This document shows positions 1-64,000 of a stretch of DNA of 64,000 bases, piece after piece (the stretch's first letter is position 1; each line of letters begins with the position of its first letter). The notes beneath the pieces were generated by a model that saw only the letters and a program-made list of their open reading frames with translations, searched no databases and was not told the DNA's origin. Both the position numbers and the translations under genes were made by a program. The stretch covers positions 18,848,001 through 18,912,000 of the forward strand of contig OZ024755.1 of the NCBI GenBank assembly GCA_964016885.1. Reading direction: 5' to 3'. Source of the DNA: Eledone cirrhosa. Its lineage: Eukaryota.

Positions 1-930
1 GTTATATATATATATATAATATTTATACTAATAACATCAAATACAATAGTATGTAGTCAAGATCACTGTTAATAGTTTTCAACATTAAACAATAACAGGA
101 TAGAGACACAACAATATACTGCTCTGATATATTGCTTATTGAATTTTGATGTGTGCTTGTGTATGTATGTATATTTGTGTGTGTGTTTGTATGTGTGCCT
201 GTATATGTGTGTGTGCATGTGTCTGTGTCTGTTTAGTACCTGCAGCTGCTTCCATGCCAAAGTTTCACATTAATATCTAAGTATTTAGACAGACATTTTC
301 AACAGACATTCATGTATACGAGTTTTTTGGTTTTTTTAATCAGCATATCTGTTTGGGTGAAGGGACAGGGCCCATCCCCTTCAGAAGTCCTCCCACACTG
401 AAGGGATTCAGTTTTGTGTGTAGAGTATGTCAAGACAGGAAGATTTGGACACCATACCTTGCTCATATATTCCCTATATTGGCATAGTTTCTACAGCTAA
501 ATGCCCTTCCTAATACTAACCACTTTACGGAGTGCTCTGGGTGTATTTTTTTGTGGCTCAAGCATGAACACTTTACAGAGAACATTGGGTGCATTTCATC
601 ATGGAACTAGCACTAGAGAAGTTGTTATGTACTCAGCAAGACTGAAAAATCTTATGTTATATTAAATATATTTTGAACAACTTGACTGAAGAACTACATA
701 AGGTTTGAACCTCAACCAATTTCTCTATGATTGAACAAACTAAAAAGAAAGGCATCAACACCATTGATTTTGATATAATCAACATAATGCTTTTCCCACC
801 ACCCTGGACCAGATTTAGACCTGGGCGAGGGGGCTGTTCAGGTTCGGTGGGCCCCTCATATAACAACACACATATAAGTATATATATATATATATATTCA
901 TATACATGTATGTGTGTGTATATATATATA

Positions 931-1133
931 GGTGCCACGGGGGAAAAAAAAGCACCCAACACTCACTGTCAATGAGGTTGGTGTTAGGAAGGGCATCCAG
1001 CTGTAGAAATCAAGCCAGAATCAGTCCCCGATGAGCAAGACAAGGTCAGCTGACCGGACACTGCCCACAACAGGACAACCCGTCTAACCCATGCTAGCGT
1101 GGAAGAACGGACGTAAAATGGTGATGATGATGA
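931..1133 (+). mobile_element. CORE-like SINE (family B), 5'-truncated, alternative 3' tail
   Basis: ggtgccacgg...aagcacccaacactcactg...ggtgttaggaagggcatccagctgtagaaatcaagccagaatcag matches the other family B copies; tail ends cggacgtaaaatggtgatgatg. Confidence 0.8.
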
Positions 1134-2219
1134 TACACACACACAAATAAATTGAAAGAGAAAGAGGGAGAGAGGAGGGGGCTCTGTTTGTTGAGGGGAG
1201 GTGGACAGGGCAGTAACCCCCCCAAGACACCCCCACCAATAAACCCAACCCTTCCCTCACCCCTTTCTATGTTTTGAATTCAAATCAGGATTTGATCTCT
1301 AAATTTACATATTTTATTACACTCTGTAGACTCAAAGTTTTAATAGTGAATTACCATATTTAATGGCATATAAAGTGTGTGGTGAATATAAGACCATTCT
1401 ACATTTCAATGGGGGATTATTCAAGACAAGAAGATTTGATTGAATTAAAGTATTTAAGGTTTATTGAAATATGCAGACTCAGAGTAAGAAAAAGTACTTA
1501 GCTAAAACAGTAAATAGAACATGATGGAAAAAATCCTTTTTATAACACTTTTCCTCATATTCGATATATAAGTTTCTGAGATTCTGTCACAACATGTGAA
1601 GAGAGAGAAGTAGTTTGACTACCTCATACTACTCCCTGCGTGAATGTGCGTGTATTTTTGTAAGCACGCCTGTGTTTGCAAGTTAATATTTATATACTCA
1701 TACATATAAATGTACATACACACATGCACACTCATATACACATATGCGTCAGTGTATGGAAAAAAATTCTAGTATTGGTAAAAACTTAAAATACATGAAA
1801 TCACTAGTAGTTGTTAGTTTGTGAGTTTGAATATCAATTTTTGGTGGACATTAATAGATAGCTTTAGAAATCAGGTAGGGACAGTAATGAATTTTAACAT
1901 AATAGTTACCCACACCTACCTAAATTTCAAGTTTCTTTCAAAAGCTAATGGATGTTTCTAAGTAAAAAATAATAAAATATATGTGAGAGGTTACCTGTTC
2001 AGGAATAGTTAAGACTTAATTTCTAAGAATTTCATGTACATAAATGAAATTACTCTTTGGACAACTAACTTTAATTTTTATTTTAATTCTGCTTTTTTTT
2101 TAAAATTGAATTAGTGGTAATGATGATAATAATAATGATTTTAGGCACAGTCCCCATCCTACACAAGACACTTTAAATTCAATAGTACAACTCACATGAT
2201 ACCCCCTACATAACAAATA

Positions 2220-2556
2220 CAGTGGAATCTCGGTTCATGAACTTAATTAGTTCCTGAAGGCTGGTTATCACTTGAAATGTTCATAAACCGAAACTATTTT
2301 CCCCATACAAAATGTAGAGAGAGAGAGAGAGAGAGACTGTGTGTGAAAGACAGATTAGATATCACTATAGTAACTAACTACACAGAAAGTGACACCTTCC
2401 CACCGATACTCCAAGCTTGTTGCCAACCATTGTTGCCAGCTTGTGTGTTCATTATTCAAGACACCGTTCGTGAAACAAGATGCGTTATATTTGGAACAAT
2501 TGTTCGTGAACCCATTTGTTCGTGATGAGAGGCATTTGTGAACCAAAGTTCCACTG
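2220..2556. mobile_element. Tc1/mariner (pogo/Tigger-like) MITE
   Basis: TA|cagtggaatctcggttcatgaa ... ttgtgaaccaaagttccactg|TA: imperfect terminal inverted repeats with TA target-site duplication. Confidence 0.75.
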
Positions 2557-2715
2557 TATTCCACACACTCACCACCCAATAAAATAACATAACTTCTTAC
2601 ACAATATATATTCTACATCAGCTATAAACTGTCTCCAACAGACCTTTTCTGTTACATGTAATGTCATGATTATTCATGCATAACTCTATATTGGGTTATT
2701 ATTTTTACACTATGT

Positions 2716-2905
2716 GGGCGGCGGATTGGCAGTATCGGTAGAAGGTCGGACGCCATGCTTTCCAGCATAGTTACGTCCCTTTCTGATCTGAGTTCAAATC
2801 CCGCCGAGATTAATTTTGCCTTTCATCCTTACGGGGTCGATAAAATAAAGTACCAGTAATGCACTGGGATAATTGCTGGCCTTGTGCCTAAAGTAGAAAC
2901 AATTA
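2716..2905 (+). mobile_element. tRNA-derived SINE (family A, Meta-like central domain), full length with TSD
   Basis: A-box-like tggcagtatcgg, B-box gagttcaaatcc, central gcctttcatccttacggggtcgataaaataaagtaccag; flanked by the direct repeat attatttttacactatgt. Confidence 0.9.
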
Positions 2906-3224
2906 TTTTTACACTATGTTTAAAGTAAAAACAGAGTGATTAAGGTTCAAATCCATTTGACCATAGCACTGTTCAATCAGAGCTGACCTAGGGCTAAACA
3001 ACAACAATCTTCTACATATGATTATACAATTCCTTAACAGCTTACTTCCTTCAAGTTAATTGGCTTACTTGTCTTTTAACTTTAGTCATTCTTTAGATAG
3101 ATAGATGGATGGATAGATAAACAGTTACAGGGTCCTGTATTTGTTTGTCTATAATTATTACCACCATCATCATTACCATCAGTTTTATGCCTATTATAAA
3201 TTCTCTTCTGCAGACGTGTGTGTG

Positions 3225-3522
3225 TATGTATGAATGTGTAAATGTGTGTGTGTGTAACACCAACTTTGGTTTGTACCATGTATGTATGTGTAAATGTGTG
3301 TGTGTGTGTGTAACACCAACTTTGGTTTGTACCATGTATGTATGTGTAAACATGTGTGTGTGTAACACCAACTTTGGTTTGTACCATGTATGTATGTGTA
3401 AATGTGTGTGTGTGTGTAACACCAACTTTGGTTTGTACCATGTATGTATGTGTAAATGTGTGTGTGTGTAACACCAACTTTGGTTTGTACCATGTATGTA
3501 TGTGTAAATGTGTGTGTGTGTG
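3225..3522. repeat. Minisatellite, ~55-60 bp unit (aacaccaactttggtttgtaccatgtatgtatgtgtaaa + (tg)n), 5 copies
   Basis: Tandem units visible directly. Confidence 0.9.
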
Positions 3523-4214
3523 TATATTACTTTCCTTTGGTACTTTTATAAATGTTTTTTTCTCACTGAGACAAACCATATCAATAATTCATGTGTACTT
3601 ACATAATCTATGAACAGATCTTGATTGTAATATAGGAGTCTAAGGAGAATTTTAATGATTAGATCATAAATTAGGGAGGTTGGTATGGGAAGTGAAAAGG
3701 TATTTAGATTTCTGGGGAAATGTTATGATGACATGATAAGCTACATACTTTCATGTTGGCACTAACACATATTTTATGCTATAAACCCTTAATTTTGCCT
3801 GTAATTGTACTGGAATCACTGAAAGATGATAAAAATCTACAATTAAGGGATGATTGGCTGTTTATGTTCTGGTCTGCAAAAGGGGATTTATATATACCAG
3901 GCATAAAACTTATAATAATAATAATAGTGGTGGTGGTGAGGCTGGAGGTGGTGGTGGTGGTGTTGGACAGATAGACAGACAAAGAGACAATGGGAGAAGC
4001 AGTGTGTACTAAAAGGTTATAGGCAGAGGAAGCAAAATATGTGTGAAAGACAGAGATAGTAATACATTTGCTGACATGTTAGGTTATACCACTTCCAAAG
4101 AACCCTAAAACTACTTAATTAGTTCATACCTAATTAAAAAATCATCATTATTCTGTCATGGAAATGTGGTTAAGAAGTTTACTTCAAAATCCCATGGTTT
4201 CAAGTTCAGTCTTT

Positions 4215-4505
4215 ATAGTGTAACACCGTTTTTGGTTTGTACCATAGTGTAACACCGTTTTTGGTTTGTACCATAGTGTAACACCACTTTTGGTTTGTAC
4301 CATAGTGTAACACCACTTTTGGTTTGTACCATAGTGTAACACCAACTTTGGTTTGAACCATAGTGTAACACCAACTTCGGTTTGTACCATAGTGTAACAC
4401 CAACTTTGGTTTGTACCATAGTGTAACACCACCTTTGGTTTGTACCATAGTGTAACACCAACTTTGGTTTCCATTGTAGTGTAACACTACCTTTGGTTTA
4501 CATAG
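4215..4505. repeat. 29-bp minisatellite (atagtgtaacaccaactttggtttgtacc), ~10 copies
   Basis: 29-bp period (atagtg at 4215, 4244, ...). Confidence 0.92.
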
Positions 4506-4549
4506 TTTATATATCTTATTCATAAGCTATCATCAAACAACAATGGAAT

Positions 4550-5060
4550 GGCTGCTGTGCAGTATTGCATTGCTCTAGGTTGGACAGCTTTCATCAGGAA
4601 CAAAGAAGTGCTAACATCAAAGCAAGTTTCCTATCATTTGACAGCTAAGATCTTTGACACTTACATCATACCAGTTGTGTTATATGGTCTTGATTGTGTT
4701 AACTGGACAACAATGTCAGTTCAGAAGCTCTCTACATTCCAAAACCATATCATGAGACTTATGACTAACAAACGACTCAGCGACTATATCTCTATCAAAG
4801 AGCTACTCAACATTACCAAGCTTAAACCAAAGACATCAGTTAAAGACATCAAGAGTACTTAAACTGTATGATCATATCCAAAGATCAAATCCTGGTGTGA
4901 GTAAGTTATGCCTCGAAGAAAAGTTAGCTGGTAAGAGAAGCAAGAGTCGACACCCAAAACGCTGGCTTGATAATGTCAATTTATGACTGGACTGACCTTT
5001 GCTCTTTAAACTCTGCTGTTGGTGATCAAACTTTGTGGAGAAAGAAAGAAAACTTTGATG
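4550..5060 (+). mobile_element. Degenerate RTE-clade LINE 3' coding fragment
   Basis: IALGWTAF...KIFDTYIIPVVLYGLDC...FQNHIMR then, after a frameshift, GKRSKSRHPKRWLDNV: typical RTE post-RT motifs. Confidence 0.75.
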
Positions 5061-5624
5061 TAAAACCTGCAACTCAATGGCAGCCAGTGATGTTGACCTG
5101 TTATTTTGGGATATCACTCACCATTGTTCAGAGAGTGGGATTGGTCCAGTGCAAGACCTTTCATCACTTAAAAAAGCTTCAAGCACAGGCATCACTTGAT
5201 CTAAATGAGTTTCACATGTGTTGCATGGCCTTTTCTTTTTTCTTTCACTGTAGCATGTGCAGGAAGGAGTCTAAGTCCTTGACAGAATTAAAAAGTTATG
5301 GTTATGCCACCACTCTATGAGAAAAAGGTCAAGGGATGGCAAATCTCAAAACTGAGATGCAACCATTATATATTTACATACACAGATGATGTACATCTTA
5401 CTAGCAGGGAAAACGGATGTTAAACGATGATATATATATCATCATCATCATCATATGTCTGTGTGTGGTAAATAGAACTCAGTAATTTTATTAACAAATC
5501 TACAAGATATTTTATATATATATAACAACCTATGAAAGAGTGAGAACTTATCTCTCTTTCTACTTCTTCCTAACTTTCTAATTTGTTCATTATTCATTAA
5601 GCAATGCACAAAACACAACCAAAT

Positions 5625-5743
5625 GTTTACTGCCACACACACTACCACATCTTTATTTCTCTCTCTCACACATACATACACACACACCTCTCTCTCTCTC
5701 TCACACACACACACACTACCACAACTCTCACACATACACACAC

Positions 5744-5777
<34 letters not shown>

Positions 5778-6120
5778 ATGCCATACATAAACACACAAAC
5801 TCTACCCTATATTCTCACAGATACACATGCCACATACCAGACCTCTCTCTCACACACACACACACACACACAAACAGTACTCCATATTATCGCACACACT
5901 GACACATACACCTCTCTCTCTCTCTCACACACACACTACCACAACTCTCACACATACACACACCTCTCTCTCTCTCTCTCTCACAAACACACAATGCCAT
6001 ACATAAACACACAAACTCTACCCTATATTCTCACAGATACACATGCCACATACCAGACCTCTCTCTCTCACACACACACACACAAACAGTACTCCATATT
6101 ATCGCACACACAGACACATA
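5625..6120. repeat. CA/CT-rich low-complexity block with a ~220-bp tandem duplication
   Basis: acacacaatgccatacataaacacacaaactctaccctatattctcacag occurs twice; explains the 211-aa ORF. Confidence 0.8.
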
Positions 6121-6562
6121 CAAGCACTACCCCATATTATCATACATACACATACACACTGCCACACATAAAGAGAGAATCAGTAAATCAGAAAAGTGAT
6201 CCACTTCTGATAAATCTTGACAAGGTTTATAGGAGATAAAGTGAAACTGAATAAAGTAGTCCCTGGTTGTGAAATAGAATGAAAGATCTCATCAGAGTAT
6301 TAACTAGTCTTAACTGTAGAAACAGGAAGGAAGTAAAAAGATGTAAATTATTTATCTCACAAAAATCTTGTCAATCAACTCACATATTACAGGTTTCAAA
6401 AGAAACTGTTCAGTCTCCTAATATTACACAGTTTAGTGTGTGTGTGTGTGTGTAATAATATACACATGCACATAAACAATATATATATATATATACACAC
6501 ATATATATATATATGTGTGTGAACATGAGGCTGTGTGTATGTGTTTGATAATACAGACAGAA

Positions 6563-6615
<53 letters not shown>

Positions 6616-6618
<3 letters not shown>

Positions 6619-6992
6619 TCATCATCATCATTTCATTTTATCATACGTCCACTTTTTCCCTGCTTGCAAGGGTGGGACGGGAACTGATTCTGGCTTGATT
6701 TCTACAGCTGGATGCCCTTCCTAACACCAACCTCATTTTCAGTGAGTGCTGGGTGCTTTTTTGCCGTGGCACCTCCACGACAACTTTGCAGTGTGGGCTG
6801 GGTGCTTTTTTGCCGTGGCACCTCCACGACCACTTTGCAGTGAAATGATAGGGACCCCAGTCCCGATCAATCTCATTTCTACAGCTGAGTAAACTGGAGC
6901 AATGTGAAATAAAGTGTCTTGCTCAAGAGAATTGAACTCCCAACCTTTCGATTGCAAGGCCAATGCTCTAACCACTAAGCCATGTGCCTCCA
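6616..6992 (-). mobile_element. CORE-like SINE (family B) with an internal ~50-bp duplication
   Basis: tRNA head ggaggcacatggcttagtggttagagc on the minus strand; gctgggtgcttttttgccgtggcacctccacga duplicated; (gat)n tail. Confidence 0.9.
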
Positions 6993-7035
6993 CACATATA
7001 TATATATACATATATATATATACATACACACACAT

Positions 7036-7133
7036 AAGAGAGAGAAAAAGAAAGAGAGATGGCTGTGTGTGTGTGAGAAAGAGAGAGGTTGTGTGTGTGA
7101 GAGAAAGAGAGAGAGGCTGTGTGTGTGAGAGAA

Positions 7134-7165
<32 letters not shown>

Positions 7166-7383
7166 GCTGTGTGTGTGTGAGAGAGAAAGAAAGAGAAGCT
7201 ATGTGTGTGTGAGAGAGAGAGGCTGTGTGTGTGTGTGTGAGAGAGAAAGAGGCTATGTGTGTGTGAGAGAGAGAGAGAGAGGGAGAGAGAGAGAGAAAGA
7301 GAGGCTGTGTATGTGTGTGAGAGAGGGAGAGAGGGAGAGAGAAAGAGAGAGAGGCTGTGTGTGTGTGTGAGAGAGAGAGAGGC

Positions 7384-7425
<42 letters not shown>
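7036..7425. repeat. Compound (GA)n/(GT)n repeat with ggct spacers
   Basis: Repeated gagagaggctgtgtgtgt units. Confidence 0.85.
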
Positions 7426-7426
<1 letters not shown>

Positions 7427-7704
7427 TGCGTGTACATAAACCCATCTGGAAATATTTTGTACCTGTTTCATTTAGTTACAGCAGCAACTGTAATACTTAC
7501 CATCTGTGGAAAGAAAGGCAGCTATTTTCTAAGCAATACATACTCTAAACATGCTTATCTTTATCTTGATAAAAATCAGAATTTTAATAAAACCAGGTTG
7601 AACAAATTGATTAAAGTTCCTTTAACCTTAGAAGGTTAAAGGAACTTTTATCAATATGTGATTTCTTTTTTTGTTTTTATAAGTTTTTTCCTAATTTATT
7701 ATTC

Positions 7705-7905
7705 TATGGGTGTGGGCTGAAAATTCATAGGCTGATTATGAAGAAGGGATGCTAGTGTTGTGAAATCTTGCACATAATAATTTCAACTCTTCTTATTAAT
7801 AAGCGCATTGTTTCTTTCAATGGACTATGTTGAAAAATAAATCTCATTTGGTCATTCCATGAGAGTATCTTGGTCAGCCTATAAACTTTTTAGCTGACCT
7901 TTGTA
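7705..7905. mobile_element. Mariner-like MITE (~200 bp); second copy at 43753-43954 in the opposite orientation
   Basis: TIR-like ends gctgaaaattcataggctga / tcagcctataaactttttagc, TA flanks; interior is the reverse complement of 43753-43954. Confidence 0.75.
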
Positions 7906-8111
7906 CTTAGGACTAATATAGGATTGTTAAGACAAATGTTTCCCAAAATGAGTTTCAAGGAAACTCAGTGTTTATCAAAACAACAACAACAAAAAAAGAT
8001 TCTGAGGTTCCATGAAATAAATGTTTTTAACTCTTAATGTATGAAATCAAATTAATAAGACATTCTCAAAAAGTACAAAGCAGCACTATGATTGCATTGG
8101 TATTTCCATTA

Positions 8112-8320
8112 GGGCGGTGGATTGGCAGTATCAGTAGAGCGTCAGAAACCATGCTTTGCAGCATAGAGTTATGACCCTTTACGTTCTGAGTTCAAATCCT
8201 GCCAAGGTTAACTTTGCCGTTCGTCCATACAAGGTCGATAAAATAAAGCACCAGTAATGCACTGGGGTAATGCACTGGGATAATTGCTGGCCTTGTGCCA
8301 AAAGGTAGAAACAATTATTA
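8112..8320 (+). mobile_element. Family A SINE
   Basis: gggcggtggattggcagtatc...gagttcaaatcc...gtcgataaaataaagcaccag...agaaacaattatt. Confidence 0.88.
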
Positions 8321-9289
8321 AAATTATCTACCAGTTACAATTTCTAGCAGAAATGTAACCACTTTTTTCAGTGACAGGAGCTGGGATTTGAACTCAGACT
8401 GCACTGAGCCAGAACAAACACCACAAAGGATCCTGTTTGATTCATTAACAGTTCTACTAATCAACCTCTTCCCCTGGACTGGTAACTTTATTTATCAACC
8501 CAGAGAAGATGAAAGGTAAATTTGATCTCAGTAGAATTTGAACTCAGAGTACAGAGAGCTGGAATAAATAATCCAACTCTCCATTGACTCAGGTATTTCA
8601 CAGCTCAATTAGATTCTATAACAAAAAACATATGAATAGATACAACAAAACTTCCTTCACAATCATATAGCCCAGAATATTGAAAATCTCATTTCCTTAG
8701 TATATTTATTTTAATATAAGAACACAGTTAAGTCTTACAGAATAATCTACCAGCACCACAACAACAACAAAAACAATACCAACACCTATATTATCAATAT
8801 AACAACAACAATGATATCAATCATTGATTTTCTACTCAAGCAATATAAATACTTATTTACTTATTTATTTTCTTGTATCAACTTTGTTCATATTACTTAT
8901 AGACCATATCAATAGATTCATCAAAGAAGATGCTTAGAAAGTATGGATAAATTGAGTTAGCAGAGTTTGTCTGCAAATAACTATGTCAGGATATAATCTT
9001 TATCCCGTATGACAGACAACCTGTTGTTTTATCATCTAAAGATAGAAAGATTCTACTAGAATTATGTATCTCTTCAAATCCACTACAGCTTACTTAGAGG
9101 CGAAAATTGAATTAGACTGAGTATTTCCTCTAAAGAATCTTGTATAAATCTTTTTACTTCAAATTCAATTTAATCTCTGATTATTTATGTAACATTTCTA
9201 CCATGTTTCATCTGTATTGTCACTGATCCTACTTATTCTAGATATAATGTTTCAAAAAATAAGGAAAAAGAAAAAGAAATATATATAAA

Positions 9290-9775
9290 GGGTTTAGAGG
9301 ACTCTTCAGTTGTGTCAAGGACATCACAGCCTCCCTAGTGTTGGTGACCTACATGATAAACACACCCAGTTTTTGCTGTGAAGTGGTTGTTGATAGGAAG
9401 GACATCCAACCGTAGAAAGCTTGCCAAACAAAGTGTTGGGAGGACCCTTCAATTTTGTTAAGGACATGACAGTCTCCCTAGTTTTGGTGATTTTTGCGAT
9501 AAATGTACTCAGTACACACTTTAAAGTAGTTGGGGATTTTAAGGGCATCCAGCTCTAGAAAGCTTGTCAAATAAAGAGTTGGGAGAACCTTTCAGTTGTG
9601 TCAAAGACATGGCAACCTCTCCTGTGTACTTAGTAGAATACGAGACCATACATAAATGATATACAGATCCCTGGCCTGTCTGGGAGGTCAGTAACCTCGC
9701 TTCAGTACTGACTTTATGTAGATCTGTCCAACCTTTGCTAGCAGGGAAAGTGGAAATTAAAATGATGATGATGAC
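9290..9775 (+). mobile_element. Old SINE/LINE 3'-end-derived repeat with internal tandem duplications
   Basis: Repeated cttcagttgtgtcaaggacat and aggaaggacatccaaccgtagaaagcttgcc; tail ccaacctttgctagcagggaaagtgg...gatgatg; similar to 34115-34340. Confidence 0.55.
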
Positions 9776-10491
9776 ATATATATATATAAAAGCAGAATGG
9801 TTTTGTGCTTAGTTTTATTGTATTGCTCACACATATCCATGGAACAAACAATTAATATTTAATTAACTAGATGCCTTATTCTATTTCTGACAACTCTATA
9901 TACAAACTATAATGTTTTTAGTTTTATATATAAGTTAACTCTTTTCATATCAACCTACCTAAAAGCAGCCATTTTAAAGGATTCCTATTTAAATTAAAAT
10001 CTTTCAACATAATTTTAATAAGATCTTTTGTTAAGTTATGTTGTGCATGTCTAATGGTGTCGAATTATTTCACTTTCAGACAAACCACAAGTAAACAAAA
10101 TGATAAATTGAAAATGAATTTTGTTCTACAATATGAAGCTGTATATTTTAATAAATACATTCTAGCCTATTAGGTGGTGGTGCTGTAGGGTGGTGGTGCT
10201 GGAGTGAGGTGGTTGATGCTGGAGTGAGGTGGTTGGTGCTGGAGTGAGGTGGTTGGTGCTGGAGTGAGGTGGTTGGTGCTGGGAGAGTGGTACAGCCATA
10301 TAAATAATGCCAAAAATGTGATGTATAAGTGAAGAGTGAACATCTGGTATGTCTGGCCTTGGAATAGGACAACCTGATTGGCCTATGTAGGCATGGTAAA
10401 TGGATGTAGAGCAGTGATGGTGGTGATGATCATGATGATGATATATATCTATATTATATATATTTATATTATCATCATTTTATTTGTGATA

Positions 10492-10885
10492 ATGGTGACA
10501 TGACAAAAGCACCCAGTCCAACCAGCAAAGTGGTCTTGCTGATGTCATGACAAAAAGCACCTCGTCCACCTTGTAAGAGTGTCATACTGGTGCCACAACA
10601 AAAAGCACCAAGTCCATCCTGTAAGGTAGTTGCGCTGGTGCCACAAAAGAAAAAGAACCCAGTCCAACCGTCAAGGTGGTTGTGTTAGTTGACATGACAA
10701 AAAGAATCCAGTCTGCCCTGTAAGGTGTTTGGCATTAGAGAAGAGCATCCAAACATTGATAATGAAGCCAAAAGTGAATTGTATGAGCAAGACTTGGTCG
10801 CTTGGCCTATTTAGCACAACATAGCAGCTTGTCTGACCCATGTAATCAAGGAAAATAGATGGTATACAATGATGATGATGACGAT
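10492..10885 (+). repeat. Diverged ~50-bp tandem repeat inside an old SINE body
   Basis: Units gtg(a/c)catgacaaaaagcacccagtccacc..gtaag.. followed by ggcattagagaagagcatcc and a (gat)n tail. Confidence 0.6.
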
Positions 10886-11527
10886 AATTTCTTTGATATT
10901 CCTGAACATATTTGAAACAACTTTACTTGAAATGTATTATCAGATACAAATGAACTCAAAACTGATTAAGAGAAGCATACAAATCAAAGTGGCATCATCA
11001 TTGCATGACTACATTACAGCTGAATTCAGTAGTCTTTTAGATTGAAAAGAAATTTTGAAGGAAGGAGTGGGGAAAAAACATATTTTTATGTAATATTTTC
11101 TGAATCTAAAAGTTTGAACTACCCTATAGCTAGCTGAACATCAATAGTCTCTTAAACAATTCAGAAGAAAATTTTGAAGTAGAGGATAAAAAGTAAAATC
11201 TTTATATGATATTTTGTTTTAGTTCTACAAGCTTGAACAATACTTCAAAGTTAAGTTAAACTTTAGTTCTATTTGATATCTTGTTCTTTCTATGCAATGT
11301 GACAGTTAGAAGAAAATAAAATAAATGTATCCACATTTGTGTAGTTGGGGTAAGTTTGAATTGGCAGTAATATATTTAGATAAAATATATTCACCCTATC
11401 ACAATAAGATGCACCGTATAATAAAATGTACTCAATATATTCTGTAATGTAGTTGGTGATCAAATAGAGACAGTATAGAGTATGGAGGACTCTTCAGTCT
11501 CGCTAAGCATATGGCAACCTCTCTAGT

Positions 11528-12065
11528 GCTAGAGCCATGATAAAATGCACTCAGTACACTCTGTAAAATGGTAGTGCTGGTGCCATGATAGAATGCACTC
11601 AGTACACTCTGTAAAATGGTAGTGCTGGTGTCATGATAAAATGCACTCAGTACACTCTGTAAAATGGTAGTGCTGGTGTCATGATAAAATGCACTCAGTA
11701 CACTCTGTAAAATGGTAGTGCTGGTGCCATGATAGAATGCACTCAGTACACTCTGTAAAATGGTAGTGCTGGTGCCATGATAAAATGCACTCAGTACACT
11801 CTGTAAAATGGTAGTACTGGTGTCATGATAAAATGCACTCTGTACACTCTGTAAAATGGTAGTACTGGTGCCATGATAAAATGCACTCTGTACACTCTGT
11901 AAAATGGTAGTACTGGTGCCATGATAAAATGCACTCTGTACACTCTGTAAAATGGTAGTGCTGGTGTCATGATAGAATGCACTCAGTACACTCTGTAAAG
12001 TCATAGTAGTAGTGCCATGATAAAATGCACCCAGTACACTTTGTAAACTTGTGGTGCAGGTGCTA
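11528..12065. repeat. 48-bp minisatellite (ccatgataaaatgcactcagtacactctgtaaaatggtagtgctggtg), ~11 copies, SINE-derived
   Basis: 48-bp period gives the 16-aa repeat in ORF 11432-12004; unit resembles the SINE B segment ggtgccacggcaaaaaagcacccagcactcactgtaaa. Confidence 0.9.
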
Positions 12066-12496
12066 TAATAAACTGTACCATATACATCCTATAAGGTAGT
12101 TGGAGATAGGAAGTAGATCCAGCCACAGTAACTATGCCAAATATCAAACATAAGAGAAAGATGATGTCCCTTTCTAACCTGTCTAGTTTTGGCAACACAT
12201 AAAACCCATGCCAGCAAGGAAACAGGCATAAAACGATGATAAAATGCATCCAGTATACTCTGTAAATTTGTGGTGATGGTGCCACGATAAAATGCAGCCT
12301 ATACATTCTATAAGATGGTCGGAGTTAGCAAAGATATCTAGCCATAGAAATTATGCCAAATATGGAATGCAAGAGAAAGATGAGGTCTCCCAAACCTGTC
12401 TAGTATTGGATTATGACAACACATACACAAATGCCAGCATGAAAATCAGGCATGAAATGATGATAATATGATATCGACAGTAAATGTATGTGTATA

Positions 12497-12820
12497 TCAT
12501 CATCACTTTTACGTCCGCTTTTCCCTGCTTGCAAGGGTGGGACGGGAACTGATTGTGACTTGATTTCTACAGCTGGATGCCCTTCCTAACACCAACCTCA
12601 TTTACAGTGAGTGCTGGGTGCTTTTTTTCTGTGGCACCTCCACGACCACTTTGCAGTGGAATGATAGGGACCCCAGTCCTATCATCTCATTTCTACAGCT
12701 GAGTAAACTGGAGCAATGTGAAATAAAGTGTCTTGCTCAAGGAAACAACACATCACCCGGTCTGAGAATTGAACTCACAACCTTTCGATTGCAAGGCCAA
12801 TGCTCTAACCACTAAGCCAT
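12497..12820 (-). mobile_element. CORE-like SINE (family B), near full length
   Basis: Reverse complement of 61666-62011. Confidence 0.92.
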
Positions 12821-12850
12821 ATATATATATACAAGTATTGCACCAAGAAA

Positions 12851-12907
<57 letters not shown>

Positions 12908-13155
12908 GGTATGTGTATATATATATATCATGTAATATTTTCTTTCTTCTAATTTTTTGTCTGTATTTCTATGTTTATTTTGTCAATAAATAGGAAGTTT
13001 AAATACCCCCTCCCCACAATCAGCAAAGTTATTAGTACAGAAATATTGAAATAATTTAATATCTACATCATTAAATCTCACATGTAGAATTGTGTATTGT
13101 AGTAAAAAGTTTGAATACTATAAATGTTACATCATATATCTATGTATGTATGTAT

Positions 13156-13209
<54 letters not shown>

Positions 13210-13347
13210 GTATATACATATATATATACACATCATATATATACATATATCGATATATACATACTAGCTGAACTCATGGACATTTTGCAGTTTAATTATA
13301 AACATTCATAAAGTATTAAAAATCAATATGACATTTTAAATGTTCTA

Positions 13348-13406
<59 letters not shown>

Positions 13407-13585
13407 GTATGTGTGTGTATATATAAATATATACACACACATACACTATTTAATTCCAATAAATACAATACAACAAAATAAATTGAATAAATTGACCAAA
13501 TAAATGAAACTACCAAATGGAATATTTTGCTCAAATATAATTTGAAAGTAAACCATGTTTCATGTTCATTGGAGGCTTAAAAAAA

Positions 13586-13763
13586 TAATTGTTTCTACTT
13601 TAGGCACAAGGCCAGCAATTACCCAGTGCATTACTGGTACTTTATTTTATCGACCCCGTAAGGATGAAAGGCAAAGTCAACCTCGGCGGGATTTGAACTC
13701 AGATCATAAAGGGACGTAACTATGCTGGAAAGCATGGTGTCCGACCCTCTACTGATACTGCCA
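13586..13763 (-). mobile_element. Family A SINE
   Basis: aattgtttctactttaggcacaagg...ggatttgaactc...tactgccaa. Confidence 0.9.
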
Positions 13764-13871
13764 AAAAAAAAATAATAAAAACCTTACAGCGCTCACCACC
13801 TTTCTCTCCCTCACCTTTTCTCTCCCTCACACATAAAAAAAAAGTGAGATAAAAAAAAAATATTTCAGCAT

Positions 13872-14045
13872 TGAGGAAGAACACGAAAAACATGGGCAGA
13901 GGTGGTGAGAGTTGATCTCAGATCGCTGAAGCTCACAGAGGAGATGACAAAGGACTGTGACAAATGGAGAGATGCTGTGCTAAAGAGGACCCGTTCCACC
14001 CTTGCAAACAGGGAAAAGCAGACGTAAAAGGATGATGATGATGAT
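13872..14045 (+). mobile_element. RTE LINE extreme 3' end (candidate partner LINE of SINE B)
   Basis: Encodes RGRTRKTWAEVVRVDLRSLKLTEEMTKDCDKWRDAV; 3' end ccgttccacccttgcaaacagggaaaagcagacgtaaaaggatgatg matches the SINE B tail. Confidence 0.75.
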
Positions 14046-14079
14046 TGCTGCTATCACCAAGCGCCACCATGGCTCTCAT

Positions 14080-14190
14080 TGTAATAAACAACATAAGGCA
14101 ACATAAGTTGTTTATTACATAACTATTAAGCTCTGTTACCTACATAGAGCACTCTTTTTTCCTGGACTTTTCTGACGGAATTACTTCATT

Positions 14191-14192
<2 letters not shown>
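14080..14192 (+). mobile_element. Short copy of the palindromic PLE-like element at 60799-61112
   Basis: Near-identical tail attaagctctgttacctacatagagcactcttttttcctggactttt...ggaattacttcattca preceded by a short inverted repeat. Confidence 0.8.
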
Positions 14193-14266
<74 letters not shown>

Positions 14267-14818
14267 GTGTGTGTAGGTAGATAAATAGATATCAGCTTGA
14301 CATTATGCTCAAAGGTGTTAAACTGTCAAATATATATATGTTTTATTCATACAAATATTACTTGTGATTCAATTGACAACACAGAACATCACAAATTAAA
14401 TATATTTGTGTATATACATACATAGATACACACACGCATACACACACATATATATATATATTAAATAAACATTCAATATTCAACAAGAGCATCACAAATT
14501 AAATATATATATATATGATAAACATTCAATATTTAACAAGAGCATCACAAAATATTTCTAAAAAATTCAATAAAATATTTTTTTTCATGTTCAATCAACC
14601 AATTTCGATTAATAGAAAAACTATTGGAGTAATATCGGAATAATTAGTGTGATGAAAAAACTCATCCATTTGAATAATGCTAATTTCTTTTAAATTTTTT
14701 TTTTTCTTTTCAGTTAAGTACAAAATGTGACAAATGATATTTTGCTTTATTAATTTGCCACTTTTTGCAGCTACAACAGTCTCAAATGTTTATAGATAGG
14801 TATTTGAACTTTAGTATA

Positions 14819-14987
14819 TATATGAAAAATTCGGGATGGCTGATCTCCTGCCATTTCAACAGTTAGATCCGAACTGAATAGGCGGTGTAAAAACGGCACA
14901 AATTTTTCATATTACCCACTCTAATACCCCAAGTATCAAGTGCTCTGGGGAGTAATGGTCTAACTGGTTTTTACAGCATCCATTCTG
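14819..14987 (+). mobile_element. PLE-like terminal fragment (short inversion + hairpin tail)
   Basis: atatgaaaaatt...aatttttcatat inverted ends; tail tacccactctaataccccaagtatcaagtgctctggggagtaatggtctaac is homologous to 56440+ and 61451+. Confidence 0.65.
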
Positions 14988-14988
14988 A

Positions 14989-15245
14989 TCATCATCATCA
15001 TCATCATCGGGTTTAGCGTCCGTGTTCCACGCTTGCATGGGTTTGGACGGGGGTTTTCCCACTTGAGGCAAGAGTGGTTGTCTTGCTCGCATAGGACTGT
15101 CTGGCGGGTTTTCTACAGTTGGATGCCCTTCCTAACACCAACCACATTTACAGTGTGGGGCTGCGAGGTTTTTACCGTGTTGCCTACACGGCCACATTTA
15201 CAGCATGGACTGTGTGTTTTTTTGTCGTGACACCTACATATCTCT
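14989..15245 (-). mobile_element. RTE LINE (family C) 3' UTR fragment
   Basis: Matches 56650-56900; (cat)n tail. Confidence 0.85.
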
Positions 15246-15368
15246 GATATATATATATATATATATATTACCAATGGAAACATTGTTTCCTCAGTCCGAT
15301 TTGACGAACTCCATCCCACTCATTAAGTGAATGGTGATTGAGGTCAGGGATCATATCGATTAAATATT

Positions 15369-15411
<43 letters not shown>

Positions 15412-15413
<2 letters not shown>

Positions 15414-15605
15414 TGTTAGTTCTTGCGTTACTTTGGTATTGTGTGGTTGGGTTTTGCCTTCCGCAATGTTCAATTTGTCAAGCTATTTAAATGTATGTTA
15501 TTACTCTAAGGACCTACCCTTATTGAGTGCTTTGCTAACTCATTCCTATTGTAGGTCGACTTTGCTTGCCCACAGCCTAAGCTTCGATTTTACTAAGCTT
15601 CTACT

Positions 15606-15608
<3 letters not shown>
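15412..15608 (+). mobile_element. (TA)n-flanked PLE-like tail fragment
   Basis: actc-taaggacctacccttatt-gagtgct hairpin at 15503-15531; (TA)n on both sides. Confidence 0.5.
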
Positions 15609-15660
<52 letters not shown>

Positions 15661-15663
<3 letters not shown>

Positions 15664-15938
15664 GGTTAACATGCAAAATCTATATAAGCTCAAGTCTATT
15701 TTCATTTCACTACTGGTTCAGTGTATGTCACTGATGAGAGATTAACGAATCATGAAACAGCTGTCTGGCATTCTCAATGGCTACTGCGATACTTGCGACA
15801 TGTTCACAGACCAAATGAAAGAAAATTATTATTATTTAATGAAAAAATATTTTTTCTTTGATAGCAAGTCTCTCATATGTTTATTGTATAAACATATAGT
15901 ATATGCTTCCATATACAACTATTTTAGTGCTACTGCCT
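15661..15938 (+). mobile_element. (TA)n-flanked PLE-like fragment carrying a hammerhead ribozyme
   Basis: Non-repetitive insert between (TA)n tracts containing the HHR at 15725-15771. Confidence 0.65.
15725..15771 (+). ncRNA. Minimal type I hammerhead ribozyme motif
   Basis: Stem I ATGTCA/TGGCAT, core CTGATGA, stem II GATT-aacg-AATC, GAAA, palindromic stem III A-CAGCTG-T, GUC cleavage triplet. Confidence 0.8.
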
Positions 15939-15971
<33 letters not shown>

Positions 15972-16068
15972 CATATATATGGGTGTGTGTGTGTGTTTGA
16001 TGATGCATGTGCATATAAATATGCGTACATATGTGAGAGTATATCTGTTTCTAAATTTAATGTATATA

Positions 16069-16410
16069 CATCATCATCATTATCATCATTTTACATCCGC
16101 TTTTCCCTGCTTGCCAGGGTGGGACGGGAACTGATTCTGGCTTGATTTCTACAGCTGGATGCCCTTCCTAACACCAACCACATTTACAGTGAGTGCTGGG
16201 TGCTTTTTTTTCCATGGCTCCTCCACGACCACTTTGCAGTGGAATGATATGGACCCCAGTCCCTATCATCTCATTTATACAGCTGAGTAAACTGGAGCAA
16301 TGTGAAATAAAGTGTCTTGCTCAAGGAAACAACACATCACCCGGTCTGAGAATTGAACTCACAACCTTTCGATTGCAAGACCAATGCTCTAACCACTAAG
16401 CCATGTGCCT
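16069..16410 (-). mobile_element. CORE-like SINE (family B)
   Basis: Reverse complement of 61666-62011. Confidence 0.92.
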
Positions 16411-16531
16411 TATGGATATAACATTTTTAATATATGCCTGTGTATGTCTATAGAACCCCAGAGCTATGTATGTATATATTTATGAATAGGTGGCTAAACA
16501 GACAGATAGATAGACAAACAGATAGAGGGAC

Positions 16532-16536
<5 letters not shown>

Positions 16537-16606
<70 letters not shown>
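16537..16606. repeat. (GATA)n microsatellite
   Basis: Seen directly. Confidence 0.95.
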
Positions 16607-17160
16607 CATATGCCAGCTAAATGCAATTTCAGCATAATTGCATGACTCCAAAGCAAATTAAATTCCTTAAGAAGCTGAAAGACAATAAATTCAAATGAGC
16701 TGTGGAAATGTAGAATGATTACAGCTGAGGAGAGGTAATGTAGGCAACTTGGTAATGATTTAGAGATTCAGAACCAACAGGAATGAGAACTGGGTGAGCA
16801 GATGTTCTAAACATTTGATTAATGATATCCAGGGTTAAGAATGGTCAAGAAGAAGAAAAGTGAAAATGAAGAAATGTTCTGTCTTTGACAATAAAACTAA
16901 TAAATAAAGTCTGTTACTATGTTATTTGAAAAGCAAAACCTTATTCAAAATTAACTTAATTTCATTTATTTTGCTAGGTAATCATCAACCTTCTAAATTA
17001 GATTAAATAATTAAGTTTTACCCACACATATGCATTTATTTGCAATGGCATGTGTTTGCAAATTCATGCAAGACTAGAAAGCAACTGGTTTTCTATGTAA
17101 TTCTTCTAAGTTACTTTAAGAACCTACCATAATCATCATTATCATCATTTAAGTTCCATT

Positions 17161-18998
17161 CTTGCATCTAACATACATACTAACACTACTGAGAGCTCAG
17201 ATGAACTGGGCATTGCATCTAACATACATACTAACACTACTGAGAGCTCAGATGAACTGGGCCTTGCATCTAACATACATACTGACACTACTGAGAGCTC
17301 AGATGAACTGGGCCTTGCATCTAACATACATACTAACACTACTGAGAGCTCAGATGAACTGGGCCTTGCATCTAACATACATACTAACACTACTGAGAGC
17401 TCAGATGAACTGGGCCTTGCATTTAACATACATATTAACACTACTGAGAGCTCAGATGAACTGGGGGCCTTGCATCTAACATACATACTAACACTACTGA
17501 GAGCTCAGATGAACTGGGGGCCTTGCATCTAACATACATACTGACACTACTGAGAGCTCAGATGAACTGGGCCTTGCATCTAACATACATACTGACACTA
17601 CTGAGAGTTCAGATGAACTGGGTCCTGCATCTAACATACATACTAACACTACTGAGAGCTCAGATGAACTGGGCCTTGCATCTAACATACATACTGACAC
17701 TACTGAGAGCTCAGATGAACTGGGTCCTGCATCTAACATACATACTAACACTACTGAGAGCTCAGATGAACTGGGCCTTGCATCTAACATACATACTGAC
17801 ACTACTGAGAGCTCAGATGAACTGGGCCTTGCATCTAACATACATATTAACACTACTGAGAGCTCAGATGAACTGGGCCTTGCATCTAACATACATACTA
17901 ACACTACTGAGAGCTCAGATGAACTGGGCCTTGCATCTAACATACATACTAACACTACTGAGAGCTCAGATGAACTGGGCCTTGCATCTAACATACATAC
18001 TGACACTACTGAGAGCTCAGATGAACTGGGCCTTGCATCTAACATACATACTAACACTACTGAGAGCTCAGATGAACTGGGCCTTGCATCTAACATACAT
18101 ACTAACACTACTGAGAGCTCAGATGAACTGGGCCTTGCATCTAACATACATACTAACACTACTGAGAGCTCAGATGAACTGGGTCCTGCATCTAACATAC
18201 ATACTAACACTACTGAGAGCTCAGATGAACTGGGCCTTGCATCTAACATACATACTGACACTACTGAGAGCTCAGATGAACTGGGCCTTGCATCTAACAT
18301 ACATACTGACACTACTGAGAGCTCAGATGAACTGGGTCCTGCATCTAACATACATACTAACACTACTGAGAGCTCAGATGAACTGGGCCTTGCATCTAAC
18401 ATACATACTGACACTACTGAGAGCTCAGATGAACTGGGTCCTGCATCTAACATACATACTAACACTACTGAGAGCTCAGATGAACTGGGCCTTGCATCTA
18501 ACATACATACTGACACTACTGAGAGCTCAGATGAACTGGGCCTTGCATCTAACATACATACTAACACTACTGAGAGCTCAGATGAACTGGAGCCCTGCAT
18601 CTAACATACATACTGACACTACTGAGAGCTCAGATGAACTGGGTCCTGCATCTAACATACATACTAACACTACTGAGAGCTCAGATGAACTGGGCCTTGC
18701 ATCTAACATACATACTGACACTACTGAGAGCTCAGATGAACTGGGCCTTGCATCTAAAATACATATTAACACTACTGAGAGCTCAGATGAACTGGGCCTT
18801 GCATCTAACATACATACTAACACTACTGAGAGCTCAGATGAACTGGGCCTTGCATCTAACATACATACTAACACTACTGAGAGCTCAGATGAACTGGGCC
18901 TTGCATCTAACATACATACTAACACTACTGAGAGCTCAGATGAACTGGGCCTTGCATCTAACATACATACTGACACTACTGAGAGCTCAGATGAACTG
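17161..18998. repeat. 51-bp minisatellite (ggccttgcatctaacatacatactaacactactgagagctcagatgaactg), ~36 copies
   Basis: Highly homogeneous 51-bp period (17-aa repeat ORFs on both strands). Confidence 0.97.
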
Positions 18999-19459
18999 AG
19001 GGTTCACATCTCACATATGTTCTGACACTCTACTGAACTCAAACTGGTTCAGAATATCTAATATACATTCTGAATAAAAAGAAAATTCGGTTTTTGATTG
19101 AAGATTTTGTTGAGATGAGAATTAATTAATTAATCTAGGAATCCTTAATTGGCATCATGTGCTGAAGGAAACCATATCTGTTGTAATGAATTTATAAAAC
19201 TGAAAGACACTTATGATGATGATGATACTTGCCCAATCATTGTTTATCAACACTCAAATCTATGATTGATAAGTTTATTACAAAATTTATAAAACTGAAA
19301 GACACTTACCAAATTAGGGTTTATCAAAACACAAATCTTTGATAAGTTTATAACAAAACAAAATGTCTGGACTTACCTAAAAATAGAAAAGAGAAAAAAA
19401 GAATACATTTAGAAACATATTTCTTCATTTTTTTTTTTTTAGAAAATATAAATAGAATG

Positions 19460-19935
19460 TTATTTCCTTTGTGTGATAGCTATGGCGAAAGAGGTTGTAT
19501 GGTGGACAAGGTTGAAAGGGCTGAGGTCAAACACCTTTCTCTCCGGGCAACAACTGATTCTTTTTTTTTCAAATACCACTTTGGAAGAAGAATCAGGATG
19601 GAGAGAGAGGTGCTGTACCCCGGCAAGTTTTATGAAAGGTGGGTGAAAGTGGCGAGAATGGCCCGAGTGAATGGGCCTTCTCTCTATATCAGCCTGTAGG
19701 TTGAGGAAAAGGAGGAGGAGAGGAAAGGAGTACAAACTCTTCGTACTCCTGGAGATGAGGGTTGCACATTTTTTCGGGGGTATGTGTTACCCATATAAAC
19801 TGTCTCCCCCTATTGGGGAAAATCGACTAATTTTTAAATTGCATTTGTGATAACATTTTACACGTTTTTATTGTATGTAAACTTCCCCCTTTGTATTTGT
19901 CCCCTTCTTTTGTGCCCCTGTGGCTAATAAAGAAA
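19460..19935 (+). mobile_element. L1/Tx1-like LINE 3' fragment
   Basis: FFKYHFGRRIRMEREVL..KFYERWVKVA resembles Tx1-clade ORF2 C-termini; T-rich 3' UTR ending ctaataaagaaa. Confidence 0.5.
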
Positions 19936-19959
19936 CATATCTATTGCATCTCTCTCTCT

Positions 19960-20009
<50 letters not shown>

Positions 20010-20124
20010 CTCCTTTACATGATCCAGCAATTATGATGTAATATCCTGGCAATAATCCTTAAAAAGAGAAATACAAGTGATATATATTTCAAAGTATTTT
20101 AAAGATAAAACAAAAATGTGTTCA

Positions 20125-20355
20125 TGATAGCAATGATGACCATAATGATGGTGATGATGATGATGATGATGATGATGATTACAATATTGGTGATGATATT
20201 GACGCTGATGATGATATTGATGTTGATTATTATGATGATAATGATAATGATAATAATTACGATGATAATGATGATGATGATGATGACAGTGATGATGCTG
20301 ATGATGATGATGATGATAATAATGATGATGATAACTGCTGCAATCGATGATAATT
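20125..20355. repeat. Degenerate (GAT)n microsatellite
   Basis: Seen directly. Confidence 0.9.
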
Positions 20356-20627
20356 GCTGCAATCTGTCTGCTATCTGTCCGACTACTCATCGGTAATGGA
20401 TGCAAACCCAACACCATATTAAAAAAAAAAAAAAATTTACAAAAATACAACAACAAAAAACCCACACAAAACAAAAAAGAAACCTTCCAATTCAGTGAAA
20501 TTACTTTAGAGCCCTAATATTAAGTTAGCACCCACCTAAAATATTCTAACAACGTACAGACATATCACATCTCAAAAGAGAAATTAACCATTCTGCATTA
20601 CAGGTTTTTTGGCACCCATAAAAGCCT

Positions 20628-20740
20628 GTGTAATAGGCATAAGTAAAAATAAAAAAGGGAAGTTTTGTAATAGGCATAAGTAAAAATAAAAAAGGGAAGG
20701 TTTTGTAATAGGCATAAGTAAAAATAAAAAAGGGAAGGTT
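20628..20740. repeat. ~37-bp tandem repeat, 3 copies
   Basis: tgtaataggcataagtaaaaataaaaaagggaag x3. Confidence 0.85.
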
Positions 20741-21077
20741 TTTTTTTATGTTTTAGTATGTTTTATTTCCAAGCTTCAACTCTATAAATACATGAATAAT
20801 TAAGTAAATGGTAGACATGATCTAATTGAAGTAAACAGGTGCAAAATTTAGGAGTCAATAAATGCCGTCATAAAGTTAAGACCTCCTGAGAAGATTCAGA
20901 TTACTCAATTATCTACTAAAACAATTTTCACAGAGACAAGTGGCAGATACTGTAGAATATTATCATGTATGATTGTTTATATATATATATATAAATAATT
21001 GGCAATATACGTTTATATATGTTTTCATACACCCCCCCCCTTCTCTCTCTCTCTCTCTCTCTCTCTGTATATATATA

Positions 21078-21208
21078 TATAGAGAGAGAGAGATTGAAAA
21101 TCCTGACTGTGGCAGGATTTTACATGTCTCTATAGCTACTCTGCATCTCCCCATGCATTGAGTACTTCCATGAGTAGTGGTCTCCCCAGTCTAAACACTG
21201 CAGACTCT
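21078..21208 (+). mobile_element. PLE-like terminal fragment (short inversion + hairpin tail)
   Basis: aaaatcctg-actgtgg-caggatttt inversion, then actc-tgcatctccccatgcatt-gagtact and gagtagtggtct, similar to the 14941/56470 tails. Confidence 0.6.
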
Positions 21209-21244
21209 CTTTTCTCTCCCTCTCTCTCTCTATATATATATATA

Positions 21245-21624
21245 TTAGAGCATTGGCCTTGCAATCGAAAGGTTGCAAGTTCAATTCTCAGACTGGGTGA
21301 TGTGTTGTTTCCTTGAGCAAGACACTTTATTTCACATTGCTCCAGTTTACTCAGCTGTAGAAATGAGATGATAGGGACTGGGGTCCATATCATTCCACTG
21401 CAAAGTGGTCGTGGAGGTGCCACGGCAAAAAAGCACCCAGCACTCACTGTAAATGAGGTTGGTGTTAGGAAGGGCATCCAGCTGTAGAAATCAAGCCAGA
21501 ATCAGTTCCCCTATGAGCAAGACAAAGTCAGCCGACCGGACACTGCCCACAACAGGACACCCCGTCTAACACATACTTGCATGGAAGAAAGAACGGACGT
21601 AAAATGGTGATGATGATGATGATG

Positions 21625-21626
<2 letters not shown>
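21245..21626 (+). mobile_element. CORE-like SINE (family B) with alternative tail
   Basis: Body as in 61666-62011, tail as in 931-1133. Confidence 0.9.
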
Positions 21627-21711
<85 letters not shown>

Positions 21712-21907
21712 ACGAGAGAGAGAAAGGGAGAACGAGAGAGAGAGAGGGGGAGAACGAGAGAGAGAGAAAAGGAACAGCATGGAAAAAAAGTTTTCATATT
21801 TAGCTGTAGAAGTTAATGCTTTGCTCATTACAGTAATCAAACCCACGACTTTATGATTGTGAATCCAAAAACCTTAACTATTAGGCCACTTGTCTTTAAC
21901 AAGAACA

Positions 21908-22008
21908 ATAATTGTTTCTACTTTCAGCACAAGGCCAGCAAATACCCAGTGCATTACTGGTACTTTATTTTATCGACCCCGTAAGGATGAAAGGCAAAGT
22001 CAACCTCG
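21908..22008 (-). mobile_element. Family A SINE, 5'-truncated
   Basis: 3' half only. Confidence 0.8.
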
Positions 22009-22189
22009 AAATAATATAAATATACAGCTAGAACTCCCTTGGTTTAAAAAATGACATTTTATAAAAGATCACATGTACTCTTAGTGACCACAGAACTCTT
22101 CTTTTTCCTGCAATTCATGATTTTTTTTCTCTCTGCCAGAGTTTTTCTTTTTAAACCCAGACAACAAATGAAAATAAAATGAAATAAAT

Positions 22190-22225
<36 letters not shown>

Positions 22226-22333
22226 TCATCACCAATATTATCTCAGTGAACCAAGTCTACAAAGAATTGGAACGGATCTATTTCATGGATATTGCTATTG
22301 CACTAAAGAAAAGCTATAAATCTTAAAATCCCC

Positions 22334-23485
22334 CAACCACCACCATCACAAATGCTACCATCACAACCATCCACCATCACAACCACTACTGTCACAACCG
22401 CTACCATCACAACCACCACCATCACAACTACTACCATCACAACCACTACCGTCACAACCACTACCATCACAACCACCACCATCACAACCACTACTGTCAC
22501 AAAAGCTACCATCACAACCGTCCACCATCACAACTACTACCATCACAACCACTACCATCACAACCACTACCGCCACAACTACTACCATCACAACCACTAC
22601 CATCACAACCACTACCGCCACAACCACTACCATCACAACCACTACCATCACAACCACTACCGCCACAACCACTACCATCACAACCACTACCATCACAACC
22701 ACTACCGCCACAACCACTACCATCACAACCACTACCATCACAACCACTACCGCCACAACCACTACCATCACAACCACTACCATCACAACCACTACCATCA
22801 CAACTACTACCATCACAACCACTACCGTCACAACCACTACCGCCACAACCACTACCATCACAACCACTACCGCCACAACCACTACCATCACAACTACTAC
22901 CATCACAACCACTACCATCACAACCACCACCATCACAACCACTACCGCCACAACCACCACCATCACAACCACTACCATCACAACCACTACCGCCACAACC
23001 ACTACCATCACAACCACTACCATCACAACCACTACCATCACAACTACTACCATCACAACCACTACCGTCACAACCACTACCGCCACAACCACTACCATCA
23101 CAACCACTACCGCCACAACCACTACCATCACAACTACTACCATCACAACCACTACCATCACAACCACCACCATCACAACCACTACCGCCACAACCACCAC
23201 CATCACAACCACTACCATCACAACCACTACCGCCACAACCACTACCATCATAACCACCACCATCACAACCACTACCGCCACAACCACCACCATCACAACC
23301 ACTACCATCACAACCACTACCATCACAACCACTACCGCCACAACCACTACCATCACAACCACTACCATCACAACCACTACCGTCACAACCACTACCATCA
23401 CAACCACCACCATCACAACCACTACCGTCACAACCACCACCATCACAACCGTAACAACCACCCCCATCACAACCACTACCATCAC
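22334..23485. repeat. 15-bp minisatellite (caaccactaccatca), ~75 copies
   Basis: 15-bp period; explains the His/Val-rich ORFs. Confidence 0.95.
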
Positions 23486-23769
23486 TTCACCAAATTATGA
23501 TTGTTTATATTCTGAGTTCAAATAATGTTGGGGGTCAACTTTACGTTTCATCCTTCTGGGGGTCGAAAATTTAATCGACCAAACCCATCCTGAAAATTTG
23601 AAGGGGTTGTAACTACGATAGAAGTCAATATTACTGCAAGGAAATTTCACATAATCAATACACATTATTGATATTTAGTAATTAATTAATCAATATGAAA
23701 GTATCTTAAGACAAACCATCAATTAATATGGAACAGGATGTTGTAAAATGGTATTTAAATGACTAGCAT

Positions 23770-23980
23770 ATAGGTGCAGTCATGGGATGGAGTTTAATTT
23801 TACAACCACATGGTTCAGGTCCCTTCCTATTGTGTGACACCTTGGGCAAGTCTCTTTGTTCTATTGTAGTGTCAGGCTGACCAATGTCTTGTAGGTGAAG
23901 TTTGGTAAGAGGAAACCTGAAGAAGCCTGTGTCATATATACGTGTGTGTGTGTGTGTGTGTGTCTGTGTGTGTGTGTGTG
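23770..23980 (+). mobile_element. Old tRNA/CORE-like SINE (third family) ending in (TG)n
   Basis: caaccacatggttcagg...gtgtgacaccttgggcaagtc...gctgaccaatgtcttgt...gaagaagcc. Confidence 0.55.
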
Positions 23981-23981
23981 A

Positions 23982-24212
23982 ACGTAAAGGGATGTAACTC
24001 TATGCCACAAAGCATATCGTCCGATGCTCTACCGGCTTTGCCAATCCACCACCCTCAGTATAATAAGTGTTTCTACTGTTGGCACAAGACCAGCAATTAC
24101 CCAGTGCATTACTGGTACTTTATTTTATCAACCCCATAAGGATGAAAGGCAGGATTTGAACTCAGAATGGAAAGGGCCGTAACTCCATGCGTCAAAGCAT
24201 GGCGTCCGACCC
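23982..24212 (-). mobile_element. Two adjacent family A SINE fragments
   Basis: Head fragment 23982-24052 and a partly deleted copy 24065-24212. Confidence 0.75.
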
Positions 24213-24772
24213 CCTTCCTCAGTATAATAATAAGAATAAACCACATCATTCTCATATCAAGAGATTATAGCAACTTCTAAACAGTGAAAGATATATACAT
24301 AGTTACAACATATCTTCTTGGCTACTTCAATAGCAGCTATGGTGATTGTAACTTTATATATTTCCATTGAGAGATATTTATTATGTAAAAATCAATCAGG
24401 TAGGTAGAATTTCTTTCATCTTTAATGTTATATTATTCCTTTAGTCCATTTGAGAGTAGCTTGATCTCTTAGTTTATGGTACAATAGAGTTGTACATTAT
24501 TGATGCAGAGTTAGACAATTTGACATTTCTACGTCACAGCTGTACTTAATGGCCTGCAGGGAAAAATATGTTATCATCTCTAGTGAATTGATAGTAGAAC
24601 TGGAAGAGCATCAGACAGAATGTGTTGTCATTTTAGATTCTGAGTTCAAATCCTACCAAGGCTGACTTTGACTTTTATCCTTAAGGAGCTGATAAAATCA
24701 AGTTCTAGTCATATACTGGAATCAATTTAATCAATTATGTTGTATCGATTAAATTATAAAGATAAATTATAA

Positions 24773-25056
24773 TCTATATACCACTAAAACTCTGTGATTG
24801 TGTGCTTGTAATACAGCCAAAGCAGCACATAATGGGAAAATACTTTGAAAGGAAATTGCCTCTGATATAAGAATACAAATGGAATAAAACAAGTTTCGCA
24901 TAAATCCGAGCACGGGTTCCCGAGAAATGGGGTTTTTCCTGGTACCTTCATAAATAGCTAACAGCTCTGTGATAATCAATCAAATTGCTAGCGTGCTTAC
25001 TGTTGTGTTTCATTTCCGAAAAGCCTTAGTGACCCAACGGGTCACGGGCGGCCTAG
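24773..25056 (+). mobile_element. Non-autonomous Helitron
   Basis: A|TCtatatacc... 5' end; subterminal hairpin gtgaccc-aac-gggtcac (25029-25045); 3' CTAG|T; no TSD. Confidence 0.8.
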
Positions 25057-25568
25057 TAAAATTTTAATTATTATCAGTTGAATCTAGATTTGGAATTCTT
25101 TTCTATACACGCATTATTGAGAAGTAAATTCTTTGGAGCAGAAGTAAAGCACACACACACATTTTTATGTATTTGTTTCTGGAATAATATTATCTCATTT
25201 GATAAATATTCAACAGAATCACAAAAGGACATATGATTGTGACAGTCAGACTTGTACAGAATCAATTGAAACCCAAAAGGGAAGATAATTTTATTTCAAA
25301 TTCAGAATTTATTTTTCTAGATCTTGGCTTATCCCTTAAACAAGAATATCTCTGCTTGACTCACAATTACTAATTAGTTAACTGCCATTAATATAATTCT
25401 GTAGAAATGTTAATGACAAAATTAATAAAAGCTACTATTTGATAATTAAAGTCAAGTGTATTTCATTGTATATGTTTTTCTTTTTCTTTTTCAGCCTTCA
25501 TTAGTTTAACTGAAATATTAACAACCTTGGCCTGGGACAATGCTTCATAAATGTTTCATTTTTTAAAA

Positions 25569-25781
25569 CCCTTTAGCATTTACATTATATTTACTATTGT
25601 ATTTTCACGGTAAAGGCTTTATCTTACATAATTATCTCACATAATATCAAATCTATGAGATTTTGATATTTATTTTGAGAACAATACCTTAACATTAGTA
25701 TGAGTGGCCAGTTACAGCCAGTTCGAACAGAAAGAGGTGAGATAATTCTGGCCAGATACGACTAGTTTAAAAGCTAAAGGG
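25569..25781 (+). mobile_element. piggyBac-like MITE
   Basis: ccctttagcattta...aaaagctaaaggg|ttaa; homologous to 48189-48396. Confidence 0.8.
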
Positions 25782-26096
25782 TTAATGTCATTTAATCAGG
25801 AGGAAGGGCAGTGCCCATATCCATTTTCAGAACCTCTGAAACTTTGGAAAGGAAAGAGGAAAGCATCCTAAAAACCAAATAACTAATTTGAATGTTTGCA
25901 ATATAATGGACTCTACTAAAGGCAAATGAAATCATAATTTTACAATTACTGGTGTCTCATTTATACAGAACAATATAATTGTAACAATATAATGATATCA
26001 AGTTTATATGTCCTGCACATGGGTTTTTCTATACTAAATTTTCTTCCTATCTCTGGTGACTGAATGCTGTAGCAATAAACACAACCCTACTACTAC

Positions 26097-26132
<36 letters not shown>

Positions 26133-28465
26133 TAATAATAATAATAATAATACTGATGTCTAATTTATACAGAAGGATACCTAGAGTATATATGTCCTCC
26201 CCATGGATTTAAGAGATCAGGAAGTGTAACCTTTAACAACTATTTACACATTGTTTGGGGACCATATTTTTTGTTAAATGTGAACCTGACCTTTTCCCTA
26301 TATTTTAACTATAATCAAACTGCTACAATAGATTAACAAACTTATTGTAAGAAATATAAAGAAAAAAGACAAACAGCCAAATATAGACAATAATCAAATA
26401 TATAAAAACAACCGATATATATATATACACACACATATATATAATAATCAATATATATATAAAACAATATATATATATATAAAACAATTAATATATATAA
26501 AGCAATCAATCAATCTATATATATATATATATAATAAAATATAGAACAAGCACCAATATCAATCACCACTCTGCCATATATATAAGAAAAGGTGTTAAAT
26601 ATTATATCATGTCAGATGAACCCTTTTTCGTTATTTAAAGAGAAAAATCATTTGGCAGCTTCATTTATGTGGAGAATACATTTCATTTCACATCTACTTT
26701 TTATTTATTTTGTCATTTTTCTTTTTCTTTTTCTACTATTGTCATCAAAACTGCCATTGTAACTTAAACACAATGGAAATAAATCCATGTTTTCTTGCAA
26801 AGTAAATCTAAGTAGATCCAAGGTAGATAGATATAATGTTCAAGTGATTCCCTTTTTATTTTCAAATATCCTCCCATCACGCACACTACCACGCACACTA
26901 CCTTTTATATACCCAGTACTGAAAATGGTAACAATTCTTCCAGTATAACTCAAGACAACAACAATAGCTACCTGGTGAAAAATTTGTGATTGGTAGGGGA
27001 CTAAGGATCCAATGTAACATATCAAAAAATAGATATTTATAAAGTATGATAGAAGCAAGTTTAACCTATAATTCACCTGTACTATGAATAATTCAAGTTA
27101 AATAGAAAGAAAATAAAACAAAGGGAAAACAAATCTGTTTTCTCCTTACAAACCACCTTTTTTCACCATAGAAACAAGGAAAATAGATATTATTTGTAAA
27201 AGTTTTCTCCAGAACCATTTTTGAGCTTGAGAAATCTAGAAAATAAATCTCTTTCAATAAAGTCTTTCCTGTAAGAAAAGCATGTTTTTAGACTATAACA
27301 ATAGAGCCATCGCTAGTTTTCTTTCATAAAACCAGAGGCAGTATTGGAGAGGTTGCTATCAAAAGGGTTAAAGCTAAAATATCAAATCAGGTTCAAATTA
27401 GATCCAATTTCAATTGGAACCGAGATGAAAGACTTAAGAAATCACAGACTAGATATTCAAAATAGTCCTGTAAATACTTTATCATAATTACTCTGAGAAC
27501 CAATTAATGAATAAAAGTCTCAATGTATATAAAATGCTCAGTTTATGGTTTAAATAAGAAACATTCAGTTGATAGCCACTATAACATCTACTTGGTCAAA
27601 GATTACTAAAACTGTAGAACAACTTAACAAAAAATAATACATTACATCCAACTAAATTAAAACTATATGTAAAATAAATCTATAATAATAAACATCACTA
27701 AATATACAAAATTCTAATAACAAATGTAATATTGGAATTTTAAAAGGAAAAAAAAACAACTTTTTCTTGAAATGAAGATAATTGAAAGAAATTTGAAGAT
27801 TTATAAATATGAAGCTGGAAGTTTTTGGCATTGATATAATCAATAAATGGTAATAGTAAAAATGGGGTGCATAGACTTGTAACAATCAGTTGCTGGCAGT
27901 CAATCTACTTGAAGTTAGAGAAATTTTGTATGTATATGTATTTATATCATCATCATCATCGTTTCTACGTCCATTTTTCCAATATATATATACCAAAGAA
28001 ACAACAGGATGGATGACTATAAAACTTTTTGATTTGGTTTAAAGTATTACAGTATATATGACAGTAGGATGAAGTCTGCTCCAATAGTTGACTAGAAATA
28101 TAACAAAAACAATTTACTAAGAATTTTAAGTCAAGTATTATAGAAGAAATCAAAGAGAAGACAAAGTTTATGACTTTGGAAGTTGAAAACAGTTACACAA
28201 AATTCCACAAAGCCTAGTTTATATCTTTAGACTTGGAAAAAATTCCACAAAATTCCGGAAAACAGAGCTTATATCTTTGGAGGTTGAAAAATGTTAGACA
28301 AAATTCCACAAAGTAAAATATAAAAAGAATACACTTAAAATATTTATTAATTCCAATTGAAATATGTCAAGCAATTATAATAAAGTAATAAAAAACTGAC
28401 TTGGACCATAACAATCCATCCAACAACCCGTGCCAGCATGGAAAGTGGTAGATATAAAATGATAA

Positions 28466-28638
28466 TAATTGTTTCTACTTTTGGCACAAGGCCAGCAATT
28501 ACCCAGTACATTACTGGTATTTTATTTTATCAACCCCGTAAGGATGAAAGGCAAAGTTAACCTCGGCGGGATTTGAACTCAGAATGACAAGGGTCAAAGC
28601 ATGGCATCCGACCCTCTACCGATACTGCCAACCCACCA
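28466..28638 (-). mobile_element. Family A SINE
   Basis: Family consensus match. Confidence 0.88.
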
Positions 28639-29206
28639 ATGATGAGGATGCAATAAAATGCTGAAACTATTCAAGTATTTCCATTTACTAACATAAAAAC
28701 ATGGTTACATGACATGAGTAAAGAGAAATATTGGTGCAAGAGAGAGGTAGGTGGAGCAAGGGGAGCTAATCAATACCCCAATATGTTACACATGTCATTC
28801 TATCATATTTGTTTATACTTAAGTAAGGTCAAGCTTTAACCAATTCACAAATAATTTAGCCAGAATTTATTTCAAAACGGCAACAAATTATGACAATAAA
28901 CAAGAGAAATAAAAAGCAATTCTAACAATGGCAGCACTAAGGAAATAAAATATGGCAAGGAAATCTTTCCAGGTTTCTCTGTGTACAGATTGATTTCTAG
29001 TAAGATTGCATGGCTTTCATTTACGAGCAAAGCAGAGTTTCTGTTAGAAAGTGTCTAGGAGAAAAGTGAAGAGGCTGACAGCTGCAACAACTTTAATGGC
29101 AAACAGTTCAGAAAGGTGTCCAACATGTCAAGTAAGAAGTACTGTGTAAATATATGGCTAGATCTAGTAACTAGATAATTAAAAGGGGTGTGTGGGTTTG
29201 TGTGTA

Positions 29207-29267
<61 letters not shown>

Positions 29268-29488
29268 AAGAGAGAGAGAGATGAGGTGTATGTGTGAAAA
29301 AGAGTGTGTATGAGAGAGATAGAGAGAGAGAGAGAGAGAAAGAGAGAAAGTGTGTGTGTGACAAAGGAAAAGCAACATTAAAATAAATAAACCACAATAT
29401 ATTCCAATGAGACAAAAAAGATAAAAAGAGGCAGGCAGTATATATATAATTTCCAATAGCCGAAATACGATTCTCGCTAATTTATATT

Positions 29489-29543
<55 letters not shown>

Positions 29544-29677
29544 TGATGTTGCATAGGAAACACTGGGAGAGAAAGAAAGAATGAGAGAGATAAACTGAGA
29601 GATAAAGATGAATTGACAAAGGAAATGTCATTAAATAGTTGATTAGTTCATTAGAAGATCAAGCTGAAGAATATATG

Positions 29678-29718
<41 letters not shown>

Positions 29719-29776
29719 GTGTGTGTATATATCAATGATAATAAATTGAAACTATATTTATAAAACCATATTTATT

Positions 29777-29837
29777 TATTCTATTATATATATTTCAAGG
29801 ATACCAAAACTTTGGTACGATCTCATCAGATAAAATA
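29777..29837 (-). ncRNA. Type I hammerhead ribozyme motif (inverted arm)
   Basis: Reverse complement of the 29971-30031 motif, core intact. Confidence 0.7.
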
Positions 29838-29970
29838 CAAAGTTTGTTTTATAAATATTGACATATCCAGGAAGGAGACCTTAACAGTTCAAGTTTTACC
29901 TGAATAGTGTAAAACTTGAACCGTTAAGATCTCGTTCCTGGATATGTCAATATTTATAAAACAAACTTTG

Positions 29971-30031
29971 TATTTTATCTGATGAGATCGTACCAAAGTT
30001 TTGGTACCCTTGAAATATATATAATAGAATA
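29971..30031 (+). ncRNA. Minimal type I hammerhead ribozyme motif
   Basis: Stem I TATTTTAT/ATAGAATA, CTGATGA, stem II GTACCAAA-gt-TTTGGTAC, GAAA, palindromic A-TATATA-T, AUA triplet. Confidence 0.72.
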
Positions 30032-30651
30032 AATATGGTTTTATAAATATAGTTTCCATTTATTAATATAATTGATATTATACTCCAGAAAACTTGCTGA
30101 GTGCTTCAAATTAGTTATAAATATATATATTTGTTGAATTACCAACAAATTAAATATCCCTTTGCTTATATATATATATATATGTATTTATGTAGGTTCA
30201 TCTATATGTATATATGTATATAATATGTATGTAGGTATATATCTCACTCTATATAAATATCTAACTGGTAGCAACAAGTAATCAAACCAAAATGATATTA
30301 GTTCCTGCCTTCAGTCATTTTTGTTTCAGTTCAGTTCCACAGAAATTACCACATTATTGATATCAATCACTATCACAACCAAATATTGATTTTTTCTTAT
30401 TAGGTACAACACCAACTGTTGACACAGAGAAACAACTGGTCAATGGATCCAAGTATATTACTGGTACATGTTTTATTGACCTTTCATATCACTCCAGATA
30501 TATTAATTATCTAGCTGTAGCTCTCACACAGTCTGATCCATAATAGAGCCTTATATAAAGGCAGATATATTAATTATCTAGCAGTAACACTAACACAGTG
30601 TGATCCATAATAAAGATGTATATGAAGCCATGTATGATATGTTTGTATATA

Positions 30652-30866
30652 ATGGTTTCTGGTTTAGGCACAAGGCCAGCAATTTTTGGAGAGGGGAAAG
30701 TTGATTAAATTGACCCCACAGCATTACTGATACTTTATTTTATTGAGCCCCACCTAAGGATGAAAGACAAAGCTAACTTTGGCAGGATTCGAGCTCAGAG
30801 CATAAAGGGATGTAACTATGCCACAAAGCATGTTGTCCGATGGTCTCCCAATACTGCCAATCCACT
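30652..30866 (-). mobile_element. Family A SINE, longer/older variant
   Basis: Extra segment ttttggagaggggaaagttgattaaattgacccc, also seen at 41858, 51462, 51685 and 59355. Confidence 0.8.
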
Positions 30867-31357
30867 CTTATGTTTGTGTATAATAAACATACATATATCT
30901 TGTTATGAGGGTTTTAAGCTGTGATCATGTCACAGCTGTATCAGTGGCTGTGTGAGAAAACCAAACAAATGATTCAGGAGTTTTATCCATCATCAGTGAT
31001 GTTTACTCATTCGGTATTAAGACAAGAATAAGCTATAGATTATATACTGTTTGTGAATAAAACATCAGATGCTGAATAATACTTGGAAAGTGTTATTCTT
31101 TGTGGGTGTGAATTTAGTATTTCTTCTCCTGCTCATGCACAAACACGCACACAGTGCAGATACCTTGGGGAGGAGTTGATTTTTTCTTCTGGTAATGGAT
31201 TAACCAAAAGGGAAAGGGCAAAGGCTGTGATCTTTTGTAAGACCTCTGAGAGACTGTTGGAGGGGAGGGGGACAAGGAAGAAACTATGACTCATGGGTTG
31301 TTGTAGTAGGAAGAAGCACAAGATATTCAGAGTGGATACTTGGTTTGAATGCTGGCA

Positions 31358-31561
31358 ACAGAGTGGACTCTACTAAAGGTACCCATGGACCAGCTGTTGG
31401 TCCTATACAGAGGGAACTCTACTAAAGGTACCCAAGCAACAAAATGGTGCTGTTATACAGAGTGGACCCTATTCAAGGTACCCAGGGCCAGATGGTTGTG
31501 TTACAAAGAGTGGACCCTATAAAAGGTACCCAAGGACCAGCTGGTGATGCTATACAGAGTC
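31358..31561. repeat. Diverged ~49-bp tandem repeat, ~4 copies
   Basis: acagagtggac(t/c)cta..aaaggtaccca.ggaccag units. Confidence 0.8.
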
Positions 31562-31562
31562 C

Positions 31563-31797
31563 ACTGATACTTTTTTTTTATCAACCCCAGTATTTAAATA
31601 GTACTTTATTCTATCAACCCTGAAAGAATGAAAGGTGAAGTTGATCCCAACACAATTTAATTATCGACCCTGTGAACATGAAAGGCAAAGCTAACCCCAG
31701 CAGGGTTTGAAATCATTATGTAAAGGATCGTAACTCTATGTTGTGAACTCCTCATGATGTCCGACACTCTACCAATTCTACTGCCAATCCACTGCCC
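31563..31797 (-). mobile_element. Degraded family A SINE fragments
   Basis: tatcaacccc...gaaaggcaaagctaacccc...tgccaatccactgccc. Confidence 0.65.
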
Positions 31798-32702
31798 TTA
31801 ACACACTCATAATAATGAGTATTTTAAACAAAAGAAAATGAAAATTTTGGCTGATGTTAATTAATATACGTGAAATATACAGAAAGATAGGAACCTCTAC
31901 TACTTATAATTTTAAGAAAATGTTAGGATTTGAGAAATGGGAACATTTAAACTTTCTCTAGTCTTAAAAAAAGGTCACATGACTTAGGGATAACCTGACA
32001 TATAAATCATGAGAACCCCACACCACCCTAAATATTCTGTTTTATCTCCGAAGCACAGCTGTAATAAGAAAATAACAACATAAAACAAATAGAAAATGTT
32101 ACGTTCTGGAAAGTTATGTTTGTATAAGAAGTGTGTGTGTGTGTGTTTGTGCATGCATGTGTGTGTAAGTGTTAAAAGTGAATGTGTTAAAAGTGAGTGT
32201 TTGTGTCAGTATGTGAAGTGTACATATGTGTGAGTGTGTATGTGTTAAAAGTGAATACTTGCTATTAAATTTATCTAGAAAGTAGATTCTAGGTTCAGTT
32301 CAGTTTGGTTTACTTCTTCACATATTTGCCCTTTGATAGGGATCCCCCTTCCCTGGGGTTTTAACATATCTTCTTTGATTTTCAAGAAATAACTTTCATA
32401 TAAATATGTCTTAAAAAACAAAAACCTCCCAAACTTTATGGCTTGTTTTTTATAAGAAACATTAAACAATTAATTGTTAATTGAATTTATTTCTCTGCTG
32501 ACTTTAAAAAGAAATGATACCTTATCTACTACAGTAGTCTTCTGTGTCAATAGCTATAAAAACCATTGTATAACATAGCTACATTATAGGGTATTACATA
32601 GGAGGTATTTCTGAATACCCTTCAAACAACTACAAAAAGGAGAAAATAGGAAGAGAAATTATCATATCGGAATTCAACATGTTCCGATAAAGAAATCAAC
32701 AG

Positions 32703-33050
32703 CTTCTTCTTCTTTGCCCACTTATTCCTAAGAGGTTCATAGGGGCAGAGTCCTCAAACACTCCTTGCAGCAGGTCCTGTCAGAAGCAACCATCTCCAAC
32801 TGATCTGGCTGGATCCCCAAGTGAGACCAGCCAAGTTCATGGATGTTATCCAACCATCTAGTACCAAACCAAACCTCTTTCACCCACACTTTAACAGCTA
32901 AAGCAGAAACTACTGCACTGAACAATCTCCACTTTGTCTCAACGTCCTCGGTTTGCACAGGGAGTTCTCTGAATTTGGATGCAATAGTACCAGCATACTT
33001 GGTCCTCACTTTCTTATCCACCAATGCTTCCTACTTTATCCTGTAGGTCA
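32703..33050 (-). mobile_element. Degenerate, internally deleted RTE LINE fragment
   Basis: DVETKWRLF (EN-RT linker-like) joined to TRWLDNIHELGWSHLGI..LEMVASDR (RTE C-terminus); (gaa)n tail. Confidence 0.55.
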
Positions 33051-33798
33051 CCTTGGCTAAGACATGTAAAATTATTAAGGTATTTGGAGTATATACTAAC
33101 AACAGGTTCTTACATAAAATTATATAATGTCTTAATTTAGATATGAACACTTTAAAATGAGAACATTTGTATAATAGAACTAGTGTTGTCTCAGACAGGT
33201 TGGCATTAATAGGAGGGGGAGACAATTTTATATACCTCAGTGGGTCTGGCTGAGAGCTGGAGCAATATTTGTGTCAACCCTTTTACTTAAATAGGTTAAA
33301 TAGAAAAAGAGGCAGAAACTATAAGCTGTCTACTAAACCTATTTACCATCGTGTTTTAAGCATAGTCAAATTGAATTAGGATAATAATATTTTATTTTTA
33401 GAGGTTGGAATAAAAGGAAATTTATTACATATGGGCAAATGAAAAGTACTTCTAGCTTTGGTGATGTATATGAACTGAACCAACAGACGGAGAATGTCAA
33501 ATAAACAATAAAATGAAAGAAAGAAAGCATCATATTCCAGTGCCAGTTTTATCTTACATGGTTTAATTCCTACTAGAAGGTTAGATAAGCTGTTGAGGAC
33601 ATTTTTATAACCAGCTGACCAAGCAAAATTGTTTTAGCATCTAATGAAATAAATGACATTTTGGAGGGTGTATTTAAATTTGATAACATACTTGACTTCC
33701 ATACAAGTATCAAATATATATATATATAACATTGTCATTTAACATCTTCCATATATATGCCCCTTAAATTTTAGTTATCTTACCCAAGGACACACACG

Positions 33799-33841
<43 letters not shown>

Positions 33842-33959
33842 AGGTATAAGATTGAGAAGATTCCAGACCACATTTGCTTACCGAGTGGGGTGGAACTCCT
33901 CAAATCAGACAAAGGAGACAATGTTTCCATTGGTCGTCTTTCTTTCCATTGATGATACT

Positions 33960-34340
33960 TTCTACCGGTTGCATCTCCTGTCAGAAGGAGCAACATGAAA
34001 TAAAGTGTCTTACTCAAGGACATACTGCAGTGTCAGGTCTGAGAATTGAATCTGCAACCTCATGATTGCAGATCCAATTCTCTAACCACTAAGCCACATG
34101 CCTACACTTATACATAGCATCCAGCCATAGAAAGCTTGCCAAACAAAAAGTAGGGAGGACCATTCAGTTGTGTCAAAGACCTCTCATAAATCATAAGTAG
34201 AACATGAGACTGTATGTAAGTAAAATACAGACCCCTGGCCTGTCTGGGAGGTCAGTATCCCTGCTATAGTATTGACATGGTTTAGGTAGACCCATCCAAC
34301 CCTTGTTAACAAGGAAAGCAGAGGTTAAATTGATGATGTA
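33960..34340. mobile_element. Old SINE B-related head (minus) abutting a plus-strand SINE/LINE tail
   Basis: gagcaacatgaaataaagtgtctt...ctaaccactaagccacatgcc, then gcatccagccatagaaagcttgcc...gatgatg. Confidence 0.6.
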
Positions 34341-34561
34341 TGTTTGTAGATATACATACTTTCAATGAAGGGTAGAAACAGTTGGGCTTAGTTAATAGAG
34401 TTAAGTATTAACCAATTTCAGTATTCTATTTCAATCCCCAGTGGTACCAAATACTTATGTTATTAATGATGTTTTCAATGATATATGACTTTTCTGATAA
34501 CTTGAATAATGCAAGTCACTTAAACCACTAGATCATTAGGGCACTACTGGGAGCTGATGTT

Positions 34562-35048
<487 letters not shown>

Positions 35049-35150
35049 GTATCGTTTAATGTCCATTTCTCCACACTTAAAATGCGTTAGACAGGTTGTC
35101 ACATTATGAGACAAATCAGGTCAGTGTGTGTGTATATATATATATATATA

Positions 35151-35555
35151 TTGGCGGTACTCAGTAACAGAGAAGACCCGCCTTGCCAGTAGGCATCTCT
35201 AACAAAATACACCCCGTCCCGCCACCACCCCCACCCCATCCACACCACCCCGTTCTATGTAAAGTTATGTTGGTGCCGCGCCATCCAGGCCGAAACAAAT
35301 GAGATCGCGTAGGTGTCACGACAAAAAAACACACAGTCCACGCTGTAATGTGGCCGTGTAGGCAACACAGTAAAAACCTCCCAGTCCACACTGTAAACGT
35401 GGTTGGTGTTAGGAAGGGCATCCAACTGTAGAAAACCTGCCAGACAGTCCTATGCGAGCAAGACAATCACTCTTGCCTCAAGTGGGACTACCCCCTTCCA
35501 AACCCATGCAAGCGTGGAACACGGACGTTAAACGTTGATGATGATGATGATGATG
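35151..35555 (+). mobile_element. RTE LINE (family C) 3' end
   Basis: Reverse complement of 56650-57052, near identical; (gat)n tail. Confidence 0.9.
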
Positions 35556-35574
35556 ATATATATATATATATATA

Positions 35575-35680
35575 CATACACTTTAAAGTATTTCGGCTCT
35601 GTAATATACTTGTTATTTTACATTGAGCTATTCTAATACTTGTAGTAATTGGATAATATTTAATATTACCCACCTTTTAT
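35575..35680 (+). mobile_element. Probable PLE-like hairpin tail fragment after (TA)n
   Basis: gctc-tgtaa...ttacatt-gagc hairpin (35596-35628) followed by gtagtaattgg. Confidence 0.4.
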
Positions 35681-36006
35681 CATTTCATTTTACGTCCACT
35701 TTTCCCTGCTTGCAAGGGTGGGACGGGAACTGATTCTGGCTTGATTTCTACAGCTGGATGCCCTTCCTAACACCAACCTCATTTACAGTGAGTGCTGGGG
35801 GCTTTTTTTGCCGTGGCACCTCCACGACCACTTTGCAGTGGAATGATAGGGACCCCAGTCCCTATCATCTCATTTCTACAGCTGAGTAAACTGGAGCAAT
35901 GTGAAATAAAGTGTCTTGCTCAAGGAAACAACACCCGGTCTGAAAATTGAACTCACAACCTTTTGATTGCAAGCCCAATGCTCTAACCACTAAGCCATGT
36001 GCCTCC
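35680..36006 (-). mobile_element. CORE-like SINE (family B)
   Basis: Reverse complement of 61666-62011. Confidence 0.92.
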
Positions 36007-36102
<96 letters not shown>

Positions 36103-36103
36103 G

Positions 36104-36134
<31 letters not shown>

Positions 36135-36135
<1 letters not shown>

Positions 36136-36238
36136 GTTGCAGTATAGCAATATAAGGTTGCACTTACCAATGAAACGGTCGTAAATACCTGGATAAAATC
36201 CTTCTCTTAATGCTTACCTGTGTTTTCTCTTTTATACT
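36135..36238 (+). other. (TA)n-flanked fragment with a possible 3' half of a hammerhead (GAAA-CGGTCG-TA)
   Basis: gaaacggtcgta at 36172-36183; no upstream CTGANGA. Confidence 0.35.
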
Positions 36239-36260
36239 ATATATATATATATATATATAT

Positions 36261-36545
36261 ATAATTGTTTCTACTTTAGGCACAAGGCCAGCAATTACCA
36301 GTGCCTTACTGGTACTTTATTTTATCGACCCCGTAAGGATGAAAGGCAAAGTCATATATAATGGTGAATTGGCAGTATCGGTAGAGGGTTGGACGACATG
36401 CTTTCCAGCATAGTTACGTCCCTTTACGGTCTGAGTTCAAATCCCGTCGAGGTTAACTTTGCCTTTCATCCTTACGGGGTCGATAAAATAAAGTACCAGT
36501 AATACACTGGAATAATTGCTGGCCTTGTGCCAAAAGTAGAAACAT
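36261..36545. mobile_element. Two family A SINEs in inverted orientation (minus partial 36261-36353, plus 36362-36545)
   Basis: Consensus matches on opposite strands. Confidence 0.85.
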
Positions 36546-37121
36546 TTATATGGTCTACACATAGCAAGTCAGATTGTCCTTGCTTATATCTTGTGAAGCT
36601 ATATTCAAGGAAGAATTAGGATCACATCAATTATAATTATTCAATTAGTCACTTAGTCTTAACCTTGCTGTTGCTGCGTGTTGGTTTGTTTAAAAAATTA
36701 GAGAGTAACTCAAGTACTGTTTGGAGCATGTGATTGAGTGTTCTTGTCTTGTTCCATTTGTCTTCTCTCTCCTTTTATTGTACAATGTCTATAAATTATC
36801 ATGGCTCACCACATCATGGCACCTATTTTTAACTAATGGAACTTGATTGTTGAGAGTTAGATACTCTAGGGTCCCAAATAATAGGGTGGGGCGAGGGTGG
36901 AATATGTTAGGGGTGTGTGTGTGTGGAAAATCGATAATTTTTTTAGTTTTTCTCCCTTGAGTTTTTGAGAAAAACCAGAATTAGTCATTTAGTTTACATA
37001 TTGAGACTCCCAACCCATGTTATTTATTTTATAATGTATGGGATTTATTGTAATATATATATATATATATGTTATGTTATGGAACTGTTAGCTTCTCGCT
37101 AAAACAATTTCTATACCTTTC

Positions 37122-37152
<31 letters not shown>

Positions 37153-37241
37153 CGTTCAATAAAAAGACCCTTTTTTAAAATATATAGATGCAATTTGAAT
37201 ATTTGAACACCTAAACAAAGCCATCACATAAAATATTAATA

Positions 37242-37634
37242 TAATTGTTTCTACTTTGGGCACAAGGCCAGCAATTACCCAGTATATTACTGGTACTTTA
37301 TTTTATTGACCCCATAAGGATGAAAGACAAAGTTAACCTCGGCGGGATTTGAACTCAGACCATAAAGGGCCGTAACTCTTTGCTGCAAAGCATGGCGTCC
37401 GACCCTCTACCAATACTGCCAATCCACCGCTATAAAATATTAATATAATTGTTTCTACTTTAGGCACAAGGCCAGCAATTACCCAGTGTATTACTGGTAC
37501 TTTATTTTATCGGCCCCGTAAGGATGAAAGACAAAGTTAACCTCGGCGGGATTTGAACTCAGACCATAAAGGGCCGTAACTCTTTGCTGCAAAGCATGGC
37601 GTCCGACCCTCTACCAATACTGCCAATCCACCGC
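37242..37634 (-). mobile_element. Tandem pair of family A SINEs (204-bp unit) with a triplicated flank
   Basis: ataaaatattaatataat at ~37228, 37432 and 37636. Confidence 0.9.
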
Positions 37635-38390
37635 TATAAAATATTAATATAATAGAATGCGACCTTATTCAACCGAGTCACTAAAAGGACAGCAAATAAA
37701 AACTTAAATAGATTGTCATTGATGGTAATAAGACCAACCACGGAAGAGAGAGGAGTAGATGTATATAGTGGATATATTTTAATGGTGGTAATGTATGTAG
37801 TGGTATAGCTGTGCTGTGTATGGAACGGAAGATAATGTCAAAAATTAGATTAAATGATAGAGACAAGAGGAGGCTGAATTACAGATGATTACATTGATGC
37901 AGGATGTTATCAAATTTGATATTATTGCGACTTCTTCTCCACCCCTCCCCTCCTTTCTATCTCAGCTGATGTGATATGACGGACTTATAAAAAAGGTCTA
38001 CTGCTATCTATTGTCCAGAAGCTAAAATACACACACACACATACACACACACACATATATATACATTCCTACATACATATGCATAAAAAGGGACAAAAGA
38101 CAGTTCATAGAAACAATACATACACATAGCTGCATACATACATGCACATACACACAAACACAAACACAAACACAACATACACACATACATACACAAACAT
38201 AACATACATACACACAAAAAGGACATACATCAGTTCACAAAGACCATACATACACATACTCAATCACATACATAAATGGCCATACAATCATTCACAGAGA
38301 TCATACATACACATACATATACATATATACTCACATATATATATATACACACACACACAAAAAAAAGGACACACATCAGTTCACAGAAAC

Positions 38391-38447
<57 letters not shown>

Positions 38448-38894
38448 ACACATACACACATATACTCCCACACATACATAAATACAAATACACACACACA
38501 CATACGTAACTACACATACACACACACACACACACATATATATACACATATATACTTACATCCACAAAAAGGGAGAGAAACATTAGTTGAGAGAAAGCAA
38601 CAAAGGGCCAGTGCCAAGTATCACAGCAAGCTACTTCAGTTTGGCACACCAAACAGACATTTAAAGTTTAACAAGTTGAAGCAGAGGAAGGAACCCCCCT
38701 CTGTAATTCAACATAGATGTGATCATGTGATCAGACATTAAATGACAACAGGATGAAATTATCTCTTCAGGCATGACTATTAAAAGAAGTAAAAAAAAAA
38801 AATAAAAAAAAAAAGGTAAAATGAAGGCAATTAAAAGAATAACCACTGAATCATTTAATAATATTTAAAACACCATGTCACATACACACACTCA

Positions 38895-38896
38895 CC

Positions 38897-38933
<37 letters not shown>

Positions 38934-39121
38934 TATTTTTCTCTCTGCCTTCATCTCTCCATCTCTCTGCATCGCATCGCTTCATCTATTTCTCTCCCTG
39001 TTTCCGTCTCTCCATCTCTCTCTCTCTGTCTCTCCATCTCTCTCTCTATGTCTCTCCATCTCTCTCTCTCTCTCTGTCTCTCCATCTCTCTCTCTCTCTG
39101 TCTCTCCAGCTCTCTCTCTGT

Positions 39122-39160
<39 letters not shown>
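38895..39160. repeat. (CT)n-rich low-complexity repeat
   Basis: Seen directly. Confidence 0.9.
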
Positions 39161-39165
<5 letters not shown>

Positions 39166-39559
39166 CAAAAAACTAAGGGATATAATTACATTGCTGGTTT
39201 AGCTTAGTGAATAACTTCATTTATTTATTTATTTATTTATTCCTTAACAATCCTATTAGACCCCCCCCCACACACACACAATCATTATTTATGGATATGT
39301 CCCATCATGGAGGACTACTGTAGTCTACTGAGCTAGTACTTATTTGTGGTTGCTATGGCTCTAAGTAGATGTGACAAAATTACCCCTGGTTAGGATGTTA
39401 GTCTATCAAAGGTATCTTTTCCTGTGGGAAAAAAACAACAGCTGAGAGTAGGACAGTAAGTCAATAGATCATTCATCAATTCTACACTACAGCTGCTGCT
39501 GCTGTTGTTGTTAAGACTGAGGAAATTGATGACAGTGCATAAAGAACTCCATTCAAAGA

Positions 39560-39862
39560 GTGATGTCACAAGACTTTATGCCGGAAGAAAGATAGAAAGG
39601 AGAGGACTAATAAGTTGGGAAAATTTGGTCAAAAATAAAGAAAAATTGCTTGGTACTTTAAAAATATAAGGTTGGAGACCTTGACACACTGAAATCTGCT
39701 GATGTAATAGCATCTAATGACTGTAAGAAGAGAGTGAAAAAAGAACTTGAAAAGGAATGGAAGGATAAACTTATGCATGGACAGTACACTAGAGATAAAG
39801 TAGGCCTTCATTAGAAAAAGAGCTGGCTGTGGCTTTAACATGGTGATCTGCAAGGATGCACT
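39560..39862 (+). mobile_element. Degenerate R4/Dong-like (RLE-type) LINE fragment
   Basis: gaatggaaggataaacttatgcatggacagtac = EWKDKLMHGQY; EKSWLWL*HGDL: motifs found upstream of the CCHC/RLE region in R4-like elements. Confidence 0.55.
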
Positions 39863-41050
39863 GATCACAAGTCACCATCATAAATCACCTTGATCACAAG
39901 TCTTCTTGATCACAAGTCTTCTTGATCACAAGTCTTCTTGATAACAAGTCTTCTTGATCACAAGTCATCTTGATCATAAGTCTTCATGATCACAAGTCTT
40001 CTTGATCACAAGTCTTCTTGATCACAAGTCTTCTTGATAACAAGTCTTCTTGATAACAAGTCTTCTTGATAACAAGTCTTCTTGATAACAAGTCTTCTTG
40101 ATCACAAGTCTTCTTGATCACAAGTCTTCTTGATCACAAGTCTTCTTGATCACAAGTCTTCTTGATCACAAGTCTTCTTGATCACAAGTCTTCTTGATAA
40201 CAAGTCTTCTTGATAACAAGTCTTCTTGATAACAAGTCTTCTTGATCACAAGTCTTCTTGATCACAAGTCTTCTTGATAACAAGTCTTCTTGATCACAAG
40301 TCATCTTGATCATAAGTCTTCATGATCACAAGTCTTCTTGATCACAAGTCTTCTTGATCACAAGTCTTCTTGATAACAAGTCTTCTTGATAACAAGTCTT
40401 CTTGATAACAAGTCTTCTTGATAACAAGTCTTCTTGATCACAAGTCTTCTTGATCACAAGTCTTCTTGATCACAAGTCTTCTTGATCACAAGTCTTCTTG
40501 ATCACAAGTCTTCTTGATCACAAGTCTTCTTGATCACAAGTCTTCTTGATCACAAGTCTTCTTGATAACAAGTCTTCTTGATAACAAGTCTTCTTGATCA
40601 CAAGTCTTCTTGATCACAAGTCTTCTTGATAACAAGTCTTCTTGATCACAAGTCATCTTGATCATAAGTCTTCATGATCACAAGTCTTCTTGATCACAAG
40701 TCTTCTTGATCACAAGTCTTCTTGATAACAAGTCTTCTTGATAACAAGTCTTCTTGATAACAAGTCTTCTTGATAACAAGTCTTCTTGATCACAAGTCTT
40801 CTTGATCACAAGTCTTCTTGATCACAAGTCTTCTTGATCACAAGTCTTCTTGATCACAAGTCTTCTTGATCACAAGTCTTCTTGATCACAAGTCTTCTTG
40901 ATCACAAGTCTTCTTGATCACAAGTCTTCTTGATCACAAGTCTTCTTGATCACAAGTCTTCTTGATCACAAGTCTTCTTGATCACAAGTCTTCATGATCA
41001 CATATCTTCTTGATCTTAAGTCTTCTTAATTACAAATCTTATTGATCAAA
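39862..41050. repeat. 16-bp minisatellite (tcttcttgat(c/a)acaag), ~72 copies, with higher-order structure
   Basis: 16-bp period; variant block caagtcatcttgatcataagtcttcatg at 39961, 40297 and 40649. Confidence 0.95.
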
Positions 41051-41857
41051 ATTGATCTAGGATTAAACAACACCAAAAACAACTATATATAAAGAACAGC
41101 TTCTTACATAACTTTCACCTACTTTATACCCTGGCCATTCTGCTCTTAGTTCCTCCACCTACCACCCAATTACAAATCAAAGTATGGTGGTAACACTGTT
41201 AACCTTCTACATCCTGTGATCCACCCTGGGTAGCAGTAAATGATATTTCAGCCCTTGCATAGTGACACACTATTAGTTGGAACTGGTGCATGTAGTAAAC
41301 TTCAAGAGATGATTTCCTGTTTCCGTTAGTTTCTATGAGAAACTACCAGACTTCTTGTCCATCTTTTGATGCCAGTGAATACATGTTACCATATTGATAA
41401 GACACACAAACAGATACATAGTGTGTGTGTGTGTGTGTTAGAGTATGTGTGTGTGTGCATGTGTGTGATTTGGGCCTCCGTTGGTTCTGAATGGCTTGAG
41501 GTGGGTGTGGGGAAATGGTAGTGAAGTGTACATATAACATCATAGTGTGTATGTGTGTGTGTGTGTGTGTGTGTGCGTATGTGTGTGTGGATGTGTGTGT
41601 GTGTGTGGATGTGTGTGTGTGTGTGTTGTGTGTGTGTGTGTGTGTGCGGCCTCCATTCGTTCTGAGTGGCATGGCATTGCATGAGATGGGGGCAAGTGAA
41701 ATGGTAACCAAGTGTACATATATAACTTCATCATTTAATGTTTTTCTCTCTGCCAGAAGGGCTGGATATATATTATTATCCTCATTGTCTTCATAAAGAA
41801 TGGTTAAATTCTAGTGAAATAACAATATGATGAAAAATAAATTAAGACAAAAAAATA

Positions 41858-42073
41858 ATGGTTTCTTATTTAGGCACAAGGCCAGCAATTTTTGGGGGGG
41901 GGGTCGATGAAATTGACCCCAGTGCGTGACTGGTACTTTATTTTATCAACCCCGTAAGGATGAAAGGCAAAGTTAACCTCGGCGGGATTTGAACTGAGAT
42001 CATAAAGGGCCGTAACTCTATGTGTCAAAGCATGGCGTCCGACCCTCTACCGATACTGCCAATCCACCGCCCT
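41858..42073 (-). mobile_element. Family A SINE (long variant) with TSD
   Basis: Flanks agacaaaaaaataat on both sides. Confidence 0.9.
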
Positions 42074-42544
42074 TAGACAAAAAAATAATAAGAATAATTA
42101 GGAATCAGTTAATAAAATTGTCAACTGTTGAATAAGTTACTAAATGCTTCCTCCTCTCTTACAAATAACTAAATAGACTATATACCCAACAAGGAATAGC
42201 TAAACTGAACATTTTTTTAATTGCAGCTAAAACATCACCCCAATTAATTAATTAATTAATTATGGTTAAGTGGCTTAAAACAAAAACTGGCCAGCTTTAC
42301 ATTGGATGTTCAAGAGTAGGAAGTTAGAAAAATCTTTACACCTATCCACCAGATGGAAAAACAACAAACAATGTTAATACAAACATTATAAATTGACCCA
42401 ATTAATAAAGAAATGTGTTCTTCTGGGGAAGACATGATCTGACATAGAATAAAACAAAAAATTGAAATAAAGGCATACTATTGTGATTAATGCCCAGCAA
42501 TGACACCTAGTGTATAATAAATGGCAAACACATACAAAAACAAG

Positions 42545-42608
42545 TTGCGTTATTCGGTTCACACATATATATATATATATATATGTGTGTGTGAACCGAA
42601 TAACGCAA
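42545..42608. repeat. Inverted repeat centred on (TA)n
   Basis: ttgcgttattcggttcacaca-(ta)n-tgtgtgaaccgaataacgcaa. Confidence 0.85.
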
Positions 42609-43752
42609 ACACACAAAGCATTATAATAAATGTTCGGTGAATCCATACGTACATATATATATGTGTGCATGTATGTATATATATATACTACTGTACATCT
42701 ATATACATATATGTATGTACGTGTACATACTTATATTTAAGTAACAGCCGTACTAAGAGTGGGAAATGAAATTTCGTTTCATTTTTTCCGTTTATATATA
42801 TATATATTATTTGTTTATTAATGTACAGTAGCCAGTCTAAATGACTCTATTTACACTGTACATTATTATTTTTTATTAAGACAATATAATTTATATCGTT
42901 TACATCATAGAAAATGTTTTGCAGTAAATGTTTACCAAACAAAAAGGGACTACATAAACACAAACACAAAAACATGATATTAAAAATTAAATCTTTTTAT
43001 TTGATTCTACATCTTGTAGAATATAATAACATCTCTAGAAATTAATAAAATATTCTTATTTGTTTTATTTCATTTTTTTTTTTTTTTTGGTTCCTTATGT
43101 TTTTTCCTGCTTGTACATATTTAAGTACAAATTTCTAATGACATTCCCAAGACAAAGGATTTTTGAAACAAAAGAAAAACCTGCTGACTCATTCATGGCA
43201 AACTAAGATTTAGATGTCACCTTAGACACAAAATAACAAGCAACAGAAAGAATAATGATTGAAAGAGTGTGAAAAAAAAGATGGAAAAGAGAAGGAAAAA
43301 ATGTGAGAAAAATAAGCAGCAAAACAGTGTGTTTGAGGAGATATACATTCCATTCCATCTATGCAGGGTGCCAACAGACAACAAACAGTAAGAATAGAAT
43401 ATGATGACAACTATCACCAACAAGACCATAATGGTGTCATTAAACCATTGTCTCGGAAGAAATCAATAGAATAAAAAACAGAATATTAACTAAAGAAACA
43501 GGTCCATTAGGTGGAGATTTGTGTGTTTTCTGAGAAGAAATGAAGGAGACAGATGGCTATAGAATCAATCACATATTTATGTTAATTCTATAAAAGACAT
43601 TATATGAAGATGTGGAATTGGGAAGCAAATGAACACTCCCCCAAAAATGACATATTTCAATTAGAAAGATATTTTGAAAAGAGGTAAAAAAATAAAATAA
43701 AATATAAAGCACAGCCTTCGAAACAATATTTCAATTAGAAACACTACAGATA

Positions 43753-43954
43753 TACGAGGGTCAGTGGAAAAATTCATAGACTGACCAAGATACTCTCATG
43801 GAATGACCAAATGAGGTATATTTTTCAATATAGCTCCTGGAAAGAAACAATGCAGTTATTAATAAGAAGAGTTGAAATTAATGCATGCAAGATTTCACAG
43901 CACTAACAACACTCTTTTATAATTAGCCTATGAATATTTCAGCTGATCTCCATA
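43753..43954. mobile_element. Mariner-like MITE
   Basis: ta|cgagggtcagtggaaaaattcatagactga ... tagcctatgaatattttcagctgatctc; reverse complement of 7705-7905. Confidence 0.78.
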
Positions 43955-44536
43955 TGTATCTACCATACTATTTGGGGTCAATTCTTCTTCTCCTATATCT
44001 CTTCTTCACTTCTACTTCATCTCTCTCTTTCTCTCTCTCTCTATATATATATCTCTCTCTCTCTCTTTCACACACTTTCTTTGGAAGAAATCAGTCATAT
44101 TCTGCTAGGTTTAAAATGCCCCTAGGACTCCACCAAGAGTTATAAGACCATACCTTTGTAATCATTATCATCATCATCATCAATAACACAGACATAATTC
44201 TCAAAGTCCTAATACTAATCAACTAAAAGATATACTGCTTAGTTTTTTTTTAATCTCCTGATATCTTAATCTTTGATGCTCACACATGATTTTCTATCAA
44301 ACAGAAATCAATAAATCAAACTAAACATGTGCTAACATCATTCAGTTAGCCTGTCATTTAGTGAAGGGATTACCAAACAGAAATATAGGCATGGTGGGGA
44401 CAGAAGTATGGGGGGTTGGAAGTATGATCTTTAATGCTATTAAATCTTTTCATAACTTTCTCTTTATATTTTCTGAACAGACCAAATATGACGTAGACCA
44501 GTGAACCAGTGCTGGCTGTCAATAACGACAGTTAAG

Positions 44537-44697
44537 AATTGTTTCTGCTTTTGGCACAAGGCCAGCAATTACCCCCAGTGTATTACTGGTGCTTTATTTT
44601 ATTGATGATGAAAGGCAAAGTTAACTTTGGCAGGATTTGAACTCAGAACGTAAAGCATGGTGTCTGACGCTCTACTGATACTGCCAATCCACCACCC
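44537..44697 (-). mobile_element. Family A SINE, internally deleted
   Basis: Consensus match with gaps. Confidence 0.8.
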
Positions 44698-44734
44698 GAC
44701 GATAGAAATAATGGTGAACGTATTTCATTTTTAC

Positions 44735-45325
44735 AGGCCCGGACTGGTATTTCATATATTCTAGGGTAACTGGAATTCAAGATTGGTATGTCCTATATAC
44801 CACGATTACTGGATTCCAGGACTGGCATGTATGATATACGAGGATTACTGCAGTCTTGAATTGGTATTTCATATATACCAGGGTTACTGGAGTCCAAGAT
44901 TGATATGTCATATATATGTATATATACCAGGGTTACTGGGGTCCAGGATTGATATGTCATATATATGTATACCAGGGTTACTGGGGTCCATGATTGATAT
45001 GTCATATATATATACCAGGGTTACTGGAGTCCAGGATTGATATGTCATATATATGTATACCAGGGTTACTGGAGTCCAGGATTGATATGTCATATATATA
45101 TACCAGGGTTACTGGAGTCCATGATTGATATGTCATATATATACCAGGGTTACTGGGGTCCATGATTGATATGTCATATATATGTATACCAGGGTTACTG
45201 GAGTCCATGATTGATATGTCATATATATACCAGGGTTACTGGAGTCCATGATTGATATGTCATATATATACCAGGGTTACTGGGGTCCAAGATTGATATG
45301 TCATATATATACCAGGGTTACTAGT
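44735..45325. repeat. ~41-49-bp minisatellite (ataccagggttactggagtcca.gattgatatgtc + variable (ta)n)
   Basis: Homogeneous distal units, diverged proximal units. Confidence 0.9.
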
Positions 45326-45329
45326 ACCC

Positions 45330-45455
45330 ACACTCAGCTGAGTGTACTGTAGCAATGTGAAATAAAGTGTTTTGTTCAAGAACACAATACAGCAGCTTGG
45401 AATCAAACTAATGACATTATGGTCCTACATCCAACATCTTAACCATTAGACCTTC
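45330..45455 (-). mobile_element. Old CORE-like SINE fragment
   Basis: cagctgagtgtactgtagcaatgtgaaataaagtgttttgttcaag...ttaaccattag. Confidence 0.6.
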
Positions 45456-46047
45456 ACACAATCTAACTAAATACTATCATTAAGCTAAAATCACAAATTG
45501 ATTCTGTTACAACCCCAAATTAAGGTATTTAATAGTGTACTATTATTAACACTTTACACCTATGTCAGTGTTATCAACCAAATATTTTATTACAGTTCTG
45601 AGATTTTGTGCCAAAACAATAATCTCTCTCTGTAGAATTTAGAATTTCATTATGTCTGCTGTTTATTGCTATTTCTAATTCTGTTAACATCTATCCCTAT
45701 CCACAGAGTTTAATCAACTACATACTTGGTAAATTGTCTCATTGAAGGAAGAAAAATATGAAGTCAAGAGGAAACAGCACTAATATAGAAGAAAGTTATC
45801 ATTTTCACTCAAGTATTTCAAAAGTGGATCTAAATTCTACTGTTTTCCCTTCTATTTTCTTTTCTTTGTTTTAGGAGAATATCTAATTTCTGTTTCACAG
45901 CTAATATAATTCCAACCATTATGGTAATTTAAAATTATTGTATTGTCAAAATGGACTTGTGATGTAAAAGTACACTGACCATATAGTTAGTTATTCATAT
46001 AAGATATTCTCTACTTGAGAATAGCTGCTAGGGGAATCACCAAATAA

Positions 46048-46175
46048 TAATTGTTTCTACTTTTGGCACAAGGCCAGCAATTACCCAGTGCATTACTGGA
46101 ACTTTATTTTATCGACCCCGCAAGGATGAAAGACAAAGTTAACCTTGGAGGGATTTGAATTCAGACCATAAAAGG
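46048..46175 (-). mobile_element. Family A SINE, 5'-truncated
   Basis: Consensus match. Confidence 0.8.
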
Positions 46176-46333
46176 CTTTTTCATTTTAAATGGCAGTAAT
46201 ACAGAAATAGAAATAGAAATTTTGGCAAACCAAAGAATCAGAATCCTTAATTATAATGAACATCATTATATGGAAAGTAAAATGGCATAAGTTCAATACT
46301 TTTATCTTAATATTACAAAGATAAGGACATTAA

Positions 46334-46538
46334 CCCTTCAGCATTTAAACCGGCCATATTTGGCCAGAATTCTCTCACCTCTTTCTATTAAAATCGGCCA
46401 TAAGTGGCCGCTCACATGGATGTTAAGGTTTAGTTCTCAAAATAAATATCATGAAGATCTTGTAGATTCGATATTATGTGAGAAAATACGATAGTATATA
46501 TATATATATAGAGAGAGAGTGATGTAAATGCTAAAGAG
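46334..46538 (-). mobile_element. piggyBac-like MITE (opposite orientation)
   Basis: ttaa|cccttcagcattta...taaatgctaaagag|ttaa; reverse complement of 48189-48396. Confidence 0.78.
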
Positions 46539-47187
46539 TTAAACTAATAAAACCTCCCATTATCTTATCTTTCCCTGCAGAAGTAGTGGTGAATCTCGAT
46601 AGGTATAGATATAATCAAGAAAGTATACTGTATTTAAAAAAAAAGAATTACTTTCATTTCAATATCTCTCTAGTTGATAATTTAGTATTAATTGATGATG
46701 ATGATGGTGATGATATTTCATCATATTGATTTCTAACAAGGGTACACATTTAGAGCAGGAACAGTTGATTATATCAACCCTCAGTAATTAGATTCCTTAT
46801 CTTGGATTGCCCTCAATGCTTAATGGAGTTTTAAGAGCCCCAACATAATATACTACCTGGTTTGAACATTCTAAACCCTGACAGAGCCCATTCTTTTCAA
46901 GGTTTGATTATAACCAATTTCTTCCAGAGAGAAAGAGAGAGTCACAGTAATGTATTAGTGTTTTGTCAACTCTGGAAAGATGGAAGACAAATTTGAACTT
47001 AGAAGGCAGAGAGCCCCAATGAATACTGCAAGGTGTTCTACTCCAAGCTCTAACAACTCTGCTAATCTATTACCTGAAGGAGAACTATTACCTGAAGGAG
47101 AAAGCTTAAGTCAACTATTATATTACAAGGGTGAAGAAAGGAATAATAAAAGTGGGATATTGCAGTTGGTGAATTTTCTTAGTCATA

Positions 47188-47377
47188 TAATTGTTTCTAC
47201 TTTAGGCACAAGGCCAGCAATTACCCAGTGCATTACTGGTACTTTATTTTATCGACCCCGTAAGGATGAAAGGCAAAGTCAACCTCGGCGGGATTTGAAC
47301 TCAGATTGTAAAGGGACGTAACTATGCTGGAAAGCATGGCGTCCGACCCTTTACCGATACTGCCAATTCACCGCCCT
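47188..47377 (-). mobile_element. Family A SINE, full length with TSD
   Basis: ttagtcatataat flanks both ends. Confidence 0.93.
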
Positions 47378-48188
47378 TAGTCATATAATGACAGTGATTT
47401 TACTTGTTAGGTTTATCTAGTAGGATGAATAAAAGTTTCAGATTTCGAAGCGTGTTGTTAAAGAGCCCAGGTGTGTTCAAATGCAAAATGTTGTAGGTAT
47501 CTTAGTTCAGTGAACTACTAACCCTGATAAGTGAGAACGAAAATATATCAGAAGAGCAACAAGAAATTACATATCATGTGGTTTATTTGAGCTTAACAGG
47601 AACCAGATAAGAAAAGAAACAAATACTTCAGCAGTAAAAATATACAAAAAATAATATTATCATTATTATTTTTATTGATTTTGACAGGATTAGATCAGTT
47701 GGCAAATTGAGGAAAAGCAAGCTTCCTGCTTTCAAAAGCCGGTGTCATTTCTAACAGATGAAACTATCAGTTCTTTGCAGGATCTATTAAATGAATGTAG
47801 AGAGAAACTATAGCAAACCACTTCAAAACTTTTCTCTGGTCTTTTGCCATATACAAAAGGAGATGGAGTTTGTTACGTCCCTGTTACTTCCCTGCTACTT
47901 ACTTACAGGTACCAATGGCTTTACTAACCATTAATTATGCAGTTGTTATTCTATAGAAGTGCCTTGGCTCCTTTACAATTTACAAAATTACTATTTATAT
48001 TATTTGCCCCTACTGCCACCCCCTATTTAGCAAAAATGGTTTATTCCTCTGACTTTATAGATTGGAGGTTGTCCAGAAAGAGTTATAGGTCTGATTAGAA
48101 ACCCTCAATTGGATTCTCTTAAAACTAAAATGTGGAGAAAGGAAAGATTTTTTCTCATTCATTAATGCACATGGTTTCAGGTATTTAA

Positions 48189-48396
48189 CCCTTTAGCATT
48201 TACATTACTCTATATTTACTATTGTATTTTTGTGGTAAAGGCTTTATCTCACATAATATTGAATCTACGATATTTTTATATTATTTATTTTGAGAACAAT
48301 ACCTTAATATAAGTATGAGCAGCCAGTTATGGCCGGTTTTAACAGAAAGAGTTGAGAAAATTCTGGTCGGATATGGCCAGTTTAAATGCTAAAGGG
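48189..48396 (+). mobile_element. piggyBac-like MITE
   Basis: TTAA|ccctttagcattta ... taaatgctaaaggg|TTAA: perfect 14-bp TIR and TTAA TSD. Confidence 0.88.
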
Positions 48397-48797
48397 TTAA
48401 TTAAAGTAATAAATATGATGTGTCTGTAGTGTTAACGCATGTAAGCATGGACAAATTTATGAAAAAATTATAATGAAGACAATGGTGATGATGAAGATGA
48501 TGATGATGTCGATGAAATATTAACTTATTAGAGCATATAATAAGATTTTAATAACAACATAGAGTATTTCCCCAACCACTTCTTTAAGTAATCAGATGTT
48601 TTATTAATTCTTCAGCTATTTCCAATATAAGAAAAATAATTTCCCTCCTAATCAGCTTGTAACATGTCAACTGTCACAAGAGACAAGTTGAGCAATATTG
48701 AATCAATAAAATTATTGATATTTCATCTTAATTGACATTATTAATTTCATAACAAGATTCTTTCTTTCATTATATATATATATAGTATATATATATA

Positions 48798-48910
48798 TGT
48801 GTCTAAAGTAGAAACAATTATTTCCTTTCATCCTTACGGGGTCGATAAAATAAAGTACCAGTAATACACTGGGATAATTGCTGGCCTTGTGCCAAAAGTA
48901 GAAACAATTA
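48798..48910 (+). mobile_element. Family A SINE 3' fragments
   Basis: cctttcatccttacggggtcgataaaataaagtacc...agaaacaatta. Confidence 0.8.
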
Positions 48911-48930
48911 TATATATATATATATATATA

Positions 48931-49212
48931 TATATTAATAAGAGGAATTCCAACTTTGTCTGATTTACTCGTTTTATTTACAATCCTTTAAAATATATAT
49001 AATGGTATTATAATGAAATAGTATGATAGAATATTAAATTCTAAGTGTTAATTGAATTTAATATTCTATCATACTATTTCATTATAATACCATTATATAT
49101 ATTTTAAAGGATTGTAAATAAAACGAGTAAATCAGACAAAGTTGGAATTCCTCTTATTAATATAATCTTCTATACACAATCATACACACCCGTGTATATT
49201 TACCTATCTATA

Positions 49213-49215
<3 letters not shown>
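48931..49215 (+). repeat. Perfect palindrome (111-bp arms, 12-nt loop) plus short tail, (TA)n-flanked
   Basis: 48931-49041 is the exact reverse complement of 49054-49164. Confidence 0.92.
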
Positions 49216-49249
<34 letters not shown>

Positions 49250-49294
49250 AAATGATGATGATTAGTATTGGTGCTCTGAAATAGTGATGTATAC

Positions 49295-49536
49295 ATGAAT
49301 GTATGTATAGTTTATTTGGCAATATACTGTATGTTTAATTAAAAACATTTTGAAGACTATTCGCTAAGAGTTTTAAATTAGTGACTATGTATGTCACTTA
49401 CTTCTTTTCGGCAAAAAACAACATCCAAGAATAAGTAAGTGACATAGTCACTACTTTAAAACTCATAGCGAATGGTCTTCTAAATGTTTTTACTCAAACA
49501 TACAGTATATTGCCAATGTACTATACATACATTCAT
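49295..49536. repeat. Imperfect palindrome (~110-bp arms) next to (TA)n
   Basis: atgaatgtatgtatag..ttggcaatatactgtatgttt...gtcacttac / gtaagtgac...aaacatacagtatattgccaa..ctatacatacattcat. Confidence 0.85.
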
Positions 49537-49557
49537 ATATATATATACACACATACA

Positions 49558-49604
<47 letters not shown>

Positions 49605-49714
49605 GTATACATATATACACACACATATATATACATATATACACACACGAGCAAGACATGGTCACCTGACCTGGCATTGCCTCCAGTTATTTTATTATAA
49701 TATATACATATATA

Positions 49715-50352
49715 TCATCATCATCATCATCGTTTAACGTCCATGTTCCACGCTTGCATGGGTTTGGACGGGAGTTTTACCACTTCAGGCAAGAGTGGTT
49801 GTCTTGCTCGCATAGGACTGTCTGGCGGGTTTTCTACAGTTGGATGCCCTTCCTAACACCAACCACATTTACAGTGTGGGGCTGGGAGGTTTTTACCGTG
49901 TTGCCTACACGGCCACATTACAGCGTGGACTGTTTGGCGGGTTTTCTACAGCTGGATGCCCTTCCTAACACCAACCACATTTACAGTGTGGGGCTGGGAG
50001 GTTTTTACCGTGTTGCCTACACGGCCACATTACAGCGTGGACTGTTTGGCGGGTTTTCTACAGCTGGATGCCCTTCCTAACATCAACCACATTTACAGTG
50101 TGGGGCTGGGAGGTTTTTACCGTGTTGCCTACACAGCCACATTTACAGCGTGGACTGTGTGTTTTTTTTTTGTCGTGACACCTACACGATCTCATTTGTT
50201 TCGGCCTGGATTTTGTGGCATCAACATAACTTTACATTGAAAGGGGCGGTCTGGATGGGGTGGGGGTGGTGGGACGGGGGTGTATTTTGTTAGAGATGCC
50301 TACTGACTGTAGTAGGTTTTACTCTGTATTTAGGTAAGGCGGGTCTTCTCTG
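49715..50352 (-). mobile_element. RTE LINE (family C) 3' UTR with three 112-bp tandem units
   Basis: Matches 56650-57035 with internal triplication. Confidence 0.9.
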
Positions 50353-50907
50353 TGTGTGTATATATATATATATATACACACACACAAACATATACATGTA
50401 TAGACATGCTATTCAATGAAAATATACACCTAAATGCCTGTAAATAAAGAAACTAAATTTGGTACCATATAAAAAATATTAAAAAAATATCCCAATAACA
50501 GGCAACTGGAAGAAATAAAGGAGAATAGAAATGAATATATTACAAAGATTATTGAGTGGGGTGGGGGAGATGACATTGAGTGGTGTTGTTCCTTGTGATT
50601 TTGGTGGTGGTTGTGGTGGTGGCTGAAGTGTGAAGAAATGATTGGGGGTGAAGGAGTTGGTGGTGTAGTGGGTGGAATGTGTAGTAGTGGTAATGGTTGT
50701 GGTGATAGTAGAATAGGAAAACCCACAGGTTAAACTTTAATTTACCCAACAATATTCTCAAAAGAATGGATATGATTGCATTTAGAAAGAAAAAGAGGAA
50801 GAAAGACAGAAGGAATGAATAAAAGGAAAGGAAAAAGCAAAAGAGAAAAAAAGAGATAGAGAGAAAGAAGTAAGAAAGAAACTAATGAAAAATAGATAAA
50901 TAGATAA

Positions 50908-51186
50908 TCAGACCGGGTGATGTGTCAGACCGGGTGATGTGTTGTTTCCTTGAGCAAGACACTTTATTTCACATTGCTCCAGTTTACTCAGCTGTAGAAA
51001 TGAGATGATAGGGGCTGGGGTCCATATCATTCCACTGCAAAGTGGTCGTGGAGGTGCCACGGCAAAAAAGCACCCAGCACTCACTGTAAATGAGGTTGGT
51101 GTTAGGAAGGGCATCCAGCTGTAGAAATCAAGCCAGAATCAGTTCCCGTCCCACCCTTGCAAGCAGGGAAAAGCGGACGTAAAATG
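50908..51186 (+). mobile_element. CORE-like SINE (family B), 5'-truncated, with TSD
   Basis: Flank aatgaaaaatagataaatagata on both sides; tcagaccgggtgatgtg duplicated at the 5' junction. Confidence 0.9.
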
Positions 51187-51461
51187 AAAAATAGATAAAT
51201 AGATAGATTAGAGAGATGATAAGGATGAGGGGAGGTGCTGAGACAAAGAGACAAACAGTTGGGAGTTCTGTGTGTGAAAATTAAACAAAAACTTCAAATC
51301 TATCAACAGATGTGAGTGAGTCACATGAATTAAAAAAATAACAACTAAAAAACAAACAAACCATAAATAAATAAATGAAAATAAAAGTTATTTACTTTGT
51401 TTTATTAAATTTTATCAACCTTATTTTAATTCCATTTAATCTATGACACATTTCACAATAA

Positions 51462-51868
51462 TAATGGTTTCTTATTTAGGCATGAGGCCAACAATTTGGG
51501 GGAGAGGAAAGATGCTTAAATCGACACCCGTACTTTATTTCATCAACCTTGTAAGGATGAAAAGCAAAGCTAACCTCGGTGGGATTTGAACTTAGATCAT
51601 AAAGGTCCATAACTCTATGCTGCAAAGCATGTTGTCCAATATTCTACCAATAGCAATAATATTTCAGATTATTTATAATATGTAATAATTGTTTCTACAT
51701 TAAGCACAAGGCCAGCAATTTGAAATGGAAGAAAAAGTCGATTAAAACGACCCCAGTGCATTACTGGTACTTTATTTTATCAACCCCATAAGGATTTGAA
51801 CTCAGACCATAAAGGTCCGTAACTCTATGCTGCAAAGCATGTTGTCCAATGCTCTACTGATACTGCCA
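51462..51868 (-). mobile_element. Two degraded family A SINEs (long variant)
   Basis: 51462-51652 and 51685-51868. Confidence 0.75.
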
Positions 51869-52530
51869 TGGGATTTCAGGATACAGACAGACAAGAAATT
51901 AGAACACAATAGGCCTGATATGGTGGTTTTTGACAAGGAAAAAAGATTGTGCCTGATTGTAGCTGTAGCCAGCCCCTTTGACACAAGAGTGCAAGAAAAT
52001 TAACCATTACCAAGATTTAAAGTGTCATGAGATCATAGGAGCACTAGGTACTATCATCATCATCATCATTTCATTTTATGTCCGCTTTTCCCTGCTTGCA
52101 AGGGTGGGACGGGAACTGATTCTGGCTTCATTTCTACAGCTAGATGCCCTTCCTAATACCAACCTCATTTACAGTGAGTGCTGGGTGCTTTTTTGCTGTG
52201 GCACCTCCATGACCACTTTGCAGTGGAATGATAGGGACCCCAGTCCCTATCATCTCATTTCTACAGCTGAGTAAACTGGAGCAATGTGAAATAAAGTGTC
52301 TTGCTCAAGGAAACAACACATCACCCGGTCTGAGAATTGAACTCACAACCTTTCGATTGCAAGGCCAATGCTCTAACCACTAAGCCATGTGCCTCGATGA
52401 ATTTCAAGGATGGTTAAAGAATATTAGACCATCCCCCTTTTTGGGGAACACTTCAAAGGCATGTTTGCTGGGAACAGCAAAAACCCTCCAATATGTCCTA
52501 AATATCTGAGGCTGCAGGTAGCAGCTTGAA
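51869..52530 (+). mobile_element. R4/Dong-like LINE restriction-like endonuclease fragment, interrupted by a SINE
   Basis: WDFRIQTDKKLEHNRPDMVVFDKEKRLCLIV..YQDLK..IIGALGT, resuming after the SINE with LLGTAKTLQYVL. Confidence 0.75.
52053..52395 (-). mobile_element. CORE-like SINE (family B)
   Basis: Reverse complement of 61666-62011. Confidence 0.92.
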
Positions 52531-52769
52531 CAAACTTTTCAGTTAAATAACATCAATGACTGAGTCTCCAAGAAAACAATAAAGTAATTATGCAGAGTAA
52601 AAAGTATGAATGCCAGATTATCAATGTTATCATTCCAGAAGACCAAAAATTATCTAGAAATAAATTGAAATAATAAAATAAACTTATTTTAAAATTGAAA
52701 TTGTCTAACACCATCAAAGAAATTCTAGCTTTGGGATTGATATCACTAAAACTATAAGGGTACTACTAA

Positions 52770-53050
52770 TTACTACTACTGCTACTTCTTGTGGGGACAT
52801 GATAAAACCTTTCCATCTCACACGATGAAGCATTAATTGCCTCAGTTCTTCATCAGATAATTCTGTATCTTCCTCAATGATTCTCTTTAATGTTTTGAGG
52901 TGTCTTCTCTGTTTATTTTTCACATAAGTGGGCTTCCATAGTAAACTTTTTGTAGCAGGTTTTCTCTCATGACATAACCTGCAAGTTGGTGACAACTGAT
53001 AGAGATGGTGTCTTGAGCAAATAGATTTCAAAATACAAATTGTTCTCTTA
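52770..53050 (-). mobile_element. Degenerate RTE LINE 3' fragment
   Basis: LLWKPT...TLKRIIEEDTEL..EELRQLMLHRVRWK. Confidence 0.6.
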
Positions 53051-53370
53051 TTGCTGGCCACTCAGGAAAGTACTGTCTCTCTAAGGTCCATGTTAAGACT
53101 TGGCAGCCAACCTTCTAACAATAGCAATTAAATTCCTTCAAAACATACTCTCTACCATCTTAGAAAAAGGAGGTTAGATAATGTGAGCCTTGGTTCCTTG
53201 CTTATAGGAAAAGAATTATGGCATTGTCATGGAAGGAATGACTTGGATCATAGGTTTACTCAATCAGAGATGACCTGGAGCTATACAGCAATGCAAGAAT
53301 ACTCAGAAAATATTTTCCCATACACACAAAAACAACCTTTTTATAAAAATATTCTAAATGAAATTATTAT

Positions 53371-53847
53371 ATTGGCAGTATCGGTAGAGAGTCGGACGCC
53401 ATGCTTTCCAGCATAGTTACGTCCCTTTACGATCTGAGTTCAAATCCCGCCGAGGTTGACTTTGCCTTTCATCCTTACGGGGTCGATAAAATAAAGTACC
53501 AGTAATGCACTGGGATAATTGCTGGCCTTGTGCCAAAAGTAGAAACAATTATTTATGTAAGAAATAAAAATTTATTCAAGAAATAAAAATTTATTCAAGA
53601 AATAAAATTATAACAAAATCCAATATTATTATTATTTTTAGGGTGATGGATTGGCAAAAGGGCGGTGGATTGGCAGTATCGGTAGAGGGTCAGACATGCT
53701 TTCCAGCGTAGTTACGTCCCTTTACAGTCTGAGTTCAAATCCCGCCGAGGTTAACTTTGCCTTTCATCCTTATGGGGTCGATAAAATAAAGTACCAGTAA
53801 TGCACTGGGTAATTGCTGGCCTTGTGCCTAAAGTAGTAACAATTATT
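53371..53847 (+). mobile_element. Composite SINE A - linker - SINE A
   Basis: Two SINE A units joined by an AT-rich linker that recurs, inverted, at 63329-63456. Confidence 0.85.
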
Positions 53848-54308
53848 TTTTTAAATAAATAAAAGAGTTAAACAAGAACAAAAAATATTAAAATACTAAA
53901 ATAAAAAAAGAAATTGTGAAAGGATTTTTTTTGTCTTCTGCCCCCAATAATTGCTTCCCTTTGTTAATGATATAAAGAGGTTAGTAGTGAGAGCATGGCT
54001 TATTATCAGAAAGTGAGACATGATGATGATGATGATGATGATGATAAATAAATAGCAATCTGCCAACTGAACAAACCCTTAAATGTTGAACTATCATTTT
54101 CAGTTTGTTATAATTGTCAGCAAGTTTTGTTTTGTTTTCTTTTTCTATATTTTACCACCCTCCTGTATGTATATGTGTGTGTATATATATATATCATCAT
54201 CATCATCATCATTTTACGTCCGCTTTATATATATATATATATATATATATATCTTTAGATATAAATACATACATATATACGTGTGTGTGTATGTATACAT
54301 ACATACAA

Positions 54309-54358
<50 letters not shown>

Positions 54359-54515
54359 ATGTATGTATGTATGTATGTATGTATGTTATCTCTTTCTCTT
54401 AATTTCGAGTATATTTTTTTTGACCGGCCACCTTCCTGGTGGCAAGGTTGTAAAAGAAAAGAAATTGTCATCCCTTGAATCGCAAGAATGTTTTGCAAAT
54501 TTTGAAGGTGCCAGC

Positions 54516-54547
<32 letters not shown>

Positions 54548-54578
54548 TGTATGTATGTATGTATGTATGCATGCATGC

Positions 54579-54627
<49 letters not shown>

Positions 54628-54825
54628 GATATATATATATATATATATATACTTAAATTCTATTTATTTTTTGTGACCATTTTCTGCTGTGTCTATTTGC
54701 AGCTGCTATTATATTGCTTGTTGCTATTAAAGTATCATGTTTAATATCAGGAATAGAGAATAGTTGGTTTTGTTTCTAGCACAAAAAGACTGAAAATACA
54801 CATTGAAAAATATTTATGAAGAACT

Positions 54826-54831
54826 TACTAT

Positions 54832-54864
<33 letters not shown>

Positions 54865-55120
54865 CAACAACAACACTACCACTAACACTACCATATCACC
54901 ATCACCATCATGATCAACACAACAACCACCACCAACAACAAAGCTACCTCCACCACCACAAATAATAATTCCTCCCCCACCTCCCTCTACCACCACCAAC
55001 AACAACACTACCAGCACAACCAATAAATCTACCCCCACCACCACCATTAACACTGCCACCACCATACTACCACCACCACAACTACGAACACGAACACCAA
55101 CACCACGACCACCACCACTA
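54826..55120. repeat. (TAC)n/(CAC)n low-complexity repeat
   Basis: Seen directly. Confidence 0.85.
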
Positions 55121-55416
55121 ATAAAACCATTCAGTATTATTCTTAGATAGTTTCCCTTATGGCACTAATGATGTTGGAAGGGTGAGAGAGCGCAGTATTA
55201 ACACCATAATTTTTACTGTCCTATATAAATCAGATTTATGTGGCGTGGGAAATATGAAACAAATTTTATGTTTAGCACTCATTGTCCATTAAAGCAGCAA
55301 ATTTTACAGAATCATTACAGAGTCAAACTAAATGTCTTGCAGGATTTGTTCCAGCTATCTGCACTTTTCAGTTCTTTATATGTAAGATATGATATAATAT
55401 ATATATATATATATTA

Positions 55417-56120
55417 GCATAAATGAACTAAGTGAGAAATTAGGAATAAGAGGGATCAGATGCTATTTACTTGAGAGAAGACTACGTTGGTATGGCCACG
55501 TGATGCGCATGTAAGACGACAGCTGTATAAAAAAGTGCAGAGCGATCAAAATTGATGGTAGTTACAGAGTAGGTAGACCCAGAAAAACCTGGGACGATCT
55601 GATAAATTCCGACCTTACACACTTGCACCTCTCTAAGACAATGTCACTGGACCGAGATCTTTGACGCTATGCAGTAATACAGAAGTCCCGCCTTGCCTAT
55701 GTACAAAGAAAAACCTACAGTCAGTAGGCACCTCTTAACCAAATATACACCCCAATCCACTACCCCTACCCTATCCTCCCACTCCCACCAACACCACCCC
55801 CTCTCTATAAAGTTGGTACCACAACATCCAGTTCAAATAAATGAGATAAATGAGATCGAGATCGAGATCGTGTAGGTGTCACGAGAAAAAACACACAGTC
55901 CACACTGTAATGTGGCCATGTAGGTAACATGGAAAAAAGTTCCCAGTTCCACACTGTAAATGTGGTTGGTGTTAGGAAGGGCATCCAGCCGTAGAAAACC
56001 TGCCAAATAGTCCTATATGAGCAAGACACGGTCACCCGACCAACCTTGCCTCAAGTGGGACAACTCCCGTCTAACCCATGCTAGCGTGGAAAGTGGACGT
56101 TAAACGAGGATGATGATGAT
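55417..56120 (+). mobile_element. RTE LINE (family C-related) 3' fragment with stop codons
   Basis: GIRGIRCYLLERRLRWYGHVMRM*...GRPRKTWDDLINSDL..., then 3' UTR and (gat)n tail. Confidence 0.88.
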
Positions 56121-56151
56121 ATATATATTTAGATTTATATGATATATATAT

Positions 56152-56394
56152 CAGAGGAGACTGAGGTTAGCTGGACATGCTCACCGACATCCAGAGTTGA
56201 CATTGCACTCAGTGCTCCTGTGGGAGCCCCTACATGGACACACTGGAAGAGGAAGACTGAGGTTAACGCATGTTGATGCCCTAAGGACAGACACTGGTCT
56301 GTTGGAGAAGACGCAGGACATGGCAGCGATAATGAGGGACAGGGACCGCTGGAGAGAACTCATCCATGGATCTCGGGAATTTTACCCGCCATAG
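56152..56394 (+). mobile_element. RTE LINE 3' coding fragment (different family)
   Basis: RRLRLAGHAHRH...VLLWEPLHGHTGRGR...DALRTDTGL...MRDRDRWR. Confidence 0.8.
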
Positions 56395-56400
56395 AATATA

Positions 56401-56645
56401 TATATTATAAAGTGTCGGGACCTGACTTTTTATAATATAGCCGTACTCTACTACCCCAAGTATTGAGTACTCTGTTTAGTAATGGTCTAACCAGTTTCAA
56501 ACTGGTTCTATCCTGATGTATACATTATACTCTTGATGGTGTTCTTCACTTTCTAAACCATTAAAGCACACTTTTAGTATAATATACTTGTCTTCTGGTG
56601 AAGTAAACCTGGTTACTTTAGTACTTCTGTAAATTGAATTATTTA
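56401..56645 (+). mobile_element. PLE-like terminal fragment (short inversion + hairpin tail)
   Basis: tatattataaa...tttataatata inversion enclosing tgtcgggacctgac (cf. 61426-61440); actc-tactaccccaagtatt-gagtact hairpin. Confidence 0.65.
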
Positions 56646-56649
56646 TATA

Positions 56650-57747
56650 TCATCATCATCATCATCAACGTTTAACGTCCGTGTTCCACGCTTGCATGGG
56701 TTTGGACGGGGGTAGTCCCACTTGAGGCAAGAGTGATTGTCTTGCTCGCATAGGACTGTCTGGCAGGTTTTCTACAGTTGGATGCCCTTCCTAACACCAA
56801 CCACATTTACAGTGTGGGTCTGGGAGGTTTTTACCGTGTTGCCTACACGGCCACATTACAGCGTGGACTGTGTGTTTTTTTGTCGTGACACCTACACGAT
56901 CTCATTTGTTTCGGCCTGGATGGCGCGGCACCAACATAACTTTACATAGGACGGGGTGGTGTGGATGGGTGGGGGTGGTGGCGGGACGGGGTGTATTTTG
57001 TTAGAGATGCCTACTGGCAAGGCGGGTCTTCTCTGTTACTGAGTACCGCCAAAGGTCTCGGTCCAGTGACATTGTCTTGGAGAGGTGTAAGTGTGTGAGG
57101 TCGGAGTTTATCAGCTCGTCCCAGGTTTTTCTAGGTCTGCCTATTCCGTGGCTGCCGTCTATCTTTATTGCCCTGCACTTTGTTATACAGCTATCGACTT
57201 TCATGCGCATCACGTGTCCATACCAACGTAGCCTTCTCTCGAGTAAACAACATCTGATCCCTCTTATCTCTAATTTTTTCCTTAGTTCGTTTATGCTTTG
57301 CCGTTCACGTATATTACTGTTACACATCCAGCGGAGCATGCAAGCTTCGTTCCTCTCTAGTCTGCGTATATCCTCTGCACACAATGCCCAGGTCTCACTG
57401 CCATGCAACATTGCTGTTCGTATGCAGGCATCGTACAACCTGCCTTTCATTTTTAGGGAGAACCCTTTAGCAGCTAATAGTGGTATAAGCTCTCTGAACT
57501 TTTTCCAACCAGTTCTGACTCTAGCTACAGTACTTTCAGAGCACCCTCCCCCACTGCTGATTTTATCGCCCAGGTAACGGAAGCTGTCCACTATTTCTAT
57601 AGAACCCTCTGCGCAATTGAAAGAGCTAGTATTTTGTGGGCACTTGCTGCTACTTATTGCACCAGAACACCGGCCACATGTAAAATCTATGTTCTTAGTT
57701 AGCTTACCTGTGATCCCACTACATCTTTTATGCACCCATACTTTGCA
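56650..57747 (-). mobile_element. RTE-clade LINE (family C), 5'-truncated, young
   Basis: Uninterrupted ORF remnant plus ~350-bp 3' UTR and (gat)n tail. Confidence 0.93.
57001..57747 (-). pseudogene. C-terminal ~245 aa of an RTE ORF2 (PHD-like finger + RT thumb/C-terminal region)
   Basis: CKVWVHKRC..CGRC, VDSFRYLGD, ARVRTGWKKFREL, KGRLYDACIRTAMLHGSETW, RRLRWYGHVMR, GRPRKTW; no start codon, cut at (TA)n. Confidence 0.9.
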
Positions 57748-57770
57748 TATATATATATATATATATATAT

Positions 57771-57870
57771 AAATATCCAGGGAGTAGGTTCACCCAGGTG
57801 AGCACTCGATGTTTAGATTCACATCTGTAGTGAGATGTAGAGCTAAACAGAGTGTCAATATAATAATACA
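57771..57870 (-). mobile_element. PLE-like hairpin tail (extended stem) next to (TA)n
   Basis: Minus strand reads actc-tgtttag..acatct..agatgt..ctaaaca-tc-gagtgct (57801-57853). Confidence 0.5.
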
Positions 57871-59354
57871 AGGATGGTTTATTATGCCTTCATTATGTTT
57901 ACTAATTGGTTACGTGCATTTTGCTATTTCCCTCAACAAATTTGCCACATAGTACAAAGTACAATAAAATGAATATAACTTTTTATACTAACCTACCTGA
58001 AACCTTTTCAAGCTCTAAGATAAAGATTGTCTCATTTTAATCCTTCCATTGTAAATTATATGTAAGAATCCTTTAAGTTATAGATTCTAAATACCAGTTT
58101 AATAATAGTTTACTAAATATTTGTGAATTCTTGACTATTTTTACAGTGCACTTCATAAGATATAAGCTCTTTCTCTTTTGAGAGGAACTTTCCAGGAGTA
58201 GGTTTGTGAAGTCACAAGACATATGGACACTTCTGGATTGTCATGAAAGGGTTAATCCTGTCATAACAAAGATATCTTACCATATTACATCAATATACTT
58301 AATAGTGAACTGAAAGGAACATCTGGATTCTATTTTGAAGCCATCTTTTTAAATTTTGAACATTTCTTCAAGTTTCTAACTGCTCCCAACAATAAGTAAA
58401 TATAAACTTTAATAAATAATGTTTTTTTTCGGCTTCAAAATCCTTCAGTCTTTTAGAAAACCACAAATTGTACAGGATTTTTAATGCTTGTGCCTATTTA
58501 TTTAGCAAATGTAGATATTGCATATTTGAATATCAGTTGTAGGGTTTTCTCTCAATGAGCAAAACCTTATCTCTTTTCGGATCATGTCATAGCAGATAAG
58601 ACAAATCAACTGAAAATTAGATTTGTTTCACTTCAGTTCTACCTACATCTGGCACAATCTACATTAATGAACACTAATATTAGTGTAGTGTCAATGGTGT
58701 CTATATATATGTGTGTGTGTGTGATGTAAAAAAGGGAGGAAGTTGTTTAATAAAATGTCATGATTTCCTTAGGATTTATCACGGTAATAAACCCCTTCCA
58801 GTATCTAAAGTAAAACAGTAATATAGTATGGTATATCATTTATCATCTAGTTAACAGCAGTCCCTAACAATTCTGCTGATGAAGTAAGTGTCAACAAGAT
58901 TTTCTCAGAAAAGATATACAACAAATTATCTGAAGCATTAGAGTGTCAGACAAAACACATTTAGGCAATTATTCCAGCTCCTTGCATCTTAAGTTCAAAT
59001 CCTACCAAGGTCAAATTTACTTCTATCTTTTAAGGGTAAAACAACTGCAGTACAAGTAAAAAGTGATGGGGTTGTGGACTGGTGGACTTGTTAGAGCAAT
59101 GGACAGGATTCTTTGTGGTATTTTGTCAGGGTCCTTGTGTTCTAAGATCAAATATGAATGAAGTAGATTGAGAAAGAGTTGGGGGAGGGTTAGAACAAAA
59201 GCCACAGAAATATTTCTGCTAGAATTCATGGCATGTAAATAATAGTAGTTACACAGTATTGTTTATAGACATGACACAATACCAAGGACAGGATACGAGT
59301 CACTGACTCTCTTGGTTCAGTAACTTATCAATTTGATCATCCAGGCTCTCATAA

Positions 59355-59556
59355 TAATGGTTTCTTATATAGGCACAAGGCCATCAATTTTGGGGTAGGG
59401 GAAAGTCGATTAAATTGACCCCAGTGCGTGACTGGTACTTTATTTTATCGACCCCGTAAGGATGAAAGGCAAAGTTAACCTCGGCGAGATTTGAACTCAG
59501 AACATAACTCTATGTTGCAAAGCATGGTGTCCGACTCTCTACTGATACAGCCAATT
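59355..59556 (-). mobile_element. Family A SINE (long variant)
   Basis: Consensus match. Confidence 0.85.
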
Positions 59557-59974
59557 AGCATTATGGTTGCCAAAACAAACATATTGTTATAATATTCCAT
59601 CTTTGTAGGCTACACAAATATACTGATATGAATAATCTACTGATATATAATAGACTTGTGTATTTGTCTGTCACACACTAGAGATGACTGAGGAAGGAAG
59701 GTGTATGTTTGTGTGTTTGTATCACTTGTGTGAGTGAGCGTGAAGGAACCAACCAACCAACCAACAAACATTTCTTTTTTATATTATGTATAGATATTAC
59801 AATTAGCCGTCAATTTTGATGGAAACGGGGGAGGGGGGGGGGGGCAGCTAATATCTTGTATATTTATGACTTGTCTGTAATGAAGCATTATATAAGATAG
59901 CAAAATTGTTTCTGTGGCTATGAATAGAAGAAGAATATAAGTTTAAAAATAAAGATAATCAACAAAAAACTAAG

Positions 59975-60470
59975 GAGTGTGAAGAAGTGAGAAGAAAGAT
60001 ATAACATAAGAAGGAAACCTTGATAGAGAATGAAGGGGGACGGAGGAAGGGAAGGATAGAGATACATAAATAAGAGAATAGGAAAAGGAAGAGGAGTGTG
60101 TATGAAAGAGAGGAGGTGGGTGTGAAGATAGAAATAGGCAGGGTGAAGGTAAGAGTATAGAGAGAGAAGGGGAGGAGTTGGTTAAATAGGGAGAGGTGGA
60201 GGTGGTAAAATAGAGAGAGGAGGGATGGAGGTGCTAAACTAAAGAGAGGAGGGGTTGGAGGTGGTAAAATAGAGAGAAGAGAGAGGAGGGGTTGGAGGTG
60301 GTAAAATAGAGAGAAGAGAGAGAGAGGGTGGTCAAATAAAGAGGTGGAGGTAGTAAAACAGAGAGAGGGGTAGATGTAGTGAAGAGGAAGCAAAATAGGG
60401 AAAAAGAGAGAATATGTAGAAAAGGAATGAATATGAGAGCAAGAAGAAAGAAAAGATAGGGGACAGATAG
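59975..60470. repeat. GA-rich low-complexity region with degenerate repeats
   Basis: ggaggtggtaaaatagagagaagagag units. Confidence 0.75.
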
Positions 60471-60830
60471 AGGTTGGTATATCCGAAAAAGACCGATATG
60501 GATGAAAAGGATTCAGAACGAGTTTGGAGGGAAGAAAATAAAATAAAAAAAAAATTAAATAAAAAATAAATAAAATAAAATAAAATAAATGTTTCTGTTG
60601 AAAGTTTAAAGCAAGTAAATGATAGTAATTAAAGCTTCCTCATGTAACTCGTTATGAAATACAGCTGGCTTGAAGTTTATTTTAAGTATCAGTAAAACTA
60701 TTTATAAGGTTTTCTATGGGATACACAAGTTGATGATGTATGGATTCTCTAACATAAGAAGAAAAAAGAGTTAACCACTTCTATGTATATATATATATAT
60801 AGTTATGTAATAAACAACATAAGGCAATTA

Positions 60831-60891
60831 TTCCATTTACCAGTGGTTTCTTAAAAGCAAAAAAATTTTGCTTTCAATCATCAGAATGAAA
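60831..60891 (-). ncRNA. Type I hammerhead ribozyme motif (inverted arm)
   Basis: Reverse complement of 60955-61015, core intact. Confidence 0.75.
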
Positions 60892-60954
60892 AAATCTTGG
60901 TGTTTTATTGACGTTGGATTTTAAAATCCAACGTCAATAAAAACACCAAGATAT

Positions 60955-61015
60955 TTTCATTCTGATGATTGAAAGCAAAATTTGTTTGCTTTTAAGAAAC
61001 CACTGGTAAATGGAA
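60955..61015 (+). ncRNA. Minimal type I hammerhead ribozyme motif
   Basis: Stem I TTTCATT/AATGGAA, CTGATGA, 11-bp stem II TTGAAAGCAAA/TTTGCTTTTAA, GAAA, stem III ACCA-c-TGGT, GUA triplet. Confidence 0.8.
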
Positions 61016-61126
61016 TAATTGCCTTATGTTGTTTATTACATAACTATTAAGCTCTGTTACCTACATAGAGCACTCTTTTTTCCTGGACTTTTCCGATGGA
61101 ATTACTTCATTCATATATATATATAT

Positions 61127-61343
61127 AGAAGTTTTACACAACAGTTAGTTCACCATACCGAGAACAATTGTTTCACCTTAGCGGATCCTCAGCTCGGAAT
61201 GGGCATCAAGACAAGATTGGTGCGCTTTCATCAGATAATTTATTTAATATCATGGAATATTTACTCCAGTAAACTGTTGAGTGCTCTAAATCAGTTATAA
61301 ACATTTATATTTGTCGGATTTCCAACAAATTAAATACAACTAC
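61127..61343 (+). mobile_element. (TA)n-flanked PLE-like element with an antisense hammerhead and hairpin tail
   Basis: Tail tactccagtaaactgttgagtgctctaaatcagttataaac...ccaacaaattaaata is homologous to 30081-30157. Confidence 0.7.
61153..61202 (-). ncRNA. Minimal type I hammerhead ribozyme motif (weak stem II)
   Basis: Minus strand: CCATtCCGAG / CTGAGGA / tCCgctaaGGt / GAAA / CAATTG / TT / CTCGGtATGG. Confidence 0.65.
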
Positions 61344-61361
61344 ATATATATATATATATAT

Positions 61362-61507
61362 ATATGAAAAGAGTCAGCTAGATCCGAATGTTTGGATCTA
61401 GCTGTCGAAACAGCCAGAGCTCAGCTGTCGGGGTCCTGACTCTTTTCATATTACCCACTCTACTACCCTTAGTATTGAGTACTCTGGGGTGGTTTTGAGT
61501 ACTCTGG
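61362..61507 (+). mobile_element. PLE-like terminal fragment with the 3' part of a hammerhead
   Basis: tatgaaaagagtcag/ctgactcttttcata inverted ends; hairpin cagctagatcc..ggatctagctg, then GAAA-CAGC..GCTG-TC; tail actc-tactacccttagtatt-gagtact. Confidence 0.65.
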
Positions 61508-61665
61508 CATGGTTTCTCTGGTTGGATGCCCTTCCTAATGTCAACCACTAACTATGTGGATTGGGCGCATTTTATCATGTTATTATCACAAGGTCCTGGG
61601 TTCTAAATAGTTATTTCTCCAAAATTACTCATACATTTAACTCTGTATGTTATTTGTATATATAT

Positions 61666-62011
61666 GGAGGCACATGGCTTAGTGGTTAGAGCATTGGCCT
61701 TGCAATCGAAAGGTTGTGAGTTCAATTCTCAGACTGGGCGATGTGTTGTTTCCTTGAGCAAGACACTTTATTTCACATTGCTCCAGTTTACTCAGCTGTA
61801 GAAATGAGATGATAGGGACTGGAGTGCCTATCATTCCACTGCAAAGTGGTCGTGGAGGTGCCACGGCAAAAAAAATCACCCAGCACTCACTGTAAATGAG
61901 GTTGGTGTTAGGAAGGGCATCCAGCTGTAGAAATCAAGCCAGAATCAGTTCCCGTCCCACCCTTGCAAGCAGGGAAAAAGCGGACGTAAAATGAAATGAT
62001 GATGATGATGA
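61666..62011 (+). mobile_element. CORE-like tRNA-derived SINE (family B), full length
   Basis: A box tggcttagtgg, B box gagttcaattc, CORE-like ccttgagcaagacactttat...cagtttactcagctgtagaaatgag, RTE-like tail with (gat)n. Confidence 0.93.
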
Positions 62012-62237
62012 TATCATCATCGTTTAATGTCTATCTTCCACGCTAGCATGGGTATATATAGATATATATACTGAACATTTTTGTAATTATACATACTAGA
62101 GATAAATTATTAAAAAATCATTCTTATCTTTAATCACTTCCATGTGTCAGTAATGAACATAAACAATAAGGTTATGGTTTCTTTTATGCAAACCATTAAT
62201 TTATCAAAACATAAATTTTCCAGGTTGCATGATTGTT

Positions 62238-63000
62238 CATCATCATCATCATCAACGTTTAACGTCCGTGTTCCACGCTTGCATGGGTTTGGACGGGGGT
62301 TTTCCCACTTGAGGCAAGAGTGATTGTCTTGCTCGCATAGGACTATCTGTCGGGTTTTCTACAGCTGGATGCCCTTCCTAACACCAACCACATTTACAGT
62401 GTGGGGCTGGGAGGTTTTTACCGTGTTGCCTACACGGCCACATTACAGCGTGGACTGTCTGGCAGGTTTTCTACAGCTGGATGCCCTTCCTAACACCAAC
62501 CACATTTACAGTGTGGGGCTGGGAGGTTTTTACCGTGTTGCCTACACGGCCACATTACAGCGTGGACTGTCTGGCAGGTTTTCTACAGCTGGATGCCCTT
62601 CCTAACACCAACCACACTTACAGTGTGGGGCTGGGAGGTTTTTACCGCGTTGCCTACACGGCCACATTACAGCGTGGACTGTCTGGCAGGTTTTCTACAG
62701 CTGGATGCCCTTCCTAACACCAACCACATTTACAGTGTGGGGCTGGGAGGTTTTTACCGTGTTGCCTACACGGCCACATTACAGCGTGGACTGTGTCTAC
62801 ACGATCTCATTTGTTTCGGCCTGGATGTTGTGGCACCAACATAACTTTACATTGAAGGGGCGGTGTGGATGGGGTGGGGGGTGGGGTGTATTTTGTTAGA
62901 GATGTCTACTGGCTGTAGTAGGTTTTACTTTGTATTTATTTAGGTAAGGCGGGTCTTCTCTATTACTGAGTACCACCAAAGGTCTCGGTCCAGTGACATA
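62238..63000 (-). mobile_element. RTE LINE (family C) 3' end with four 112-bp tandem units
   Basis: Matches 56650-57070; 112-bp period (ORF starts at 62481, 62593, 62705). Confidence 0.9.
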
Positions 63001-63142
63001 TATCTGGTAATCCTGGTGTATGTGGCATATCAAACATAGACAACACTATTGCTTTCAATTTTGATGGCAGGAGTTCACTAACCCTTATATAAAACTAACT
63101 GGTTACTAACTGTAAAAGAGTCACGGCTCGTCACTTTAAGAT

Positions 63143-63647
63143 AATTTGTTTCTACTTTTGGCACAAGGCCAGCAATTACCCAGTGTATTACTGGTACTTT
63201 ATTTTATCGACCCCGTAAGGATGAAAGGCAAAGTTAACCTCGGCGGGATTTGAACTCAGACTGTAAAGGGACGTAACTACGCTGGAAAGCATGTCTGACC
63301 CTCTACCAAAACTGCCAATTCACTGCCCTTTTGCCAATCCATCACCCTAAAAATAATAATAATATTGGATTTTGTTATAATTTTATTTCTTGAATAAATT
63401 TTTATTTCTTGAATAAATTTTTATTTCTTACATAAATTTTTATTTCTTACATAAATAATTGTTTCTACTTTTGGCACAAGGCCAGCAATTATCCCAGTGC
63501 ATTACTGGTACTTTATTTTATCGACCCCGTAAGGATGAAAGGCAAAGTTAACCTCAGCGGGATTTGAACTCAGAATGGCAAGGGCCGTAACTCTATGCCT
63601 CAAAGCATGGCGTCCGACCCTCTACCGATACTTTCAATCCACCGCCC
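63143..63647 (-). mobile_element. Composite SINE A - linker - SINE A flanked by a single 16-bp TSD
   Basis: gtcacttt(a/g)agataat at 63130-63145 and 63650-63665. Confidence 0.88.
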
Positions 63648-63842
63648 TAGTCACTTTGAGATAATGTTAGTTTTGTGAGTAACGAGGTAAGGGTTTATAT
63701 ACTTTAGTATATTCTGGGTAAAGTTACTTAACTATTTATGATCCAAATACATCAAACCACAGCTAAGTACTATAAGGAGGTATATTTTATTATTGTAGGG
63801 TGTTTTTTAGCATCATCTTAGGATTCTTTTAGCAGATTTATA

Positions 63843-63891
63843 TGTGTTTGTGTGTTTGTGTGTGTTTGTGTGTTTGTGTGTTTGTGTGTTT

Positions 63892-63934
<43 letters not shown>

Positions 63935-63956
63935 TGTGTGTGTTTGTGTGTGCGTT

Positions 63957-63989
<33 letters not shown>

Positions 63990-64000
63990 TTGTGTGTGTG
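63843..64000. repeat. (TG)n/(TTTGTG)n microsatellite
   Basis: Seen directly. Confidence 0.95.

Follow-up and report, generated by a model that had tools for sequence, protein, structure and literature searches.

A loop-less palindrome with a hammerhead motif on each strand is very probably a 5′-truncated, inverted insertion of a Penelope-like element

An inverted, 5′-truncated copy together with a one-sided tail is described as typical of Penelope-like elements (PLEs) by Craig et al. 2021 (PMC8557442), whose Files S1 and S2 list Penelope-13_HM as having a 5′-truncated inverted copy and its hammerhead on both strands. Head-to-head inverted pseudo-LTRs (pLTRs) with junction palindromes were reported by Arkhipova et al. 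2013 (PMC3846280), and dual hammerheads lying on opposite strands about 100-700 bp apart by Cervera and de la Pena 2014 (PMC4209133). How inverted PLE ends form is named as an open question in section 15 of PMC8557442 and in PMC11167929. Elements of the Hydra clade are characterized in PMC8557442 by their (TA)n targets, by the hammerheads that they carry and by a generally short length (<3 kb). According to the same description their proteins have RWK and DKT, lack the N-terminal GxKF/Y and DKG, and have a CxCx5C linker, no CCHH cysteines within GIY-YIG, and CxxC and CxH near the C-terminus.

Here we analyse a palindrome at positions 60799-61112 of a 64-kb window, that is, of the whole stretch of DNA that was analysed. 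Our results make it very probable that it is a heavily 5′-truncated insertion, into (TA)n, of a PLE with Hydra-clade motifs, in which two pseudo-LTR ends, one of them tailed, stand head to head; they likely derive from two cDNAs, one primed on each target strand, that were probably connected via TTTTAAAA. The preliminary description had missed this origin; a 5′-truncated inverted PLE insertion is a described structure, and the palindrome is not a one-off RNA device. The head-to-head arrangement, the one-sided tail, TA targeting and opposite-strand hammerheads are all published PLE features, and the locus is an ordinary footprint of a common PLE, one of many stubs. The specialist interest of the family lies in its end and arm-length statistics, which bear on PLE integration; the locus itself matters little.

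The inverted-repeat arms occupy 60799-60922 and 60923-61047 (124 and 125 nt, by sequence alignment) with zero spacer between them, the centre ggatttt/aaaatcc falling at 60922/60923. Their alignment over 125 columns contains one indel and two substitutions, hence three differing sites, and the loop-less palindrome that had been proposed is thereby confirmed. The left arm (minus strand) is an inverted, tail-less pseudo-LTR 3′ end covering element positions 1-125, as given by the arm alignment and by genome-wide matches, and the right arm (plus strand) is a direct copy of the same positions. The right boundary of the inverted repeat is 61047; the remaining 65 nt (61048-61112, plus strand) form a tail that is present on one side only and lies outside the palindrome, so that the originally proposed span of 60799-61112 holds up to 61047 and not beyond. 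Both outer ends of the insertion adjoin (TA)n, at 60785-60798 on the left and at 61113-61126 on the right, and no target-site duplication is readable within these repeats. A palindrome scan placed TTTTAAAA, the element's own self-complementary 8-mer common to both arms, at 60919-60926. Like Adineta Pen2a/Pen2/Pen3a (PMC3846280; PMC8557442, Fig. 2 legend), the locus has a 5′ inverted truncated copy, an overlap or palindrome at the junction and a tail at one end; it differs from these elements as described in PMC3846280 in that nearly the whole element is lost and two 125-nt ends remain.

The arm belongs to a repeat family whose ends number in the thousands genome-wide, and it corresponds to the family's 3′ end (pseudo-LTR). 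Using the right arm plus 65 nt as query, we obtained 2179 candidates in the 3.0 Gb genome; the 40 that were scored are 96-100% identical, and many of them have a nearby inverted partner spanning exactly positions 1-125. Both end structures were observed directly: the exact 20-mer of the tail-less end occurs 4222 times genome-wide (versus 2 for the reversed control) and that of the arm-to-tail step 2202 times (versus 0). The resulting ratio of about 2:1 probably reflects in part the common tail-less end of sister families and variants of the tail start. Family ends abut (TA)n or (CA)n. The exact 20-nt junction was found at 14 loci on 10 contigs (reversed control, 0) and a one-mismatch form at 13 loci; the flanks of the 14 loci are mostly unrelated, with four flank pairs matching over more than 200 nt at 68-91%. 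The recurrence of the loop-less junction at these 14 loci is explained by its position on TTTTAAAA, a palindrome of the element itself that lies at element position -3 and is the only perfect 8-nt one in positions -74 to 125. Palindromes with this junction were seen at L084 (1263-1635) and L093 (1273-1635) with a tailed arm reaching positions 248 and 238, respectively, in the ORF leader, possibly marking a third, rarer RT start region.

Ten copies were extended by 10 kb and displayed an inverted tail-less copy followed by a direct tailed copy, the inverted arm being present in eight. Going 5′, the extended copies run through about 2.5 kb of microsatellite-rich sequence and then reach the end of an ORF; with ORF DNA as query, 1221 candidates were retrieved. 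The link to this ORF is directly visible at four loci (L043/L061, L065, L071 and L080), where arm and tail pass straight into leader and ORF. Since these loci continue into the body of the element, the tail corresponds to the sequence downstream of the 5′ pseudo-LTR. Arm and tail of the window are identical to those of the ORF-adjoining L043 at 181 of 189 columns. At L061, arm plus tail, body and again arm plus tail follow each other in a single orientation, as pseudo-LTRs flanking one ORF, with about 4.8 kb between the two pseudo-LTR hammerheads. The ORF measures about 2.1 kb; none of 20 examined ORF loci has an uninterrupted frame, and the longest open piece has 481 aa.

The ORF pieces carry RWK, DKT, FDIVDFY, YRDD, CxCx5C, YVG without flanking cysteines, CxxC and CxH, and the motif order is FDIVDFY, YRDD, VVYE...YVG. 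In the L047 piece RWK is found at 41 and DKT at 118, with DKG and GxKF absent; the L052 piece has CSCRKPDEC, CSLC and CPH, and zero cysteines between VVYE and YVG. Atlas neighbours of an ORF piece are eukaryotic clusters, some with RVT_1 (16-48% of members). Neither RT nor GIY-YIG was significant in the family's ORF pieces with Pfam, and a PDB sequence search with these pieces gave 0 matches. The putative RT and GIY-YIG domains and the proposed Hydra clade assignment are thus founded on motifs plus Atlas neighbours. Nematis, the clade label that we had first considered, was dropped against the clade descriptions in PMC8557442. A GIY-YIG ORF at L040 (Pfam PF01541) was rejected as the parent, having no match to the family's body; the minus strand of L040 3233-5505 holds another kind of RT/GIY-YIG element, with CxxC motifs, just beyond the family's inverted arm.

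Comparison with the Hydra-clade PLEs of PMC8557442 (Penelope-13_HM, Hydra-1_Obim) shows that the family shares RWK, DKT, CxCx5C, CxxC/CxH and the lack of CCHH, as well as the (TA)n target, a hammerhead in the pseudo-LTR and a stem III of 4 bp with 1 nt. Indeed, family copies carry the hammerhead inside the pseudo-LTR, and the family inserts into (TA)n as the clade does. The hammerhead sequence differs from that of Hydra-1_oBim given there, the stem III acca-n-tggt being common to both. The family departs from these elements in its longer stem II (10-11 bp), in its tail of 65 nt versus the 30-40 bp quoted, and in its microsatellite-rich 3′ region of about 2.5 kb. The clade's size of <3 kb, which is descriptive and not strict, is exceeded by the roughly 4.8 kb of L061.

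A hammerhead core with a GUA site had been reported on each strand, and a strict motif scan (stem II insert of at most 59 nt, stem I of at least 3 bp) agrees, finding two hammerheads only in the 64-kb window, one per arm. The plus-strand motif, in the right arm at 60955-61015, has CUGAUGA at 60962-60968 and GAAACCACUGGUA at 60996-61008, with a predicted cut after GUA at 61008; the minus-strand motif, in the left arm, lies at 60831-60891, with a predicted cut after GUA at 60838. The type I core (CUGANGA, GAAA, NUH, three helices) is present in both arms, with a 7-bp stem I, CUGAUGA and GAAA as core boxes and GUA as cleavage site. Stem III (ACC-ACU-GGU) can be drawn as 3 bp with a 3-nt loop or as 4 bp with one unpaired C. 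The proposed 11-bp stem II was recovered by the scan (12 bp on the left arm); its basal U-A, however, is better read as unpaired, which would leave about 10 bp. The G10.1-C11.1 pair is absent from the hammerheads of the arms, and U-A is found there instead. Since this position varies across relatives (U/A, C/A, A/A, C/U, A/C), it probably represents the extra unpaired position listed for Hydra-clade hammerheads in File S2 of PMC8557442, a source in which many Hydra hammerheads deviate as well. As in the metazoan PLE hammerheads of Cervera and de la Pena 2014 (PMC4209133), the motifs are of type I with a long helix II and a small, near-palindromic helix III suited to dimers; they differ from those described there in the U-A or mismatch at the base of helix II in place of G10.1-C11.1 and in the 7 bp of helix I. 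Rfam did not detect the hammerhead, either at the gathering score or at E≤10, and miRNA-type Rfam matches at the locus, with scores below gathering, were set aside as generic hairpin matches.

Of 127 complete arms across the family, 108 have both core boxes intact, and 91 of these 108 have a stem I of 7 bp. Changes within the family are mostly random decay; the few that keep pairing are A-U to G-U in stem I, G-U to G-C in stem II and one double change in L100. Three sister families (L102, L112 and L124) have replaced stem II yet retain the core together with stems I and III, an argument for maintenance of the fold in active lineages. In these and two further sister families (L020 and L068) the arm is common from position ~74 on and includes the hammerhead core, the stem II region being different and longer. 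For the isolated 61-mer, the hammerhead fold is predicted at -10.8 kcal/mol against an MFE of -10.9, with a probability of 0.03; for two copies together, a co-fold at -30.8 is predicted in which stem III is intermolecular, in keeping with a dimer-type motif. In L043, the ORF-adjoining copy with a change in stem I, stem II alone is predicted to form. A Schistosoma hammerhead is described in PMC4209133 as showing no cleavage as a monomer and weak cleavage as a dimer, and Frangieh et al. (PMC11167929) describe a PLE hammerhead that cuts only with protein and is dispensable for insertion in vitro. The hammerhead likely serves the RNA of the parent element, as a dimer or with the help of protein.

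The formation of the head-to-head pairs was addressed with 67 distinct pairs (58 short, 9 long) found among 167 loci. In this sample, which the queries used have enriched for canonical ends, 57 pairs combine one end at 125 with one at ~190, nine have a damaged or different end, and one has two 125 ends. The reach of the arms towards 5′ was compared in 41 short pairs that have both ends canonical and are at least 87% identical: the tail-less arm was longer in 18 and the tailed arm in 12, with 11 ties; the least selected subset of short pairs gave 12, 4 and 3, respectively. In four long pairs (L036, L063, L078 and L079) the tail-less arm has 1-2 kb of ORF that is missing from the tailed arm. With pairs under 89% identity left out, source alleles are common to both arms in 32 of 34 cases at one site (expected fraction under random pairing, 0.51) and concordant in all 38 pairs at a second site (expected, 0.73); both arms therefore come from the same or a close source element. 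The junction hotspot at TTTTAAAA was observed directly in the junction counts; other pairs join on the hammerhead's own stems (II and III), and at the one-mismatch TTTTAAAA junction the parental base is found on either arm.

The simplest reading of these data, to which we give a little better than an even chance, is that each start site gave one cDNA, that the two were primed on opposite strands of the TA target and that their 3′ ends were then joined. It is favoured over self-priming because 57 of 67 pairs consist of a tail-less and a tailed arm, either arm can be the longer one and source alleles are shared; later deletions or template jumps could mimic the unequal arms. The rationale is that the element's protein would nick both strands of the TA repeat, that one cDNA would start at the end of the tail (position ~190) and the other at the end of the pseudo-LTR (125), and that both would stop near position 1, anneal at the self-complementary 8-mer and be filled in, which would account for the missing loop. 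Annealing between two copies of one sequence requires self-complementary spots, which would place the junctions at TTTTAAAA and at the hammerhead stems. Within the insertion at 60799-61112 the hammerhead would be a passenger that, by prediction, lies hidden in the hairpin. Frangieh et al. (PMC11167929) report in vitro cleavage and extension of both target strands by a PLE protein, whose RT starts at two internal sites bounding the tail. We lean slightly towards seeing the family's thousands of young inverted insertions as a natural record of PLE integration: in every event both RT start sites would be used once, each on a different target strand and with RNA of the same source element as template, and the two cDNAs would be connected 3′ to 3′ where microhomology is self-complementary. 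If true, a single step would yield the inverted pLTRs, the tail on one side and the palindromes at the junctions, and the proposal of antisense self-priming would be displaced. A literature search covering sources other than subscription papers did not return a two-cDNA integration model.

The main competing explanation accepts the same PLE origin and makes the inverted arm a self-copy: antisense RNA or cDNA folds back at a palindrome and primes itself. We hold it to be unlikely, though it is the published interpretation, with antisense RNA, in the Discussion of Arkhipova et al. 2013 (PMC3846280), and both the sharing of alleles between arms and the clustering of junctions at natural hairpins (TTTTAAAA, stem II, stem III) are consistent with it. 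However, a copy cannot extend past its template; under self-copying the tailed arm would in every pair be the longer one, contrary to the 18 of 41 short pairs and the four long pairs (by 1-2 kb) in which the tail-less arm is. The finding of the parental base on either arm at the one-mismatch junction also speaks against self-copying, which moreover requires added template jumps. The palindrome at 60799-61112 is itself a tie in arm length and fits either priming model. Being young and abundant and having two sharply defined end points, the family provides statistics on large samples by which two-ended priming and self-priming can be told apart.

A self-propagating fold-back element, MITE-like or retrozyme-like and moving as a 314-bp unit, could be imagined from the 27 loci with the same or the one-mismatch junction. 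We consider it very unlikely, given that these loci carry different alleles, each mirrored in both arms, as expected from repeated independent formation, and that the turn points are spread continuously over distances of tens of bases to kilobases. Animal non-LTR retrozymes as described in 10.64898/2026.07.22.740005 resemble the locus in being non-coding, PLE-derived and equipped with a type I hammerhead, but they form direct tandem arrays with hammerheads on the same strand; the locus has no such array, only an inverted pair.

As had been proposed, a transcript from either direction holds a sense hammerhead and its antisense, and the full palindrome transcript is predicted to fold into a ~120-bp hairpin at -194 kcal/mol. 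The suggested competition between self-cleavage and hairpin folding, on the other hand, did not materialize in the predictions: the ribozyme helices have a mean pairing probability of about 4e-12 in the full transcript. The head-to-head layout means that, whichever the direction of transcription, the antisense arm comes first, and the hairpin could zip from its loop-less centre before the ribozyme is complete. A read-through transcript makes the antisense arm first, and for this reason the hairpin is predicted to win outright. Nor can a dimer form within one transcript, since the two motifs sit on opposite strands. It is plausible from these models that the hairpin would serve as a Dicer or ADAR substrate and that the DNA would extrude as a cruciform. 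We find it highly improbable that the host has selected the palindrome as an RNA switch or a source of dsRNA governed by competition between self-cleavage and the folding of the hairpin. Both cores are intact at the locus and the hairpin is very stable, as such a role would have it, but most of the family likewise has intact cores (108 of 127 complete arms), divergence from relatives is about 4%, the same junction occurs at 14 scattered loci, and transcription in either direction begins with the antisense arm. Furthermore, ORFs of at least 120 aa in the vicinity include no evident host exon, although short exons are weakly tested in this way. Mirrored hammerheads in PLE stubs are worth filtering out of searches for ribozyme switches. 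If such hairpins were transcribed in bulk, they might feed into small-RNA silencing of the family and A-to-I editing.

Hardly credible, lastly, and unlikely on the sequence evidence, is an assembly or read chimera produced by fold-back: loop-less palindromes are a familiar chimera shape, and contigs of four sequencing runs cover the repeat deeply with none spanning the locus, but the arms differ at three sites, only one is tailed, both end at family-defined points in (TA)n, the flanks lack mirror symmetry, and the junction recurs at 14 loci on 10 contigs with mostly unrelated flanks.

Directly to the right of the insertion, 61127-61337 consists of fragments of other repeats with high copy number: 61238-61337 gave 3290 candidates, and contigs cover 61127-61206 deeply. 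Its minus strand contains CUGAUGA ... GAAACAAUUGU, a hammerhead-like core without stem I, which probably marks where other PLE stubs meet within this TA-rich nest. A short inverted element, ATGAAAAGAGTCAG ... CTGACTCTTTTCAT, lies at 61366-61455 beside a (TA)n run, and related sequence adjoins several of the examined loci, for example L014 and L030. Elsewhere in the window, a 282-nt inverted repeat (85%, 1.3 kb apart) is found at 55416-57297, and the minus strand of 57001-57789 holds an RT fragment that we take to be RTE-like. Three near-identical weak tRNA matches, at 6925-6982, 16346-16403 and 61670-61739, are likely the heads of a tRNA-derived SINE.
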